From positions 1,054,001-1,118,000 of the forward strand of contig NIVC01000012.1 of the NCBI GenBank assembly GCA_002269645.1: a stretch of DNA of 64,000 nt, written 5' to 3'. Below are positions 1 through 64,000 of the stretch, piece after piece. A program made the position numbers and the translations under genes. Origin of the DNA: Macrostomum lignano. Taxonomy: Eukaryota. How positions within the stretch are numbered: the stretch's first letter is position 1; each line of letters begins with the position of its first letter. The notes under the pieces are model-generated. The model saw only the letters and a list, made by a program, of their open reading frames with translations, had not been told where the DNA came from and ran no database searches.

Positions 1-726
1 TTTTACAACTAATAGGATTCGGAGAATTGGGATTTTTACAACTATTAGGATTCGGAGAATTGGGATTTTTACAACTAATAGGATTCTGAGGATTGGGATT
101 TTTACAACTAATAGGATTCGGAGAATTGGGACTTTTACAACTAATAGGATTCGGAGAATTGGGATTTTTACAACTAATAGGATTCTGAGGATTGGGATTT
201 TTACAACTAATAGGATTCGGAGAATTGGGATTTTTACAACTAATAGGATTCGGAGAATTGGGACTTTTACAACTAATAGGATTCGGAGAATTGGGATTTT
301 TACAACTAATAGGATTCGGAGAATTGGGATTTTTACAACTAATAGGATTCTGAGAATTGGGACTTTTACAACTAATAGGATTCGGAGAATTGGGATTTTT
401 ACAACTAATAGGATTCTGAGGATTGGGATTTTTACAACTAATAGGATTCTGGGGATTGGGATTTTTACAACTAATAGGATTCGGAGAATTGGGATTTTTA
501 CAACTAATAGGATTCTGAGGATTGGGATTTTTACAACTAATAGGATTCTGAGGATTGGGATTTTTACAACTAATGGGATTCGGAGAATTGGGATTTTTAC
601 AACTAATAGGATTCTGAGAATTGGGATTTTTACAACTAATAGGATTCTGAGAATTGGGATTTTTACAACTAATAGGATTCGGAGAATTGGGATTTTTACA
701 AATAATAGGATTCTGAGAATTGGGAT
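1..726. repeat. 33-bp minisatellite (TTTTTACAACTAATAGGATTCGGAGAATTGGGA)n, truncated by window start
   Basis: About 22 near-identical head-to-tail units read directly. Confidence 0.95.
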
Positions 727-1320
727 TTCCCTACCCAGAGAATATAGTCCTACACACACAGGTACACATTAATACTTTAATCAGGTAACGAAAACAATAG
801 TTCAAAGCGCTAAGTTTGCAAAGTAATACAAGCTAATATTATAATTTCTATTACAACATGTTTCTTATTGTCGCATGGAAATCTAAGTACTTTAAAGTAT
901 AATATAAGCTGCTTAATAAAAATTCATAAAAAATGCGAGAACATACTGGTAACTACGATTTACAATAACCGACTCCGGTTTAACAAAAATAACACTAAAA
1001 CTCGTAATTAAATATAGAAAAAAATTCCATTAAAAATATTAGACAATAAAAAAGCGGTTCAAATGACTTTTAATCTGTCAGGCCAGAATTGAACACATAT
1101 CTAATAAAGGCAAATGGCAAGATTACAGCAGGCGCTATGATAGGCGCTATGATAAAAAAGTTGACAAGACGCGATCAGTTTTAGATTTAGTATATACGGA
1201 TTGTTGATAAATATTGAGCTGATAAAACTGCATTTAAAATTGGTCACAGAACAACACGCAACACTGAATCCAGGTGTTATCCTAAATTAAAAAAAAAACA
1301 GTTTCACTAAATTGGAAAAC

Positions 1321-2730
1321 CATCTGAAGGGTCAGGACACCTGAAGGGTCAGGACACCTGAAGGGTCAGGACACCTGAAGGGTCAGGACACCTGAAGGGT
1401 CAGGACACCTGAAGGGTCAGGACACCTGAAGGGTCAGGACACCTGAAGGGTCAGGACACCTGAAGGGTCAGGACACCTGAAAGGTCAGGACACCTGAAGG
1501 GTCAGGACACCTGAAGGGTCAGGACACCTGAAAGGTCAAGACACCTGAAGGGTCAGGACACCTGAAGGGTCAGGCTAGCCGAAGGGTCAGGACACCTGAA
1601 GGGTCAGGACACCTGAAGGGTCAGGACACCTGAAGGGTCAGGACACCTGAAGGGTCAGGAAACCTGAAGGGTCAGGACACCTGAAGGGTCAGGACACCTG
1701 AAGGGTCAGGACACCTGAAGGGTCAGGACACTTGAAGGGTCAGGACACCTGAAGGGTCAGGCTAGCCGAAGGGTCAGGCTAGCCGAAGGGTCAGGACACC
1801 TGAAGGGTCAGGACACCTGAAAGGTCAGGACACCTGAAGGGTCAGGACACCTGAAGGGTCAGGACACCTGAAAGGTCAAGACACCTGAAGGGTCAGGACA
1901 CCTGAAGGGTCAGGCTAGCCGAAGGGTCAGGACACCTGAAGGGTCAGGCTAGCCGAAGGGTCAGGCTAGCCGAAGGGTCAGGACACCTGAAGGGTCAGGC
2001 TAGCCGAAGGGTCAGGACACCTGAAGGGTCAGGCTAGCCGAAGGGTCAGGACACCTGAAGGGTCAGGCTAGCCGAAGGGTCAGGACACCTGAAGGGTCAG
2101 GACACCTGAAAGGTCAGGACACCTGAAGGGTCAGGACACCTGAAAGGTCAAGACACCTGAAGGGTCAGGACACCTGAAGGGTCAGGCTAGCCGAAGGGTC
2201 AGGACACCTGAAGGGTCAGGACACCTGAAGGGTCAGGACACCTGAAGGGTCAGGACAAATGAAGGGTCAGGACACCTGAAGGGTCAGGACACCTGAAGGG
2301 TCAGGACACCTGAAAGGTCAAGACACCTGAAGGGTCAGGACACCTGAAGGGTCAGGACACCTGAAGGGTCAGGACACCTGAAGGGTCAGGACACCTGAAG
2401 GGTCAGGACACCTGAAGGGTCAGGAAACCTGAAGGGTCAGGACACCTGAAGGGTCAGGACACCTGAAGGGTCAGGACACCTGAAGGGTCAGGCTAGCCGA
2501 AGGGTCAGGCTAGCCGAAGGGTCAGGACACCTGAAGGGTCAGGACACCTGAAAGGTCAGGACACCTGAAGGGTCAGGACACCTGAAGGGTCAGGACACCT
2601 GAAAGGTCAAGACACCTGAAGGGTCAGGACACCTGAAGGGTCAGGCTAGCCGAAGGGTCAGGACACCTGAAGGGTCAGGCTAGCCGAAGGGTCAGGCTAG
2701 CCGAAGGGTCAGGACACCTGAAGGGTCACC
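1321..2730. repeat. 17-bp satellite (CACCTGAAGGGTCAGGA)n with GGCTAGCCG variant units
   Basis: Direct reading, ~80 units. Confidence 0.95.
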
Positions 2731-3559
2731 TGAACGTTAAGGTTATCTGAAGGGTAATTGAATTACTATAATTGCAATCTGGAATCCCGGAAGTCAGACA
2801 CTTCCTATACAACGACAAGGGAAGCAAACAAAAAATGCTAAAAGCAAGCAAAATGAATTAAAATTTGCCCATCTGGGATAAAAAAGTCTAAACTGAAATT
2901 CTTACAACAACAGCATAAACAACTTGACTAACTACCGAGATCTTCAGAAACACACAGGGGCTTTAAGTCAAAGTTTAAGCCTTTAAAGTAATCTAAGTAA
3001 ATCTAAGTACTTTAAAGTATAATATAAGCTGCTTAATAAAAATTCATAAAAAATGCGAGAACATACTGGTAACTACGATTTACAATAACCGACTCCGGTT
3101 TAACAAAAATAACACTAAAACTCGTAATTAAATATAGAAAAAAATTCCATTAAAAATATTAGACAATAAAAAAGCGGTTCAAATGACTTTTAATCTGTCA
3201 GGCCAGAATTGAACACATATCTAATAAAGGCAAATGGCAAGATTACAGCAGGCGCTATGATAGGCGCTATGATAAAAAGTTGACAAGACGCGATCAGTTT
3301 TAGATTTAGTATATACGGATTGTTGATAAATATTGAGCTGATAAAACTGCATTTAAAATTGGTCACAGAACAACACGCAACACTGAATCCAGGTGTTATC
3401 CTAAATTAAAAAAAAAACAGTTTCACTAAATTGGAAAACCATCTGAAGGGTCAGGACACCTGAAGGGTCAGGACACCTGAAGGGTCAGGACACCTGAAGG
3501 GTCAGGACACCTGAAGGGTCAGGACACCTGAAGGGTCAGGACACCTGAAGGGTCAGGAC

Positions 3560-6325
3560 CACAGATACTACAAACACTAGATAGGCCACTCCAGCTAATT
3601 TTCACAACACGACACTTTACTCTACTTTCTGCTTAGTAGTAGTAAAAACATTTTAGCGTTATTTATATTTTTTAAAAATAAAAAAACAGATGAATGCAAT
3701 GCAGCAATTATATTGATTTTATTTGCAAAAGGAAACTTATAATTATACTTTCCACAGTTCAAAGCAACATTGTGAATGCTTTAGATTGCATAGAAGGCTA
3801 TATTATTGCAGTCAACTATTGTATATTTAGCAAATACGAGCTATATCATATACTCCATAATCCATATTCGTGTAGCAAAATAGAAAGATTTCTCATCTTA
3901 ATCAGCTCATCTGTTTGTGAAACTCGCAGCGTGCTGTCGAAGAACAGGGGGTCGCCAGTCGCCCTTGTTCAGAGGCAGCATTCAGAACGGCCCAACAGAT
4001 GAAAAAAACTGGCGAATGCGCCACTTCAAGGTCCAGGGATGTATCCGATGGAGAGCCAATCCTCAGTGGTTTCGTAACAGGCAGCCGATAAGCAGCAGGA
4101 CTTTTGTGGTGCAGCTGCAATGAGCTGCTGATGAAATGACATCCTTTGACCAGAGCACCCCTGACTGCGAGCGCCCTGCCGCCCAGTCGACCGCTGGAAG
4201 CTGCGCTAGCCACGCCTCCACAGTCCATGGATGCACGACTGCGCTGCACTTGCCTTGACCATCGAGAGTTGCCGCTGCAGCCGCTTGATTTGCCTGTCGC
4301 TTTCGGGATTGCCGATGCAGCCGCTTGATTTGCCTGTCGCTTTCGGGATTGCCGCTGCAGCCGCATGATTTGCCTGTCGCTTTCGGGATTGCCGCTGCAG
4401 CCGCTTGATTTGCCTGTCGCTTTCGGGATTGCCGCTGCAGCCGCTTGATTTGCCTGTCGCTTTCGGGATTGCCGCTGCAGCCGCTTGATTTGCCAGTCGC
4501 TTTCGGGATTGCCGCTGCAGCCGCTTGATTCGCCTGTCGCTTTCGGGATCGTTGCTGCAGCCGCTTGATTTGCCTGTCGCTTTCGGGATTGCCGCTGCAG
4601 CCGCTTGATTCGCCTGTCGCTTTCGAGATTGCCGCTGCAGCCGCTTGATTTGCCAGTCGCTTTCGGGATTGCCGCTGCAGCCGCTTGATTCGCCTGTCGC
4701 TTTCGGGATCGTTGCTGCAGCCGCTTGATTTGCCTGTCGCTTTCGGGATTGCCGCTGCAGCCGCTTGATTCGCCTGTCGCTTTCGGGATTGCCGCTGCAG
4801 CCGCTTGATTCGCCTGTCGTTTTCGGGATTGCCGCTGCAGCCGCTTGATTCGCCTGTCGCTTTCGGGATTGCCGCTGCAGCCGCTTGATTCGCCTGTCGC
4901 TTTCGGGATCGTTGCTGCAGCCGCTTGATTTGCCTGTCGTTTTCGGGATTGCCGCTGCAGCCGCTTGATTCGCCTGTCGCTTTCGGGATCGTTGCTGCAG
5001 CCGCTTGATTTGCCGGTCGCTTTCGGGATTGCCGCTGCAGCCGCTTGATTCGCCTGTCGCTTTCGGGATCGTTGCTGCAGCCGCTTGATTTGCCTGTCGT
5101 TTTCGGGATTGCCGCTGCAGCCGCTTGATTCGCCTGTCGCTTTCGGGATCGTTGCTGCAGCCGCTTGATTTGCCGGTCGCTTTCGGGATTGCCGCTGCAG
5201 CCGCTTGATTCGCCTGTCACTTTCGGGATCGTTGCTGCAGCCGCTTGATCGTTGCCTCTAGCGCTTGGAACCCGCGAATCGGCTGCAGAGGTGAGAGCTT
5301 TCAGCCGCAACAGCTGTTCTCGGCGCAGAATCTGGTAGCCGAAGGTTGCTCTGCCACAGCACTGGCAGCAGGCAAGTCGCAGGCTCGGCTGCAGATAGAT
5401 TGCTAATTGGCCCCAGCACTGGAGGGTACATGTCGTCTGCCTCTTCATCGTTTATCAGTCCTTTGCACAGAGGGTTGCTGGTCTATTTGAACGAGCCGAG
5501 GCAGCATCAACTCTTGGTGTGGGATTGCGTCCCAGCGAAAACAGATGTCTTGCACATCCGTGGCACTTTGTAAGGCAGCAGTAGGCCTCGTCCATAAAGT
5601 GCAAGCCGAACACACGGAGGCCCCGTGATTTAATTGTTTATAAAGGTCAATATCCATGCTCCTGCAGTAGCTGCTGCCAGCGCTTCGCCAGTGTCATCTT
5701 TTGGTAATTAATGCATTCGCAACGGATTTTTCTTTCTCGGATGTTAATAGCACTAGTACAAAGCTCGTGCAAGTGGGAGCACAGCAGTGGTTCGAATCAA
5801 AACATTTCTCGAGTACAAGATTAGATAGAAAAGCTAGTATGCACTCGAACTTTCTTTAACTCTGACTCTTGTCCTGTTCATCTATATAAGCTTGTATTTA
5901 AGCACGATTCGCCACCCCCAAATTTTCTAACCCACAACCTCTCAACCCCCACCCCTAACCCAGGCTAGCTATGTGCAGTCCTTTATTTTCTATCCCACCA
6001 CCAGTAGGCCTAAATTATTGATCCACTCACCCTGCCTTATACGAAACTGATATTAACCCTATTCCAGACTACCCCCCTTCCTCCACTTTGAAAGATAGCG
6101 GCATTGCACACTGTCTGTCGCGTCTTAATGTACACCATTACTGCACAAAACAAGTTAGTTGTTTATGGCGTTAGCAAAACGATGTCTTAAAAACAGTCAC
6201 TCGATTTGTCTAATTTAGCAAATAATACTTTTGCTTCCTTTCATTGCTACTAAGCAGAAAGTAGAATAAAAAACTTGCCCAGAAAATTAGCCTGAGCGGC
6301 CCATCTAGTGTTTATAGTATCTGTG
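3560..6325. mobile_element. Non-autonomous P-superfamily-like DNA transposon (2766 bp) inserted in the 17-bp satellite
   Basis: Imperfect ~43-bp TIRs CACAGATACTACAAACACTAGATAGGCCACTCCAGCTAATTTT / AAAATTAGCCTGAGCGGCCCATCTAGTGTTTATAGTATCTGTG; perfect 8-bp TSD GTCAGGAC at 3552-3559 and 6326-6333; termini fit CANRG..CYNTG; no transposase ORF seen. Confidence 0.85.
4270..5250. repeat. 40-bp minisatellite (GCCGCTGCAGCCGCTTGATTTGCCTGTCGCTTTCGGGATT)n inside the P-like element
   Basis: About 24 units; explains ORF 4063..5448. Confidence 0.92.
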
Positions 6326-7265
6326 GTCAGGACACCTGAAGGGTCAGGACACCTGAAAGGTCAGGACACCTGAAGGGTCAGGACACCTGAAGGGTCAGGA
6401 CACCTGAAAGGTCAAGACACCTGAAGGGTCAGGACACCTGAAGGGTCAGGCTAGCCGAAGGGTCAGGACACCTGAAGGGTCAGGCTAGCCGAAGGGTCAG
6501 GCTAGCCGAAGGGTCAGGACACCTGAAGGGTCAGGCTAGCCGAAGGGTCAGGACACCTGAAGGGTCAGGCTAGCCGAAGGGTCAGGACACCTGAAGGGTC
6601 AGGCTAGCCGAAGGGTCAGGACACCTGAAGGGTCAGGACACCTGAAAGGTCAGGACACCTGAAGGGTCAGGACACCTGAAAGGTCAAGACACCTGAAGGG
6701 TCAGGACACCTGAAGGGTCAGGCTAGCCGAAGGGTCAGGACACCTGAAGGGTCAGGACACCTGAAGGGTCAGGACACCTGAAGGGTCAGGACAAATGAAG
6801 GGTCAGGACACCTGAAGGGTCAGGACACCTGAAGGGTCAGGACACCTGAAAGGTCAAGACACCTGAAGGGTCAGGACACCTGAAGGGTCAGGACACCTGA
6901 AGGGTCAGGACACCTGAAGGGTCAGGACACCTGAAGGGTCAGGACACCTGAAGGGTCAGGAAACCTGAAGGGTCAGGACACCTGAAGGGTCAGGACACCT
7001 GAAGGGTCAGGACACCTGAAGGGTCAGGCTAGCCGAAGGGTCAGGCTAGCCGAAGGGTCAGGACACCTGAAGGGTCAGGACACCTGAAAGGTCAGGACAC
7101 CTGAAGGGTCAGGACACCTGAAGGGTCAGGACACCTGAAAGGTCAAGACACCTGAAGGGTCAGGACACCTGAAGGGTCAGGCTAGCCGAAGGGTCAGGAC
7201 ACCTGAAGGGTCAGGCTAGCCGAAGGGTCAGGCTAGCCGAAGGGTCAGGACACCTGAAGGGTCAC
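6326..7265. repeat. 17-bp satellite, second copy (continuous with 3441-3559 before the insertion)
   Basis: Same unit and variant order as ~1790-2730. Confidence 0.95.
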
Positions 7266-7510
7266 CTGAACGTTAAGGTTATCTGAAGGGTAATTGAATT
7301 ACTATAATTGCAATCTGGAATCCCGGAAGTCAGACACTTCCTATACAACGACAAGGGAAGCAAACAAAAAATGCTAAAAGCAAGCAAAATGAATTAAAAT
7401 TTGCCCATCTGGGATAAAAAAGTCTAAACTGAAATTCTTACAACAACAGCATAAACAACTTGACTAACTACCGAGATCTTCAGAAACACACAGGGGCTTT
7501 AAGTCAAAGT

Positions 7511-8074
7511 TTAAGCCTTTTGCTCCATCAGAGGCTGCTGGGGAGGCGGCGGCTGCGGCTGATAGATGACCTGCTGCTGGGGCTGCTGCTGCTGATTGCT
7601 GGCACCGCAGTAGCCCCTGGCCCGCATTCGATAATAAATCAGCACCACGATGCCGCCAACGCCCAGCCAGACAGCAAAGGCGATCAGGATGGTCAGCAGA
7701 TCCCAGGAGGCGGCCAGCAAATACGCCAGCACGCCGGCCGTGTCGCCAGCCTCAATGCAGTTGTCTTCATCGCCAGTGAGTGCGCAGTCCATTGTGGCAT
7801 CGCAGCGCTGGTCGCATTCGTACACTTCAACAGAATACCGATTGCAGGCGCAGTAGCACTTCACTCTGTCCCGGTTGGCTCGCGACGTGAAGTTTTTGTC
7901 GCAAGAGTCGCAGCCGGAGCAGAGGATTCGGTCTTTGGCGCACTTTTGTTCCGCCTCGTTCATGCAGGAAACCCGCGATACCTGACGGGCAGGGGGTTGT
8001 CTGGCTGTCTGCCTGCCTGTCCTGCGAGTCTGCTTGCCGGTCTGCGCTTGTCTTTCAGCCTGTTTTTCTACCTA

Positions 8075-8113
<39 letters not shown>

Positions 8114-8116
8114 TCC

Positions 8117-8149
<33 letters not shown>

Positions 8150-8176
8150 TCCTGTCTGTCTGTCTGTCTGTCTTCC

Positions 8177-8220
<44 letters not shown>

Positions 8221-9032
8221 GGTCTGTCTGTCTGTCTTTCCATCTTTCTGTCTGTCTGTCTGCCTGTCTGCCTGTCCGTCTGTCTGTCTTCCTATCTGCG
8301 TGTGTGTCTGTCTTAGTGTCTGTCTGTCTGTCTGTGTATCTATCTGTCTGTCTGTCTGTCGGTCTGTCCGTCCGTCTGTCTGTCTGTCTGTCTGTCTGTC
8401 TTTCCATCTTTCTGTCTGTCTGTCTGCCTGTCTGCCTGTCCGTCTGTCTGTCTTCCTATCTGCGTGTGTGTCTGTCTTAGTGTCTGTCTGTCTGTCTGTT
8501 TGTCGGTCTGTCCGTCCATCTGTCTCTCTATCCGTCCGTTTGTCTGTATATCTGTCTGTCTGTGTATCTATCTGTCTGTCTGTCTGTCTGTCTGTCTGTC
8601 GGTCTGTCCGTCTGTCTGTCTGTCTGTCTGTCTGTCGGTCTGTCTGTCTGTCTGTCTGTCTGTGTATCTATCTGTCTGTCCGTATGTCTGTCCGTGTGTC
8701 TATCCGTCTGTCTGCTTGACCGCCTGACCATATGGAAGCCAGAAAGCATGTAAATAAAGCATAGCACAGTTACGAAAGAACCTCACCCGATCAGAGTACT
8801 CAGACTCCAGCAGCAGCCAGGCGCAGGTCATGCTGCTGTCACTGTCCAAGCACAGCTCCAACGCCTTCGATTTGGTCCGCTCTGACGGGCTCAGGGCGGC
8901 ACCGCTTAGCTTTGAATTGACCAGTCTTGTAGCCGCAGCCTCCTGCTTGGAGACTGCGTCCTGAGCCTGGCTGCCCGCTAGGACCATCAGGGCGACCAAA
9001 GCCAAAACCAGCGGATCAGAGGACGAGAGCAT
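7511..9032 (-). CDS. Type-I membrane protein, paralogue 1 (signal peptide, Cys-rich domain, partial LDLa module, TM, Q/P-rich tail); complement join(7511..7981,8787..9032), 238 aa
   Basis: Phase-0 intron CGG|GTGAG...CAG|GTA joins ORF 8700..9032 to ORF 7511..7963; the spliced product aligns with the two intronless paralogues (C..CAWL..VSC..E..C, CYCAC, CDATMDC..DEDNC). Confidence 0.85.
8065..8715. repeat. Degenerate (CTGT)n microsatellite filling the intron of paralogue 1
   Basis: Direct reading. Confidence 0.95.
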
Positions 9033-9189
9033 TTTATCAAGCTTATTGTATTTTATATTTTTGTATAGATTTTTTACTATGCGGCTTAAATATTAAGCTG
9101 GAAAATTAACCAATACATGTTTCTTTGTCGAATAAGCAGGAATAAATTTGATTATTTTATTGCAATCCCTTGAACTATTACAGACACAA

Positions 9190-10277
9190 TATCAATCACT
9201 GAGTGTGTGACAGAATCAGTCACCCAGTGTGTCACAGAATCAGTCACTGAGTGTGTCACAGAATCAGTCACTGAGTGTGTCACAGAATCAGTCACCGAGT
9301 GTGTCACAGAATCAGTCACCGAGTGTGTCACAGAATCAGTCACCGAGTGTTTCACAACATCAGTCACCGAGTGTTTCACAACATCAGTCACTGAGTGTTT
9401 CACAACATCAGTCACTGAGTGTTTCACAACATCAGTCACTGAGTGTTTCACAACATCAGTCACTGAGTGTTTCACAACATCAGTCACTGAGTGTTTCACA
9501 ACATCAGTCACTGAGTGTTTCACAACATCAGTCACTGAGTGTTTCACAACATCAGTCACTGAGTGTTTCACAACATCAGTCACTGAGTGTTTCACAACAT
9601 CAGTCACTGAGTGTTTCACAACATCAGTCACTGAGTGTTTCACAACATCAGTCACTGAGTGTTTCACAACATCAGTCACTGAGTGTTTCACAACATCAGT
9701 CACTGAGTGTTTCACAACATCAGTCACTGAGTGTTTCACAACATCAGTCACTGAGTGTGTCACAACATCAGTCACTGAGTGTTTCACAACATCAGTCACT
9801 GAGTGTTTCACAACATCAGTCACTGAGTGTTTCACAACATCAGTCACTGAGTGTTTCACAACATCAGTCACTGAGTGTTTCACAACATCAGTCACTGAGT
9901 GTTTCACAACATCAGTCACTGAGTGTTTCACAACATCAGTCACTGAGTGTTTCACAACATCAGTCACTGAGTGTTTCACAACATCAGTCACTGAGTGTTT
10001 CACAACATCAGTCACTGAGTGTTTCACAACATCAGTCACTGAGTGTTTCACAACATCAGTCACTGAGTGTTTCACAACATCAGTCACTGAGTGTTTCACA
10101 ACATCAGTCACTGAGTGTTTCACAACATCAGTCACTGAGTGTTTCACAACATCAGTCACTGAGTGTTTCACAACATCAGTCACTGAGTGTTTCACAACAT
10201 CAGTCACTGAGTGTTTCACAACATCAGTCACTGAGTGTTTCACAACATCAGTCACTAAGGTCGCAGCGTCAGTCACT
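9190..10277. repeat. 24-bp minisatellite (CAGTCACTGAGTGTTTCACAACAT)n
   Basis: About 45 units, highly homogeneous. Confidence 0.95.
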
Positions 10278-10934
10278 GGGTGGAAGATAAAAAAAGGAAA
10301 ATGAAAGAAAAGTGAAAAAATTCAATATTAAAAAGGATTCCTTAATTAAGTGTGTTATTTACAAATATTGTAAATAAAATATTGATTATTATCAATTACA
10401 AATATTGATTGAAATCTGTTCTATAGCTAGCATTGTTGAATAAAATAGATTAATGGGTTAAATAATGCGGGTTTGAGATTAATTTTGAAAAGTAAAAAAT
10501 ACAATACAATAAATAAAAATTACAAAACAAAGAAAAGTTTAATTAGGCGCACTAAAAGTTACATTATAAGTGAAAATATGGCTTCAGGACACAGACATAC
10601 TCGTAAAAATCAATATTTAAGTAATGAACTGTTTCCAATTATTACAAAGGAAGAATGAGTTATTACTGAACTAACTAACAGAACTCTTCAACATTACCTT
10701 GCGAGTAGATTAGTGCTTTGAAGTTAGCAACTAGGATAAATAACTTAATAAAATCAACCCAAGAAAAAATTTTATTAAACGACATTAGCAGCAGATCAAA
10801 GACCAATTAGGTTTCTCGCTTATTAAACGTTCAAGGTGAACTTTTAATCCCTAGTTGAAAGTACAAAGAACAAAGATGGTTGGGCCATAGACAACAGGCA
10901 AATTTCTTCCCATTCTGCCGACTTCCCGCAGCAG

Positions 10935-11146
10935 GCACACAAGCGCGCGGATATACGCACAGGCACACACTCGCACAGGAGTGTACAGCGGCCCTAACTT
11001 TATTTATCGTTTGGCATGTGCTTCACTGTGCCTTGTGCCTCAAGGGCGTCAATTGCACGAGCAGAGCCAAGCCGAGATTCCAATTTTAGCCCCAAATTAA
11101 TGTGACTGCACTTGGAATCGAGCGAGGGCCGGATCACTAGGCTACG
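10935..11146 (-). mobile_element. tRNA-derived SINE copy
   Basis: Reverse strand has TAGCCTAGTG (A-box-like) and GCTCGATTCC (B-box-like), then a body near-identical to 28212-28375. Confidence 0.7.
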
Positions 11147-11427
11147 CCCACCGTCCAAAGCGTAAGTAAACTCCCAAGATAAATAAGTCGCCTGGAAAAT
11201 AATTTTTCGAAACCATATGATTCGAAAAACTGTTTAATTACAGGGTTTTAGGTTTACCTTATATTTTAACAACCGAACACAAGTGAACTGCACTTGACTA
11301 GAGATAATAGAGTGACAGAGTCAACTGAGCTGACAGATCGTAATTCCAAACTGCACTCTCCCCTTGCAGCAGACCTTCTAGACTTAGTGCCTCTAAACTT
11401 TAGCTGTCAAAAAATCAAAATTAAAGT

Positions 11428-12288
11428 TTATGAAGCCACAACAGACTCATAAGACGGAGGCGATTGATAAGACAGCTGCTGCTGCTGCTGCTGTGGATAA
11501 GGTTGCAAAGTAATCAAATGTTGAGCAGATGGCGGCTGAGTTGTCATCAAATGCTGGGCAGCTTTGTACGCACGATACCGTTTATACATAGTATAACCAG
11601 CGATTATAGATACGAAGACAATAACTGCAGCAACAATGACAGTGTACAGAATGTCATTTGATCTGTTATCGCCCAATTCTGGAGCTGGATTGCCTTTCTG
11701 TTTGTAATATTTGCACATTTTGTAGTCCTCATCGGCGCTGCTTGAGCATGCTTCTCTTTTATCGCAAAGATTGCTGCATTTATAATAGCCTGTCTTTAAC
11801 GCCTTGCCTGTGTCAAGAAAAATTTTATTGCGTCCGTAATCGCAGGTGCAATAGCATTCGAATGTACAAGTGGAACAGCTTGGCCAATCAAATGTTGCAC
11901 ATGGTGAGCACAAAGTGCAATCAGAGTACCAATCCACGGTAGCGCCGCTACTACCACTACTTCGAGTAGCAAACAATCTGTCCCTGTTACACTGATCCCG
12001 CCATTCACTGTAACAGGATACAGCTATGGGAGTATTTGATGTTTTATTAATCTGCAGCCATGCGCAGAATGCTTCGCTATATTGCCTGTAGCACTGATAA
12101 ATTGCCATTGGTATTGTGCGCTGTTTTGGTGCCAGTTTTTGCAACTCCAGATTAGCTTTATAAGACGCTTTGGTACTAGAATTTGTATAGTCAAATGAGA
12201 CAGCTATTGACATTGAGCAAAACAGGCACAGCGATACAACTAGTAGGGACACTGGTGATGCTGACATGTTGATTAGTCTAATCTTCAT
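11428..12288 (-). CDS. Type-I membrane protein, paralogue 2 (intronless, 286 aa; Cys-rich, partial LDLa, TM, PPSY tail)
   Basis: Long non-repetitive ORF; hydrophobic N-terminus, CSNLCDKREAC..DEDYKMC, TM ILYTVIVAAVIVFVSIIAGY, C-terminal SPPSYESV. Confidence 0.9.
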   Translation of the reverse strand: MKIRLINMSASPVSLLVVSLCLFCSMSIAVSFDYTNSSTKASYKANLELQKLAPKQRTIPMAIYQCYRQYSEAFCAWLQINKTSNTPIAVSCYSEWRDQCNRDRLFATRSSGSSGATVDWYSDCTLCSPCATFDWPSCSTCTFECYCTCDYGRNKIFLDTGKALKTGYYKCSNLCDKREACSSSADEDYKMCKYYKQKGNPAPELGDNRSNDILYTVIVAAVIVFVSIIAGYTMYKRYRAYKAAQHLMTTQPPSAQHLITLQPYPQQQQQQLSYQSPPSYESVVAS

Positions 12289-12344
12289 CTGTGTTTTAAC
12301 ATAAATGTATTAACAACATATTTGATTGGTTGATATGGACAGGA

Positions 12345-13432
12345 GAGTCAATCTAATGGGGACAAGCGAGTCTAATCTCATGAAGACAGGGGAGTCTAAT
12401 CTCATGGGGACACGAGTCTAAATCTCATGGGGACAGGAGAGTCTAATCTCATGGGGATGCGAGTCTAATTTCATGGGGACAGGACAGTCTAATCTCATGG
12501 CGATAGTAGAGTCTAATCTCATGGGGACAGGACAGTCTAATCTCATGGCGATAGTAGAGTCTAATCTCATGGAGACAGGGGAGTTTAATCTCATGGGGAC
12601 AGGACAGTCTAATCTCATGGGGACAGGACAGTCTAATCTCATGGCGATAGTAGAGTCTAATCTCATGGAGACAGGGGAGTTTAATCTCATGGGGACACGA
12701 GTCTAATCTCATGGGGACGCGAGTCTAATCTCATGGGGACAGGACAGTCTAATTTCATGGGGACAGGAGAGTCTAATCTCATGGGGACGCGAGTCTAATC
12801 TCATGGAGACAGGGGAGTTTAATCTCATGGGGACACGATTCTAATCTCATGGGGACGCGAGTCTAATCTCATGGGGACAGGACAGTCTAATTTCATGGGG
12901 ACAGGAGAGTCTAATTTCATGGACAGGGGAGTTTAATCTCATGGGGACAGGAGAGTCTAATCTCATGGGGACAGGGGAGTTTAATCTCATGGGGACAGGA
13001 GAGTCTAATCTCATGGGGACACGAGTCTAATCTCATGGAAACAGGGGAGTTTAATCTCATGGGGACACGAGTCTAATCTCATGGGGACGCGAGTCTAATC
13101 TCATGGGGACAGGACAGTCTAATTTCATGGGGACAGGAGAGTCTAATCTCATGGGGACGCGAGGCTAATCTCATGGAGACAGGGGAGTTTAATCTCATGG
13201 GGACACGAGTCTAATCTCATGGGGACAGGACAGTCTAATTTCATGGGGACAGGACAGTCTAATCTCATGGGGACAGGAGAGTCTAATCTCATGGGGACAG
13301 GAGAGTCTAATCTCATGGGGACGCGAGTCTAATCTCACGGGGACAGGAGTCAATCTCATGGGGACAGGAGTCAATCTCATGGGGACAGGAGTCAATCTCA
13401 CGGAGACAGGAGTCAATCTTACGGGGACAGGA
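12345..13432. repeat. 21-24-bp minisatellite (GTCTAATCTCATGGGGACAGGA-like)n
   Basis: Direct reading, several unit variants. Confidence 0.93.
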
Positions 13433-13725
13433 ATTCGGTCTTCAGAAGTGAAGTCTACTCAAAAAACTCACTAAGATCCAGCGTGTAACATTAGCAGCGT
13501 ACATAATTTTGCTGGCAATTTTATTTCTGAAAACATAAACTGTAGACAGTTAATGACTAGACAAAAAAGCGCAAACGTGACGACAGAAAAGGTTATAAAA
13601 GTGGCTTCATAAATACATATTAAAATGTACAAGTGTTCTCATTATTAGAGAAGCACGAATATAATTGCACAGTAAAATAACAAGTTATGAACATCAATAA
13701 AGTAAATGAACTGTATTAACAGTAG

Positions 13726-13936
13726 AACTACCAAGGGGGGGGGGGTCAGGGGGAATCGCAGAACGAAGCAACGCCTATCTTTAAACTGTTGTTGCACACC
13801 CTCTCAAACAAGAATAAAGTCGTCAGACATCCAGACCGTCGAGATATTCTGCCAGAAGGTCGAATTTTGCCGAGCTGATGCAGATACACGTGATCGAAGT
13901 ACACTGGCGCTTTTAGGAAATCCCCCCTTGGTAGTT
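13726..13936. mobile_element. Possible MITE
   Basis: Perfect 15-bp inverted repeat AACTACCAAGGGGGG / CCCCCCTTGGTAGTT; no TSD identified. Confidence 0.45.
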
Positions 13937-14467
13937 TGCTATTTCTGTTTTGAAGCATATACGAGTAATAATATCAAAATATTAAACAAGGTATACCTCT
14001 AACTGTCGGTAAAGTACTTTGTATACCCATATTTTGTAAGTATTCTAATTAGAAATTTACGAACATTAGCAACTTAGTATAGGTAGACACAGAGACTGCT
14101 CGTTAGAATCAGTCATCGTTTAGGCCAAAACCATCTGGCTGGACTTTAAAGTCGTTCTTTGGAATTAGATGCATCTTTCGAGGTATTTTTAGCACAATTT
14201 CAGCCTGTGAAGAGGAACTTTACAATCAGTTTTCTTTGTTTTGAAAACTCCGGCCCTCGGGTCTTTTTAAACTTCATAATAGCAATCGGACCTGATTCAG
14301 TTCTCTTTTCTCCCCTCTTCGCCCTTTTTTTTAGTAGAGCATTGACTTTACATAACTCAGCTTATTCAAAAAGCTTTAGAAAAGTCATTCAATATTTATT
14401 CAAGGTATCAGATTTTTTTCAGCTGACTTCCCCAACTAGCAATCGCTTATATTGATAATCTGATTAT

Positions 14468-15352
14468 TCAAGACTTGACCGCGGAATCGTAAGCTGGCGG
14501 AGGTGGCATATCCTGCTGACGGGGAGGTTCAGCATTATCAGCAAGGGTAGACAATGCCAAAGCTGACGGAGCCTTTTGCATTCGCTTCAAATGCTTATTG
14601 TAGGATGAGCATTTTATGCAGCAGTACATCGAAGCCAAGAGGAGTATTACAAATCCAGTGACGCCGATTACACTATATAACAGTATCGCATCAGATGAAA
14701 TTTTAAAGTCTGGCGCCGGATCGCCAACCTGTTTATAATATCGGCACTGCAAGTCTCCCTCATCTCTATTAGACGGATATGGTCCGCCGCAGTCGGTGAC
14801 GCCATCGCAAAACTGATTACACGGATAGACGTCTACACTGGGATCGTCAGATTCCCAACTGTACTCATTGCCGTAGCGTCGATGAGCGCAGGTGCAATAG
14901 CAAACCAGCCTGCAATTTGGACAATCTGACCAACTATATTGAGCACAGGGTGAGCACAGACTGCATTGAGTCGAATTGCGATTATATCGAATAACACTAC
15001 TAGTAGTAGACGAATATGGATATGGATTGGCCTTTTTGACACCTTTAAATTCTTTTATGCGTCGATTGCACTGGCGTTGGAATTCGTTGAAACAGGATAC
15101 AGCTACAACTGGACTGCCTGGTGCCAAGTCGTCTACGGCTAACCAGGTACAGAATGAGTTTTTATTGCCCTGCTTATGGCACAGATTAACAGCTACAGCT
15201 ATTGTTCTCAGGTTAGGAGCCAAGCGCTTCAGTTCGTTGTTGGCCTTAATTGTTGCGTTCCATTCGGCACTGTTGGCGAAGTTGTAAAATGCGCACTGAG
15301 CTGAGCGCAATGTTACTAATATTAGTAGAGATATAATACACACTCCATGCAT
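14468..15352 (-). CDS. Type-I membrane protein, paralogue 3 (intronless, 294 aa; Cys-rich, partial LDLa, TM, PPAY tail)
   Basis: Signal peptide, CNQFCDGVTDC..DEGDLQC, TM ILLYSVIGVTGFVILLLASMY, C-terminal PPPPAYDS; same Cys spacing as paralogue 2. Confidence 0.9.
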   Translation of the reverse strand: MHGVCIISLLILVTLRSAQCAFYNFANSAEWNATIKANNELKRLAPNLRTIAVAVNLCHKQGNKNSFCTWLAVDDLAPGSPVVAVSCFNEFQRQCNRRIKEFKGVKKANPYPYSSTTSSVIRYNRNSTQCSLCSPCAQYSWSDCPNCRLVCYCTCAHRRYGNEYSWESDDPSVDVYPCNQFCDGVTDCGGPYPSNRDEGDLQCRYYKQVGDPAPDFKISSDAILLYSVIGVTGFVILLLASMYCCIKCSSYNKHLKRMQKAPSALALSTLADNAEPPRQQDMPPPPAYDSAVKS

Positions 15353-15464
15353 CGCTATTTGTCTGGTCTATTAGCATGCATTATTGTGAAAAACGAGCAT
15401 TACATAACAGCGGTTTTTATGAGTTCATGCGTGTTGGTAGCTTTTAGAATCATTTAGTGGATGG

Positions 15465-15780
15465 TCCAGCAACTGAGGATCTGAGAGGCTGGCCCAGTAA
15501 CTCATGGGGATCTGGGAGGCTGACCCAGTAACTTATAAGGATCTGGGAAGCTGGCCCAGCAAATGACACTCTGGGAGGCTGGCCAGCAACTGAGGATCTG
15601 GGAGGCTGACGCAGTAACTCATGAGGATCTGGGAGGCTGGCCCAGCAACTAAAAATCTGGGAGGCTGGCCAGCAACTGGGGATCTGGGAGGCTGACGCAG
15701 TAACTCATGAGGATCTGGGAGGCTGGCCCAGCAACTGAAAATCTGGGAGGCTGGCCCAGCAACTGAGGATCTGGGATGCT
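15465..15780. repeat. ~28-31-bp minisatellite (GATCTGGGAGGCTGGCCCAGCAACTGAG-like)n
   Basis: About 11 degenerate units. Confidence 0.88.
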
Positions 15781-15922
15781 ATAAGCGTAACTTGAGAATA
15801 TAAGAATAATAAGAATATCTACGAGCATATAAGTGAATAAGAATAACTATCTAAAAGAATAACTATAAGTGAATTCTCCACGAACAAAAATTTTATCACT
15901 ACTTAGAGGTTGTTTTATTGTT

Positions 15923-16150
15923 CACAACAGACACTAAAATAACTAGATGGGCCACTCAGAGCCAGTCCAAAGGTAGTGTGGAAAGACGCAGCTGGAGGGT
16001 TTAAGCTGGTGGTAAGGGCCAATAAATGAGCCTTCACTTTAAAAATACATAAAAATGCTTCTGTTTAACTTACTGCTAAACTGAAAGTAGTTTGCATGCA
16101 AACATGCTGAGTGGCCCATCTAGTTGTTATTCTAGTATTTAGTATTTGTG
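15923..16150. mobile_element. Degenerate P-like MITE, same family as 23978-24408 (opposite orientation)
   Basis: Inverted ends ACTAGATGGGCCACTCAG / CTGAGTGGCCCATCTAGT; interior matches the reverse complement of ~23990-24100. Confidence 0.7.
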
Positions 16151-19100
16151 ATTCATAATGGGATTCGAGGGTGTCGGGTGATCACAATGGGATTTGATTT
16201 GAGGCAATTCACAGTGGGATTTGATTTGAGGCAATTCACAGCAATACCTACCTAGCCACTCCACCTGACCAGGCTATAGGGCAAAAAAACCCTCAAAGCT
16301 AGCCTGACACCAGGGGGAGGACTACTAGACTACTCCTTGGCCTTCTAGCCTATCAGCATAGTCAATACCTTAGGCATTAGAGGGTACATTAAGTAGTACC
16401 ACAGCCTGCAGACTAGCAAGCCAGACCCCCATACTTAAGTTTGGAAAAAGCCACTAGATGGGTAGCCAGCATTGGAGCCCAGTTTGCCTTGATTTCCCTA
16501 AACACTTGCAGGGATGAGTAGTACCTGGGTATACTTTCCAAGTTGATAGTGGAACTATTTTTTTTTAAATTTAGTATTATTGTATTATCATAATATTTTA
16601 TTATTATGGTATTATTGTATATTTCATAAGATATATTATAGGTAAAAAACTTCTAGGTTCAAACTTATTGGCTTTTTAGACAAATCTTATTTTTATATAA
16701 GAAAGATAGGACTTGAATTAATTTCTTAATCATAAGCTTATTAGTGTATTTCTCTTTGTAAATATTTAGCTTTAGGCTTTGAATATTGTTTTTTTAAGAT
16801 AATGCATTGCTACAAAACATACCTTTCATACATTCATCCTTTCCTATGCATCCTTTCTATTTATTTTTACCTAGTCAGCTTTGCCTAGCAACTGGCTACT
16901 TGGAATCTACTGGCACCTGGGGGTAGCTATATAGCTCTTGCCTATTGATAACTACTGGCAGGGTTGGGTAGCCTAGGCCAAGATTGTCTAGCATTATCTT
17001 GGCGCCAAGCCCATCAAAATAAATATATAAGAATAAGCATTCTTTGAATACCTCTTGCATGACATTGTTCACCAAGCCTTAGTAGTAGTCCTCTAGGTAT
17101 TTACGGTATTTATCAGTGGATATAATCACCATATCATGTTCTATGGCATTAGTGATGGATCGAAATTTGATTTCGATTTCGATATTCTGAATTTTGAAAC
17201 TAATTTTGCATCGAAATAATTTCGATTTTGATTTTGAATCTCGACACCATTTATCAAAAATCATTTCAAAATTTTGGTTGTATTTTAACAATTTAGACAG
17301 TGATGATCATGCTACACGAGAAAGAAAATCTATAGGAAGTGAAAGTAAGTGCGGTTCAAAGACTCAGTAGGGAGGTGAGAATCACCTTTTCTACAAAAAA
17401 GATTGTGCGGGGTGGGGCACACACTGTTCCAGGCCTTGTGCTGCACCCACCTCAACCTCCACAAGCCCACTGGCTGAACTCATCGGCGTGGATTTTAATT
17501 GGCTAAAGACTTAAAGCCTTAATGAAATAGATATAGGCTACTTGTATCTAGATCTTCAGCTTAAACAGCGGTGAAGTATAATACAACTTCTACTATATTC
17601 CTATGTACGAGTGTATAATATATAATATACCAGCATTTTCTATTTTGTATTTTTAAAGTAAGTTAAATCTTAAGTATTCTGGTTTAAACATATCAAAGAT
17701 ACTTTTTATAAAACATATAAGCTCATGCATGCAGAGGCAAGGTGTTAACCTTTTTGCATGATTAGCAAAAAAGTAAAAATTTGTTAAGCTCAAAAATTTC
17801 GATTTCGATTTCAATTTTGATTTTGATTCTAAGGAACCAAAAATTTTGATTTCAATTTGAAAAATAATTTTGATCTATCACTATATGGCGCAATGGAACA
17901 CCATGGGATAGTTGTTGCACTGATGGTGTGGAAGCACCGCCAATTTGTGCTTCTTTGACATTTCTTTGAGACAATCATTGGACTCAAGATACTGCTGGCA
18001 ACTAGAGTTGCAGAGGATGTAGCACTCTAAGTTGCCATATTTCTTGTCTAGGTAATTGATAAAAGCTGGCAGACAGGCTGTGGCTGTTAATGCCACAGGA
18101 TATAGCATCCTGTTAGTGCCAAGATAATGCAGAGCATTGGCTCTATAAATTCTATCTAAAGCTCCAAGGATTTGGGAGATCATAGGAAGGAAGAAGATTT
18201 GGAATATCAAGAATATGAGGATTTGGATGATCATGAGAAGAAAAAAGATTTGGAATATTATGAGGAGAACAAAGATTTGGGGGATCATGAGGAAAAAGGT
18301 TTTAAAGATCATGAGAAAGAGGATTTTGAGTATCATGAAAAGGATTTAGAAGATCATAAAGATTTTGAGTATCATGAAAGGATTTAGAAGACCATGAAGA
18401 AGCTACAGCCATATTTTTGAGTCTTCTAATGCTGGGGGGGGGGCTTAGGGCCTATCATCTATATTAGGCATAGTTTGTTTCTAATAGGTATGCTTTAGTT
18501 ATACACTCTTTATATATATTTGCTTTCAGGGGATACAGAGGGCTCTGTTTTCTATTATGATTATTAGTAGTAGAAGTAACAATTTCTTTATTACATAGGC
18601 AGAGAAGTCAAAGATGTATAAGCTTGACAAGCACTTCTATATAGCTAGGCTTATATACAAATTTTCTATTTTTTTAATAGGAATTTATTATATTATTATT
18701 AGTAAGCATAAGCACAAATTAAATTGAACTATAAAACTGAAACTCTAAAGTTGTTTGCTTCAATTCTAATTTCTATTATCCTTTTTGAGCCTTATGCTAT
18801 AGTTTTAACCAAAGATAATTGAACTTATTTCTATGATTTTTGAATTGAGTTTTTTGAACATTAGAAAGGTCTTACTGACCTAGGCCCTACTTTCATTTTT
18901 TCAGTTATTTCATATTACAATTGTTTTATTTTAAATAAAAAATAATTTAACAAATGAAAAAAGTACTAGAAGGCAAAAAAGTAACAATCATGTCATTAAA
19001 ATAAAAAGTAAAAAGTAAAAACTTAATTTAAGCAAATTAGATTAAGCCAAATTTGCTTTGCCTACATAACAAACTAGGCCTATTAATTGTCTTAATTATT

Positions 19101-19630
19101 AAGACTATTTTAGGGAAATTTAGAAAATTTTAAAATTTTTCTAAAATGGGTAAATTTAAAAAATATAATTACTAGGCATAATATTAAAAAAAATTGAATC
19201 ACTAAAATACTTTATAAGCCTACTAGTTGGCTAGGCCCTAGTTCTAACCTACAATTCTGATTAGTGCTGTTATACAACAAATTATTTTTTGTGCAGGGTA
19301 AAAAAATTTGCATACATAGACTATGGTAACCTAAACTGATTATTGTTAAGCCCTAGTAAAATGAAGAAACAAATGCAGAAATACAGTCAAGCATCATTTT
19401 TTTCTTGTTATAATTTTTTCTTAGTCACAACTGTCAAAACTTTTAAATTAATATTTAAATAATTTAATGGCTATAAATATAAATCAATCAGATATAGCCA
19501 TAACTAATAAGTGAAGTATCAATGTATTATCATTTGAAGTGGAATTGAACATCTTGCTACTGCCAGAATGTCAACAAGCCAAAAAGAAGTTTAGGGTCTT
19601 GCACATTGTCATTAGGCATATTTGTACATT

Positions 19631-20060
19631 TGTGCAGAAAATTTAAATCGAAGAGCTTGCGTGCACGGCCGCCGTTCACGTAAGCTCAGAATTGCGTGCA
19701 CGGCAGAGCTATATCTTATAGGCTTAATACAGTAAGTCATATACTATTCGAATTAATATTCAAGTTAACAAAAAAAACAATGAATTAAGATTACATTTGC
19801 AGTCCATGGTGTACGGGGGATAAAACATTATAAAACAATATAGTAAAAATATTTTTTAATTAGGTTTGCCAATGCCAATGCGTGGATTTAAGGGCCCCAG
19901 TCCCGGCCAATTGCCGGCTGCCGTGCACGCAATTACAACACTAGGTGTACGGCTGCATACATGCAAATAAAGCACTAGGTAGATAGCCGCCGTGCACGCA
20001 ATTCTGAGCTTACGTGAACGGCTGCCATGCACGCAAGCTCTTCGAATTTAAATTTGCACA
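19631..20060. mobile_element. MITE with ~75-bp terminal inverted repeats
   Basis: AATTTAAATCGAAGAGCTTGCGTGCACGGCCGCCGTTCACGTAAGCTCAGAATTGCGTGCACGGC mirrored at ~19990-20055. Confidence 0.75.
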
Positions 20061-23000
20061 GCTGTGGCAGCACTGATCCTGACCTAAGACTAAGTCCTAA
20101 CTGTTTCAATCCTAATAAACCAAGGCTTAAGCTACTAAACAATGTAAGACAAATATTGCAGGCTAGGGCCTAACATCTTTCACAAAACATGGATGTATGT
20201 AGTAGGCCCCTAGGCCTAACACTTGTGAAAAACGTTGGGAACCTTTATCAAATTCTTCCCAAATAGACGCTTTAATTTAGGCATTCAGGCTGTAGACTGA
20301 AATACCAGTCAGACAGCAGACCTTAAAGATTAAGTACATTGTGATGCGATAAATATATTCTTAACTTAACGATGGGGTCACTGCGGTCAAAGCATAATTA
20401 GTTGGGTTATGGCCCCTATTGACGGCAGTATAAAGTGATGATGAGCGACTTAAATCGCTAAAGCATTATCAACTAGCTAAGCACTTAAATTTTATTATGC
20501 TAAGCACTTACGTCGTTTTTATGTTAGCTTATGCTTTTGTTTTGTTTTTCTATACGCCTTTTGTGTAGGATTTTAAAACACTTTTTTCTAAGACATGATT
20601 TTCGAAAGTCCGTGTGAAAAATCCTGAAATTTTGCCCGAAATTGAGTTGAATTTAGAATTGCCAATCACTCTTGGCCGCCTCAACATGTTTTCGGTGTGC
20701 TACTAAAATTTTTGTCTTTTGAAATCTGAATAGTCTCATAGACTGTCCTCAGTTCTCGCCACCACTGTCAGTAGGTCAGTAGCAGCACAGCTGAGTAGGC
20801 CTAGCAGGCATATTCTTTAAGCTATTTGCAATAGATCTAAATTCTAAAGGCACAATGCTTTATCTGGTGCATGCTCTAGTAAATTTTAAGCAAGCCAACA
20901 GTATAGCTACTGCCTACTTAGTTACTAGACAATAAGGCAGGCAACAGGCATATTTTAATTTTGGCAGTTGTTATTTGTCTAGTGACTGGACAAATAGCCT
21001 TTTTACTATTTGTCCAGTTAAATTGCTAACTGTTTAAATTGCTATTTTTTTGTGATTAATATTCTAGATTTTTAAGACCTTTTCATGTATACTGATTAAT
21101 ATTTTGTTGTATACTACTGTACATATAAGAAAGCAGTGTATTCAATTCAGCATAATTTGGTGTATAAGAAATACACTAGTATAACAACATAATAATTTAT
21201 CCATATCCTTAGATTTTTGTTGAATTTGCTAAGACAAATTTTGATTTTGAGAATAGTATTTATTTTATATTTTTAATTTATTGATTATACCCCACATTTT
21301 GGAAGATTACTAATACACTAGAAATTTTCAAATTATTATTGGATAGTTTAACTGTTTTGACATACCAATTATAGCTCAAGTAAATTTTTAGCATACCAAC
21401 TTATGCTCACTGTCACTGAAACTTCAAAAATTAAACAAATACAAAATTATATAGTGCTTAAAGTATATAAATTAAAGTATATAGATAGTTATTATATATA
21501 TTATATATATACTATAGTATATATAAATATATTACTCTAAGGTACGTAGTAATTTGTGGAATCAACTGCGGAATCCACTAACTTAAATTAAAATATAAAA
21601 TATAGGAATCAAAAATGTAATTTTCAATATATAAATATATCTATGCCTATCAAGGGCAAGCCTAGCCAGGAATTTCTCATGGGTAGATTGGATATAGGGA
21701 TATGACTAGCTGCTATTACTTGTATTTGCTGACCCAATGGGTAGTTCACATGAAAATTAAATTAAATAAGGCCTAAATCAAATATATAGGTGTCATAGTC
21801 TGGAAGGTGGCCTTTATGCCAGAATTTTCTAGTATATTTTTGCTTTCACTGACAATCTAAGCATACACTTGGCATATGGAATTTTCAGGTTCAACATGTA
21901 GTGTACACAGTTGGTATACAAAAATAGCCAAGTTCAAGGCTAATGTAATTGTGTAATTATATATCAACCAATGTTGAAAGCTCTTTAAAAATAATTGGAA
22001 ACTAAAATAGAAAATATTAATGCAATCATTAAAAAAACAAAATTAAAACAAAGGATATCAGTTTGTAGCAAAAAACAGCCATTTTAAAGTTTAATAAAAC
22101 TTTAAAATTTGTAGAATATAAATTCTTTTAAAATGGCATATCAACAATTTTGGGCTTGGCATAAAATTTTTTAATAATTTTACATTGGCATAAAATTGAA
22201 AAAACACAAATTTTCATTCCAGCATACACCTGCCATGATCCAGACTATGGTGTAGGTGGTGTATGGCTAGTCAAGTTTCCAATTCTATGAAAATACCTAT
22301 GAAAATACCTACTCAAATTCACTATTTAGTGAAAAAATAGAAAAATTCTTTCTTTGCTTTAGTAAATAAAAAATGCTTTTGATTTGCATTAGCATATATT
22401 AGCATGCACTATGTTTTCCATTTCTTATACCCATTGACCAGGCCCACAGGGGGTTAGATCCCCATATCCCCCTTTTGCCTATACTACAAATGCCTACAAT
22501 AGCAATATAATTGTATATAATTTTAGTATAATTCTATATTGTGAGGCAAACTAAACTAGAAATAGTAGCATCTATTAGGCCTACTCAAAGTAGTAAATAT
22601 AAGTTCTCTCATAAATAATATGCCTGATAGATATTGAAAATATTATTATAACTTTCTCTCTAATAATTTGGTCAAATTTCGAAGGCTTTATTGTTAAAAA
22701 GATTATATATAGTTTATAGTGCACTTCAGCTACCTTGCATTTGCATAATTTAAATTAAAGTTAGTGGAATCTGCAGTTCATGTTACATTTTACCACTCTG
22801 CTGCAGATTCCACATTTTAATAAGCTATTCCATTCTGATTCCTCTGCAGATTCTGCATTTTATTGGGTGATATACTATAAGCCTAGGGCCTATAAAAGTA
22901 TCCTATTAAAAATCAAGGATGAAATTTTTGTACAAATTTCTGGCTGGACTCATTCTATGCATAAAAACTTACACTCTTGTGCACATATTTTTGGCAAACT

Positions 23001-23228
23001 TGTGCAACTAAAATGTTTATGTGCATGCAGCTTTTATTTGTTCCAAAAATCAAAAACTTGCATGATTTCATTTGAAAATGTCAATATTGCACTTGTTATA
23101 ATTAAACAAAGTTATTGCATTTAAAAGCAAAGCCACTAAAAATTATAGTAGCTTTAATAATGAACTAAAGTTTTTTAGTTTGTTTTTATTTTTTGTCAGG
23201 CTAGCTATTATACTCTTACTAGTTATTT

Positions 23229-23542
23229 AATATATTCATACATGCGCAACCTTCAAAATTCGGTCGGCCATGCGACTTAGTTTTAACAAAAATGTGACGT
23301 AGTTTTTGGCCAAAAATGCGACTTACATGTAAAAAAACCCAAACGCAAAATTAACGCAACTTTGGGTAAACGGCAGGAGTAACTATGACTGTTTTATTAA
23401 GGCAAAATGCCTCGTCAGCTACTTAGTACTACTACTTTAGTATTTTTTTGGGTGGGCATTTTTGCGACTTCCTTGGTTGGCCGCCAAATCAGTCGGCCGG
23501 ATTGGCCGACTCGGCCGACTGTTGCGCATGTATGAATATATT
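23229..23542. mobile_element. MITE with 22-bp perfect inverted ends; same family as 56854-57015
   Basis: AATATATTCATACATGCGCAAC / GTTGCGCATGTATGAATATATT; shares the internal GCGACTTACATGT motif with the 56.9-kb copy. Confidence 0.7.
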
Positions 23543-23977
23543 TAATATTTAAAGTTTTACAGATATTCATGCAAACATCTCTAGGCTATTTCTAGATAAG
23601 AATATCTTCAAATGAGCTAAAAGTTTTGCCACAACTCCTTGTGTAGTTGTTCTATTGAATGGTTTGCTATAGCTATAAAAATTATAATACTTGTAAATCA
23701 AAATATTCATGCATATGTTTTTATAAAACAAACTGAAAGCTTGAATTGCAACTCACTATTACTGTCACTATTGCTATTTTCTATACCATTGACATACCAA
23801 AAAATATGTATGCAACTGCTTGCTGACCCAGCCAATCTAGGTGGCAAAAATTGTATTGGACCAAGTATAATTCACAAAATTTATGACTTTTTTTGACAAA
23901 GATTGGTGACAAATTGAACATTTCTTTCTTTATTTTAGGATTAAGTTGTAAAACTAAGCTGGATTTTTAGACAAAAC

Positions 23978-24408
23978 CACAGATACTAAAATAACTAGAT
24001 TGGCCACTCAGAACACTTGCATGCAAACTACTTCAGTTCAGTATTAAGTTAAACAAAAGCATTTTAATGTATTCTTAAAGCCAAGGCTCATTTATTGGCT
24101 CTTATCCCCAGCTTACTCTCAAGCCGCACCTTTCCACACTACTCCCTTACCCCTTTTTGCCTTTCTCAGAATTCCAGCTTCAAAGTTGCCTTGTACATTT
24201 CAATGGACTGGCTAATGTACATTATTGTTGAACCAATTAGTGAGTTCTTTGTCTACAAGCTCAGGCTTCTAAACTCATCAAAGTAATTTTAGCTGCCTTT
24301 TTTATAAAATAGCTTGTGTATTCTTCTTTGCTACTAAACTGAAAGTAGAAAGCTGTTTTACTAGGTATATATGCCCGAGTTGCCCATATAGTTATTTTAG
24401 TATCTGTG
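23978..24408. mobile_element. P-like MITE (431 bp)
   Basis: TIRs CACAGATACTAAAATAACTA / TAGTTATTTTAGTATCTGTG like those of 3560-6325; flanks GACAAAAC / GTCAAAAC (7 of 8 TSD match). Confidence 0.8.
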
Positions 24409-24717
24409 GTCAAAACTAAGTTGCATGGTAGTGTAATGTCAGGTTGCACATGTACACCAAAATGACCAGTATGATAAATTGGACTAAGTGACATACAAAA
24501 ATGATTAGGATGTGTTGTCTATAGTTTTAACCATTAGAGCAGTTGTTCTCCATTCGTAATATGATTTGTACCTGCCTGTCTTACCTAATAATCTCACTAG
24601 AAATATCTGATGTAAATTTTAATTTCAAGTTTGATATGTATATGAATTCAAACTAGAAAACACCATTGTGTATTCTAATCCAACTAAATTCATAATCAAT
24701 CTTATTCATGCCAGATA

Positions 24718-27700
24718 ATGGTCGATATTGGGCGTCGCTCCCGTTCCCAACCAGTCGATGACGTCACAGAATCGGAACTGCACAGACTGTTGGGTTGCAT
24801 GCTTGAGAAAGCTTACACCAGCCGTCTGCTTACTGACTTGCCAAACTCATCGCCATTGTCTGGTTCGGGAGGCTCCGAAGCTGCCGCTGCACTTCTAGCC
24901 AGCAGCAATTGTCGGGAACTGATTGAGTTGGACTACAAACTGCACGGCTGTTTAGACAATACCGATGGCCAGTTGTGTGACACTTATCCGCCATATTTGT
25001 TTTTGCCTAGCAGCTGTTTGAGGCGCCGGCCTGAGCAGGAGTTAGCATATCCGGATGACTTCTATGCCGTGTGCAAATCTGCTAGTAAGGCCCGGGTTCG
25101 AGGCCGCTTCCCGGCGCCTGCGCTCATGTTTGAGGGCAAACTGGTGTGCCGGTCTTCAGCCCTGAGTGCTTGGCCTGAAGCTTATTCTAGGTAGGATTGT
25201 GCAGTGTTGAGGAGGGAATCAGAGAGAGCAGAATGAGGGAATCAGAGAGAGCAGAGTGGGGAATCAGAGAGAGCAGAATGAGGGAATCAGAGAGAGCAGA
25301 GTGGGGAATCAGAGAGAGCAGAGTGGGGAATCACAGAGAGCAGAGTGGGGAATCACAGGGAGCAGAGTGGGGAATCACAGGGAGCAGAGTGGGGAAATCA
25401 CAGAGAGGGCAGAGTGGAGGAATCAGAGAGATGGCAGAGTGGGGGAATCAGAGAGGGCAGAGTGGGGAATCACAGGGGGCAGAGTGGGGAATCACAGGGA
25501 GCAGAGTGGGGAATCACAGGGAGCAGAGTGGGGAATCAGAGAGGGCAGAGTGGGGAATCAGAGAGAGCAGAGTGGGGAATCACAGAGAGCAGAGTGGGGA
25601 ATCACAGGAAGCAGAGTGGGGAATCACAGGAAGCAGAGTGGGGAATCACGGAGAGCAGAGTGGGGAATCACGGAGAGCAGAGTGGGGAATCACGGAGAGC
25701 AGAGTGGGGAATCACGGAGAGCAGGGTGGGGAATCACGGAGAGCAGAGTGGGGAGTCAGAGAGGGCAGAGTGGGGAATCAGAGAGAGCAGAGTGGGGAAT
25801 CACAGAGAGCAGAGTGGGGAATCACAGAGAGCAGAGTGGGGAATCACAGAGAGCAGAGTGGGGAATCACGGAGAGCAGGGTGGGGAGAATCACGGAGAGC
25901 AGAGTGGGGAATCACGGAGAGCAGGGTGGGGAATCACGGAGAGCAGAGTGGGGAGAATCACGGAGAGCAGGGTGGGGAATCACGGAGAGCATTCCCAAAC
26001 CATCCTCTGCCAACAGAAGCGCCATCGGGGTGGTGTCGTCCTGGTTTTCTTCTATGAGCGTCGGTAGAAAATCCACGCCCAATTCTATGGCGCCGACCTC
26101 CGGCGAGTCAGAGGCGGCTGACAGCGAATCGGTTGCCTCAGCAACCGGTATTAGCAGCAATAGCTTCTTTGACCGGACCAGGGGCAAGGACATGGCCCTA
26201 TTAGACTGCTTGCGTGTCAGACAAATTGTCGACTTAACAGTGGAGGCTAAGTTCTACAAGTACAGAGTGCCCTTGCCATTATCGTCGACGGAGAAGATTG
26301 ATAAGAGAGGACGATACAAGTAATTCTTTGTGGTTTCTATTTTAAATGTGTTGTGTGCTGTTACAGACAGTTGGTATTAGTGACTTTAATGTCATTGACA
26401 GGCGAAATAGCTTTATTGGGAAATCCCCACCTACCCCAGACTGTACAGTAGGAAAATCCGCCCACCCACCCCAGAGTGTACAGTAGGGAAATCCACCCAC
26501 CTACACCAGACTGTACAGTAGGGAAATCCCCCACCTACCCCTGACTACAGGACGAAAATCCGCCCACCCACCCCAGAGTGTACAGTAGGGAAATCCACCC
26601 ACCTACACCAGACTGTACAGTAGGGAAATCCCCCACCTACCCCAGACTACAGTAGGAAAATCCGCCCACCCACCCCAGAGTGTACAGTAGGGAAATCCCC
26701 CACCTACACCAGACTGTACAGTAGGGAAATCCCCCACCTACCCAGACTACAGTAGGAAAATCCGCCCACCCACCCCAGAGTGTACAGTAGGGAAATCCCC
26801 CCACCTACACCAGACTGTACAGTAGGGAAATCACCCACCTACCCCAGACTACAGTAGGAAAATCCGCCCACCCACCCCAGAGTGTACAGTAGGGAAATCC
26901 CCCCACCTACACCAGACTGTACAGTAAGGAAATCCCCCACCTACCCCAGACTGTTCAGTAGGAAAAAAATCCCCACACCCACCCCAGACTGTACCGTAGG
27001 GAAATCCCCACACCCACCCTAGACTAGGGAAATCCCCACACCCACCCTAGACTAGGGAAATCCCCACACCCACCCTAGACTAGGGAAATCCCCATCCAGC
27101 TTAGAATGTACAGTAGGGAAATCCCCGCACCCACCCCAGACTGTACATAAAGAAAATTCCCATGCACTCCCCCCTAACTTAATTGCTCTCACTGAACTCC
27201 CTCATTACAGAGACTACAAGCTATGCGTGATTCCTTATCCCGGCTGCGAATTCTTCCGCGTCTGGTCCATCGGTCACGGCCTATCGATGTCCGGCGTGCA
27301 TTTCGCTTGGCACAACCCGTCAGTCACCGCCCAGTTAAGATTCGATGACCAGCTGCCATTGTGCGCTGTAGACATCGACTGGCAACGCTATCGAGACTGG
27401 GACCTGACCAGGCTGACCGCTAACTACATGCGCCTGCTGTTAGGCTATCTGGTTGAGTTCCCAGACGATGGCGGCATTATGCTGCACTGCGTCAGCGGCT
27501 GGGACAGGACGCCAATGTTTATCAGCCTGCTGAGGTGCCTGCTCTGGTCTGAAGGCCTGTGCCATGCCAGTCTGAGCGCAATGCAGTTGCTCTATTTGAC
27601 CCTGGCTTATGATTGGTTCCTCTTTGGTAAGTTGTCGGCCATAGACATTCTAGTGTTTCATAGCCTAGTGGTCTAGCGCGGCGCTCTGATGTACCAGCGG

Positions 27701-29137
27701 TCCGGGCTCGATTCCAAGTGCAGTCACATTGTCGCTAGTCAGTGCTTTTAGATAATGTTTTGTCTATGGTAAAAACTGTCGCAACTTTGATTTCACTTTA
27801 TAGCCTGTGGTTCTAGCGTCACTTCTGGATAATGTCCTTGAGTTCTGGATAATGTCCACGACTTGTTTTATCATTGTCTATGACAAAACCATATACACAA
27901 ACACATTGTCTCATGAATGTATTTTTAGAAGCCTAAAATAATGATTCCTAAGCGTGGAATAATGAGCGTACAGCATGACACAATGAAGCTAGACAAAGGT
28001 CGGAACTCAGGATAATGGGTGGGGGCACTCGTGCGTTGAATTCAGCAACACCATAGACACGCTACGCGCACTCGTGATCTAGGCGTTGCTGAATTTAGCA
28101 CACTCGTGCCCCCACCCATTATCCTGAGTTCCGACAAGGGTCCGGAGGGCTGACAACTTAATTCTTGTTTGAGAAGTTGCGCAACAAAAAATGACTTTGT
28201 ACTCCTACTGTTAATTTAGAGCGAAAGTGGAATCTCGGCTTGGCTCTGCTCGTGCAATTAACGCCCAGTTAGAGGGCCAACCCCCAAGGCACAGTGAAGT
28301 GTACATTCCTAACGATAAAATAAAGTTAGGGCCGCTGTACACTCCTGTGTGAGTGTGTGCCTGCGCGTATGGCTGCACTCAACACATTGTGCCAATTTGC
28401 CACACTTTTCCGGTTATTTTAACACACTTTTGAGCGGCCAATTCTTTCACACTTTCAAATTTGATTTGATTGGACGAGAGATGGGGTGGGTGAACTGGTT
28501 GGTCACTTTGGCAGAGAGTATGATGTACATTGATTACTGGTGGCGAGGGCCAGAGGAATGGACAATCAGATAAGAAAAATAGACGAGTCTATAACTTAGT
28601 CATAAACTTTTAATTAGTTTAATAAAATCTCATAGCAGTATGCCTGCTCTTATCAGTTATAGAAATCTGCTGGTGTAGCCGCTAAATGGTGTGTAATAAT
28701 GGCCTTTTTGACTGGATAAAAGTTTCTTTACAAAGTCGCCTAAAGTGCGTCAGGGTGCACGCAGCCCCCTAGACTAAAACTGGCTGCCTATATACAGGCC
28801 CTATAATATTATTGAATAACATCGACGCCCAACACTCGCAGGCCACCGCCTGCCAGACCGGATGCAGAAGGATGAGTGCGTGCTGCACTACTGCTTCCAC
28901 TTTCTGCACTCCGTTAGCCGGGACCGGCATCTGTCCATGCTGCGCTGGTATCCGCATCTGCAGAAGCCCCAGCAGCAGCAGCAGCCTCAGCAGCTGACTG
29001 ATCGAACTGTCCGTCTCAGGCAGCTGTGCGACATCTTTTTCAGCGCCTATTCGAATGCTGAGAAGCGTCGAGCTGCCGCATTAGCCGCGGCCAACTCGGC
29101 CAGTGCTGATCAGTTCAATGGCAGTCAGCTGAGGTAG
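24718..29137 (+). CDS. MTMR14: Myotubularin-related protein 14-like phosphoinositide phosphatase; join(24718..25190,26017..26319,27211..27626,28842..29137), 495 aa
   Basis: Motifs ARVRGRFPAP, SSTEKIDK, IPYPGCEFF, catalytic HCVSGWDRTP (CX5R), AYDWFLFGHRL; all three introns GT-AG with compatible phases (2,2,1). Confidence 0.92.
25207..25990. repeat. 22-bp minisatellite (GAGCAGAGTGGGGAATCACAGA)n in MTMR14 intron 1
   Basis: Direct reading. Confidence 0.93.
26420..27150. repeat. ~34-bp minisatellite (CTGTACAGTAGGGAAATCCCCCACCTACACCAGA-like) in MTMR14 intron 2
   Basis: Direct reading; variants recur as a higher-order unit. Confidence 0.9.
27661..28375 (+). mobile_element. tRNA-derived SINE split by a ~480-bp insertion (head 27661-27730, body ~28212-28375)
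   Basis: Head TAGCCTAGTGG...GGCTCGATTCCAAGTGCAGTCACATT; the 11-kb copy joins CACATT directly to AATTT..GGAATCTCGG. Confidence 0.7.
27999..28135. mobile_element. 137-bp hairpin MITE nested in the split SINE
   Basis: 30-bp perfect inverted repeat GTCGGAACTCAGGATAATGGGTGGGGGCAC plus inner TGAATTCAGCAAC arm; AAG on both flanks. Confidence 0.72.
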
Positions 29138-29219
29138 TCTTCCCTCCCTGAGTCTCCAAGGCTGAACTCTTAATAAACTTTTAAATATTTTATTTGCTCC
29201 TTTCAGTTAAAACAATTGT

Positions 29220-29640
29220 GTTTAGCATCGGTTTATTTGTGTTTACAATCTGTCTATTTGTGTTTGAAATCAGTCTGTGTGTGTTTAAAATCAGTCTGTG
29301 TGTGTTTAAAATTGGTCTGTGTGTGTTTAAAATTGGTCTGTCTGTGTTTAAAATTGGTTTGTTTGTGGTTGAAATCGGTCTGTGTGTGTTTAAAACATCG
29401 AAGTGTCTGTTTTTAACATCGCTTTGTGTTTACTATCTGTCTGAGTATGTTTAATATCTGTCCAGTTGTGTTTAGTACCTGTTAGAATGTGTTTAGTGTC
29501 TGTCTAAGTGTGTTTAACATTGATCTATGTATGTTTAACATCTTTCAAGTTGTGTTTAATGTCTGTCTATGTGTGTTTAACATCTGTCTAAGTGTATTTA
29601 AAATCGTTCTGGGCGTGTTTACTATCTGTGTAAACGTGTT
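29220..29640. repeat. Degenerate ~20-bp tandem repeat (TGTGTTTAAAATCGGTCTG-like)
   Basis: Recurring GTGTTTAA core. Confidence 0.75.
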
Positions 29641-30017
29641 TAGTTCATTCAGTTTCTAGAAAGATTTACGTTTAAATCGATTTCAGGCGTTTTAGTACAA
29701 GTAATAATCGAGTAATCGAGTGTAAAAAACAAAACGATTCAACGAATGAATGTTTCTTCAAATATTCTAGTATTTGTCCTGCAAGCTCTGCTTTGCTGTT
29801 TCATGCAAATTGTTAGTTTACCCTACTAATTTAGTGCATGACTTTTTATTTGAGTGTTATCGAAGATTTTCTATGCAGATTTTATATTTTACTACTTAAA
29901 GTATATGTAATTTGTGTTAAAACTACTTTCTAATACACAATAGATTTATTGCATCTAGTTGTTCTAAAAAATTTTCTAACCTTATTGTAAATCAATAATA
30001 GTTATCACCTTTTGGGT

Positions 30018-30571
30018 ATCGCCTGTTAGACAGGGGTGTCACCTGTTAGAGAGGGGTGTCACCTGTTAGACAGGGGTGTCGCCTGTTAGAGAGGGGTGTC
30101 ACCTGTTAGACAGGGGTGTCACCTGTTAGACAGGGGTGTCACCTGTTAGACAGGGGTGTCACCTGTTAGACAGGGGTGTCGCCTGTTAGATAGGGGTGTC
30201 ACCTGTTAGAGAGGGGTGTCACCTGTTAGACAGGGGTGTCACCTGTTAGAGAGGGGTGTCGCCTGTTAGACAGGGGTGTCACCTGTTAGAGAGGGGTGTC
30301 ACCTGTTAGAGAGGGGTGTCACCTGTTAGACAGGGGTGTCACCTGTTAGACAGGGGTGTCGCCTGTTAGATAGGGGTGTCACCTGTTAGAGAGGAGTGTC
30401 ACCTGTTAGAGAGGGGTGTCACCTGTTAGACAGGGGTGTCGCCTGTTAGACAGGGGTGTCGCCTGTTAGACAGGGGTGTCGCCTGTTAGACAGGGGTGTC
30501 ACCTGTTAGAGAGGGGTGTCACCTGTTAGACAGGGGTGTCGCCTGTTAGACAGGGGTGTCACCTGTTACAG
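30018..30571. repeat. 20-bp minisatellite (CACCTGTTAGACAGGGGTGT)n
   Basis: About 27 units. Confidence 0.95.
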
Positions 30572-30976
30572 GTATGTATGACTATAAATCAACTGTAACC
30601 TTTGTAAGATGTTATCTGTAATCCTGGCAAGCCTTTTCTAATGGTTTTATATTCAGTAGTCTGTGATCATTTAGTCAATTGCGTAAAAACTTACAATGTA
30701 TGCTGTTTTAATTGTTTGCCGGTAAGCAAAAAAGTTTATAGTTTTTTTCATTAATACCGATACCGATACCAATGCCGATTTTATATCTTTCTTTGTGTCG
30801 TCTTTCTCTATCAGGTGGATTTTGTCTGTCTTATTCCTGTGTACCACCAGTAATTCTAATTGTCATTGTAAAAATGCGAGAAAATGGTTATCATTTTTTA
30901 TTTCTAGAGTTCAGGAAATTAGTACCTTTATTTTATAAGAATTTATCAATTTTTATCAAATCTAGAAGTAATTTCT

Positions 30977-31236
30977 ATGCCAGTCCTCAAAATGAAAGCG
31001 CCATTTCCATGCCAGTCCTCAGAATGAAAGCGCCATTTCCATGCCAGTCCTCAGAATGAAAGCGCCATTTCCATGCCAGTCCTCAAAATGAAAGCGCCAT
31101 TTCCATGCCAGTCCTCAGAATGAAAGCGCCATTTCCATGCCAGTCCTCAGAATGAAAGCGCCAGTTTTTATGCCAGTCCTCAGAATGAAAGCGCCATTTC
31201 CATGCCAGTCCTCAGAATGAAAGCGCCATTTCCATG
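30977..31236. repeat. 32-bp minisatellite (CAGTCCTCAGAATGAAAGCGCCATTTCCATGC)n just upstream of frataxin
   Basis: About 8 units. Confidence 0.92.
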
Positions 31237-32664
31237 TCGGTCCTCGCTTCATATATATTTCTAAACTTGAGGTCCAAATTAAATTTTTTTCAGCATCGCC
31301 TCCAGCTTCCCATCCGTCATCTGCTCTCTCGCAGAGCTCTGACCACCTGCAGCCAATTAGCAGCTGTCAATCAGATTGGAAGCAAATCTATTCCCTATGC
31401 TTGTTGCGTTCAAGCGCTAAACCCACCTATTCGGTATTCGATTGGTGTAGTACCGAGTTCGATTCGATTGTTGGCCAGCTCAACTGAGTCCGGTGGTTCC
31501 GCTAAATCGTAAGTTAATCTTGCTGCTAGCAGCAGAACAGCCTGCCCTCAGACCCGCAGCAGAACAGCCTGCCCTCAGACCCACTGCAGAACAGCCTGCC
31601 CTCAGACCCACTGCAGAACAGCCTGCCCTCAGACCCACTGCAGAACAACCTGCCATCCCTGCCCTCAGCCCCACTGCAGAACAGCCTGCCCTCAGACCCA
31701 CTGCAGAACAGCCTGCCCTCAGCCCCACTGCAGAACAGCCTGCCCTCAGACCCACTGCAGAACAACCTGCCCTTAGCCTCAGACCCACTGCAGAACAACC
31801 TGCCATCCCTGCCCTCAGCCCCACTGCAGAACAGCCTGCCCTCAGACCCACTGCAGAACAACCTGCCATCCCTCCATCCCTACCCTCAGACCCACTGCAG
31901 AACAACCTGCCATCCCTGCCCTCAAACCCGCAGCAGAACAACCTGTCCTCAGCCCTCAGACCCGCAGCAGAACAACCTGCCCTTAGCCTCAGACCCGCAG
32001 CAGAACAACCTGCCCTTAGCCCTCAGACCCGCAGCAGAACAACCTGCCCTCAGCTCTCAGACCCGCAGCAGAAAAAACTGTCCTCAGCCCTCAGACCCGC
32101 AGCAGAACAACCTGTCCTCAGCCCTCAGACCCGCAGCAGAACAACCTGTCCTTAGCCCTCAGACCCGCAGCTGAACAACCTGCCCCCTGCCCTGCCCTCA
32201 GACCCGCAGCAGAACAGCCTGCCCTCAGACCCACTGCAGAACAACCTGCCATCTTTTCCCTCAGACCCGCAGCCGAGCTGTCCCTCGGAGATTTCGAACA
32301 CGTCACAGACGAAGTGCTGGAACGAATCGCCGATAAAGTTGACGATCTTCTATCAAAATCAGCTGACTCAAGCGACTATGACGTCACGCTGGCAAGCGGC
32401 GTGCTCACTCTGAGTCTCGGTGAGCACGGAACCTACGTGATCAACAAGCAGACGCCGAACCGGCAAATATGGCTGTCTTCGCCAACCTCAGGACCGAAAC
32501 GATTTGATTACAGTGCGGACAGTGGCGAGTGGACTTACTCTCACGATGGTTCCAAACTGCACCAGTTACTGACTAAGGAACTGAGCGAAGTGTTTCAACA
32601 GCTCAACTCTGACACTAATATTGATTTTACTGACTGTGCAGTCTATAAATTGGATGGTTCGTAA
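31234..32664 (+). CDS. FXN: Frataxin with mitochondrial presequence; join(31234 or 31294..31508,32265..32664)
   Basis: DVTLASGVLTL, GTYVINKQTPNRQIWLSSPTSGPKRFDY; phase-2 donor TC|GTAAG at 31509 matches acceptor CTTTTCCCTCAG|A at 32264; exon 1 is Arg/Leu/Ser-rich with almost no acidic residues; start codon uncertain. Confidence 0.9.
31530..32270. repeat. 27-bp minisatellite (CAGAACAGCCTGCCCTCAGACCCACTG)n filling the frataxin intron
   Basis: Direct reading; runs into the acceptor. Confidence 0.92.
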
Positions 32665-35600
32665 AGAATATGACTCAATTTATTTACTGCAACAATGCCG
32701 CTATATCGCATACTTCTCGTAGTTTTTTCTAAAAGTAACACCATTATTAATTATAAGAAACTGATTACCACAATTATTAGAGAAAAATAGAAAAAATATG
32801 CATTTCTTGACCTACACGTATACTACTTACGATGCACTACTAATAAGTAGTTAAATAAATGACATCGTCCCACAAGCAGCGCTGACTCCTAAGCACATCA
32901 TACACAAGTCAGATCTGGACTCTAGACAGGATGAGTCACCGATAATTGGACAACCGGAATTATCAGCCTCTGGCTCACGACAACAAAGTTGGTGGGTTGT
33001 ACATGTCACATGCCAGTCTTCCAGCGGCACTATATATAGATCAATAATCAGCAATAAGCAATATTAAAAAGATCAGCAATAATAAAAAGAAGAAATAAAT
33101 TATAACAATTTCTGATGCTAACATTGTCTATGAGCTGAAGTAAAAATTTTGAGTTACATTTCGAGCTTCTGGCGATCCAGCTATATTATTATTCATTCCT
33201 GACTGGATTGCTACGACAACTACGAAAGATCAACACTGATACTTTGGTTGATATTAGCGAAATAGAGACTGGTTTATCCACCAGATTGGTCTGGGGAGAT
33301 TCATTTGATTTGATCGCCTTTGTCATTTGGATATACCAGTTTCAGTTTCAGTGTCATTTTGAACCTGCTTTTTTCCATTATTCTGTCGTTGGGTTCAAAA
33401 AAGCATGACAATCGGCAGTTCCTCTTTTTGGCCTTGAGTAGTCAATCTTTTAACAGCGTGGGTGTTTGAAGGTAAGCGCGAAGGTGGCATCGTTGGACAT
33501 GAATCATCCCGTACCGTTCTGTCTGTCTGGTAAGGGCAATCAATCTATTTCGGCACTGCGGCTGTCCATATTAGGCGTTGCGTTCTTTCTCTGACTATTT
33601 TAAAGTTCTCGTCGACATAAAATTCTAACGCTGCCCCATAATTTATCTGCTGACCGGCGGGCGACTCAGTTGCGATACCATCTCGTTTTTTAATCCACTA
33701 TGGTCTCGCAATTCCTGATTATGTGTTGCTACACTTTCTTGCAGGGGTATGCATTGATGACACTGCTATTGGCAAGAAAAATGATCAACTCTCCAGTCAA
33801 ATTTCTCAGTCACAAATTATCTACATGTATTTGTCTATGGCCCAAGCCTGTCTTTGTTCCATATAGGCTATCAACTTTAACTTGAGAAATTCAGAAAGCA
33901 GAACTGACCATGGACTAACAGCCTTTACTGCTGGTAATTTTTGGAGTCTATGGTAAAAGAAAAGTTATGTGCTGCATATAAAGTAGCCGTTCCTGCTGAG
34001 CTTGGTCAGTAGCGCTGATCATTTACGAAAAATGGGCGAAATAAGTCCATTATCTGCAATGAAATGCAGCGATTCGGTTTCAGCATTCTCTGATATGACA
34101 TCATCAGTCTCAGAATCCGATGTATGCAAAATGTTCATGGTTGTAGCTGATTTACTTTTCAATAAAATGATGCACTACTCGAATTAAGTGCTTATTAAGT
34201 AGGTGCAGTGCTTTATCTTTCAAAAAGGCCGGCTTGCAGATTTTAAACGGAACCGTAGTGTCTATAGCTAGATATCGAGTGTACACACTGCATAATCTAT
34301 TTAGAGAGCATAAGTAAAATGCGCTTTGAAACTGCTTTTTTCGACCCTAGATTTGTCCAAGCCGAGTCCAAAATGTTCCATTCTCGGCTAGAAAGTCTAG
34401 AAAGGCCATTCTCAGCTACAGGGGGGGGGCAAAGCTTATTAGCTATAGTCTTATGGTCAGCCCAGCTGACCATATCGGCAGGAACGGAGCTTTTGTATTG
34501 TAGTTCCGGCGCGAAAAGGTTAAATATCCAATTGCATGTGCAATGCCATATGTACATGTATATATTTGAATATCAATTGATCCAGACGTGCAAAAGGGCC
34601 ATAGACAGGCATACATAGACAGTTCAATATAGTCAAAATTAGAGTTAAGAGAGTTTTTATTATTAACTGGAGCTGACCTTCTATGGCTTTTGACGATCTA
34701 AATGTGAATTTGAACAATTAAAACGGGAGGCCATAGACATTCAAGCCGCAGATCACATCCCAGTCATGGACTTAAGCAGTTTAGCCAAGGAGTTCTAAAT
34801 CTAGCAGCTGGAATGACAACTGAAATATCAGCTATACAAGATGAGGCCAAGATTAGAGATCGCAAGCGTGCGACGTAAACTGCAGAGTATTTAAAAAGAA
34901 AGATCGTATTCGTATATCATTTCAACTCGTTTGGCTAGGTAAATCTCGTCGATCAATAACACCACTGTCGTCTCATAGGCATGTAGTCTGTTGTAGCACA
35001 ATTTGAGATAGTCAGAGAGTTGTCCGGACCTGTAGACCCCATCCTCCTTGTTAATTTTCGAAGGATGGCAGTATTAGCGATTTGGTCTCCAGAAGCCGCT
35101 GATAAGCAGCCGGACTCAGAAAACAGAATATAAAGAGAAAACGATCAGTAATAAAATCTGATTCCGTGAAGTGAAGAGAGCAAATTCGAGTGTGCTTCGA
35201 TGGCTTGAAAGTTGCTTCTCAGGAAATGCTCTTTAATCATTTTTCCAGCAGGTCGTCTCGATTCGGAAACTTGTGGAATGAAATCCTCGCTGACCGTGCC
35301 GTTGCCGACTCGCTGCCGGACTTGCAGCCAAAAACGGCGCATTTATTTGGCATGCAGAGGACGCAGAGACTTGGCTTCAGGAAAGTCACTCTGGCAAATT
35401 AGTGCTTACAGGCTAAGACAAAATAAAATTCTTCTTTCTGGCAATCTAAGTTGATGCGGCAAGCAAAATCCTATGTCTGTGGCAATCGCAGTAAGCCTTA
35501 TCTTGTATAAAGAAGTCCTCACCGCTATTTCAGTTGTCATTCCAGTAGGCCGGATTTAGAATTCCTTGGTTTAGCAAAGTCCACTGAGGGAGGCTTGGCC

Positions 35601-35767
35601 ATAGACTATAACTTTGGACATTCAATGGGAAAAAGCAAGGAATTCTAAATCTAACAACTAGATTTGCTAGATTTAGAATTCCTTGGAAAAAGCCATTCAA
35701 AACGGGAATCGGACTGAAATTTTATTTCCCTGTCTGCTCATCTTTGGCCTGAAAGCGACCCAATTCA

Positions 35768-35941
35768 ATGATGGCACCACCAATTCCTGTGGCAGATCGC
35801 CAGCGGCTGATTGATGCGATTCAACAAGGGTCATCCATAGCAGGAGCTGCAAGAATTCTGCAAATCAAGAAAACAACCGCATTCCAAATTGTTGCCAACT
35901 TTCGACTCGATGGCAGAGTGGAATCGCTTCGTCGTTACTGA
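35768..35941 (+). pseudogene. Truncated Tc1/IS630-like transposase N-terminal HTH fragment
   Basis: Hand translation MMAPPIPVADRQRLIDAIQQGSSIAGAARILQIKKTTAFQIVANFRLDGRVESLRRY*; no DDE domain follows. Confidence 0.6.
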
Positions 35942-36088
35942 GTTCTGAGTTACTTTTGTATTGCTTCCGGGCCCTTTGTTCTCTTTTAAATATTCCAGTG
36001 GCCCTGAGATATAATTTAAAGTACATTAAATTAAGCGAATTCCCGTTTTGAATAGCTTTTTCCCATTCAGCGCGCCTGCCATGGTGTG

Positions 36089-41785
<5,697 letters not shown>

Positions 41786-42574
41786 CTGCAAATACCCAGT
41801 TTGCATTTATTATACCCAGATAAATATATGGTTGAAAATATTTACGTCATTTTAAACAATATTAAAACCGACCTCCAGTGAAGTTCCCAACCCCCCCCCC
41901 CCCCTAATCCCCAACATAAGACCAGAAGATCCGCGGTGGAGGGCGTGTCCGCTTGCAGCTTAATCCCACCAGCTTAATATTTTAATGCTGACTTTGGCAA
42001 TACAAATTAGTCTTTATAGATTGTGGCTTTTCTCTTGACACGTTTCTGACAGCTCTTCAAAAAGCTTAGCTATTTCTAGGCAGGCAGCTTTGGCTGTGCA
42101 ATCATTTTTTTTCGCTTTCCGGATAGGAAATGACTGAGGAAGACTTCCTTTTTAGCAGTCAACTTTTAGATTGCAAACTTAAATGATAAATATTTGGCTC
42201 GCAGAAAAAAATAAACTGATATTTTATTGTTTCCGTATTCTCACGGACTCTCCTGCCAAGCCCTGCATCCACCACGTCACTCCACTGTGTCCCCTGTCAC
42301 TCCACTGTGTCCCAGCTGTCACTCCACTGTATTCCAGCTGTCACTCTACTCTATCTCAGCTGTCACTCCACTGTCTCCCATCAGCTGTACCATATCCTGA
42401 TGTTCACTACAGTAACCTGAATGTGTCCCAGTCTCCACCACCGTTACACAGCTGTTTTGAAATCATCTAGAAGGTGCTCCATCATTCCTTCCTTCGACCA
42501 TAAACTACGGGACAAAAATACAGATGTGACATTAATAAATCATAACCTACCAGTTGCGAAATTTGAACCAGCAT

Positions 42575-42958
42575 TAGATTTGATGATGAGATGCGATAAT
42601 TTGATGATGAGATGCAATACTTAGATGATGAGATGCGATACTTAGATGATGAGATGCGATAATTAGATGATGAGATGCGATACTTAGATGATGAGATGCG
42701 ATAATTAGATGATGAGATGCGATAATTTGATGATGAGATGCGATAATTTGATGATGAGATGCAATACTTAGATGATGAGATGCGATAATTAGATGATGAG
42801 ATGCGATACTTAGATGATGAGATGCGATAATTAGATGATGAGATGCGATACTTAGATGATGAGATGCGATACTTAGATGATGAGATGCGATACTTAGATG
42901 ATGAGATGCGATAATTAGATGATGAGATGCGATAATTAGATGATGAGGTGCGATGATT
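42575..42958. repeat. 21-bp minisatellite (AGATGATGAGATGCGATAATT/ACTT)n
   Basis: About 18 units. Confidence 0.93.
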
Positions 42959-43434
42959 AGTCCGTGGTTAGCATGAAATCTCTCAATTCAATCTAACACA
43001 TAGTCATAATTCATAATCTGACTCTAAAGAACTTTCCAGACAAATGTTGCTTTGCAATTAGCCGATACGTCAACATTTTTGGCGCCGAACTTGATGTATT
43101 AGGCTAATCCGGCAGCTTAGATAAACGTCGACTGTTGATACGACAAATGATGAATAAATCTATTGCATGAATAGTATAAACCAGACATATACCGGTGGCT
43201 TATATGGTTCTGAAAAATCTCCTTTTTGCTTTTAGCCATCCATCCAATCAACTCTGTATGTCCTCAGAGGTAGGGGTTTAAAATCAGTCAGATAGGTCTG
43301 TCTGTAGGTCTATCTGTAGATATGAAAGTAGTAAACGGATTGTAGACAGATTTTTGCTATCTCTGAGATAAATGATGTGTGTAAATGTCTCCATGAGTCA
43401 ATGTGTTCGTCACGAAATGCTATACTTGAGTTTC

Positions 43435-45070
43435 TATGGCCTTACCTGAGGTTTCCATGGCTCTTTACCTGAGGTTTCCATGGCTCTTTACCTGAAGTTT
43501 CCATGGCCCTTTACCTGAGGTTTCCATGGCCCTTAACCTGAGGTTTCCATAGCTCTTTACCTGAGGTTTCCATGGCCCTTTACCTGAGGTTTCCATGGCC
43601 CTTTACCTGAGGTTTACGTGGCGCTTTACCTGAGGTTTTCATGGCTTTACCTGAAGTTTCCATGGCCCTTAACCTGAGGTTTCCATGGCTCTTTACCTGA
43701 GGTTTCCATGGCTCTTTACCTGAGGTTTCCATGGCCCTTTACCTGAGGTTTCCATGGCCCTTTACCTGAGGTTTACGTGGCGCTTTACCTGAGGTTTTCA
43801 TGGCTTTACCTGAAGTTTCCATGGCCCTTAACCTGAGGTTTCCATGGCCCTTTACCTGAGGTTTCCATGGCTCTTTACCTGAGGTTTCCATGGCCCTTTA
43901 CCTGAGGTTTCCATGGCCCTTTACCTGAGGTTTCCATGGCCCTTTACCTGAGGTTTACGTGGCCCTTTACCTGAGGTTTCCATGGCCCTTTACCTGAGGT
44001 TTCCATGGCCCTTTACCTGAGGTTTCTATGGCCCTTTACCTGAGGTTTCCATGGCTCTTTACCTGATGTTTCCATGACTTTGACTGAAGTTTCCATAGCT
44101 TAACCTGAGATTTCCAAGGCGCTTTGCCTGAGGTTTCCATGGAGCTATACCTGAGCGTTGCACAGCGCTAGCTGATTTCATAGAACATTACACGCCTAAA
44201 CTGTACGCAAGCACGCGCTCACACAGGGTGTACACAACGGCCCTGAATTTTCTAATCGTCGGGCATGTACAGTCTGTGCCTGAGGGGGGGGTCGGCTTTC
44301 ATGGCAGCGAATCGCACGACAGCCCACTGGCTAATTTTCGCGCACACAAGCGTACCAGGGAAAATTCTTCAAAGGAATGAAACATGTCCATAATTTTTAT
44401 CGGAATAAGGCCGATTGTGAATAGGGCCTCAGGTAAAGGGCCATGGAAACCTCAGGTAAAGGTCTATAGAAACCTCAGGTAAAGCCATGAATACCTCAGG
44501 TAAAGCCATGGAAACCTCAGGTAAAGGTCTATAGAAACCTCAGGTAAAGCCATGAATACCTCAGGTAAAGGTCTATAGAAACCTCAGGTAAAGCCATGGA
44601 AACCTCAGGTAAAGGTCTATAGAAACCTCAGGTAAAGCCATGGAAACCTCAGGTAAAGGTCTATAGAAACCTCAGGTAAAGCCATGGAAGCCTCAGGTAA
44701 AGGTCTATAGAAACCTCAGGTAAAGCCATGAATACCTCAGGTAAAGCCATGGAAAACTCAGGTAAAGGTCTATAGAAACCTCAGGTAAAGCCATGAATAC
44801 CTCAGGTAAAGGTCTATAGAAACCTCAGGTAAAGCCATGGAAGCCTCAGGTAAAGGTCTATAGAAACCTCAGGTAAAGCCATGGAAACCTCAGGTAAAGG
44901 TCTATAGAAACCTCAGGTAAAGCCATGAATACCTCAGGTAAATCTCTATAGAAACCTCAAGTAAAGAGCCATGAAAACCTCAGGTAAAGGTCTATAGAAA
45001 CCTCAGGTAAAGGTCTATAGAAACCTCAGGTAAAGCCATGGAAACCTCAGGTAAAGCCATGGAAACCTCA
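43435..45070. repeat. Two oppositely oriented arrays of one 21-23-bp motif (43435-44150 CTGAGGTTTCCATGGCCCTTTAC; 44425-45070 GTAAAGCCATGGAAACCTCAG) around a ~270-bp spacer
   Basis: Right-array units are reverse complements of left-array units; spacer has a diverged SINE-like body (~44200-44300). Confidence 0.9.
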
Positions 45071-45583
45071 ATGGAAAGCAATGGAATATCCATGGAGGAC
45101 TAGCTGAATTTCCCAGAGTAAAGTGTTGAGAAGTGTCAACAACAAGGGCAGGCGGAGTAGCATTCCACCCACTCTGGAATAGTGCGCGGTGTTCAGTGCT
45201 CAGTGCTTTAGAAACTCAATTGCATTTAATTCTGAAAGTTCTTATTGAACTTTACTGTGCACGCGAGCAAGTCAAATAGACCACACTGAATTGAATACAA
45301 TTGCATGCAGAAAACTCTTGAGAGTTGCCTGTTTGACTGATAGCTGTCATCAAACAAACAAATTCTGCATCATATTCATAGGCATGCAAGACTGCAGTCT
45401 CTGCTCCGCTCTTCTCACGGAAAAGCAGAAAAGTCAAACAACGTCGCTCCTTGGACCGGAAACACGTGCCAATCCGAAGCGCATAAATTCGCAACTACTG
45501 TCCAGCTACTCAAGAATTCAATTTCAAATTCGACTTAATCTACACACAGATCCAAGACTCGACTCGACTGGACTCAAACAATC

Positions 45584-45772
45584 ATGAAGTGGCAGCTCGC
45601 TCTCGGACTTTTGCTGTGCGCCGCCCTGGTCGTCGCCGTCCCCACCCAGGAGGAGAAGGCCATGGCCGAACGTGTGCTGGAGGAGACTCTGTCCAACATT
45701 GACGAGTCCAGCATGTCACTGGACCTGAAGAAGAAGATCTTCAGGGTTAGGGCCAGGATCCATATTGGTTAG
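45584..45772 (+). CDS. Small secreted prepro-peptide (62 aa): signal peptide, acidic propiece, cationic C-terminal peptide KKKIFRVRARIHI-G
   Basis: GC-rich coding-like ORF; only synonymous substitutions and an in-frame indel versus its inverted copy. Confidence 0.8.
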   Translation: MKWQLALGLLLCAALVVAVPTQEEKAMAERVLEETLSNIDESSMSLDLKKKIFRVRARIHIG

Positions 45773-47267
45773 ATCTGAGACTGGCAACTGACCGGACTCT
45801 GAACTCTGACTGTAAACCGCCCAAATCTCAATGTAGAGGGTCTTCTTGCATATCTATTTGCCGATTCAGTTTTGCCAAATATATCAGCAGCAAAACATTG
45901 TTTCAGCAACCCATTGTACGCTTCGTCTTGTTTTCCTTTATGAAACATTAAAAATTAAAACATTGACACATATTTTATTCAGCAAATCATATGGAGATAC
46001 GAGCGTAGCAGAAATCGGCATGGCTAATAAACTGTTTAGTATACATCCATATCTACAAATTCAGACCTGAATGGATAGATGGATAGATCAATCGAAAGGA
46101 TCGAATTACACCAGTGTACATCATCATGTACAGTATAGTCTCAGAGAGGGGAAATACATTTGCACCGGTGTATGCAGTTGATCAACTTTCGATTGATTTT
46201 AGGGACTAAAATTTGAATAGCAATCCAGAAGTATGCAACTGCATATAGATAAAAATAGACTTGATTGATCATAGAATCTCACCTGAACGTTCCCATCTCC
46301 GCGTCGATATTTATTACTTAAAGTAATACATGTATAACGTCACGTCCGTTGGCATGTGTGAGGTTGACAAAAGGAGAAAGATTTGGGCAGGGACTGCTCA
46401 ATACTAAGGACAGAAAACTGGCGACTCAAGCGAAAAAGTCTTGGAGATCAACTCTACGTATAAGTCTTCTTTGATATCTCTAGCTTATTTACATGTAGGA
46501 GCTTGCCTGCAGTTTCATCTCCTGGAGTCAGATTTTCACAAAACTGCTACACACCAGAAATCGAGTGGAAATGCTTGTAATCCTGAAATTAAAATATGGC
46601 CACAAAATGCCGCTAAAGTCATACCGTTAGCTATACGTACAATATACAATATACTTTAGCTATATGTAAAAAGTTTGAAGGCGTTCAATAAATAGCAGAA
46701 AGTGAAGTATATAACATCTGTATGGAACAGCTAGCATCTGTATGAATCAGATGACGGGACTGATCACTGTGAAACGGCTCCGCCCGTCTCAAGAACCACG
46801 ACACCTCTTGCTGGCAGGCGTTGCCGATGATTTTCGTCTATGAGCAACAAAAAAGAAGCTGCGCATGGAATCGAAGCTCATATTTTAGGTTCTCGTAGTT
46901 CGATGCGAATCAGATGCGTCTCCCGCTGAGCTGCCTCAGCGTTGTAGGCGGGTGCGAATTAATGCACTGTAAAATATTATACGTACAATTTACCAGTCCA
47001 GTTTGCGAAAAAAAATTGACAGACGGCAGATTGTTGAATTTCTTCCTTTGAATCATTTGATTCAAAATTCTTCCTTTCTTCATTCTGAAGAGTTATTCAC
47101 AACATTCAGTCCGGTATTCCAGAAAAAAACAAGACAAAGGTATATTGTTTTGCTGCTGATATATTTGGCAAAACTGATCGGTAGATATTAGAATTTAAAC
47201 CCTCTACATTGAGATTTGGGCGGTTTACAGTCAGAGTTCAGAGTCCGGTCAGTTGCCAGTCTTAGAT

Positions 47268-47468
47268 CTAACCAATATGGATCCTGGCCCTAACCCTGAA
47301 GATCTTCTTCTTCAGGTCCAGTGCCTTCTCCTCCGACATGCTGGACTCGTCAATGTTGGACAGAGTCTCCTCCAGCACGCGTTCGGCCATGGCCTTCTCC
47401 TCCTGGGTGGGCACAGCGACGACCAGGGCGGCGCACAGCAAAAGTCCGAGAGCGAGCTGCCACTTCAT
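47268..47468 (-). CDS. Small secreted prepro-peptide (66 aa), inverted copy with a second EEKA motif
   Basis: Identical protein except a 4-aa indel. Confidence 0.8.
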   Translation of the reverse strand: MKWQLALGLLLCAALVVAVPTQEEKAMAERVLEETLSNIDESSMSEEKALDLKKKIFRVRARIHIG

Positions 47469-48383
47469 GATTGTTTGAGTCCAGTCGAGTCGAGTCTTGG
47501 ATCTGTGTGTAGATTAAGTCGAATTTGAAATTGAATTCTTGAGTAGCTGGTAGTTGCGAATTTATGCGCTTCGGATTGGCACGTGTTTCCGGTCCAAGGA
47601 GCGACGTTGTTTGACTTTTCTGCTTTTACGCGAGAAGAGCGGAGCAGAGACTGCAGTCTTGCATGCCTATGAATATGATGCAGAATTTGTTTGTTTGATG
47701 ACAGCTATCAGTCAAACAGGCAACTCTCAAGAGTTTTCTCCGCGTTTTCTATTTTACTCTTTCTTGCATACACAGTAAAGTTTAACAAGATCTTTCAGAA
47801 TTAAATGCAATTGAGTTTCTAAAGCACTGAGCACTGAACACGGTGCACTATTAGAGACTCGCTGGAATGCTACTCCGCCAGTTCTCTTTGTTGACACGTC
47901 TTAGACACTTTGCTCCGGAAAATTCCCTAAGAACTACAGAGATCTCGGACTCCTTGAAGACGAAGCAACATTGGGTCTCAGTCGGTAGTAATCTCTTGTG
48001 GGATGCCTCAGTTCCTGTACACAAACAATAAACTTGCAGTTTTGTAGAGCAACTCACGTGCAACTCCCTCAAACAGGTCGCTGTGCGGCTCTGTTCTCGG
48101 TTCCTTCCGATCGGCAACTTGGTCTGGTCAGCATGCACTATCCAATGCGGTTTGAAGCTCTTTTCGCTGATGTCAAAATCTTCTGTATGCAGAGCAGCCG
48201 TCGACGAACTTCCCGATATAGCCGACTTTCACTCTTTGCTTCCAGTACTTCAATTTCTTAACTTCACGGAGTCTGATAATTCCACGTTCAGTATTCACTC
48301 AGTTGAGAGTGCGGTCAGCCGAGATTTTTTTCAATTGAATCACAAAGACAACGCCAAATCGATTTTAGATAAAGCACATATAA

Positions 48384-48510
48384 ACCGAGCTTAACCCTGA
48401 GCCACTTCTTAGTGTTGTTGACGTCATTCTCCGACACATTGGGCTCGTCCAGATTGGAGTTGGACAGATCGAGTCTCCTCCAGCATACGTTCGCCTATGG
48501 CCTTCTCTTC
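48384..48510 (-). pseudogene. 5'-truncated, frameshifted paralogue of the prepro-peptide gene
   Basis: EEKAIGERMLEET, then 4-nt insertion (CGAT), then LSNSNLDEPNVSENDVNNTKKWLRVKLG; signal-peptide part absent, Gypsy remnant begins immediately upstream. Confidence 0.7.
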
Positions 48511-48539
48511 CGACGGCTGCTTATTTTCTAAATAAACCC

Positions 48540-50900
48540 CGACAGTGTCGCAGACCAGCGATGAGTATTCAAAAGCAGTAGTACGTTCTCTCTCTTGCAA
48601 CGGTGTGCCGCAACCTGCTGCTGCACCTGCTCTTCTTCGAGGGGCAGCAGATCGCCAGGGCTCGAAATGCATCGAATGTGAACGTGATGTGAACAGGAGC
48701 GACAGCAGTTGCCTGGAGAGGACGCAGTCACCTTAGTCACTTTGTCACTGCAAGAGCCATCAGCCACCTGCAACTATGGAGCTCTGAGTGACGAGTTGAT
48801 TCGCGACCAGCTGGCACAGAAGACCAGCAGCCCTCGGATTCGCGAGAGTCTACTGACGGAGGACGCTGCCAGGTTGACTTTGGACTAGCTAGGCCATTGT
48901 GATCGCGACTGCTATTAGGGAGGCAGCGGCTGGCAGCAATGCGATGGCGGCTGTCCGCTCATCGGGCAACGTCCAGGCTGTGCATGATGCTGGGCCCCGA
49001 GGCCACCGCCGCGCTCTGGCTAGAAAGAAGCCACAGAAGTGACAGCATCAATTGCCGCCGGCCCCTGTCAGCGATGCAGCCGGAGTCACGACCCCCGCGG
49101 CGGCATGACAAAAGTGAAAAAACTGCGGCAAGCTCAATCATTTCAGTTGATGTTGCCGCAGCAAGGCTCTGCAGTTGCGGCGCGGAGGAGTCAGTTACAA
49201 TCTACTCGGTGCATGGCAACGACGAGATCCGAGTCGAGCTGCGACTGGGCAATGCTCGAAAGATCGATAGCCTGGTGGTCGACTGCGGTGCTCAGGTGGT
49301 CAGCTGCTCAACATCGTCACGGCAAAGAGCCTTAGCGACCTTCAACTGAGACCTTTGGCGGTGCATCTACGATCGTACGTCGGCAAGCAGATGACATCCA
49401 GCACCGGAGTTGGCAGCTGCAACACGTCTTCCAAATCACGAGATCGGGCGAGAGCATCATCGGCCGCGACCTGGTGGAAAAGCTGGGCAGCTTCCAGGTG
49501 CCGACACCGGGATTGCCAGTGTCGATATCGCAAAGGAATTCTTAGCGGTCTTCAACGGCTCAATCGAGCTGTGCAAAGGAGCAGTAAACCAGCTGAGGAT
49601 CAACACGGCGGTGCCGCAAAGTACAGCAGCCGCTGTGCCACCTGCCTCTAGCAAAGCAGCAACAGATCGGCGAGGAGCTGGATCAGCTGGAGGCAGCGGG
49701 CATCATCGAGCGAGTGAACTCCAGCCCCTGGATTTCCAACCTGGTGGTCGCCAACAAGAAGAACGGCAACTTCGAGTCTGCATCGATGTGCACAAGTCGC
49801 TCGTCATTGACCAGCACGGGATGCCTCCGTTGGGCGAGATCTCGACGAATATCGGCGGCCTTCTCCAAGATCGACCTCATGGCGGGCTACAGGCAAATGC
49901 GGCTGCACGAGTCATCACGCGACTCATAATGTACCTTGCAGGGCCTGTACCGACACCGCCAGGTGCCGTTGGTCAAGCGTGAGCGCCTGCGGCCTTCCGG
50001 AGGAGTGGACGGACATTTCGTCAAAAACTTTTCGTCAAAGAAGATTCGTGCGTGATTTTAAAGTAAAATTGAATCAAATTTACTTCTAAAATAGGTCAGA
50101 ATCGAAAGGAGATTTCACTTGTTGTGTTTAAAGTTAATTGCTTCTAGGAAATCACTTTAATAGTCAAGTTGAGTATTCCTTGATTCGAATACTAATGGGA
50201 ACCGTGTTAAATAGATTGTTTTGATCATCTGCAGATTACATATATAATATTCATTATAAATTAATTATGCTTTTTCCTTTTAATTTTACACTTCCCGTTT
50301 AGTTCTTAATTTTTTATTTTGACGTTATAAGTATGTGGGTTTTCTTAAAAACACTTCGCTTGAGCGACAAGTAAAGTTCCTTTTCGTAGGCTTATTTCAG
50401 CAAGGCATCAAAGTAAGTAATCTCGATTTTTTCTTTCATTTTAAATTACCAAATGACAGATTGACGAAATTTTCTGGAACCTACAGAGAGGATGCTGGAC
50501 GACCTGGTAGTATCCTGCCCGGAATGGAGCACTTCTTGGATGACATCATTGTTCACCGAGCAACGGAGACCGAGCACCGACTCAAGTCTCTGCTGAAGCG
50601 ACTGGAGGAAGAAGGAGCTGCAGGCGTTCCTGGGGATCGGCCAACTTCCTCGTGCCCAAACCCAAATTTGCCTCTGATCGACATCTGCTCAAGAGCGACG
50701 CCGAGTTCGAGTGGACGAGTGGACAACCGAATGCGAGCGAGCTTTCCGGGGGTTGAAGGCTGCAATCTGCAATCCATCGGTATTGACACACTTTAACCCG
50801 AGCGTGGACACGAACGTCACCAGCGACGCCAGTGAGGAAGTCTCTCGGGGTGCACAGCTGTTCCAGATCCAACAGCTGGTGACCGCAATCAGGGGGGATG
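48540..50900 (+). mobile_element. Decayed Ty3/Gypsy LTR-retrotransposon internal region (gag, protease, RT, start of RNase H); AT-rich insertion at ~50020-50470
   Basis: CNYGALSDELIRDQL (gag), LVVDCGAQV (protease), SPWISNLVVANKKNG, KIDLMAGYRQ, FLDDIIV (RT), WTTECERAF..LTHFNP..VTSDAS; many frameshifts; no LTRs seen. Confidence 0.88.
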
Positions 50901-51539
50901 TTGTGTAGTATCTAAAATATTAAATTAGTTAAACAGTACATGTATTGACATATTTTTATAAATTATTTTTAGCGTGTTTTCCTAATATTTCTACTGTCAG
51001 TAGATTATATCAAATAAAAGTTCCGTATAATTTAGACCAGAGAATATACACAGAATGGCGAATCCCGCAATTTGAGAAAATTTCTTGCACAAGAATGATA
51101 TTCTATACTTGGCTACTCTTGTTGTGAAGAAAAACTAAGGAGGCTGAATGGCACTTTACCAATTCTCTGCCATTTATTGCGGGTTTGTCCCACAGAATAT
51201 AGGAAGGCTTGATAGAACCAACCCACCCCCCTTCTGAACTGTGATTTTTAGAAACTACCTTAAGGCTGGCCCTGCCTTCTGCTGCGCTTTAAGTTAGTGC
51301 TATAGACAGCATGCCTTGGGCGTTCTAGCACAAGCTCGCGTGGCGTGAAAGCATGCCAAATGTATTCAAATGTAGGTCAAATGCATTATTGATCGCGCTA
51401 GCCTGTCTGCTGTATTGCATTCTCTATGGCCCAAGCTGGTGCTGCTGAAGCTAGGTTTGGCTTCAAAAGTGATAATACCGAAGGCATATCTGCTAGAGTT
51501 TGAATACGCAGCTTATTGTGATACTGTTTTCGCATGACT

Positions 51540-52080
51540 GCGTCTGCTTCGAGGCTTCAGTGCGCTAGCTGCATACGGATGCCCCAACTACGCCGGGCAA
51601 GATTTCACCGGTTTTCAGCAGCCAGAGAGCATCCAAGGCTGCAGTGAGCCAAGAATTGCTCCAGATCCAGTCCACATGCAGGGCAACACTTGTGACTCAG
51701 ATCTCACGGAAGCAGGTGATGAGCTCTTTGCTACATCGGATGATTTAGATCACGAGAAGTGCGCATATGTCGGCGGTTGGTTGCTGTTCCGCTTCTTTAA
51801 AACCGAGTGCAAGTGTGAGGTGTGCCAGCAGGAACTGAAGAGAAACCCAGTGGAAAAGGGTACGTTGATCCAACGGAGTTCCAACGGACACACTTCCTGG
51901 AAGTTCCTGCGACTGAAGTGCAAGCGGGATGACAGCTTAGTCACCCCAAGCAGAGCAGTTACCAGAGCTGTCACTGAGAGATGGAACGCCAATTCAAATT
52001 GCTGGAAGTGGCAGAGCTCATGCATGCTGGTGTGTCACACAGAATCAGCAAATTACGAGTATTGGCTCACATTTGAATGA
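51540..52080 (+). pseudogene. P-element/THAP9-like transposase C-terminal remnant
   Basis: AYVGGWLLFRF..CKCEVCQQEL...SLVTPSRAV resembles the YIAGY..C..C...L..PS C-terminal region of P transposases. Confidence 0.65.
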
Positions 52081-52254
52081 CTATCTATTCTTGTCTAAGC
52101 TGTCACCAAAGATAGCGCAGAATATCATGAATGATCAAATGATTGGATATATCACTTAGTATAGCTAGCAGCGAATCAAATCTCAGGTATATCTAAAACC
52201 TAAGGACTCTCGGGTTCTTGTATATATCGCGCCACGGAAACACAATTCGTTTGG

Positions 52255-52930
52255 CCCCATATAAACCTCAGGTATAATCCCATATAAACCTTAGGTATAA
52301 TCCCATATAAACCTTAGGTGTAATCCCATATAAACCTCAGGTAAAGCCATGGAAACCTCATGCAGGTGAAGCGCCATGAAAACCTCATGCAGGTGAAGCG
52401 CCATGGAAACCTCATGCAGGTGAAGCGCCATGGAAACCTCATGCAGGTGAAGCGCCATGAAAACCTCATGCAGGTGAAGCGCCATGGAAACCTCATGCAG
52501 GTGAAGCGCCATGGAAACCTCATGCAGGTGAAGCGCCATGAAAACCTCATGCAGGTGAAGCGCCATGAAAACCTCATGCAGGTGAAGCGCCATGGAAACC
52601 TCATGCAGGTGAAGCGCCATGGAAACCTCATGCAGGTGAAGCGCCATGAAAACCTCATGCAGGTGAAGCGCCATGAAAACCTCATGCAGGTGAAGCGCCA
52701 TGGAAACCTCATGCAGGTGAAGCGCCATGAAAACCTCATGCAGGTGAAGCGCCATGGAAACCTCATGCAGGTGAAGCGCCATGGAAACCTCATGCAGGTG
52801 AAGCGCCATGAAAACCTCATGCAGGTGAAGCGCCATGAAAACCTCATGCAGGTGAAGCGCCATCATGGAAACCTCAAGTGAAGCGCCATGAAAACCCCAG
52901 GTGAAGCGCCATAGAAACCTCAGATGAAGC
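52255..52930. repeat. 27-bp minisatellite (ATGGAAACCTCATGCAGGTGAAGCGCC)n preceded by CCCATATAAACCTCAGGT units
   Basis: About 20 units; starts from an exact copy of the 44-kb motif AAACCTCAGGTAAAGCCATGGAAACCTCA. Confidence 0.93.
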
Positions 52931-55900
52931 CATGATCAAATTAACTTGAGTATATTGCAGTTGCAGTTGAGAAGAAAGTAGGTGAGCTATATAGAGCACT
53001 CCAATATATTTATCGTTATATAAACTGACCAATCAGTAAATTAAAACACAGAATAAAACAAAATACCTAAATCACAGAATATACACAGAATGGCGAATCG
53101 GCACAGTTCTCTATGAAAGCGAAAATAAATGCGCTTGCACTACTATAACGTTGTGAAGCTGATAAGTAGCTGCGATTTTTAAAACGCAAAGTTGAATGTA
53201 AAAGTTGAGCTCAAGACAGCCTTTGAAAGCTCTCTGAATCATCGTTTTGACGCTGCAGATGAATGCTGCGCTATCATTGTAATTAATTTGTTCAAACGGT
53301 GCGTGCGCAAAGTCATGAGAAGTAGTAAGAACTGTTATAACCTCATTGCCATGTATATGTAAGCTAAAAAACAAAAGTAACAATAACAAACATATAACAA
53401 AAGGTTTAAGTTTTAGCGCTGCACGCAATTTAGGGAAATGCCTGACGCAACAGAAATAGCAAATTTCATGCAATCACACTCATCCTCTTGAACTTCCTCG
53501 ATTGCTCATTGCAAAATGCTCGCCCGCGCTTTCTCTCCTGAGCCGCAATCCTCCGCCCATTGCACCAATGGTGCAAGCGCAGCTTAGAGAACAGCCTCGC
53601 AATGCCCATGGCGACGCGTCGGCCGTTCAGGGATTAGCGGAATGGCGTCCATTAGGCGCCCAAAAATTTTATTAAATTATAGTAAAAATTATATGCCACA
53701 GTCTATTTCAAGATTAAACAGATAGCATCTCGTAAAAACCGATACCAACTTGATCTTAGAAAAATTAGAATGGTGAAAATTCGCGACTGAATAACGACAG
53801 GCGCGCATTTTGATTTTTGTTGTTGTGTAAAACAAAATGCAAACACAAATATTCTTGCGTTTAGGCATTTTTTACAATATTTAATTAAGGGCTTCAGGTA
53901 TTATTTTTTTAAAAATTAGCCTGATATAAAAATGCAGCATTGTACAGAATTAAGGCATGAAGTGCCATGAACACTGCCTGCCTGCCTGCCTGCCTGCATG
54001 CCTGACCTCGAGCGGCAATAAGCCATTCGCCAAGCCCAAGGTCGTGTGAAGAATGGCTGCCTAACATTGCTGAACATCTAGCCGATCGATCGACTGCGTG
54101 GACACTTCTATCTTAATATTTTATTTGCTAGGCGGCCTAGGCCTATGCGATTATTTTATTCACGACGGCGCTAGATCTCACCCAGTCACCCATGCGCCTG
54201 TCAGTCTAGGCCTGCTATTTCTATCCGCCATATTGTTAACTTACGTCTTAGGGCCTACTCTCTACTTTTAACACTTAGTCTCCACTTTCCTCGCCTTTCA
54301 AGGCTACAGTTACAGGTAAAAAAAGCGATAGATAAAAAATCGAGATACCGACACTTAAAATTTTGCTTGGAGCTAGGACCTAGGTCCTAGGTACATTTTG
54401 TATTAATTTGACTGCAATAAATTCAACACTGAACATGACTTAATGTACAATACAATGTATACATACTATATGTGGTAAAAAACGCCAACTCCTATTATAT
54501 ATATGTAGACATGTCAATTAAATGACATACAACACAAATGATATAGGCCTACTACAATAGTACAAGCTGCTGCAGTACCTTAACAAACATACAATACATA
54601 CATGTACAAGCTTATATGAATAGATAGGCCTAGGCCTAGGCCTAGTACAAGCTCCATAGTCAAGAAGGTGGCATGTGCCGAATGTATGCCAAATTTGTAT
54701 GTGCTATTTTTTAATACCAAGTGTAGGCCGATATCTGTGTACACTGTGCGCCTGATATGCCAAGAAATGCATGGCGTGTTCTATATCCAAATATACTAAA
54801 TCTTAGGCATACGCACAGGTTTGTATGTTTGAATGAATGTCCATAATCATCCAACTATACTTAATCTCTAATTCTATGACTATACTGACCTTGTAACCCT
54901 AATAAGATTACTGGTTATTATATGTAATGTATATGACCTAGCTCTAAGCAACATTTTAAATATTGGAAGATATGTTGGCAAAAGTCAATTGTATAACACT
55001 TTTTCAAACACTTTTTGCAACATTTTAAGTGTCATAAAAAGTGTTGGAAGATGTGTCTAAAAATGTATTAGGCCTAGTAAAGTTATATAGGGCCTAGGTT
55101 GCTAAGTTTGATAGTGACAATTGAAATGAGATCCAGTCATCTAGTCTAGGTATATTTTAGTTTAAGTAGGCCTAGGCCTAATTAGGCTCAGAATTCTGGT
55201 TTTTGTTATTATTTGAGGGTTTTAGAATTATTTTATTGGTGCCAGTTGTTTTGTTTACTAAAAGTTTATCTGCTTAGCAGATAAAAACTTTTCTATTTCT
55301 AAAACTGTTTGTCTACTAGGAAATAAAAGTAGGAATGCAGAGTGAGATGGTAGCTGCCCAATAATCTCTTTGTTGATATTGATAAATGTTGTAAGGGTTG
55401 GTCTCTTTGAATAGGCCTAGGCCTATGACAATGTAGTCTATACTAGTTTATAGGCCTAGACATTCTATTAGTGTGAAAAGTTTTAGAAAGGGAGACCTAG
55501 TATCTAACAACTTTAAATTTGAAATGATATAGAATATAGATGTCTTGCATCCAAGAATTGTTGAATAAGAAAACAGTTTGTTTACATTTTTATATTTAAA
55601 TTTTAAAAAAGTTTTAGTTCTATTGGTTTTTAATCAAGCTTAGGCCTTAGGGCCTATTATTTTTTATAGTAATATATATAATATGTATATTATATAATAG
55701 TTTGTTAAAATGATGGAGTCCATATTAAAACAATAGCAAATTAAAATTAAAAGAGAAGTATTAAGCAAGATATGATTATAGCCTAATTATAAGAAAAAAA
55801 CTTGAATTTGTAAATAGGCTATTGAGCTAACATAAAATAAGCTACAATTGGAAGTAGGCTTAGGCCTATGTCTAAACATTACTTTTTGTTAGCTTAAAAC

Positions 55901-56853
55901 TACAAGGGCTATCCCAAAGGTAGTATTACTTTTTATTATATTATCTCTTATTCTGATAATCCAAATAATATCATTTTGTTCGTAACTTTTGTTTCAATTG
56001 GCTAGTTTTAAGGTTGTTCAATTTAATATAAAGAAGAGAATTGCTGTTATAAGTTTATGCAAAATCGTTTTCACAAAATAGATCATTAGAATGAGAAATA
56101 TAATAAAAATACTACTTTTGGGACAGTCTGCAATTTTCATAGCTAATATTAATAAGCCATGCTTAGGAAAATATAGATATAGCCTATGACCAACATGCTA
56201 GAATTTTCTAGCATAATTTTCTTAGAACTTTTTTGCCTAGCAGACATATTGCTTTTAGCATTTTAGCATGCAAATAAAATCTTCTGTTTGAATGACTTTT
56301 TTAAGAACTTTGATCCAAAGAATGTTTTTTGATCATTCTGGCATGCAATTTTTATTGTGTCTATTGGTGTGCAATTAGCCATTGCCAAAAATTCTTTCTA
56401 GTATATAACAACCACCTTTCTAAGTATAGCTAGTATAGTTAAAGATTATAGCATGGTAATAATTACGTTGATAATAGTCAGATTGGTGGTAATTGCTTTG
56501 GGGTCATCCATTTTTGTGATATGCTTTTGGTGCCAAATTGTGTGACTAACTATTACCAAAATAGAGTTTAAATAGGATTTTGGGTTTTGATAGAATAAAT
56601 ATAAAATAGAAAGAAAAAAGACAGAGAAAAAGTTTAATATATAATGGATAATGGATTTCATTAGAATGATATCAAGCTAGAATATGTCATCTCATGTTAA
56701 AAAATGAACCAAATGGAAAGTTCTAGTATAAAATGACATTATAAAATGCTTGAAACTTTTGTGGGATATTGGAATAAAAAAATAAAGGATAAAAAAGCTG
56801 AAAAGTGACATTAGGAATAGAAATTGGTTAGTAAAAGTTTTTTGAGTAATGAG

Positions 56854-57015
56854 CATACATGCGCAACTTTGGAAATCACCCAGCCATTTCTATTGGCAAC
56901 ACACACATGTAAGTCGCTATTGGCTGAGACAGTCACGTGACTACTATTCCGTCCAGTAGCGACTTACATGTGTGTGTTGCCAATAGAAACGGCCGAGTGA
57001 ATCCCAAGGTTGCGC
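56854..57015. mobile_element. Hairpin MITE immediately upstream of TOP2
   Basis: CATACATGCGCAAC end as at 23.2 kb; inner 37-bp inverted repeat 56883-56919 / 56957-56993 with 1 mismatch. Confidence 0.7.
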
Positions 57016-57172
57016 CCAAGCATGGTAATGAGACCAGTTTTTTCTTAGAATAGGCATTCAGACTGTCATTTTATAGCACTAAAACCTTTTAAATACCTTA
57101 TGCTGTGAATATGGCAAGGGAAAGCATGTTATATTTGACTAGTAGATATATATTTCATTTCATGCAGCAAAA

Positions 57173-60100
57173 ATGAGCAGCGAAACAGACAATCTTGGCC
57201 CGCTGGCTTCGCCACTTAGCGATGCAGCCAATCGGTTTGGTGGCGGCAGCGGCAAGCAGCGAATGTCAGTGGAAAAAATCTACCAGAAGAAGACTCAATT
57301 GGAGCACATATTGCTCCGGCCGGACACCTATATTGGCTCAGTAGAAAGTGTCCGCCAGAACATGTGGGTCTACGATTCCACCGCTAAACGCATGATTGAA
57401 CGCGAGATCACGTTCGTGCCTGGCCTCTATAAAATCTTCGACGAAGTGCTGGTCAATGCGGCGGATAATAAACAGCGCGATCCCGGCATGTCCTGCATTC
57501 GCATCACCATCAGCAAGGAGGACAATCTCATCGAAGTGTGGAACAATGGCAAAGGCATCCCAGTAGTTGAGCACAAGAAAGAGAAGCTCTATGTTCCAAC
57601 GCTAATCTTTGGTCACTTATTGACGTCTAGCAATTTTAATGATAGCGAGAAGAAAACTACGGGAGGTCGAAACGGCTACGGAGCGAAACTGTGCAACGTC
57701 TACAGTCGCCAATTCACTGTTGAGACCTCGTGCAAAGAGTCCGGGAAACGGTTCCAACAGACTTGGACTGACAATATGGGCAAAGCTGGCGAAGCTAAGA
57801 TTATGAAAAATGGCGCCGAAGATTATACTAAGGTAGGTTAATCCACCTGACAAATTTATGGCCTTTGATAAGCATTTTCTGCTCTCTGGATAATCTCCGT
57901 TCAAATTCTCACATGTATCTGGATTAATCCTTAATCAAATTCTCACCGATAGCTGGATAATCTCCCTTCAAAGTCTCACAGATATCAGGATAATCTCTCT
58001 TCAAAGTCTCACAGATATCAGGATAATCTCCCTTCAAAGTCTCACAGATATCAGGATAATCTCCCTTCAAAGTCTCACAGATATCAGGATAATCTCCCTT
58101 CAAAGTCTCACAGATATCAGGATAATCTCTCTTCAAAGTCTCAGATATCTGAATAAGTTTCATTTGAAAGTCTATTTTTTAAGTTTCGATAATAATCCAT
58201 TCTAAGTCTTACTAATGTTTCGATAATCTCACTGAATAGTCACACATAATCTCATGAGTCTCTTTTCAAAGTCCCTTGAAAGTTTCAGTAGCCTGTTTAA
58301 GACGATACCGTGATAATAATCACTAAAGAATCATTGCAAACAACTCACTAGTGAATCCATATCGAGGCTGGGGCGAATTTTGTGACTTTTAAGCGACTGA
58401 AACGACAACGACTGTAATGGCGACTGTTGAGTCGCTAAAAAGGGACTTCAAAGTCAAGTTCAGGCGCTTAACTTTCTACTAACTTCAAGTAGACTAAATA
58501 GAGTTTTAAAAATGCAAAATTTGATTCCAATTTATAAAGTGATGCAGATGCGCTTTAGACGCCACTCAGCGATTCTACAGCGACTCTAGCGCGACCCAGA
58601 TATGACTCTACGGCCGCAGACGCCTCAAACTGATTCTTAGGCGACTTATAAAGTCACTTCTTTTCCATTTTTACCTGTGTTACCCGCAACGACTATGGAG
58701 CGACGCAAGTGGCTCAATGACGCTTCTTAGCTAAGGCACCGTTTGCATCGGATAGTCTCTTAATCTCCTGTAGTTTATTGATGATCTCCTATTGATCGCA
58801 AATTATGAAGGTATTAAACAATGCCCGTTGTCAGTCAAATTAATCAGTTATATCGCAATCTTTGCAGGTGAGCTTCAAGCCGGACCTCACGAAATTCGGC
58901 ATGACCGAACTGGATGACGACACGATCGCCTTGTTCAGCCGTCGGGCTTTCGACATTGCCGGCACTTGCAGCGGCGTTCGAGTGTTTCTCAACGGCGAGA
59001 AACTGCCGGTCACTTCGTTTAAGGACTATTACAGATTGTACCTCACAGAGAAGGAGGACAAAGAGGTGGCTATTATTAAAAGTGGCCGATGGGAGCTGGC
59101 TGTTTGTCTGAGCAACGACGGATTTAAGCAGGTAAAGTTTTGAGCATTAATACTAAGTAATGTAATTTAGTTGTGATTTGTGATTAGGGGCACCCTAATT
59201 ATCACCCGAGGATGAGGTGAGTACGCTACTTTAATTAGGGTAATTATCACCTCTGAGCATGAGGTGGGTAGGCCTCTATTAATTAGCTAATTATCACCTC
59301 TAAGCTTGAGTTGGTTGCGCCACTCTAATTAGAGTAATTATTACCTGTGAGCGTGAGATGGTTGCGCTACTCTAATTAGGGTAATTATCACCTCTGAGCG
59401 TGAGGTGGGTAGGCCTCTAATTGGCTAATTATCACCTCTGAGCTTGAGGTGGTTGCGCCACTTTAATTAGGGTAATTATTACCTGTGAGTGTTAGGTGGT
59501 TGCGCTACTCTAATTAGGTTTTAATTATCACCTCTGAGCGTGAGGTGAGTGCGCCGCTTTAATTAGGGTAATTATCACCTCTGAGCGTGAGGTGAGTGCG
59601 CCGCTTTAATTAGGGTAATTATCACCTCTGAGCGTCAGGTGAGTGCGCCGCTTTAATTAGGGTAATTATTACCTCTGAGCGTGAGGTGGGTGCGCGCCTC
59701 TCTAATTAATAATTACTTCTGGCCAAGTGGAAGATGGTTGCACCTGTTTAATTCAATATTAATTATCGCCTTTAGGATGTTATTATTACACGGTAAATTA
59801 TGCTGCTGGCTACTGGGCACAGGTACGCAGTGTACATCCATTCAGAGTTTTTTCGTTGAGATTCACGCGCGAGTTCACAATTCACAGAATCGAACCCGGG
59901 ACTTTAGCGCAAAATTTTCTAAAATAAGAAAATAAATTTCGATACATATCGGAGATCCACTTATATTTGAAACCTTCAACTTCTCCACAGGTCAGCTTTG
60001 TGAACTCAATCGCCACCACCAAAGGCGGCCGTCACGTTGACTTTGTCTGCGACCTGCTGCTCAAACGCCTTGTCGACGCAATCGACGGCAAGTGCAAAGC

Positions 60101-63100
60101 CGACAAGAAGAATCTGAAAGGCTCCATCAAGCCGGCATTTGTGAAAAATCACCTGTGGATCTTCTGCAACTGTCTAATTGAGAATCCCAGCTTCGACTCG
60201 CAAACTAAAGAGTTCATGACTTTGCAAGCGAAGAAATTTGGCAGCGCGCCAGAATTGGACGACAAATTCTTTAAGAAGCTTCTGTCCGAAGACTGCGGTA
60301 TTGTCCGGTGCGTCCTTGAGTACGCCGACTTCAAGACCAACAAAGCTCTGAATCAGCGAACCAAAGCCAGTAAGAAGACGTTCCACGAGAAACTCGACCA
60401 TGCTAACAATGCTGGCAAAGGCGAGTGCGTTCTGATCCTGACTGAGGGCGATTCGGCCAAGTCCCTGGCTGTGGCCGGTGCCAGCTCCCTGCCGGACGGC
60501 CGAGACAGGTTCGGCGTGTTCCCGCTGAAAGGTAAACTATTGAATGTTCGCGAGGCTAGCAAGGACCAGCTAATGAATAACAAGGAGATCAAAGTTATTC
60601 AGGACGCTGTGAACTTGCAGTACGGCAAAAAGTACAACACAGTGGAAGATTTGAAGTCGCTCAGGTATCGGCATATTATGATCATGACCGATCAGGACCA
60701 GGACGGCTCGCATATCAAAGGACTCATCATTAACTTTATTCACTTCTTCTGGCCCGAGCTGCTGCGTCACGACTTCTTGCAGGTGAGTAGTTTGACTCAT
60801 TCAGTATTGAACCGCATTTACACTCGCTTAGAAATAGCCCTTAAATCCAACCTGGCAATGGCCCTAATCTGTCTTAGGAATCATCCCTAATCCATCCTTT
60901 AGTATCTTCCCTAATCCACTCCGAGAATCGTCACTAATCCACCCTGAGAATCGCCACTAATCCACCCCGAGAATCGCCACTAATCCACCCTGAGAATCGC
61001 CATTAATCCACCCTGAGAATCGCTCTAAATCCACTCTGAGAATCGCCCAAAATCCACTTTGAGAATCGCCCTAAATCCACTCTGAGAATCGCCCTAAATC
61101 CACTTTGAGAATCGCCCTAAATCCACTCTGAGAATCGCCCCAAATCCACCCTGAGAATCGCCCCCAATCCACCCTGAGAATCGCCCCAAATCCACCTTGA
61201 GAATCGCCCCAAATCCACCCTGAGAATCGCCCCAAATCCACCCTGAGAATCGCCCCAAATCCACCCTGAGAATCGCCCTAAATCCACCCTGAGAATCGCC
61301 CCTAATCCACCCTGAGAATCTCCCTAAATCCACCCTGAGAATCGCCCTAAATCCACCCTGAGAATCGCCCTAAATCCACCCTGAGAATCGCCCTAAATCC
61401 GTATTACTGTCTCAAGAATTGCCAACCCACACGGTAAAGCCTATCAATAACCATGGCAACCCCTGCAGGAGTTCATCACGCCAATCGTGAAGGTGACCAA
61501 GCGCGACCAGGTGAAAGCATTCTATTCCATGCCGGAATTTGACGAATGGCGCGGCCAGACGCCCGACTGGCACAAGTGGCACGTGAAATACTACAAAGGT
61601 TTGGGCACCTCGACGGCTAAAGAGGGCCGCGAATATTTTCGCGACATGCGTCGGCACTGCGTCCGATTTATACGACGCGATCAGACCGACGAGGAGTCGA
61701 TTCTGATGGCATTCGGCAAGAACGCCGACATGCGAAAAGACTGGCTGTTGAAGTTCATGGACGATCGGAAGCGCAGGGCCGACCTTGGCCTGCCCGAGGC
61801 CTACCTGTACGAGAAGACAACCAGAGAGATTAGCTACAACGATTTCGTGCACAAGGAGCTGGTGCTATTCTCAAATGCCGATAATGAGCGATCCATTCCG
61901 TCTCTGGTTGACGGACTGAAGCCTGGACAGCGGAAGGTCATGTACACCTGTTTTAAGCGCAATCTGCTCAAGGAGATTAAGGTGAGATCCTATATACTAA
62001 AAATGATCCTATCGAAATAGACAGGTAGATATGGTCACTAAGACAGGTAGATACAGACACTAAAACAGGTAGATATGGTCACTAAGACAGGTAGATATGG
62101 TCACTAAGACAGGTAGATATAAACACTAAGACAGGTAGATATGGTCACTAAAACAGGTAGATATGGTCACTAAGACAGGTAGATACAGACACTGAGACAG
62201 GTAGATATAGACACTAAGACAGGTAGATATGGTCACTAAGACAGGTAGATACAGACACTGAGACAGGTAGATATAGACACTAAGACAGGTAGATATGGTC
62301 ACTAAGACAGGTAGATACAGACACTAAAACAGGTAGATATGGTCACTAAGACAGGTAGATATGGTCACTAAGACAGGTAGATATAAACACTAAGACAGGT
62401 AGATATGGTCACTAAGACAGGTAGATACAGACACTGAGACAGGTAGATATAGACACTAAGACAGGTAGATATGGTCACTAAGACAGGTAGATATGGTCAC
62501 TAAGACAGGTAGATATGGTCACTAAGACAGGTAGATATGGTCACTAAGACAGGTAGATACAGACACTAAGACAGGTAGATACAGAAGACAGGTAGATACA
62601 GACACTAAGACAGGTAGATATGGTCACTAAGACAGGTAGATACAGACACTGAGACAGGTAGATATGGTCACTAAGACAGGTAGATATAGACACTAAGACA
62701 GGTAGATATGGTCACTAAAACAGGTAGATATGGTCACTAAGACAGGTAGATATGGTCACTAAGACAGGTAGATACAGACACTAAGACAGGTAGATACAGA
62801 AGACAGGTAGATACAGACTGTAAGACAGGTAGATACAGACACTAAGACAGGTAGATATGGTCACTAAGACAGGTAGATATGGTCACTAAGACAGGTAGAT
62901 ACAGACACTGAGACAGGTAGATACAGACACTGAGACAGGTAGATACAGACACTGAGACAGGTAGATACAGACACTGAGACAGGTAGATACAGACACTGAG
63001 ACAGGTAGATATGGTCACTAAGACAGGTAGATATAGACACTAAGACAGGTAGATATGGACACTAAGACAGGTAGATACAGACACTAAGCAAGGTAGATAC

Positions 63101-63481
63101 AGACACTAAGACAGGTAGATGTGGTCACTAAGACAGGTAGATATGGAAAATAAGATGTTTGCTATATCCCATTCGTTACACAACCCGCCAGGTGGCTCAA
63201 CTAGCTGGCTCAGTGTCGGAGATCTCGGCCTATCACCACGGCGAAGCCTCTCTAGTGGGCACCATCATCAATTTAGCGCAGGACTTTGTCGGCTCCAACA
63301 ATCTCAACCTGCTGATGCCGAACGGTCAGTTCGGCTCGCGTCTCCAGGGTGGCAAAGATGCTGCCGCGGCTCGTTATATCCACACCTGCCTGTCGCCTTT
63401 GGCTAGGATTATTTTTAATCCGAATGACGAACCGATGCTCGAGTACAATGTGGACGATAATCAACGGGTTGAGCCCGTCTG
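57173..63481 (+). CDS. TOP2: DNA topoisomerase II, 3'-partial; join(57173..57832,58868..59131,59991..60782,61469..61981,63192..63481), continues beyond window
   Basis: IYQKKTQLEHILLRPDTYIGS, GGRNGYGAKLCN, TEGDSA, PLKGKLLNV, DQDQDGSHIKGL, YYKGLGTS, DGLKPGQRK, YHHGEASL, AAARYI (catalytic Tyr); introns GT-AG, phases 0,0,0,0,2. Confidence 0.96.
57950..58150. repeat. 33-bp minisatellite in TOP2 intron 1
   Basis: (GGATAATCTCCCTTCAAAGTCTCACAGATATCA)n, ~6 units. Confidence 0.9.
59190..59710. repeat. ~47-bp minisatellite in TOP2 intron 2
   Basis: (TAATTAGGGTAATTATCACCTCTGAGCGTGAGGTGAGTGCGCCGCTT)n, ~11 degenerate units. Confidence 0.9.
59800..59910 (-). mobile_element. Possible tRNA-derived SINE fragment
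   Basis: Reverse strand CCCGGGTTCGATTC (B-box-like) followed by a TGTACACTG..CTGTGCC body. Confidence 0.4.
60930..61400. repeat. 23-bp minisatellite in TOP2 intron 3
   Basis: (AATCCACCCTGAGAATCGCCCTA)n. Confidence 0.92.
62018..63145. repeat. 22-bp minisatellite in TOP2 intron 4
   Basis: (AGACAGGTAGATATGGTCACTA / AGACAGGTAGATACAGACACTA)n, ~50 units. Confidence 0.95.
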
Positions 63482-63629
63482 GTAAGCTCCTTGGATAGAT
63501 GCGTTTGCAGTTGGAATCTACTTTAAAACAATATTATAATAGGTTAACATCCAGAAATAGAAATAAGGTTTAAAACAAACAATCCTTCTTCACTTTATTA
63601 ATTGATTTTAGAAGCACTCTAGCAACAAG

Positions 63630-64000
63630 TTTAGCACCCTAGTAGCAATGTTATTAGCGCCCTAGCAACAAGATTATTAGCGCCCTAGTAGCAATGTTAA
63701 TAGCGCCCTAGCAACAAGGTTATTAGCGCCCTAGTAGCAATGTTATTAGCGCCCTAGCAACAAGGTTATTAGCGCCCTAGTAGCAATGTTTTTAGCGCCC
63801 TAGCAACAAGGTTATTAGCGCCCTAGCAACAAGGTTTTTAGCGCCCTAGTAGCAATGTTATTAGCGCCCTAGCAACAAGGTTTTTAGCGCCCTAGCAACA
63901 AGGTTATTAGCGCCCTAGCAACAAGGTTTTTAGCGCCCTAGCAACAAGGTTATTAGCGTCCTAGCAACAAGGTTATTAGCGCCCTAGCAACAATGTTATT
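63630..64000. repeat. 23-bp minisatellite in TOP2 intron 5
   Basis: (TTATTAGCGCCCTAGCAACAAGG)n, truncated by window end. Confidence 0.92.

Follow-up and report, generated by a model that had tools for sequence, protein, structure and literature searches.

Several families of small membrane proteins bring a transmembrane (TM) helix together with a short motif that recruits ubiquitin ligases. Proteins of the LDLRAD3, LDLRAD4 and PMEPA1 type carry an LDLa module and/or a TM helix together with PPxY (PY) motifs, which bind ligases of the Nedd4 family. In Comm and PRRG4, the PY motif is extended to (L/P)PxY-acidic-x-[A/V]-hydrophobic, as in GLPSYDEAL of Comm and GLPSYEQAV of PRRG4 (PMC5578492). 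For Shisa-like (STMC6) adaptors, a role in linking receptors of the cell surface with Nedd4 ligases has been proposed (Pei and Grishin 2012, as cited in PMC5578492). Here, we describe three paralogous genes, A, B and C, all located on the minus strand of a 64,000-nucleotide stretch of the Macrostomum lignano genome (assembly Mlig_3_7, contig NIVC01000012.1; hereafter the window). The three same-strand open reading frames reported by the first-pass annotation are present, the one at 7511-7963 being exon 2 of gene A only. The features, in positions of the window, are the following.

9032-8787 and 7981-7511, minus strand: gene A, two exons, 238 aa
8787-9032, minus strand: gene A exon 1, aa 1-82, with start codon, signal peptide and first half of the N-terminal domain (C61, C70-A-W-L)
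7982-8786, minus strand: gene A intron, GT..AG, mostly a (GACA)n/(TCTG)n microsatellite (8075-8714, about 160 copies)
7511-7981, minus strand: gene A exon 2, aa 83-238 and stop codon
7754-7828, minus strand: LDLa-like half-module of A, aa 134-158, VY-E-C-DQR-CDATMDC-ALTG-DE-DN-C
7631-7699, minus strand: TM helix of A, about aa 177-199, from hydropathy
11428-12288, minus strand: gene B, single coding exon, 286 aa
11980-12201, minus strand: N-terminal domain of B, aa 30-103, from alignments
11839-11922, minus strand: cysteine cluster of B, aa 123-150
11710-11790, minus strand: LDLa-like half-module of B, aa 167-193, YY-K-C-SNL-CDKREAC-SSSA-DE-DYKM-C
11587-11655, minus strand: TM helix of B, about aa 212-234, from hydropathy (helix 210-249 in the AF2 model)
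11449-11460, minus strand: PY motif PPSY of B, aa 277-280, context QSPPSYESVVAS-COOH
14468-15352, minus strand: gene C, single coding exon, 294 aa
15053-15265, minus strand: N-terminal domain of C, aa 30-100; two helices, beta-hairpin, helix; four conserved cysteines
14888-14965, minus strand: cysteine cluster of C, aa 130-155, C-x2-C-x2-C-x7-C-x2-C-x3-C-x-C-x-C
14741-14833, minus strand: LDLa-like half-module of C, aa 174-204, VY-P-C-NQF-CDGVTDC-(8)-DE-GDLQ-C
14624-14692, minus strand: TM helix of C, about aa 221-243, from hydropathy, followed by a CC-x2-C juxtamembrane cluster
14489-14500, minus strand: PY motif PPAY of C, aa 285-288, context PPPPAYDSAVKS-COOH

The splice sites of gene A are CGG/GTGAGG at the donor and cccgtcag/ at the acceptor (slash, junction), and splicing yields a protein identical to P0010 (UniRef100_A0A1I8G3T4). 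B and C align over their full length (tblastn E=3e-35, 33% identity), and the frame at 7511-7963 matches C with E=1e-4 to 1e-5 (tblastn). A signal peptide, a framework of 14-16 cysteines, one TM helix and a Q/P-rich tail are common to all three. Gene B encodes, in this order, a signal peptide (aa 1-29), the N-terminal domain, the cysteine cluster, the LDLa-like half-module, the TM helix and a tail with PPSY, and gene C has the same order, with a signal peptide at aa 1-20 and PPAY in the tail. In gene A, exon 1 carries C-x8-C-x-WL, and exon 2 carries VSC-xx-E-x4-C, the cysteine cluster, the half-module, the TM helix and the Q/P-rich tail. The cysteine framework proposed by the first-pass annotation thus recurs in all three genes (C-x8/9-C-x-WL; VSC-xx-E-x4-C; CxxCxxC; CYC[TA]C; Y-x-C-x3-CD-x3-[DA]C...DE-x2-4-C), with one spacing corrected, E-x4-C replacing E-xxx-C. 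Hydropathy bears out the single TM helix and the short tail in each protein, the helix being about 23 aa long and followed by the short Q/P-rich stretch. The signal peptides of A, B and C are cleavable. All three proteins have type I membrane topology, with a hydrophobic signal peptide at the N-terminus, one TM helix and, in B and C, a PY motif that faces the cytosol; N-glycosylation sequons are confined to the ectodomain.

As a sequence pattern, this shared framework is far beyond chance, and it recurs in four further M. lignano proteins, which were retrieved with E=3e-22, 2e-21, 4e-4 and 1e-3 in an exhaustive HMMER profile search of 1.84e9 representative proteins (E<=1e-3). Of the eight matches of this search, six belonged to the M. 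lignano family, one was a protein from a metagenome, and one, likely spurious, derived from a repeat. No full-length relative outside M. lignano was found among the 1.84e9 proteins, nor was any known conserved family found to match over the full length. Thus, the three genes are true paralogues within a lineage-restricted family, as had been suggested; it is a real gene family, known from M. lignano only, with at least seven paralogue types, some of them also in tandem. The GenBank models of this assembly are transcript-derived, and both B and the duplicate of A have one. The GenBank product of gene B, P0001, begins 9 nt upstream of the ATG and has no bounding stop codon, which fits a transcript-derived model. 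Both A and B therefore have transcript-derived annotation, and the lack of expression raised beforehand as an objection is not what is seen. The gene identifiers of the paralogues returned nothing in the paper supplements searched.

The first-pass annotation had also described the family as fast-diverging, a description that the comparisons do not support. Comparison of the duplicated contigs shows purifying selection on A and B: A differs by 1 non-synonymous and 4 synonymous changes and B by 3 non-synonymous and 2 synonymous changes, and the coding divergence of the two genes is 0.6-0.7%, versus 1.8-4.7% mismatches in the adjoining unique non-coding DNA. The PY motif of B is kept, as PPPSY, in the duplicated contig. 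Between paralogues, pN (0.40-0.52) is about half of pS (0.76-0.80), and since synonymous sites are saturated, the duplicates must be old. Constraint is highest on the N-terminal domain and the cysteine cluster, and the linkers are unconstrained.

Gene C is a particular case. It has no annotated transcript, and its protein was not found in a collection of 15 billion proteins, unlike A and B, which are present in the collections searched. Its duplicate, C', is truncated: a 765-bp deletion removed the 3' half, so that the frame ends after aa 161 and 7 novel residues. The six amino-acid differences between C and C' all fall in the signal peptide. Part of the cluster might therefore be decaying, with C, and perhaps other members, being a non-functional relic of a birth-and-death family. 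We consider this improbable, because C retains a full 294-aa reading frame in which the TM helix, the PY motif and each of the 16 ectodomain cysteines are kept, and because codons 34-161 are identical in C and C'. Moreover, the annotation of the assembly left out transcripts overlapping repeats, which may be why C is unannotated.

The ectodomain of all three proteins contains an alpha/beta domain that spans about 70 aa and has four conserved cysteines, followed by a dense cysteine cluster of the pattern CxxCxxC...[CxxC]...CxCxC. Neither the N-terminal domain nor the cysteine cluster had a match in Pfam, among PDB sequences or, using Foldseek, among PDB and BFVD folds. The suggestion that the region preceding the LDLa-like part might include a new domain is thus in agreement with these searches. 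The AF2 model, built from seven sequences, is moderately confident (mean pLDDT 68), with pLDDT values of 88-95 over most of aa 30-100 of C. The cysteines of the internal CxxC are lost as a pair in A, which has neither of them, and in P0006. Given these cysteines, one could ask whether the proteins are divergent members of the TNF-receptor superfamily, since gene A bears the automatic UniProt/UniRef name 'TNFR-Cys domain-containing protein' and the top Foldseek match in the PDB was OX40, albeit over 39 columns with E=3.2 and a probability of 0.01. This assignment is very unlikely. Indeed, Pfam TNFR_c6 gave no match even at E<=10, no TNF receptor appeared among the PDB sequence matches of the whole-ectodomain and cysteine-cluster profiles, no death domain was recognised, and the CxCxC and CxxCxxC spacing differs from the A1/B2 pattern of TNF receptors.

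In its sequence and spacing, the membrane-proximal four-cysteine module corresponds to the C-terminal, calcium-binding half of an LDLa module. When a six-member profile of this segment was compared with the PDB, 52 of the 56 matches were LDLa-containing proteins (best E values 1.7e-3, 2.2e-3 and 9.9e-3), and the LDLa matches all aligned on C4-D-x4-C5-x4-DE-x2-4-C6. The reversed-sequence control returned one unrelated match (E=0.26) and no LDLa. In consistent fashion, hhalign of the half-module against LDLR LA1-7 gave P=7e-4. The exact C4-C5-C6 spacing and an aromatic-x-Cys ahead of the segment are shared with LDLa PF00057, whereas the N-terminal beta-hairpin lobe is missing in the M. lignano family and there are about 8-10 residues fewer between the first cysteine and C4. 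With the Pfam LDLa model (PF00057, gathering threshold 24.1 bits), A, B and C and a further four paralogues gave no match at E<=10 or E<=1, whether whole proteins or isolated segments were used. The partial LDLa of the first-pass annotation is thus upheld as a half-module, with identical C4-C5-DE-C6 spacing and the support of the profile and its control, but it falls below the Pfam model and has only four of the six LDLa cysteines, C1 and C3 being absent. Canonical LDLa disulfides link C1-C3, C2-C5 and C4-C6; the two missing cysteines are therefore partners in one disulfide, indicating that cysteines were lost in pairs. The pLDDT of the AF2 model over the half-module is 54-73, and Foldseek, which performs poorly with modules as short as some 30 residues, did not match the model to LDLa structures. 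Of the four acidic ligands, A and C have the full set, and B and others have part of it. The acidic position before C5, an alanine in B, is not conserved in B, P0003, P0004 and P0008, which makes calcium binding doubtful in these proteins.

As had been claimed for two of the tails, PPSY is present in B and PPAY in C. Both motifs lie in the cytosolic part of the protein, six residues short of the C-terminus; the tail of A has no PY motif. Both PPSYESVV of B and PPAYDSAV of C fit the extended Comm/PRRG4 consensus. The sole Pfam match on the TM helix and tail, a weak one, was Comm (PF15957), with 11.6 bits (E=0.35) for B and 9.9 bits (E=1.2) for C, far under the gathering score of 27 bits. Short single-pass proteins with an extended PY motif in the tail are thus common to both groups, whereas extracellular cysteines are lacking in Comm, and PRRGs carry a Gla domain; convergence of the motif itself may account for the similarity. 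With the LDLRAD3, LDLRAD4 and PMEPA1 proteins, compared here by description only, B and C share the small type I format, a membrane-proximal LDLa or half-LDLa, the single TM helix and the cytoplasmic PPxY, whereas the M. lignano family has an additional ectodomain region of about 130 aa and gene A has no PY motif. The likeness to LDLRAD4 and PMEPA1 noted earlier consequently holds for architecture but not for sequence homology, as none of the LDLRAD3, LDLRAD4 and PMEPA1 proteins was reached by the search of 1.84e9 proteins, a collection assumed to include them. Shisa-like proteins, as far as their published summary goes, resemble the family in their cysteine-rich ectodomain, single TM helix and proline-rich tail with PY motifs; their six-cysteine pattern C*C*CC*CC, as given there (PMC5578492), differs from the 14-16 cysteines found here, which include no ectodomain CC doublet. 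Pfam Shisa did not match the family members. A metagenome protein from an ENA contig, P0007, with an LDLa, a TM helix and two PY motifs, aligned with the family profile in the LDLa-like part, the TM helix and the tail (E=5.8e-4) and matched C by BLASTP (E=1e-4). Its tail, SPPSYDEAIKA, is near those of B and C, whereas its N-terminal region of about 200 aa is different and its LDLa has six cysteines (Pfam E=0.42). Relatives of P0007 are known from metagenomes only.

Taken together, we propose, with a probability of about 0.5, that A, B and C form an old tandem array of a Macrostomum-restricted family of small type I single-pass membrane glycoproteins, in which binding by the ectodomain would be coupled through the PY motif to a Nedd4-family ligase in B, C and P0008. 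From sequence, a role as type I membrane receptors or adaptors that recruit such ligases is the most likely one. The ectodomain would bind a partner, and in A and C, with their full set of acidic ligands, the LDLa-like acidic pocket may contribute to this binding. The C-terminal PPxY-[DE]-x-[AV]-V of B, C and P0008 would recruit the WW domains of a HECT ligase of the Nedd4 family, after which ubiquitination would send the protein and its bound partner to endosomes or lysosomes, a mechanism of adaptor or down-regulated receptor known for Comm/PRRG4, Shisa-like proteins, Ndfip and LDLRAD3. Gene A, without a PY motif, would share the binding function and not the coupling to the ligase. As the motif is present in only three of the seven paralogue types (B, C and P0008), ligase recruitment is not the common denominator of the family, and the earlier idea of a ubiquitin-ligase adaptor family goes too far in this respect. 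The same count, four types out of seven without the motif, also speaks for ordinary ligand-binding or adhesion receptors, whose ectodomain would be the whole function and whose PY motif would only tune their own turnover, with no other cargo. The ectodomain is indeed the conserved part, with the strongest constraint on the N-terminal domain and the cysteine cluster, and the tails vary; however, small size and an extended terminal PY motif are reminiscent of dedicated adaptors, and we regard a receptor function of this kind as the less likely of the two, although the data at present fit both. Returning to receptors or adaptors that recruit Nedd4-family ligases, a more specific version can be put forward tentatively. 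The region of about 130 aa before the half-module, made up of an alpha/beta domain with two conserved disulfides and an eight-cysteine cluster, might be an undescribed extracellular fold. The family would then consist of Macrostomum-specific adaptors that combine this new binding domain, and an LDLa calcium cage reduced to two disulfides, with the recruitment of Nedd4 ligases, and that would thereby regulate how much of a partner receptor is present at the surface. The functions in immunity, adhesion or gamete recognition raised earlier are guesses.

The family does not touch on any long-standing open question, and flatworms have many orphan families of this kind. Its current database labels are 'hypothetical' or the automatic and probably misleading 'TNFR-Cys'. 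Since M. lignano is a transgenic, RNAi-amenable regeneration model, the family can be tested directly. To conclude, if our reading is correct, the cluster would represent a lineage-specific case of a recurring small single-pass design, in which a cysteine-rich ectodomain is combined with a PY tail as in the Shisa-like, Comm/PRRG and LDLRAD proteins, and it would indicate that an LDLa module can be reduced to its C-terminal, two-disulfide, calcium-binding half.

Three minus-strand open reading frames were found at the coordinates reported in the first-pass annotation. B and C align end to end (33% identity, tblastn E=3e-35), and the third frame (7511-7963) matched C more weakly (E=1e-4 to 1e-5); since its start falls within the conserved framework, it represents an exon and not a whole gene. 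Exon 1 of A lies in an open reading frame at 9032 that encodes the signal peptide first and then the C-x8-C-A-W-L motif, and it ends at 8787 on a consensus splice donor (CGG/GTGAGG). The acceptor (cccgtcag/) is located at 7982/7981, from where the frame resumes into '...VSRVSCMNEAEQKC', and the intron consists almost entirely of a (GACA)n microsatellite. The spliced product is identical to UniRef100_A0A1I8G3T4 and differs by one residue from GenBank PAA72099.1; the gene model of A is thus independently confirmed. No further family copy was found inside the window beyond these genes:

Family genes in the window
9032-8787 joined to 7981-7511, minus strand: gene A, spliced coding sequence, 238 aa
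11428-12288, minus strand: gene B, complete single-exon coding sequence, 286 aa
14468-15352, minus strand: gene C, complete single-exon coding sequence, 294 aa

The anatomy of A, B and C is that of a small type I membrane glycoprotein. Each has a hydrophobic N-terminal signal sequence, N-glycosylation sequons confined to the region before the TM segment, and a single strong hydrophobic helix followed by a tail rich in Q and P (about 40-50 aa). The cysteine motifs listed at first pass are common to all three proteins, except that the Glu-Cys spacing is E-x4-C and not E-x3-C; neither cysteine of the internal CxxC pair is present in A. The PY tails are borne out in B (PPSY, 277-280) and C (PPAY, 285-288), six residues from the C-terminus in both, but A has none. 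Chance open reading frames in repeat-rich DNA were ruled out by family-wide conservation and the existing transcript models.

A HMMER profile of A, B and C, searched without word filter against 1.84 billion representative proteins, gave eight matches at E<=1e-3, two being B and A themselves. Four others, all from M. lignano and named 'hypothetical protein BOX15_Mlig...', are paralogues: P0003 (E=3e-22), P0004 (2e-21), P0006 (4e-4) and P0008 (1e-3). Their N-terminal part follows the framework A[ST]...L..L.P..RT....L..C......FCAW, then CFNE....CN, and the rest consists of CxxCxxC, C[YFL]C[ST]C, Y.C...C[DS]....C....[DE]E....C and a TM helix. P0005, with 555 aa of tandem repeats, was taken as spurious. 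In this search, no organism outside M. lignano was found to have the family framework. Word-indexed protein searches, a low-recall method, recovered only B itself when queried with B, and only P0006 with the 7-member ectodomain alignment. M. lignano has at least seven paralogue types, among which PPxY is restricted to B, C and P0008/P0013. P0013 and P0003 are same-strand neighbours on another contig (NIVC01000946.1, 5506-7449 and 10001-10837), thus the tandem arrangement recurs, which indicates that the family usually grows by tandem duplication; P0013 carries two PPPY motifs and P0003 no PY motif. A, B and the paralogues are already deposited, as hypothetical or automatically named entries, and the literature search (full text included) found no paper mentioning these proteins.

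One further match, P0007, is limited to the LDLa-like, TM and tail region. It is a single-exon protein of 379 aa that combines an LDLa of six cysteines with a TM helix and two PY motifs (ENA metagenome contig ctg23890l, 8288-9427), and its tail SPPSYDEAIKA nearly matches those of B and C. A protein search with P0007 gave about 19 clusters of relatives, all unnamed and all metagenome-derived, the source being a eukaryote.

Ahead of the LDLa-like half-module, the ectodomain is unrecognised by Pfam, PDB-sequence and Foldseek (PDB, BFVD) searches, in agreement with the first-pass proposal of an unrecognised N-terminal domain. No domain was recognised in Pfam scans, whether of the whole proteins or of isolated segments, and the N-terminal domain and the cysteine cluster, each searched as a profile, had no meaningful relatives among PDB sequences. 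AF2 was unusable from the three-sequence alignment (pLDDT 51); the seven-sequence ectodomain alignment gave a mean pLDDT of 68 and a pTM of 0.68, and its first 60 residues, mostly at pLDDT 88-95, are predicted to form helix, helix, beta-hairpin and helix. With this model Foldseek returned nothing with E<1 in PDB or BFVD, the best PDB match being OX40 (E=3.2, 39 columns, probability 0.01). The automatic UniProt name of A, 'TNFR-Cys domain-containing', would make the family TNFR-like receptors. This name was not reproduced here (Pfam, PDB), and TNFR membership, with no model or structure in support, was rejected; we regard such receptors as a most improbable reading.

The segment next to the membrane had been described as the calcium-binding half of an LDLa module, which holds as a half-module but not as full LDLa membership: no family member matches LDLa in Pfam, as whole protein or as isolated segment, the family lying under the threshold. 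A whole-ectodomain profile had no match among PDB sequences, and a three-sequence full-length profile gave marginal PDB matches (haemoglobin linker L2, E=0.11; VLDLR LA3, E=1-3), all of which fell on the LDLa-like segment. The informative profile was the isolated half-module only (34 columns, six family members), which at E<=10 matched 56 PDB sequences, 52 of them LDLa-containing: erythrocruorin linkers, the NMDA-receptor auxiliary protein, VLDLR, LRP1, LRP8, LDLR, enteropeptidase, TMPRSS2, TMPRSS6, CD320 and relaxin receptors (best E values 1.7e-3, 2.2e-3 and 9.9e-3). Each match aligned on columns 11-30, corresponding to C-D-x4-C-x4-D-E-x2-4-C, and the reversed-sequence control gave one unrelated match (E=0.26). 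The same 17 columns were aligned by hhalign to LDLR LA1-7 (P=7e-4, probability 26%), which is a lead only. In LDLa, disulfides join C1-C3, C2-C5 and C4-C6, and the calcium-binding acidic residues are those following C4, preceding C5 and forming the D-E pair. The flatworm segment retains C4, C5, C6 and one earlier cysteine with an aromatic residue ahead, and by this connectivity the two absent cysteines are partners in one disulfide. A and C have an acidic residue at each of the four positions; B, P0003, P0004 and P0008 carry A, N, K or V directly before C5.

GenBank gene models of this assembly (Mlig_3_7, GCA_002269645.1) were built from RNA-seq and transcript assemblies, with repeat-overlapping transcripts discarded (PMC5730564). 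The product of B recorded on contig NIVC01000012.1 (1.72 Mb) starts three codons 5' of the ATG with no stop before, as is characteristic of a transcript-derived 'partial' CDS; PAA72099.1, a near-identical copy of A, is annotated likewise. C was not found in a collection of 15 billion proteins, and the Mlig gene ids of the paralogues gave no match in full-text and paper-supplement searches for expression. The M. lignano DV1 line has duplicated chromosomes (PMC5730564), and the entire cluster occurs again on NIVC01001113.1. Between the two copies, A differs by 4 synonymous and 1 non-synonymous changes (coding divergence 0.7%), B by 2 and 3 (0.6%), and the flanking unique non-coding segments by 1.8-4.7% mismatches, a pattern that suggests, from small counts, purifying selection on A and B. 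The second copy of C (4315-4820 on that contig) has lost 765 bp, corresponding to window 14868-14104; its frame runs to residue 161, then through 7 novel codons to a stop, and the deletion takes out the LDLa-like module along with the TM helix and the PY tail. The two C copies differ at 12 nucleotides, all within codons 2-33, and the following 384 nt are identical. It is unlikely that gene C is decaying, as this truncated copy might suggest; the window copy keeps a complete coding sequence. Synonymous change between paralogues has reached saturation (pS 0.76-0.80, with ectodomain pN at 0.40-0.52), and the two linkers evolve at the same rate as synonymous sites. The duplications are therefore old and dN/dS is uninformative, so that the family cannot be called fast-diverging, as was initially done.

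The window is ordinary animal DNA, dense in mini- and microsatellites, and a large array of this kind is present in each intergenic gap of the cluster and in the A intron:

Satellite arrays around the genes
6325-7264: 17-bp x55
8075-8714: (GACA)n x160
9185-10256: 24-bp x45
12337-13432: 24/46-bp x47
15462-15780: 31/86-bp arrays

These arrays are also present in the duplicated contig, where their copy numbers differ; such arrays could promote unequal exchange inside the cluster. Downstream of A, a 461-aa open reading frame (4063-5448, minus strand) was ruled out as a neighbouring gene, being a read-through tandem repeat (~40 aa, ~120 bp), and the 3.6 kb around it (3560-7188) have no counterpart in the duplicated contig. 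The window also contains type II DNA topoisomerase exons (HATPase_c, DNA_gyraseB, Toprim; 57173-57841 and 59967-60890, plus strand) and a TM-region exon of a Cys-loop ligand-gated ion channel (36089-36652, minus strand); the P0003/P0013 cluster likewise adjoins a Cys-loop channel gene, together with an IP3 receptor gene. GC3 contrasts between adjacent paralogues (A 0.74, B 0.41, C 0.44), and is 0.65 in P0003 elsewhere.

An extended (L/P)PxY-acidic-x-A/V-hydrophobic motif is critical in Commissureless (GLPSYDEAL), where it binds Nedd4, and in PRRG4 (GLPSYEQAV) (PMC5578492). The tails of B (SPPSYESVVAS), C (PPPAYDSAVKS), P0008 (APPPYEAAV, PPPPYTERD) and P0007 (SPPSYDEAIKA) fit this motif, which is reflected in weak Pfam Comm matches on the TM-plus-tail region; the family scores under the Comm threshold. 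We infer, with a probability of about one in two, that these proteins are adaptors, which is the most economical reading: the ectodomain would bind a partner, PY-bearing members would recruit a Nedd4-family ligase, and the partner complex would be ubiquitinated and then sorted. The same PY motifs might instead govern only the turnover of the protein that carries them, a less probable though serious alternative. As adaptors, the proteins may work like the LDLRAD3/4-PMEPA1, Shisa-like and Comm/PRRG groups without belonging to any, judging from sequence. None of these was returned by the exhaustive HMMER search (1.84 billion proteins), and Shisa-like membership was ruled out by the wrong cysteine pattern.

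To conclude, the family is best filed among cysteine-rich single-pass PY-motif proteins, with an unrecognised ectodomain and a minimised LDLa element. One of many lineage-specific families, and with a role that we infer, it represents a credible orphan family, open to testing in a tractable model.

What the first reader, a model, noticed from the sequence alone, without database searches (positions are those of the whole stretch)
31234..31330. Frataxin may get its start codon from a spliced leader
Seen: a strong acceptor TTTTTTTCAG at 31293 is followed in phase 0 by HRLQLPIRHLLSRRALTTCS with no Met; the only upstream in-frame ATG (31234) sits in the last decayed unit of a 32-bp minisatellite. 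Established: flatworm spliced leaders end in AUG, which can serve as initiator Met. Inference: SL addition gives MHRLQLPIRHLLSRR..., a convincing mitochondrial presequence.
Basis: partly seen in the sequence, partly recalled or inferred. Interest (0 to 1): 0.7.

Follow-up and report, generated by a model that had tools for sequence, protein, structure and literature searches.

The report
Frataxin start codon supplied by spliced leader
In this flatworm (Macrostomum lignano) the frataxin gene has no start codon of its own and almost certainly borrows the AUG at the end of the trans-spliced leader RNA, a mechanism already known in flatworms, so this is a well-supported but ordinary new example.

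Summary
The window is Macrostomum lignano DNA (Mlig_3_7, NIVC01000012.1). A two-exon frataxin gene (31294-31508, 32265-32664) starts right after TTTTTTTCAG and has no Met codon in any of its 204 codons. The only upstream in-frame ATG (31234) lies in the last decayed unit of a 32-bp minisatellite.

The M. lignano spliced leader ends in ...TTGCATG. Joined at 31294, its AUG is in frame and gives MHRLQLPIRHLLSRR..., with no acidic residue in the first 64 positions.

No RNA read was seen, so the support is indirect:
- The transcript-based GenBank CDS is 5'-partial and begins exactly at 31294.
- Two paralogous loci in the same assembly read TTGCATG|CATCGC where the window reads TTTTCAG|CATCGC. This is a same-length 4-nt block identical to the leader's tail.
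- The assembly was polished with RNA-seq reads, and a protein from the older ML2 assembly reads NFFQ (TTTCAG) at that spot. I therefore read the block as leader-bearing reads written into the reference.

The mechanism has been known since Cheng et al. 2006, so this is a new member of a known kind. The probable reference artefact is a useful by-product.

The parts
30971..31245 (+). 32-bp minisatellite (unit ATTTCCATGCCAGTCCTCAGAATGAAAGCGCC, 8.6 copies) in the presumed outron. Each unit carries two ATGs and a TGA.
   Evidence: TRF. Also present upstream of both paralog copies.
31186..31188 (+). First in-frame stop (TGA) upstream of the frataxin reading frame
31234..31236 (+). The only upstream in-frame ATG, in the last decayed minisatellite unit. 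It is the rival start codon.
   Evidence: This stretch diverges from paralog L002 at 20% plus a 6-nt indel, against 10% and no indel in exon 1.
31284..31293 (+). Polypyrimidine tract plus CAG: the proposed SL trans-splice acceptor
   Evidence: Matches the [T/C]TNCAG motif of M. lignano trans-splice sites. Replaced by TTTTTGCATG in paralog loci L001 and L002.
31294..31508 (+). Frataxin exon 1 (71 codons + 2 nt). It encodes the presequence HRLQLPIRHLLSRR...: no Met, no D/E in the first 64 residues, 7 R/K.
   Evidence: The GenBank CDS starts at 31294.
31509..32264 (+). Intron with donor GTAAGT (31509-31514) and acceptor TTTTCCCTCAG (32254-32264). It is filled by a 27/34-bp minisatellite whose units each contain CCCTCAG.
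32265..32664 (+). Frataxin exon 2: the complete frataxin domain and the stop TAA (32662-32664)
   Evidence: Pfam PF01491, E=5.7e-36, residues 80-183. Aligns to human mature frataxin over residues 76-183.
24712..29137 (+). Upstream same-strand gene (497-aa product, faint myotubularin-related Pfam hit, CX5R phosphatase motif HCVSGWDRT). It is the possible first gene of an operon; AATAAA lies at 29172-29177.
   Evidence: The distance to 31294 is about 2.1 kb, of which 1,256 nt are tandem repeats.

Best explanation
The frataxin pre-mRNA of this locus is trans-spliced at 31293|31294 to the 35-nt M. lignano spliced leader (...CAATTTATTGCATG). The leader supplies the cap, a 32-nt 5' UTR and, with its last three bases, the initiator AUG. 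Translation then gives M-HRLQLPIRHLLSRRALTT..., a 205-residue precursor. Exon 1 is the mitochondrial presequence and exon 2 is the mature frataxin domain. The sequence from the minisatellite to the acceptor is outron and is discarded. The gene is probably the downstream member of an operon with the phosphatase-like gene that ends at 29137.

Shown here: gene structure, acceptor, frame, absence of any other AUG, sequence of the SL, and the annotation boundary.

Inferred: the actual SL junction in RNA, initiation at the SL AUG, mitochondrial import, and operon status.
For: 1. The SL ends in ATG (PMC8629364; PMC5173321). All flatworm SLs do, and the AUG is a documented initiator: in S. mansoni it is in frame in 28% of trans-spliced mRNAs, and more than 40 cDNAs need it.
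2. The acceptor TTTTTTTCAG sits directly before the ORF and fits the species' trans-acceptor motif.
3. There are no Met codons in the 204-codon CDS, so the SL AUG is the only in-frame AUG of an mRNA that starts at 31294.
4. The GenBank CDS comes from a pipeline that cuts transcripts at mapped SL reads. It is 5'-partial and starts at exactly 31294. A transcript reaching further upstream would have yielded extra codons or the ATG at 31234.
5. Paralog loci L001 and L002 read TTTTTGCATG|CATCGC where the window reads TTTTTTTCAG|CATCGC. This is a same-length 4-nt block that recreates the SL's last 7 nt. Against L001, the flanking 270 nt hold only 2 substitutions. In about 20 kb compared across three copies, it was the only difference that puts CATG opposite an NCAG acceptor.
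6. Mlig_3_7 was polished with Pilon using RNA-seq reads. UniProt A0A1I8G7K2 is, from my own knowledge and not checked here, a model from the older ML2 assembly. It is identical to the L002 protein elsewhere but reads NFFQ|HRFQ (= TTT CAG) where L002 encodes NFCM|HRFQ.
7. The N-terminus looks like a presequence: no acidic residue in the first 64 positions and 7 R/K. The frataxin domain starts at about residue 76.
Against: - No RNA read, EST or RACE product carrying the SL at 31294 was seen. The collections available held no transcript-derived version of the protein.
- The polishing-artefact reading of the paralog loci is an inference. Raw DNA reads were not inspected.
- The annotated CDSs of the two paralogs start 6 and 27 nt downstream of the junction rather than at it, which I cannot explain.
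- The upstream ATG at 31234 is in frame without stops. It remains in frame in the diverged paralog despite a 6-nt indel, so a minor unspliced isoform is not excluded.
- The SL AUG context (UUGC-AUG-C) is weak by vertebrate Kozak rules.
- No targeting predictor could be run.
Confidence: 0.8

Rival explanations
1. A conventional, non-trans-spliced mRNA starts in or upstream of the minisatellite and is translated from the genomic ATG at 31234. This gives MSVLASYIFLNLRSKLNFFQ-HRLQ..., a 20-residue longer presequence.
For: - The ATG is in frame with no stop before exon 1.
- The extension has no acidic residues.
- In paralog L002 the homologous ATG is also in frame, with a 6-nt (frame-preserving) deletion and no stops.
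Against: - The transcript-based CDS starts at 31294, not at 31234. A strong acceptor lies between the two.
- Any 5' UTR running through the minisatellite would carry two upstream ATGs per 32-bp unit, each opening a short ORF.
- The 60-nt stretch diverges twice as fast as exon 1 and has an indel.
- Keeping the frame and lacking stops over 18-20 AT-rich codons is expected by chance roughly 1 time in 7 to 8 (my own rough estimate).
- The SL tail found at the junction in the paralog assemblies implies abundant trans-spliced reads.
Confidence: 0.08
2. An upstream cis-spliced exon supplies the ATG, as in the ab initio models A0A1I8G240 and A0A1I8FV59 that begin MQKDECVLHYCF...
For: Two UniProt models from the older assembly join an upstream ORF to the frataxin domain.
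Against: - Their first 91 residues map to 28862-29134, which is the last coding exon of the upstream gene in its own frame.
- They skip exon 1 and read through intron minisatellite, so they are chimeric read-through predictions.
- They would lack a presequence.
- The GenBank model has no upstream exon, and a 5'-partial ORF that begins at the first base of the exon implies the transcript ends there.
Confidence: 0.03
3. The GCATG in the paralog loci is real genomic sequence. On this view the functional frataxin copies have their own ATG, and the window's copy has lost it: either it is a decaying duplicate, or it is rescued secondarily by the SL.
For: - Both paralog loci, one of them about 10% diverged, show ATG|CAT, so simple parsimony would make ATG ancestral.
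- M. lignano carries redundant copies after recent duplication.
Against: - It requires a 4-nt contiguous change that turns an exact 7-nt SL tail into a perfect acceptor, within otherwise near-identical sequence.
- The protein attributed to the older assembly has NFFQ at that spot in the L002-type copy.
- The assembly was polished with RNA-seq.
- The paralogs' own annotated CDSs are 5'-partial and do not include that ATG.
- The window copy has an intact ORF, splice sites and its own transcript model.
Confidence: 0.05

Closest known systems
Schistosoma mansoni mRNAs that use the spliced leader's 3'-terminal AUG as initiator (Cheng, Cohen, Ndegwa & Davis 2006, J Biol Chem 281:733; cited)
   Same: A flatworm SL ending in AUG is joined directly to an ORF that lacks its own start codon, and the SL AUG is in frame and required.
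   Different: Different species (a free-living macrostomorph) and a different SL sequence. Here translation from the SL AUG is inferred, not shown in a translation assay. I found no paper reporting SL-AUG-dependent genes in M. lignano.
slORFs: open reading frames created by SL addition (slORFfinder, PMC9851317)
   Same: The start codon is donated by the leader, so the ORF is invisible to genome-only annotation and gets flagged 'partial'.
   Different: The slORFs in that paper were called from ribosome footprints in nematodes, Oikopleura and trypanosomes, often with near-cognate codons. Here there is a canonical AUG and no footprint data.
Downstream genes of SL-resolved operons in M. lignano (Ustyantsev & Berezikov 2021, PMC8629364)
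   Same: A same-strand upstream gene, an SL acceptor at the 5' end, and a repeat-adjusted intergenic distance below their 1-kb threshold (about 840 nt after removing 1,256 nt of tandem repeats).
   Different: The raw distance is about 2.1 kb. A polycistronic precursor was not observed here, and an own promoter in the intergenic region is not excluded.
Eukaryotic frataxin (PF01491; human FXN, yeast Yfh1)
   Same: A complete frataxin domain (E=5.7e-36) preceded by a basic presequence of about 70 residues with no acidic residues, similar in length to the human one.
   Different: The precursor has no genome-encoded initiator, and there are no Met codons in the whole gene.

Membership tests
Flatworm SL-AUG-initiated mRNA (Cheng et al. 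2006) | The species' spliced leader ends in AUG | tested here: met
   M. lignano SL = CGGTCTCTTACTGCGAAGACTCAATTTATTGCATG (PMC8629364; PMC5173321)
Flatworm SL-AUG-initiated mRNA (Cheng et al. 2006) | A 3' splice acceptor sits immediately upstream of the ORF | tested here: met
   TTTTTTTCAG at 31284-31293 fits [T/C]TNCAG
Flatworm SL-AUG-initiated mRNA (Cheng et al. 2006) | The SL is actually joined at that site in mature mRNA | tested here: inconclusive
   Indirect only. The transcript-based 5'-partial CDS starts at 31294. The SL tail TTGCATG replaces the acceptor in two paralog loci of an RNA-seq-polished assembly. No read was seen.
Flatworm SL-AUG-initiated mRNA (Cheng et al. 2006) | The SL AUG is in frame with the ORF, with no intervening stop | tested here: met
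   AUG|CAU CGC CUC...: the junction is at a codon boundary
Flatworm SL-AUG-initiated mRNA (Cheng et al. 2006) | No other in-frame AUG is available in the mature mRNA | tested here: met
   0 Met in 204 codons. The same holds for both paralog proteins.
Flatworm SL-AUG-initiated mRNA (Cheng et al. 2006) | Translation initiates at the SL AUG | not testable with these tools
   Needs ribosome profiling, a reporter or in vitro translation
Frataxin / CyaY (PF01491) | Frataxin domain above the Pfam gathering score | tested here: met
   123.4 bits against a cut-off of 21.3, residues 80-183. Human frataxin structures match at E about 1e-30.
Frataxin / CyaY (PF01491) | N-terminal mitochondrial targeting presequence (eukaryotic members) | tested here: inconclusive
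   Composition fits: no D/E in the first 64 residues, 7 R/K, rich in S, L and A. No TargetP or MitoFates was available.
M. lignano operon, downstream gene (PMC8629364 criterion) | Same-strand neighbour, downstream gene SL trans-spliced, repeat-adjusted intergenic distance under 1 kb | tested here: inconclusive
   Same strand. About 2.1 kb raw, about 0.84 kb after subtracting the TRF arrays. The upstream 3' end was inferred from AATAAA only, and no polycistronic RNA was seen.

The most novel reading that the evidence does not exclude
The TTGCATG at the junction in the two paralogous loci is genuine DNA, not a polishing artefact. In that case a few bases of the spliced leader, including its AUG, have been copied from trans-spliced mRNA back into the genome by a short cDNA-templated conversion. 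This would turn an SL-dependent gene into one with its own start codon, and would show that SL-donated and genome-encoded initiators can interconvert between recent paralogs.
Probability: 0.04. Interest if true: 0.8.

Novelty: new member of a known kind. Interest (0 to 1): 0.3.

Why it matters
For biology: an essential, conserved mitochondrial protein in a transgenic flatworm model depends on trans-splicing for its start codon as well as its cap. The gene is therefore invisible as a complete ORF to genome-only annotation, and GenBank flags it 'partial'. Expression constructs or knock-ins that omit the SL acceptor would not be translated.

For the M. lignano community: the comparison suggests that the reference assembly Mlig_3_7 contains spliced-leader bases written over real acceptor sites at some trans-spliced genes, because RNA-seq reads were used for polishing. 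That would create false genomic ATGs, erase AG acceptors and distort motif statistics at trans-splice sites.

Neither point overturns current understanding.

Tried and rejected
- Transcript-derived copies of the protein, which would show M or SL-encoded residues at the N-terminus. The homology search and cluster listing returned only three GenBank 'partial' proteins and UniProt models. An exact look-up of the ML2 protein found no contig.
- The gene identifiers Mlig008744 and Mlig023473 in full texts and held supplements: nothing found.
- Wasik et al. 2015 (PMC4603488) is not held, so the statement that ML2 was not RNA-polished rests on my memory.
- The upstream gene's locus tag, to test operon membership. 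Two homology searches found nothing, and enumerating splice combinations for its 497-aa product gave more than 200 solutions, so I dropped this.
- More examples of the SL-tail artefact.
  - TTGCATG occurs 22 times in the window against 13.4 expected, a weak excess.
  - There is no full SL in the window.
  - A scan of three paralog copies for CATG opposite NCAG found only the frataxin junction.
  - The SL-like site at 29826-29840 is shared by all copies, with a variant, so it is natural.
- The ab initio models P0002 and P0003 are rejected as chimeras, and P0004 also looks chimeric.
- A TATA-like TATATAT at 31251, about 40 nt before the junction, was considered as a promoter. I set it aside: a transcript starting there would have an outron of about 10 nt and still no AUG.

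Full report
**What the window is.** The spliced frataxin model is 100% identical over its full length to GenBank PAA94317.1, 'hypothetical protein BOX15_Mlig008744g2, partial [Macrostomum lignano]'. The exact-protein look-up places it on NIVC01000012.1 of assembly GCA_002269645.1 (Mlig_3_7), with the CDS at window 31294-32664. The window therefore corresponds to about 1,054,001-1,118,000 of that contig.

**The observation.**
- TTTTTTTCAG lies at 31284-31293.
- The frame from 31294 reads HRLQLPIRHLLSRRALTTCS... and is open for 71 codons, up to a GTAAGT donor at 31509.
- Upstream in the same frame there is one ATG (31234) and then a TGA (31186).
- The ATG lies in the last, decayed unit of a 32-bp minisatellite (30971-31245, 8.6 copies).
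- The exact 10-mer TTTTTTTCAG occurs 3 times in 64 kb against 0.44 expected. It fits [T/C]TNCAG, the top motif at M. lignano trans-splice acceptors.

**Gene structure.**
- Exon 1 is 31294-31508.
- The 756-nt intron is almost entirely a 27/34-bp minisatellite.
- Exon 2 is 32265-32664 and ends in TAA.
- The joint is ...SGGSAKS|PAAELSLGDFEH...
- Exon 2 holds the whole frataxin domain: PF01491, 123 bits, residues 80-183. Human mature frataxin aligns to residues 76-183.
- Exon 1 looks like a presequence: no Asp or Glu in the first 64 residues, 7 Arg/Lys, rich in Ser, Leu and Ala.
- There is no Met codon anywhere in the 204 codons, and none in the two paralog proteins either. An mRNA that begins at 31294 therefore has no in-frame AUG of its own.

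**The leader.** The M. lignano spliced leader is CGGTCTCTTACTGCGAAGACTCAATTTATTGCATG (PMC8629364). A longer consensus ending in the same ...CAATTTATTGCATG is given in PMC5173321. About 30-39% of genes are trans-spliced to it. All flatworm SLs end in AUG, and the AUG is a documented initiator: in S. mansoni it is in frame in 28% of trans-spliced mRNAs, and more than 40 cDNAs need it (Cheng et al. 2006, as cited in PMC12582326 and PMC9851317). Joined at 31294, the AUG abuts CAU CGC CUC, in frame, and gives MHRLQLPIRHLLSRR...

**Evidence from the annotation.** The Mlig_3_7 gene models are transcript-based. SL-containing reads were trimmed and mapped, and the TBONE pipeline cut transcripts at those peaks. 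ORFs were then called with TransDecoder.
- A 5'-partial ORF is open to the 5' end of its transcript (from my knowledge of TransDecoder's ORF calling).
- A CDS starting at exactly 31294 therefore means the transcript starts within 2 nt of the acceptor.
- A transcript starting anywhere in 31187-31291 would have added codons.
- One reaching beyond 31186 would have been called complete from ATG 31234.
- One with an upstream cis exon would not begin at the exon's first base.

**Evidence from the paralogs.** The protein cluster has two more GenBank members, both 'partial', plus one UniProt entry. Their loci are L001/L004 (NIVC01004132.1) and L002/L005 (NIVC01001113.1); they share the same minisatellites, exon 1, intron repeat and exon 2. 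At the junction both read TTTTTGCATG|CATCGC where the window reads TTTTTTTCAG|CATCGC.
- The block has the same length as in the window. It is four consecutive substitutions (TTCA to GCAT) that recreate exactly the last seven bases of the SL.
- Against L001, the 55 nt upstream are identical and exon 1 has 2 differences in 215 nt.
- A scan of about 20 kb in three copies for CATG opposite an NCAG acceptor found this junction and nothing else.

Leader-bearing reads laid over the acceptor would overwrite exactly the bases nearest the junction.

An independent check comes from UniProt A0A1I8G7K2. From my own knowledge, this is a model from the older ML2 assembly of the same DV1 line. It is identical to the L002 protein over the 196 shared residues. 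It reads NFFQ|HRFQPP, which corresponds to AAT TTT TTT CAG, where L002 encodes NFCM|HRFQPP. I conclude that the GCATG in the two paralog loci is most likely an assembly artefact. If so, it also records abundant RNA-seq reads with the SL joined at precisely this junction. This remains an inference, because no raw DNA or RNA read was inspected.

**The rival start at 31234.**
- For it: the ATG is in frame without stops. In the roughly 10% diverged paralog the homologous ATG is still in frame after a 6-nt deletion.
- Against it, rate of change: this stretch differs at 10 of 49 positions plus the indel, whereas exon 1 differs at 22 of 215 with no indel.
- Against it, chance: keeping the frame and lacking stops over 18-20 AT-rich codons is expected fairly often by chance (my rough estimate, 1 in 7 to 8).
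- Against it, leader sequence: any 5' leader through the minisatellite would contain two upstream ATGs per unit.
- Against it, annotation: the model does not include this stretch.

I give it under 10% as the main route. A minor isoform cannot be excluded.

**Other models.** The UniProt models beginning MQKDECVLHYCF... take their first 91 residues from 28862-29134. That is the last coding exon of the upstream gene. They then skip exon 1 and read intron minisatellite into exon 2. They are chimeric read-through predictions.

**Context.**
- A same-strand gene lies upstream: a 497-aa product with a faint myotubularin-related Pfam hit and an HCVSGWDRT phosphatase motif. It ends at 29137, with AATAAA at 29172-29177.
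- The roughly 2.1 kb from there to 31294 contains three tandem arrays totalling 1,256 nt, which leaves about 0.84 kb.
- By the published repeat-adjusted 1-kb criterion, frataxin would count as a downstream operon gene. This is inference only.

**Unexplained.**
- The paralogs' annotated CDSs start 6 and 27 nt after the junction rather than at it.
- The upstream gene's 5'-partial CDS (from 24712) is preceded by TCAATCTTATTCATG. That is within two edits of the SL tail, and no AG acceptor is present.
  - Only 4 of 128,000 window positions are that close to the SL tail.
  - All three paralog copies are identical there, so I cannot tell artefact from natural sequence.
  - The SL tail is also one edit away from a typical pyrimidine-tract-plus-CAG acceptor, which inflates chance resemblance.

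**Verdict.** The mechanism is textbook for flatworms, and I found no report of it for a named M. lignano gene. The case is therefore a new member of a known kind, of modest interest. The likely leader-derived corruption of the reference at trans-splice sites is a practical by-product worth checking genome-wide.

Noticed in passing
L001 3988-3994 and L002 3970-3976 (= L004 9988-9994, L005 9970-9976); homologous to window 31287-31293: Two paralogous frataxin loci in Mlig_3_7 carry the spliced leader's last 7 nt (TTGCATG) in place of the acceptor TTTTCAG. This is probably an artefact of Pilon polishing with RNA-seq reads, and it may affect other trans-splice sites in this reference.
   Followed up: partly
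window 24696-24712: The upstream gene's 5'-partial CDS starts at 24712, right after TCAATCTTATTCATG(C). That 15-mer is within 2 edits of the SL tail, and no AG acceptor is present. The sequence is identical in all three paralog copies, so it could be the same artefact or natural sequence.
   Followed up: partly
window 31532-32273: The frataxin intron is almost wholly a 27/34-bp minisatellite. Each unit contains an acceptor-like CCCTCAG, and the array is open in some reading frames. Ab initio models (A0A1I8FV59) read through it into exon 2.
   Followed up: partly
window 29217-29642, 30014-30568, 30971-31245: Three different minisatellites (periods 21, 20 and 32 bp) fill the 2.1-kb interval between the two genes. 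All three are conserved in position in the paralog loci, with different copy numbers.
   Followed up: partly
window 25200-26060: A GC-rich tandem repeat inside the first intron of the upstream gene is open in all three forward frames for about 260-370 codons (GNQREQSGESERAEWGI...). This made splice enumeration ambiguous.
   Followed up: no
window 32763-36066: About 3.3 kb downstream of frataxin has no counterpart in the paralog loci, which have about 1.1 kb there. This looks like an insertion or a rearranged segment specific to this copy.
   Followed up: no
window 43155-43169 (+): TAAATCTATTGCATG matches 13 of the last 15 nt of the SL, including a 9-nt exact tail. No obvious ORF follows, and the paralog loci I fetched stop just short of it.
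   Followed up: no
window 31303-31305: A second in-frame acceptor-like CCTCCAG lies 12 nt inside exon 1. SL addition there would also be in frame (M-LPIRHLL...), so a tandem trans-splice site is possible.
   Followed up: no

Follow-up and report, generated by a model that had tools for sequence, protein, structure and literature searches.

Two convergent genes of Macrostomum lignano belong to a large family of probable secretory prepropeptides with a possible role in host defence

We have analyzed a stretch of 64,000 nucleotides from the genome of the flatworm Macrostomum lignano (the window) and found that it carries two intact, transcribed members of a large family of probable secretory prepropeptides. 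According to the ORF calls they are single-exon, convergent paralogues of 62 (copy A) and 66 amino acids (copy B). The preliminary description of this DNA had spoken of a small family, but a six-frame search of the assembly detected no fewer than 150 loci, all with a single exon and most of them densely clustered (13 genes within 40 kb, 17 within 62 kb). So far the family is known almost solely from this species. Searches of Pfam, PDB and 1.84 billion representative proteins gave no relatives beyond M. lignano and one contig of another organism (L041). The features of the window are:

45129..45900, + strand: arm A of the duplication, with promoter, 5'UTR, CDS and about 125 nt of 3' sequence (repeat search, pairwise alignment)
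45458..45488, + strand: promoter block of copy A, GGAAACACGTGCCAATCCGAAGCGCATAAAT (conserved in 16 paralogue upstream regions and in L041)
45584..45772, + strand: CDS of copy A, 62 aa plus stop, single exon (family HMM E = 3.9e-32)
45584..45637, + strand: signal peptide of copy A, MKWQLALGLLLCAALVVA, predicted cut after Ala18 (rule-based)
45638..45727, + strand: acidic propiece of copy A, VPTQEEKAMAERVLEETLSNIDESSMSLDL, without the EEKA found in copy B
45728..45736, + strand: Lys-Lys-Lys of copy A, putative convertase site (KK/KKK in 36/36 family proteins)
45737..45769, + strand: tail of copy A, IFRVRARIHI plus Gly (terminal Gly invariant in the subfamily alignment)
47140..47901, - strand: arm B, second gene unit, convergent with arm A (repeat search, pairwise alignment)
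47268..47468, - strand: CDS of copy B, 66 aa plus stop (family HMM E = 1.4e-37)
47271-47303, - strand: tail of copy B plus Gly
47304-47312, - strand: Lys-Lys-Lys of copy B
47313-47414, - strand: propiece of copy B
about 47322-47333, - strand: additional EEKA of copy B
47415-47468, - strand: signal peptide of copy B
47560..47590, - strand: promoter block of copy B, same sequence block (genome motif match)
48378..48514, - strand: decayed third copy, a pseudogene fragment (direct repeat, HMM matches in two frames, alignment)

The translated ORF of copy A is MKWQLALGLLLCAALVVAVPTQEEKAMAERVLEETLSNIDESSMSLDLKKKIFRVRARIHIG (62 aa), and the protein of copy B is the same with one additional EEKA. Both the ORFs and the DNA alignment bear out the two convergent copies in an inverted duplication that had been noticed before, and the coding sequences differ, as described, by exactly three substitutions (GCC/GCT, GTC/GTG and CGT/CGC), all synonymous, and one in-frame indel of 12 nt. 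Regarding transcription, the GenBank gene models of this assembly derive only from RNA-seq, and one of them (P0016, on the window's contig and listed with copy B) provides indirect evidence of transcripts.

Arm A is one complete gene unit, 99% identical to arm B in the duplication core, which extends from about -275 to +103 nt around the CDS. Within the core, conservation of the flanks (three substitutions and a 4-nt indel over about 378 nt) equals that of the CDS (three substitutions in 189 nt). Because of this, the argument for constraint made originally from the A/B pair alone is not supported, and the synonymous character of all the substitutions is weak evidence of it; the evidence for constraint comes from the whole family. 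The nearest counterparts of arm B were found in two other contigs (C1113 and C4132), with 7-8 differences in 629 nt, and both carry the same inverted pair with the two copies of 66 aa. Judging from these alignments, only copy A of the window's contig has the 12-nt deletion, and the duplication predates the split of the three genome copies (window contig, C1113 and C4132). Satellites adjoin the gene pair of the window, as does the decayed third copy, which occupies the 48.3-48.5 kb end of the interval originally described. This copy retains the propiece and a KKWLRVKLG-type tail, is frameshifted (the alignment shows a 10-nt insertion and deletions of 3 and 2 nt), and both its signal peptide and its promoter are absent.

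To characterize the family we compared 36 distinct family proteins. All 36 have a common plan: signal peptide, acidic propiece, Lys-Lys site and hypervariable basic tail. By rule-based prediction, the 18-aa signal peptide is made of one basic residue followed by a 15-residue hydrophobic core, and in 36/36 paralogues positions -3 and -1 are A/V and position +2 is Pro. The signal of copy A has a single charged residue (K2) and a mean Kyte-Doolittle value of 2.47 over residues 4-18. Net charge of the propiece ranges from -5 to -12 (about -7 in the window's subfamily), and KK or KKK is found ahead of every tail. Tails are 6-34 aa long and end in Gly (29/36), Gly-Lys (6/36) or Gly-Lys-Arg (1/36), the last two being classical amidation signals. 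In the alignment of subfamilies that are 43-50% identical to the window protein K54, K55 and G66 are invariant; a few distant members are devoid of the terminal Gly (P0041, P0042 and P0045).

The layout of signal, acidic propiece, basic site and Gly as amide donor had been proposed from the two copies, and the invariance of Lys-Lys and terminal Gly across subfamilies upholds it. These family-wide data support a predicted dibasic cleavage and C-terminal amidation far more than the A/B pair alone. From this conservation we infer secretion, cleavage and amidation, and consider it likely that the family members are processed, amidated secretory peptide precursors. The predicted product of both window genes would be IFRVRARIHI-NH2, with a computed mass of 1278.815 Da, or its Lys-extended form; the Gly-extended form would have 1336.820 Da. 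We found 44 matches to Cu2_monoox_C (PF03712) in the genome, at a domain level that does not separate PHM from DBH-like enzymes, and 37 domain-level matches to P_proprotein (PF01483), the P domain of proprotein convertases. Convertases use Lys-Lys less commonly than Lys-Arg, and this counts against the proposed processing.

The different parts of the precursor evolve at different rates. The signal has a dN/dS of 0.2-0.3, compared with about 0.5 for the tail and about 0.9-1.1 for the propiece. The signal also has the lowest dS, a value that ranges from 0.25 to 0.65 in the family. Hence, the signal is conserved, and propiece and tail evolve fast. A conserved signal with a variable product is the pattern of the precursors of frog-skin peptides and conotoxins. 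Besides, 148 of the 150 genomic matches are free of internal stops, and the indels among intact copies are all in frame.

Upstream of the genes, about 100-125 nt from the ATG, there is a family-specific promoter block that holds an E-box-like CACGTG, a CCAAT and a TATA-like CATAAAT. It is kept in 16 paralogue upstream regions and also in the contig of the other organism, and gave 77 genomic matches versus 0 for the reversed control. Being compact and common to at least 77 loci, it could be used to identify the regulator and the cell type in which the genes are expressed.

The tails could be classified as RV-type, His-type and long Arg/Trp/Tyr-type; one Pro/Arg-repeat tail occurs in L041. Among paralogues, which are not phylogenetically independent, the hydrophobic moment was maximal at 160-180 degrees in 14/14 distinct short tails (180 degrees for the window peptide), and the charges of tail (+1 to +17) and propiece (-5 to -12) were correlated with r = -0.90. 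The alternating pattern first noticed in the window is thus present in every distinct short tail, and to judge from their residues they look like amphipathic beta-strands, with hydrophobic and basic residues alternating. An AlphaFold model was all-helical and of low confidence, uninformative on this point. The mature peptide of the window has a predicted net charge of about +4, and this and all the other Arg-type tails, such as FVRVRVRL and WLRVRARVRI, are cationic and amphipathic. The His-type paralogues (GFHVHFH, FIHIHF and FHLHLP, each followed by Gly) have no more than about +1 at neutral pH and thus match a classical cationic membrane-active peptide poorly.

The preliminary description did not recognise the family, and correctly so, since nothing outside the family itself matched in Pfam, PDB or the large protein database. 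The same searches gave no homology to any described antimicrobial peptide (AMP) family, and for this reason the likeness to AMP precursors is one of kind, not membership of a named family. We also considered the Pfam family PF22991 (Lock_Gag1-like), which the window proteins match with 20.3 and 13.0 bits over about 20 acidic residues. The cut-off is 27 bits, which one paralogue, whose propiece is duplicated, just passes with 27.1. We judged this to be a low-complexity chance match.

Our best explanation is the following. The 18-residue signal peptide would direct the precursor into the ER and be cut after Ala18, and the acidic propiece (net -7 in the window's subfamily) would neutralise the basic tail in transport and storage. 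A furin/PC2-type convertase would then cut after Lys-Lys(-Lys), a carboxypeptidase would trim the remaining basic residues, and a peptidylglycine alpha-amidating enzyme would use the terminal Gly to give IFRVRARIHI-NH2 or KIFRVRARIHI-NH2. The product may be an amphipathic beta-strand of 10-11 residues, with a face of F/V/A/I/I and another of R/R/R/H and a charge of about +4, that would bind anionic surfaces, most likely microbial membranes or envelopes, acting as a host-defence effector. The family could thus be described as a cassette in which constant promoter, signal and propiece would carry fast-diversifying tails. From the interpretation given in the preliminary description, the precursor layout, the alternating tail and the unrecognised family are supported, and the small family and the constraint based on the pair alone are not.

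A conserved secretory cassette with a diversifying product, arranged in clusters, counts for a host-defence precursor, whereas the very short predicted products (6-10 aa) count against it. Taken as a whole, the chain from processed, amidated secretory peptide to defence effector falls just short of being probable in our estimation. The host-defence or antimicrobial role in itself is our best guess, but a tentative one, somewhat on the doubtful side; the membrane activity and the biological role of the peptides are likewise putative.

Published expression data were found for RNA815_1838.3, a long-tail relative outside the window's subfamily and the sole member with a published localisation. In situ hybridisation assigned it to 'gonads' (Ramm et al. 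2019, listed in Table S11 of PMC7336406), and the published 364-nt in situ probe, including both primers, maps exactly to a long-tail family gene. No family k-mers appeared among the other listed probe primers. In positional RNA-seq this transcript had 93 reads in fragments made of the head alone, 94 when testes were included and 49 when ovaries were included, and was coded 0,0,0, meaning that neither gonad brought a gain. Its normalised log2 expression was -11.48 for the head alone and -10.99 for the whole worm. Reads were modest, had no regional bias and were present in gonad-free head fragments, so that the 'gonads' label and the positional RNA-seq are in conflict. The transcript is not tail-specific either (D versus C, +1.6 log2, below the study threshold of 2). 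A prostate-limited seminal fluid protein was discarded, the transcript being listed under 'gonads' and not prostate. Where gland or rhabdite cells and neurons had been suggested as alternative sites, this relative points to neither. Since it shows no epidermal, gut or gland defence tissue, its expression counts against the defence role.

A different explanation is that these are reproduction-related peptides, secreted from in or around the gonads and acting on gametes, eggs or the mating partner. They could for example coat or protect eggs or sperm, or be fast-evolving molecules of sexual conflict. The in situ label, assigned by a probe whose two primers fit the family gene exactly, stems from a study of socially sensitive transcripts, and reproductive genes of Macrostomum typically evolve fast and are confined to a lineage (PMC7336406). 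The shared promoter block suggests co-regulated subfamilies, and in Hydra periculin-1, with its anionic N-terminus and cationic C-terminus, is found in the female germline (PMC12466427). However, the read counts (93/94/49, coded 0,0,0) reveal no gain from either gonad and the localisation comes from a long-tail relative, not from the RV-type subfamily of the window. We regard this explanation as unlikely; it overlaps with a role in defence if the peptides serve to guard gametes or embryos against microbes, as Hydra periculins do.

It is quite unlikely that the peptides are self-assembling or metal-binding instead of membrane-active, serving in granule packing or as secreted material (mucus or rhabdite matrix, eggshell, adhesive or release factor), with His-type tails binding Zn2+/Cu2+. 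All the short tails have beta periodicity, strict alternation is the classic design of cross-beta fibrils, and GFHVHFH, FIHIHF and FHLHLP closely resemble the Zn-binding amyloid designs LHLHLRL and IHIHIQI (PMC10008563). The very high copy number would also suit a bulk secretory product. But Arg-type tails, one face of which bears +3 to +5, would be expected to repel one another when no polyanion is there, the read counts of RNA815_1838.3 are modest, unlike those of a bulk product, and hypervariability is unusual in a structural material. A related and similarly unlikely idea is a natural cassette whose single conserved promoter, signal and acidic propiece would deliver ultra-short, strictly alternating peptide amides that pass from soluble to self-assembled beta-sheet on metal ions or polyanionic surfaces, such as microbial envelopes or the surfaces of eggs and sperm. 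If so, the His-type branch would be nature's equivalent of the amyloid heptapeptides designed for Zn-dependent catalysis or other functions, and the Arg-type peptides of the window the membrane- or polyanion-directed arm.

That these are neuropeptide or hormone precursors, giving amidated signals that act on receptors, is very unlikely. The signal, the dibasic site and the C-terminal Gly, Gly-Lys or Gly-Lys-Arg do follow the processing grammar of neuropeptides, some of which are made as one peptide per small precursor. Nevertheless, conservation is inverted for a ligand (the signal is kept and the product is hypervariable in sequence and length, 6-34 aa), there are at least 150 loci, RNA815_1838.3 is not enriched in the head and no known neuropeptide family was matched in Pfam or the protein database searches. 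Specifically, the flatworm FLP, NPF and npp-type families were rejected: there is no mature motif conserved among paralogues, the signal being the conserved part. Finally, it is extremely improbable that the ORFs lack a peptide function and ride on repeated or mobile DNA, or that the inverted copies matter only as a source of hairpin or dsRNA: the unit is present at least 150 times, often as inverted pairs, and the flanks of the window's pair are conserved like the CDS with satellites and a decayed copy alongside, but 148/150 frames are open at a family dS of 0.25-0.65, intact copies have in-frame indels, the dN/dS of the signal is 0.2-0.3, KK, Gly, charge balance and periodicity are kept while the sequence changes, the unconstrained copy (48378..48514) visibly decays, and neither transposon protein domains nor terminal repeats were noticed near the family units.

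Returning to the defence reading, canonical lophotrochozoan AMP families are absent from flatworms, whose AMP repertoire is undescribed (PMC10414684). The pipeline of that work dropped peptides under 10 aa and single-genome groups, so it would likely have missed this family. The present family could be the first antimicrobial arsenal in a free-living flatworm. If the products are real and active they would make up a large and rapidly evolving set of effectors in an animal amenable to genetics, as transgenesis, RNAi and in situ hybridisation are established in M. lignano (PMC5730564, PMC7336406). One could then directly test the ways in which an animal that regenerates and is rich in stem cells deals with microbes or shields its gametes, how a constant secretory cassette diversifies its cargo, and whether alternating peptide amides of 6-10 residues, so far known mainly from peptide design, have a natural use at all. 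Were the switch to beta-sheet on metal ions or polyanions true, these would be gene-encoded, massively amplified minimal beta-strand effectors with no described animal equivalent. Even with inactive peptides, this would still be a clear case of explosive birth-and-death evolution in a taxon-restricted secreted gene family.

Several known systems resemble this one. Frog-skin preprodermaseptins have a conserved signal, an acidic spacer, a basic site and a hypervariable cationic peptide, often amidated via Gly or Gly-Lys. The order of the parts is the same as in M. lignano, and both are multigene families with a constant cassette and a fast-changing product. The flatworm family differs in having no sequence similarity to dermaseptins, Lys-Lys instead of Lys-Arg, single-exon genes, a far higher copy number and predicted products that are mostly alternating beta-strands of 6-10 residues, whereas those of dermaseptins are helices of 20-30 residues. 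In cathelicidins, one conserved pro-region bears C-terminal peptides of very different length and type. The M. lignano family also has a constant pro-region, with beta-strand-like, His-rich or long Arg/Trp/Tyr-rich tails, but it is a short acidic propiece without a cathelin domain, and the predicted processing is by dibasic cleavage and amidation, not by elastase or proteinase 3.

The arminins and periculins of Hydra are, like this family, lineage-restricted and secreted, with an anionic N-terminal and a cationic C-terminal part. The germline-expressed periculin-1 controls the bacterial colonisation of embryos (PMC12466427) and the active part of arminin is its cationic C-terminal region (PMC12466427). 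They are not homologous to the M. lignano family and are longer (about 30 aa, helical), periculin having 8 Cys; the M. lignano family has many more members, with tails that are far shorter and more diverse. The designed heptapeptides Ac-LHLHLRL-NH2 and Ac-IHIHIQI-NH2 form catalytic cross-beta fibrils with outward-facing, Zn-binding His (PMC10008563). They are N-acetylated, and share with the His-type paralogues, located elsewhere in the genome and not in the two genes of the window, the alternating hydrophobic/His pattern and a C-terminal amide, predicted in the latter. The synthetic 8-mer IK8L (IRIKIRIK) forms beta-sheets and is reported to be broadly bactericidal with low cytotoxicity (PMC4330034). 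IK8L is man-made, whereas the M. lignano peptides, of putative activity, are gene-encoded and mainly Arg-based, some with His. The design is nonetheless shared with IFRVRARIHI, FVRVRVRL and WLRVRARVRI: 8-10 residues, alternately hydrophobic and basic.

We have confirmed the two convergent copies, both intact and lying in an inverted duplication, by their open frames, by repeat finding and by pairwise alignment, which gave a core identity of 99% between the arms (approximately 45129-45900 and 47140-47901).

Features of the gene pair and its relic
45584..45772, + strand: coding sequence of copy A, encoding MKWQLALGLLLCAALVVAVPTQEEKAMAERVLEETLSNIDESSMSLDLKKKIFRVRARIHIG (62 aa; ORF translation)
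47268..47468, - strand: coding sequence of copy B, the copy A protein with an extra EEKA (66 aa; ORF translation)
45458-45488, + strand: promoter block of copy A (pattern match)
47560-47590, - strand: promoter block of copy B (pattern match)
approximately 48378-48514, - strand: third copy, a decaying relic with a 10-nt insertion and deletions of 3 nt and 2 nt, lacking signal peptide and promoter

In the DNA alignment the coding sequences differ, exactly as the preliminary description had it, by three substitutions (GCC/GCT, GTC/GTG and CGT/CGC), synonymous in all three cases, and by a sole indel of 12 nt, in frame. The constraint argued from this pair was not supported. In the duplication core (approximately -275 to +103 nt around the coding sequence) the flanks carry 3 substitutions and one 4-nt indel per ~378 nt, compared with 3 substitutions per 189 nt of coding sequence, so that both are equally conserved, and the divergence between the copies is concentrated at the arm edges. 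The window pair alone therefore says little on selection, and we do not take its three synonymous substitutions to prove any. The same inverted pair is present in two other contigs of the assembly, C1113 and C4132. Copy A is nearest to their minus-strand copy (9-11 differences in 615 nt) and copy B to their plus-strand copy (7-8 differences in 629 nt), while the paralogues differ at 39-47 positions. The duplication is thus older than the divergence of these three genome copies; among them, only copy A of the window contig carries the 12-nt deletion. Around the spacer (45900-47140) the 99% identical convergent copies stand ~1.5 kb apart, an arrangement kept on the three contigs; read-through across the pair would give a long hairpin RNA.

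Micro- and minisatellites are very abundant in the window. Two satellite arrays (43423-44155 and 44427-45086), with units of 23 nt (~32 copies) and 44/88/241 nt, are located directly upstream of copy A and are mutual reverse complements (82-90% inverted matches); together they make up another inverted structure, larger than the gene pair and next to it. Further tandem arrays are found at 40000-40715 (20-nt unit x 36), 41269-41699 ((CTAA) x 108) and 42578-42960 (21-nt unit x 18), and long repeat-derived ORFs at 3.9-5.5, 7.4-10.3, 25-26, 31-32, 36.7-37.5, 39-41 and 52.3-52.9 kb.

Other genes in the window
11431-12309 and 14471-15367, - strand: paralogous open frames of 293 aa and 299 aa
32020-32661, + strand: frataxin-like exon (Frataxin_Cyay, E = 6.3e-36)
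36092-36703 and 36992-37855, - strand: Cys-loop ligand-gated ion channel exons (Pfam Neur_chan_memb, E = 2.6e-19 and 4.9e-23)
57146-57838 and 59928-60887, + strand: HATPase_c, DNA_gyraseB and Toprim exons (Pfam)

The last group together looks like a type II DNA topoisomerase and, with the frataxin-like exon, is an ordinary housekeeping neighbour. The 293- and 299-aa frames had no Pfam match; by eye, the two share Cys-rich motifs (LCSPCA..., CYCTC), and each has one hydrophobic stretch at the N-terminus and one close to the C-terminus. They may represent a further pair of membrane proteins restricted to the lineage.

The anatomy of the precursors was compared over 56 gene copies coding for 36 distinct proteins (~190 kb of paralogous sequence), together with database proteins. 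The processing layout proposed for the window genes was found in 36 of 36 distinct proteins: a signal of 18 residues with one Lys or Arg before the hydrophobic core, a cut region in which positions -3 and -1 are A/V and +2 is Pro, then 30-37 residues of acidic propiece and a Lys-Lys or Lys-Lys-Lys site. The basic tail ends in Gly (29/36), Gly-Lys (6/36) or Gly-Lys-Arg (1/36). An alignment of 16 sequences, with subfamilies just 43-50% identical to the window protein, kept M1, W3, Q4, L7-L10, A13, P20, D40, K54, K55 and the terminal G66 invariant. The tails themselves fall into Arg-type alternating ones (IFRVRARIHI, FVRVRVRL, WLRVRARVRI and others), His-type ones (GFHVHFH, FIHIHF, FHLHLP) and long Arg/Trp/Tyr-rich ones of 28-34 residues, e.g. 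WRIRFRRIRIRWRRVYRVVRTAYRIYRHLPFP followed by Gly-Lys; among more distant members there is one Pro/Arg-repeat tail and a few tails have no final Gly. Invariant Lys-Lys and terminal Gly, plus Gly-Lys and Gly-Lys-Arg signals, are what is expected if the tail is excised and amidated, and they are the strongest support for this model, a family-wide support not visible from the window alone. We consider it probable that the window genes are genuine precursors of secreted peptides, cut at Lys-Lys and C-terminally amidated. Protamine-like nuclear basic proteins were rejected, given the signal peptide and the acidic propiece. At the domain level, the genome has 44 matches to PHM/DBH-type copper monooxygenase domains (best 129.8 bits) and 37 to proprotein-convertase P domains, a complement consistent with cleavage and amidation. 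On contigs C757, C861, C4862 and C3975, copper type II monooxygenase (PHM/DBH-like) C-terminal domains (59-72 bits) are clustered within tens of kb, many in tandem, a clustering unusual in number and notable alongside a large, putatively amidated peptide family.

The family had been described as small. A six-frame search of the 764-Mb assembly gave instead at least 150 genomic matches, all single-exon and 148 of them without a stop; about 90 of these loci are outside the sequence-level comparison. Blocks of at least 95% identity make up 180 Mb of this assembly, a known redundancy (PMC5730564), and the distinct loci per haploid set are therefore fewer than 150. Elsewhere in the genome the genes form dense clusters of mixed orientation with ~3-kb spacing, e.g. 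13 genes per 40 kb and 17 per 62 kb on contig C181. Two paralogues of this contig (L021 4402-4620 and L022 6200-6418) end in ...KKWLRVRARVRVG-SRRR-SRSG, where a run of Arg separates one Gly inside the tail from another at its end. This resembles an extension by stop-codon change, and each paralogue might give two products. The signal and part of the propiece are duplicated internally in P0035 (Mlig001477.g4) and the propiece in P0010 (Mlig004661.g1); these may be real in-gene tandem duplications or assembly/annotation joins of neighbouring copies.

The preliminary reading had not recognised the family, rightly, since there is no real Pfam or PDB match and the proteins are essentially those of M. 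lignano. The Pfam search gave nothing above threshold (Lock_Gag1-like and ATP19 were rejected as sub-threshold chance matches) and the PDB profile search no match. Word-index searches, with divergent members also used as queries, found no other proteins beyond M. lignano, and an exhaustive profile search of 1.84 billion representatives found only M. lignano, save a Salvia match, rejected as spurious, and one Logan contig. The latter (run SRR31628392, 929 nt) is 70-81% identical in nucleotides to the M. lignano genes over signal and propiece only; it comes therefore from another organism, presumably a relative. The family appears taxon-restricted, yet not strictly limited to one species. These searches weakly support absence elsewhere, since few proteins of other Macrostomum species are publicly available.

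A promoter block (GGAAACACGTGCC...CATAAAT) ~100-125 nt before the ATG is common to 16 paralogues representing all subfamilies, and alignment of upstream regions showed it in the SRR31628392 contig too. Its layout is (C)CGGAAA[C/A]ACGTGCC[A/G]A, then 8-10 nt, then GCATAAAT, including an E-box-like CACGTG, a CCAAT and a TATA-like element. The pattern had 77 matches genome-wide versus 0 for the reversed control, almost all adjoining family coding sequences. Blocks outside the list of matches to the window protein (C852:121883, C1632:122154, C1608:117728, C2480:30835, C1664:80745 and C1664:89331, the last just upstream of a coding sequence matching the SRR31628392 contig) may mark members that have diverged, or else other genes controlled in the same way. 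The GenBank gene models of this assembly derive solely from RNA-seq assemblies and TransDecoder ORFs (PMC5730564), and there are dozens for the family, one of them on the window's contig; this is indirect evidence that the family is transcribed, and it speaks against the absence of transcripts, which the preliminary description had named as a refutation. The exact window protein has no database record; the closest proteins are 'hypothetical protein BOX15_Mlig...' of Macrostomum lignano. In older gene sets family genes are fused to neighbours as 'domain-containing protein' (Neur_chan_LBD or SERPIN); the ion channel exons nearby probably account for one such fusion, the 1047-aa 'Neur_chan_LBD domain-containing protein' P0017.

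Selection was estimated by pairwise Nei-Gojobori comparison of 44 distinct coding sequences.

Selection by precursor segment
Signal: dN/dS 0.2-0.3; dS 0.13-0.25 (lowest)
Propiece: dN/dS 0.9-1.1 (0.39 within the His-type subfamily); dS 0.23-0.30
Lys-Lys and tail: dN/dS ~0.5; dS 0.20-0.65

The frames have stayed open despite this divergence, any indel that separates intact copies keeps the frame, and the unconstrained copy of the window is decaying, all of which argue for real genes under selection.

The alternating hydrophobic and basic pattern of the tail, first proposed for the window peptide, was recovered in all 14 distinct short tails, with the largest hydrophobic moment at 160-180 degrees (beta-strand periodicity), and in several long tails the peak was near 105 degrees (helical). 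The predicted window peptide (free N-terminus, amide) has a net charge of ~+4 and faces formed by F, V, A, I, I and by R, R, R, H. Calculated masses are 1278.815 Da for IFRVRARIHI-NH2 ([M+2H]2+ 640.415, [M+3H]3+ 427.279), 1406.910 Da for KIFRVRARIHI-NH2 and 1336.820 Da for the Gly-extended acid. Propiece charge (-5 to -12) is correlated with tail charge (+1 to +17; r = -0.90, the paralogues being non-independent points), which fits a propiece that neutralises the tail. An AlphaFold2 model (16-sequence alignment) was all helical with low confidence (pLDDT 64.6) and was disregarded as uninformative.

Host defence is the best-supported reading of the role of these peptides, although we propose it tentatively and it may well prove wrong. 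It is suggested by the cationic amphipathic products, by a propiece that balances their charge, by cargo that diversifies within a conserved cassette and by clustered birth-and-death evolution. Besides, the synthetic look-alike IRIKIRIK, with similar cationic alternation, is described as broadly bactericidal (PMC4330034), and flatworms miss the canonical AMP families, their own repertoire being undescribed (PMC10414684). A reproductive role is a rival and possibly the same thing, if the peptides protect gametes or eggs from microbes as periculin does in Hydra (PMC12466427). This is favored by the in situ pattern 'gonads' of the 501-nt transcript RNA815_1838.3 (reference Ramm et al. 2019, gene Mlig001477.g4; PMC7336406 Table S11), whose primers are both exact matches, 364 nt apart, at locus L038, where the amplicon spans the long-tail gene MRWQFVLG...KKWLGRRRRVRIRWRKVLRLVYRIYRHMPLGK. 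However, positional RNA-seq, with 36-nt multi-mapping reads from unreplicated samples, counted 93 reads in the head, 94 in head + testes, 49 in head + testes + ovaries and 176 in the whole worm, coded 0,0,0 (PMC4490696), so the transcript is in gonad-free tissue with no gain from either gonad and the two sources disagree. Neither gave any sign of head (brain) enrichment or prostate-limited expression. These data concern one family member, a long-tail gene and not one of the window's Arg-type subfamily. Family k-mers were absent from the primers of the other in situ probes listed, and six family gene ids from the supplements of PMC5730564, PMC5946080, PMC5816591 and PMC12896417 and from the main texts searched. 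Self-assembly or metal binding is a rival that would draw on the likeness of the His-type tails to the designed Zn-binding amyloid peptides LHLHLRL and IHIHIQI, with the same alternation (PMC10008563). Neuropeptide signalling is disfavored, since the pattern of conservation is inverted, the copy number is high and head enrichment is lacking. The absence of any function is disfavored too, by the frames and invariant residues that the family has maintained, and on the same basis transposon cargo was rejected.

The literature search found no papers describing the family; its genes do carry annotations, though solely as hypothetical proteins. In kind, it would be a new, unrelated example of a well-known layout, in which a signal and an acidic propiece precede a basic site and an amidated cationic peptide. 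The family is unusual in how far it has expanded, in how extremely short and strictly alternating many of its products are, and in having a His-type branch. In typical neuropeptide genes the ligand is the conserved part, the opposite of this family, in which it is the signal. In the precursors of frog-skin peptides and conotoxins, on the other hand, the signal is conserved and the product changes fast, the same pattern that we have found here.
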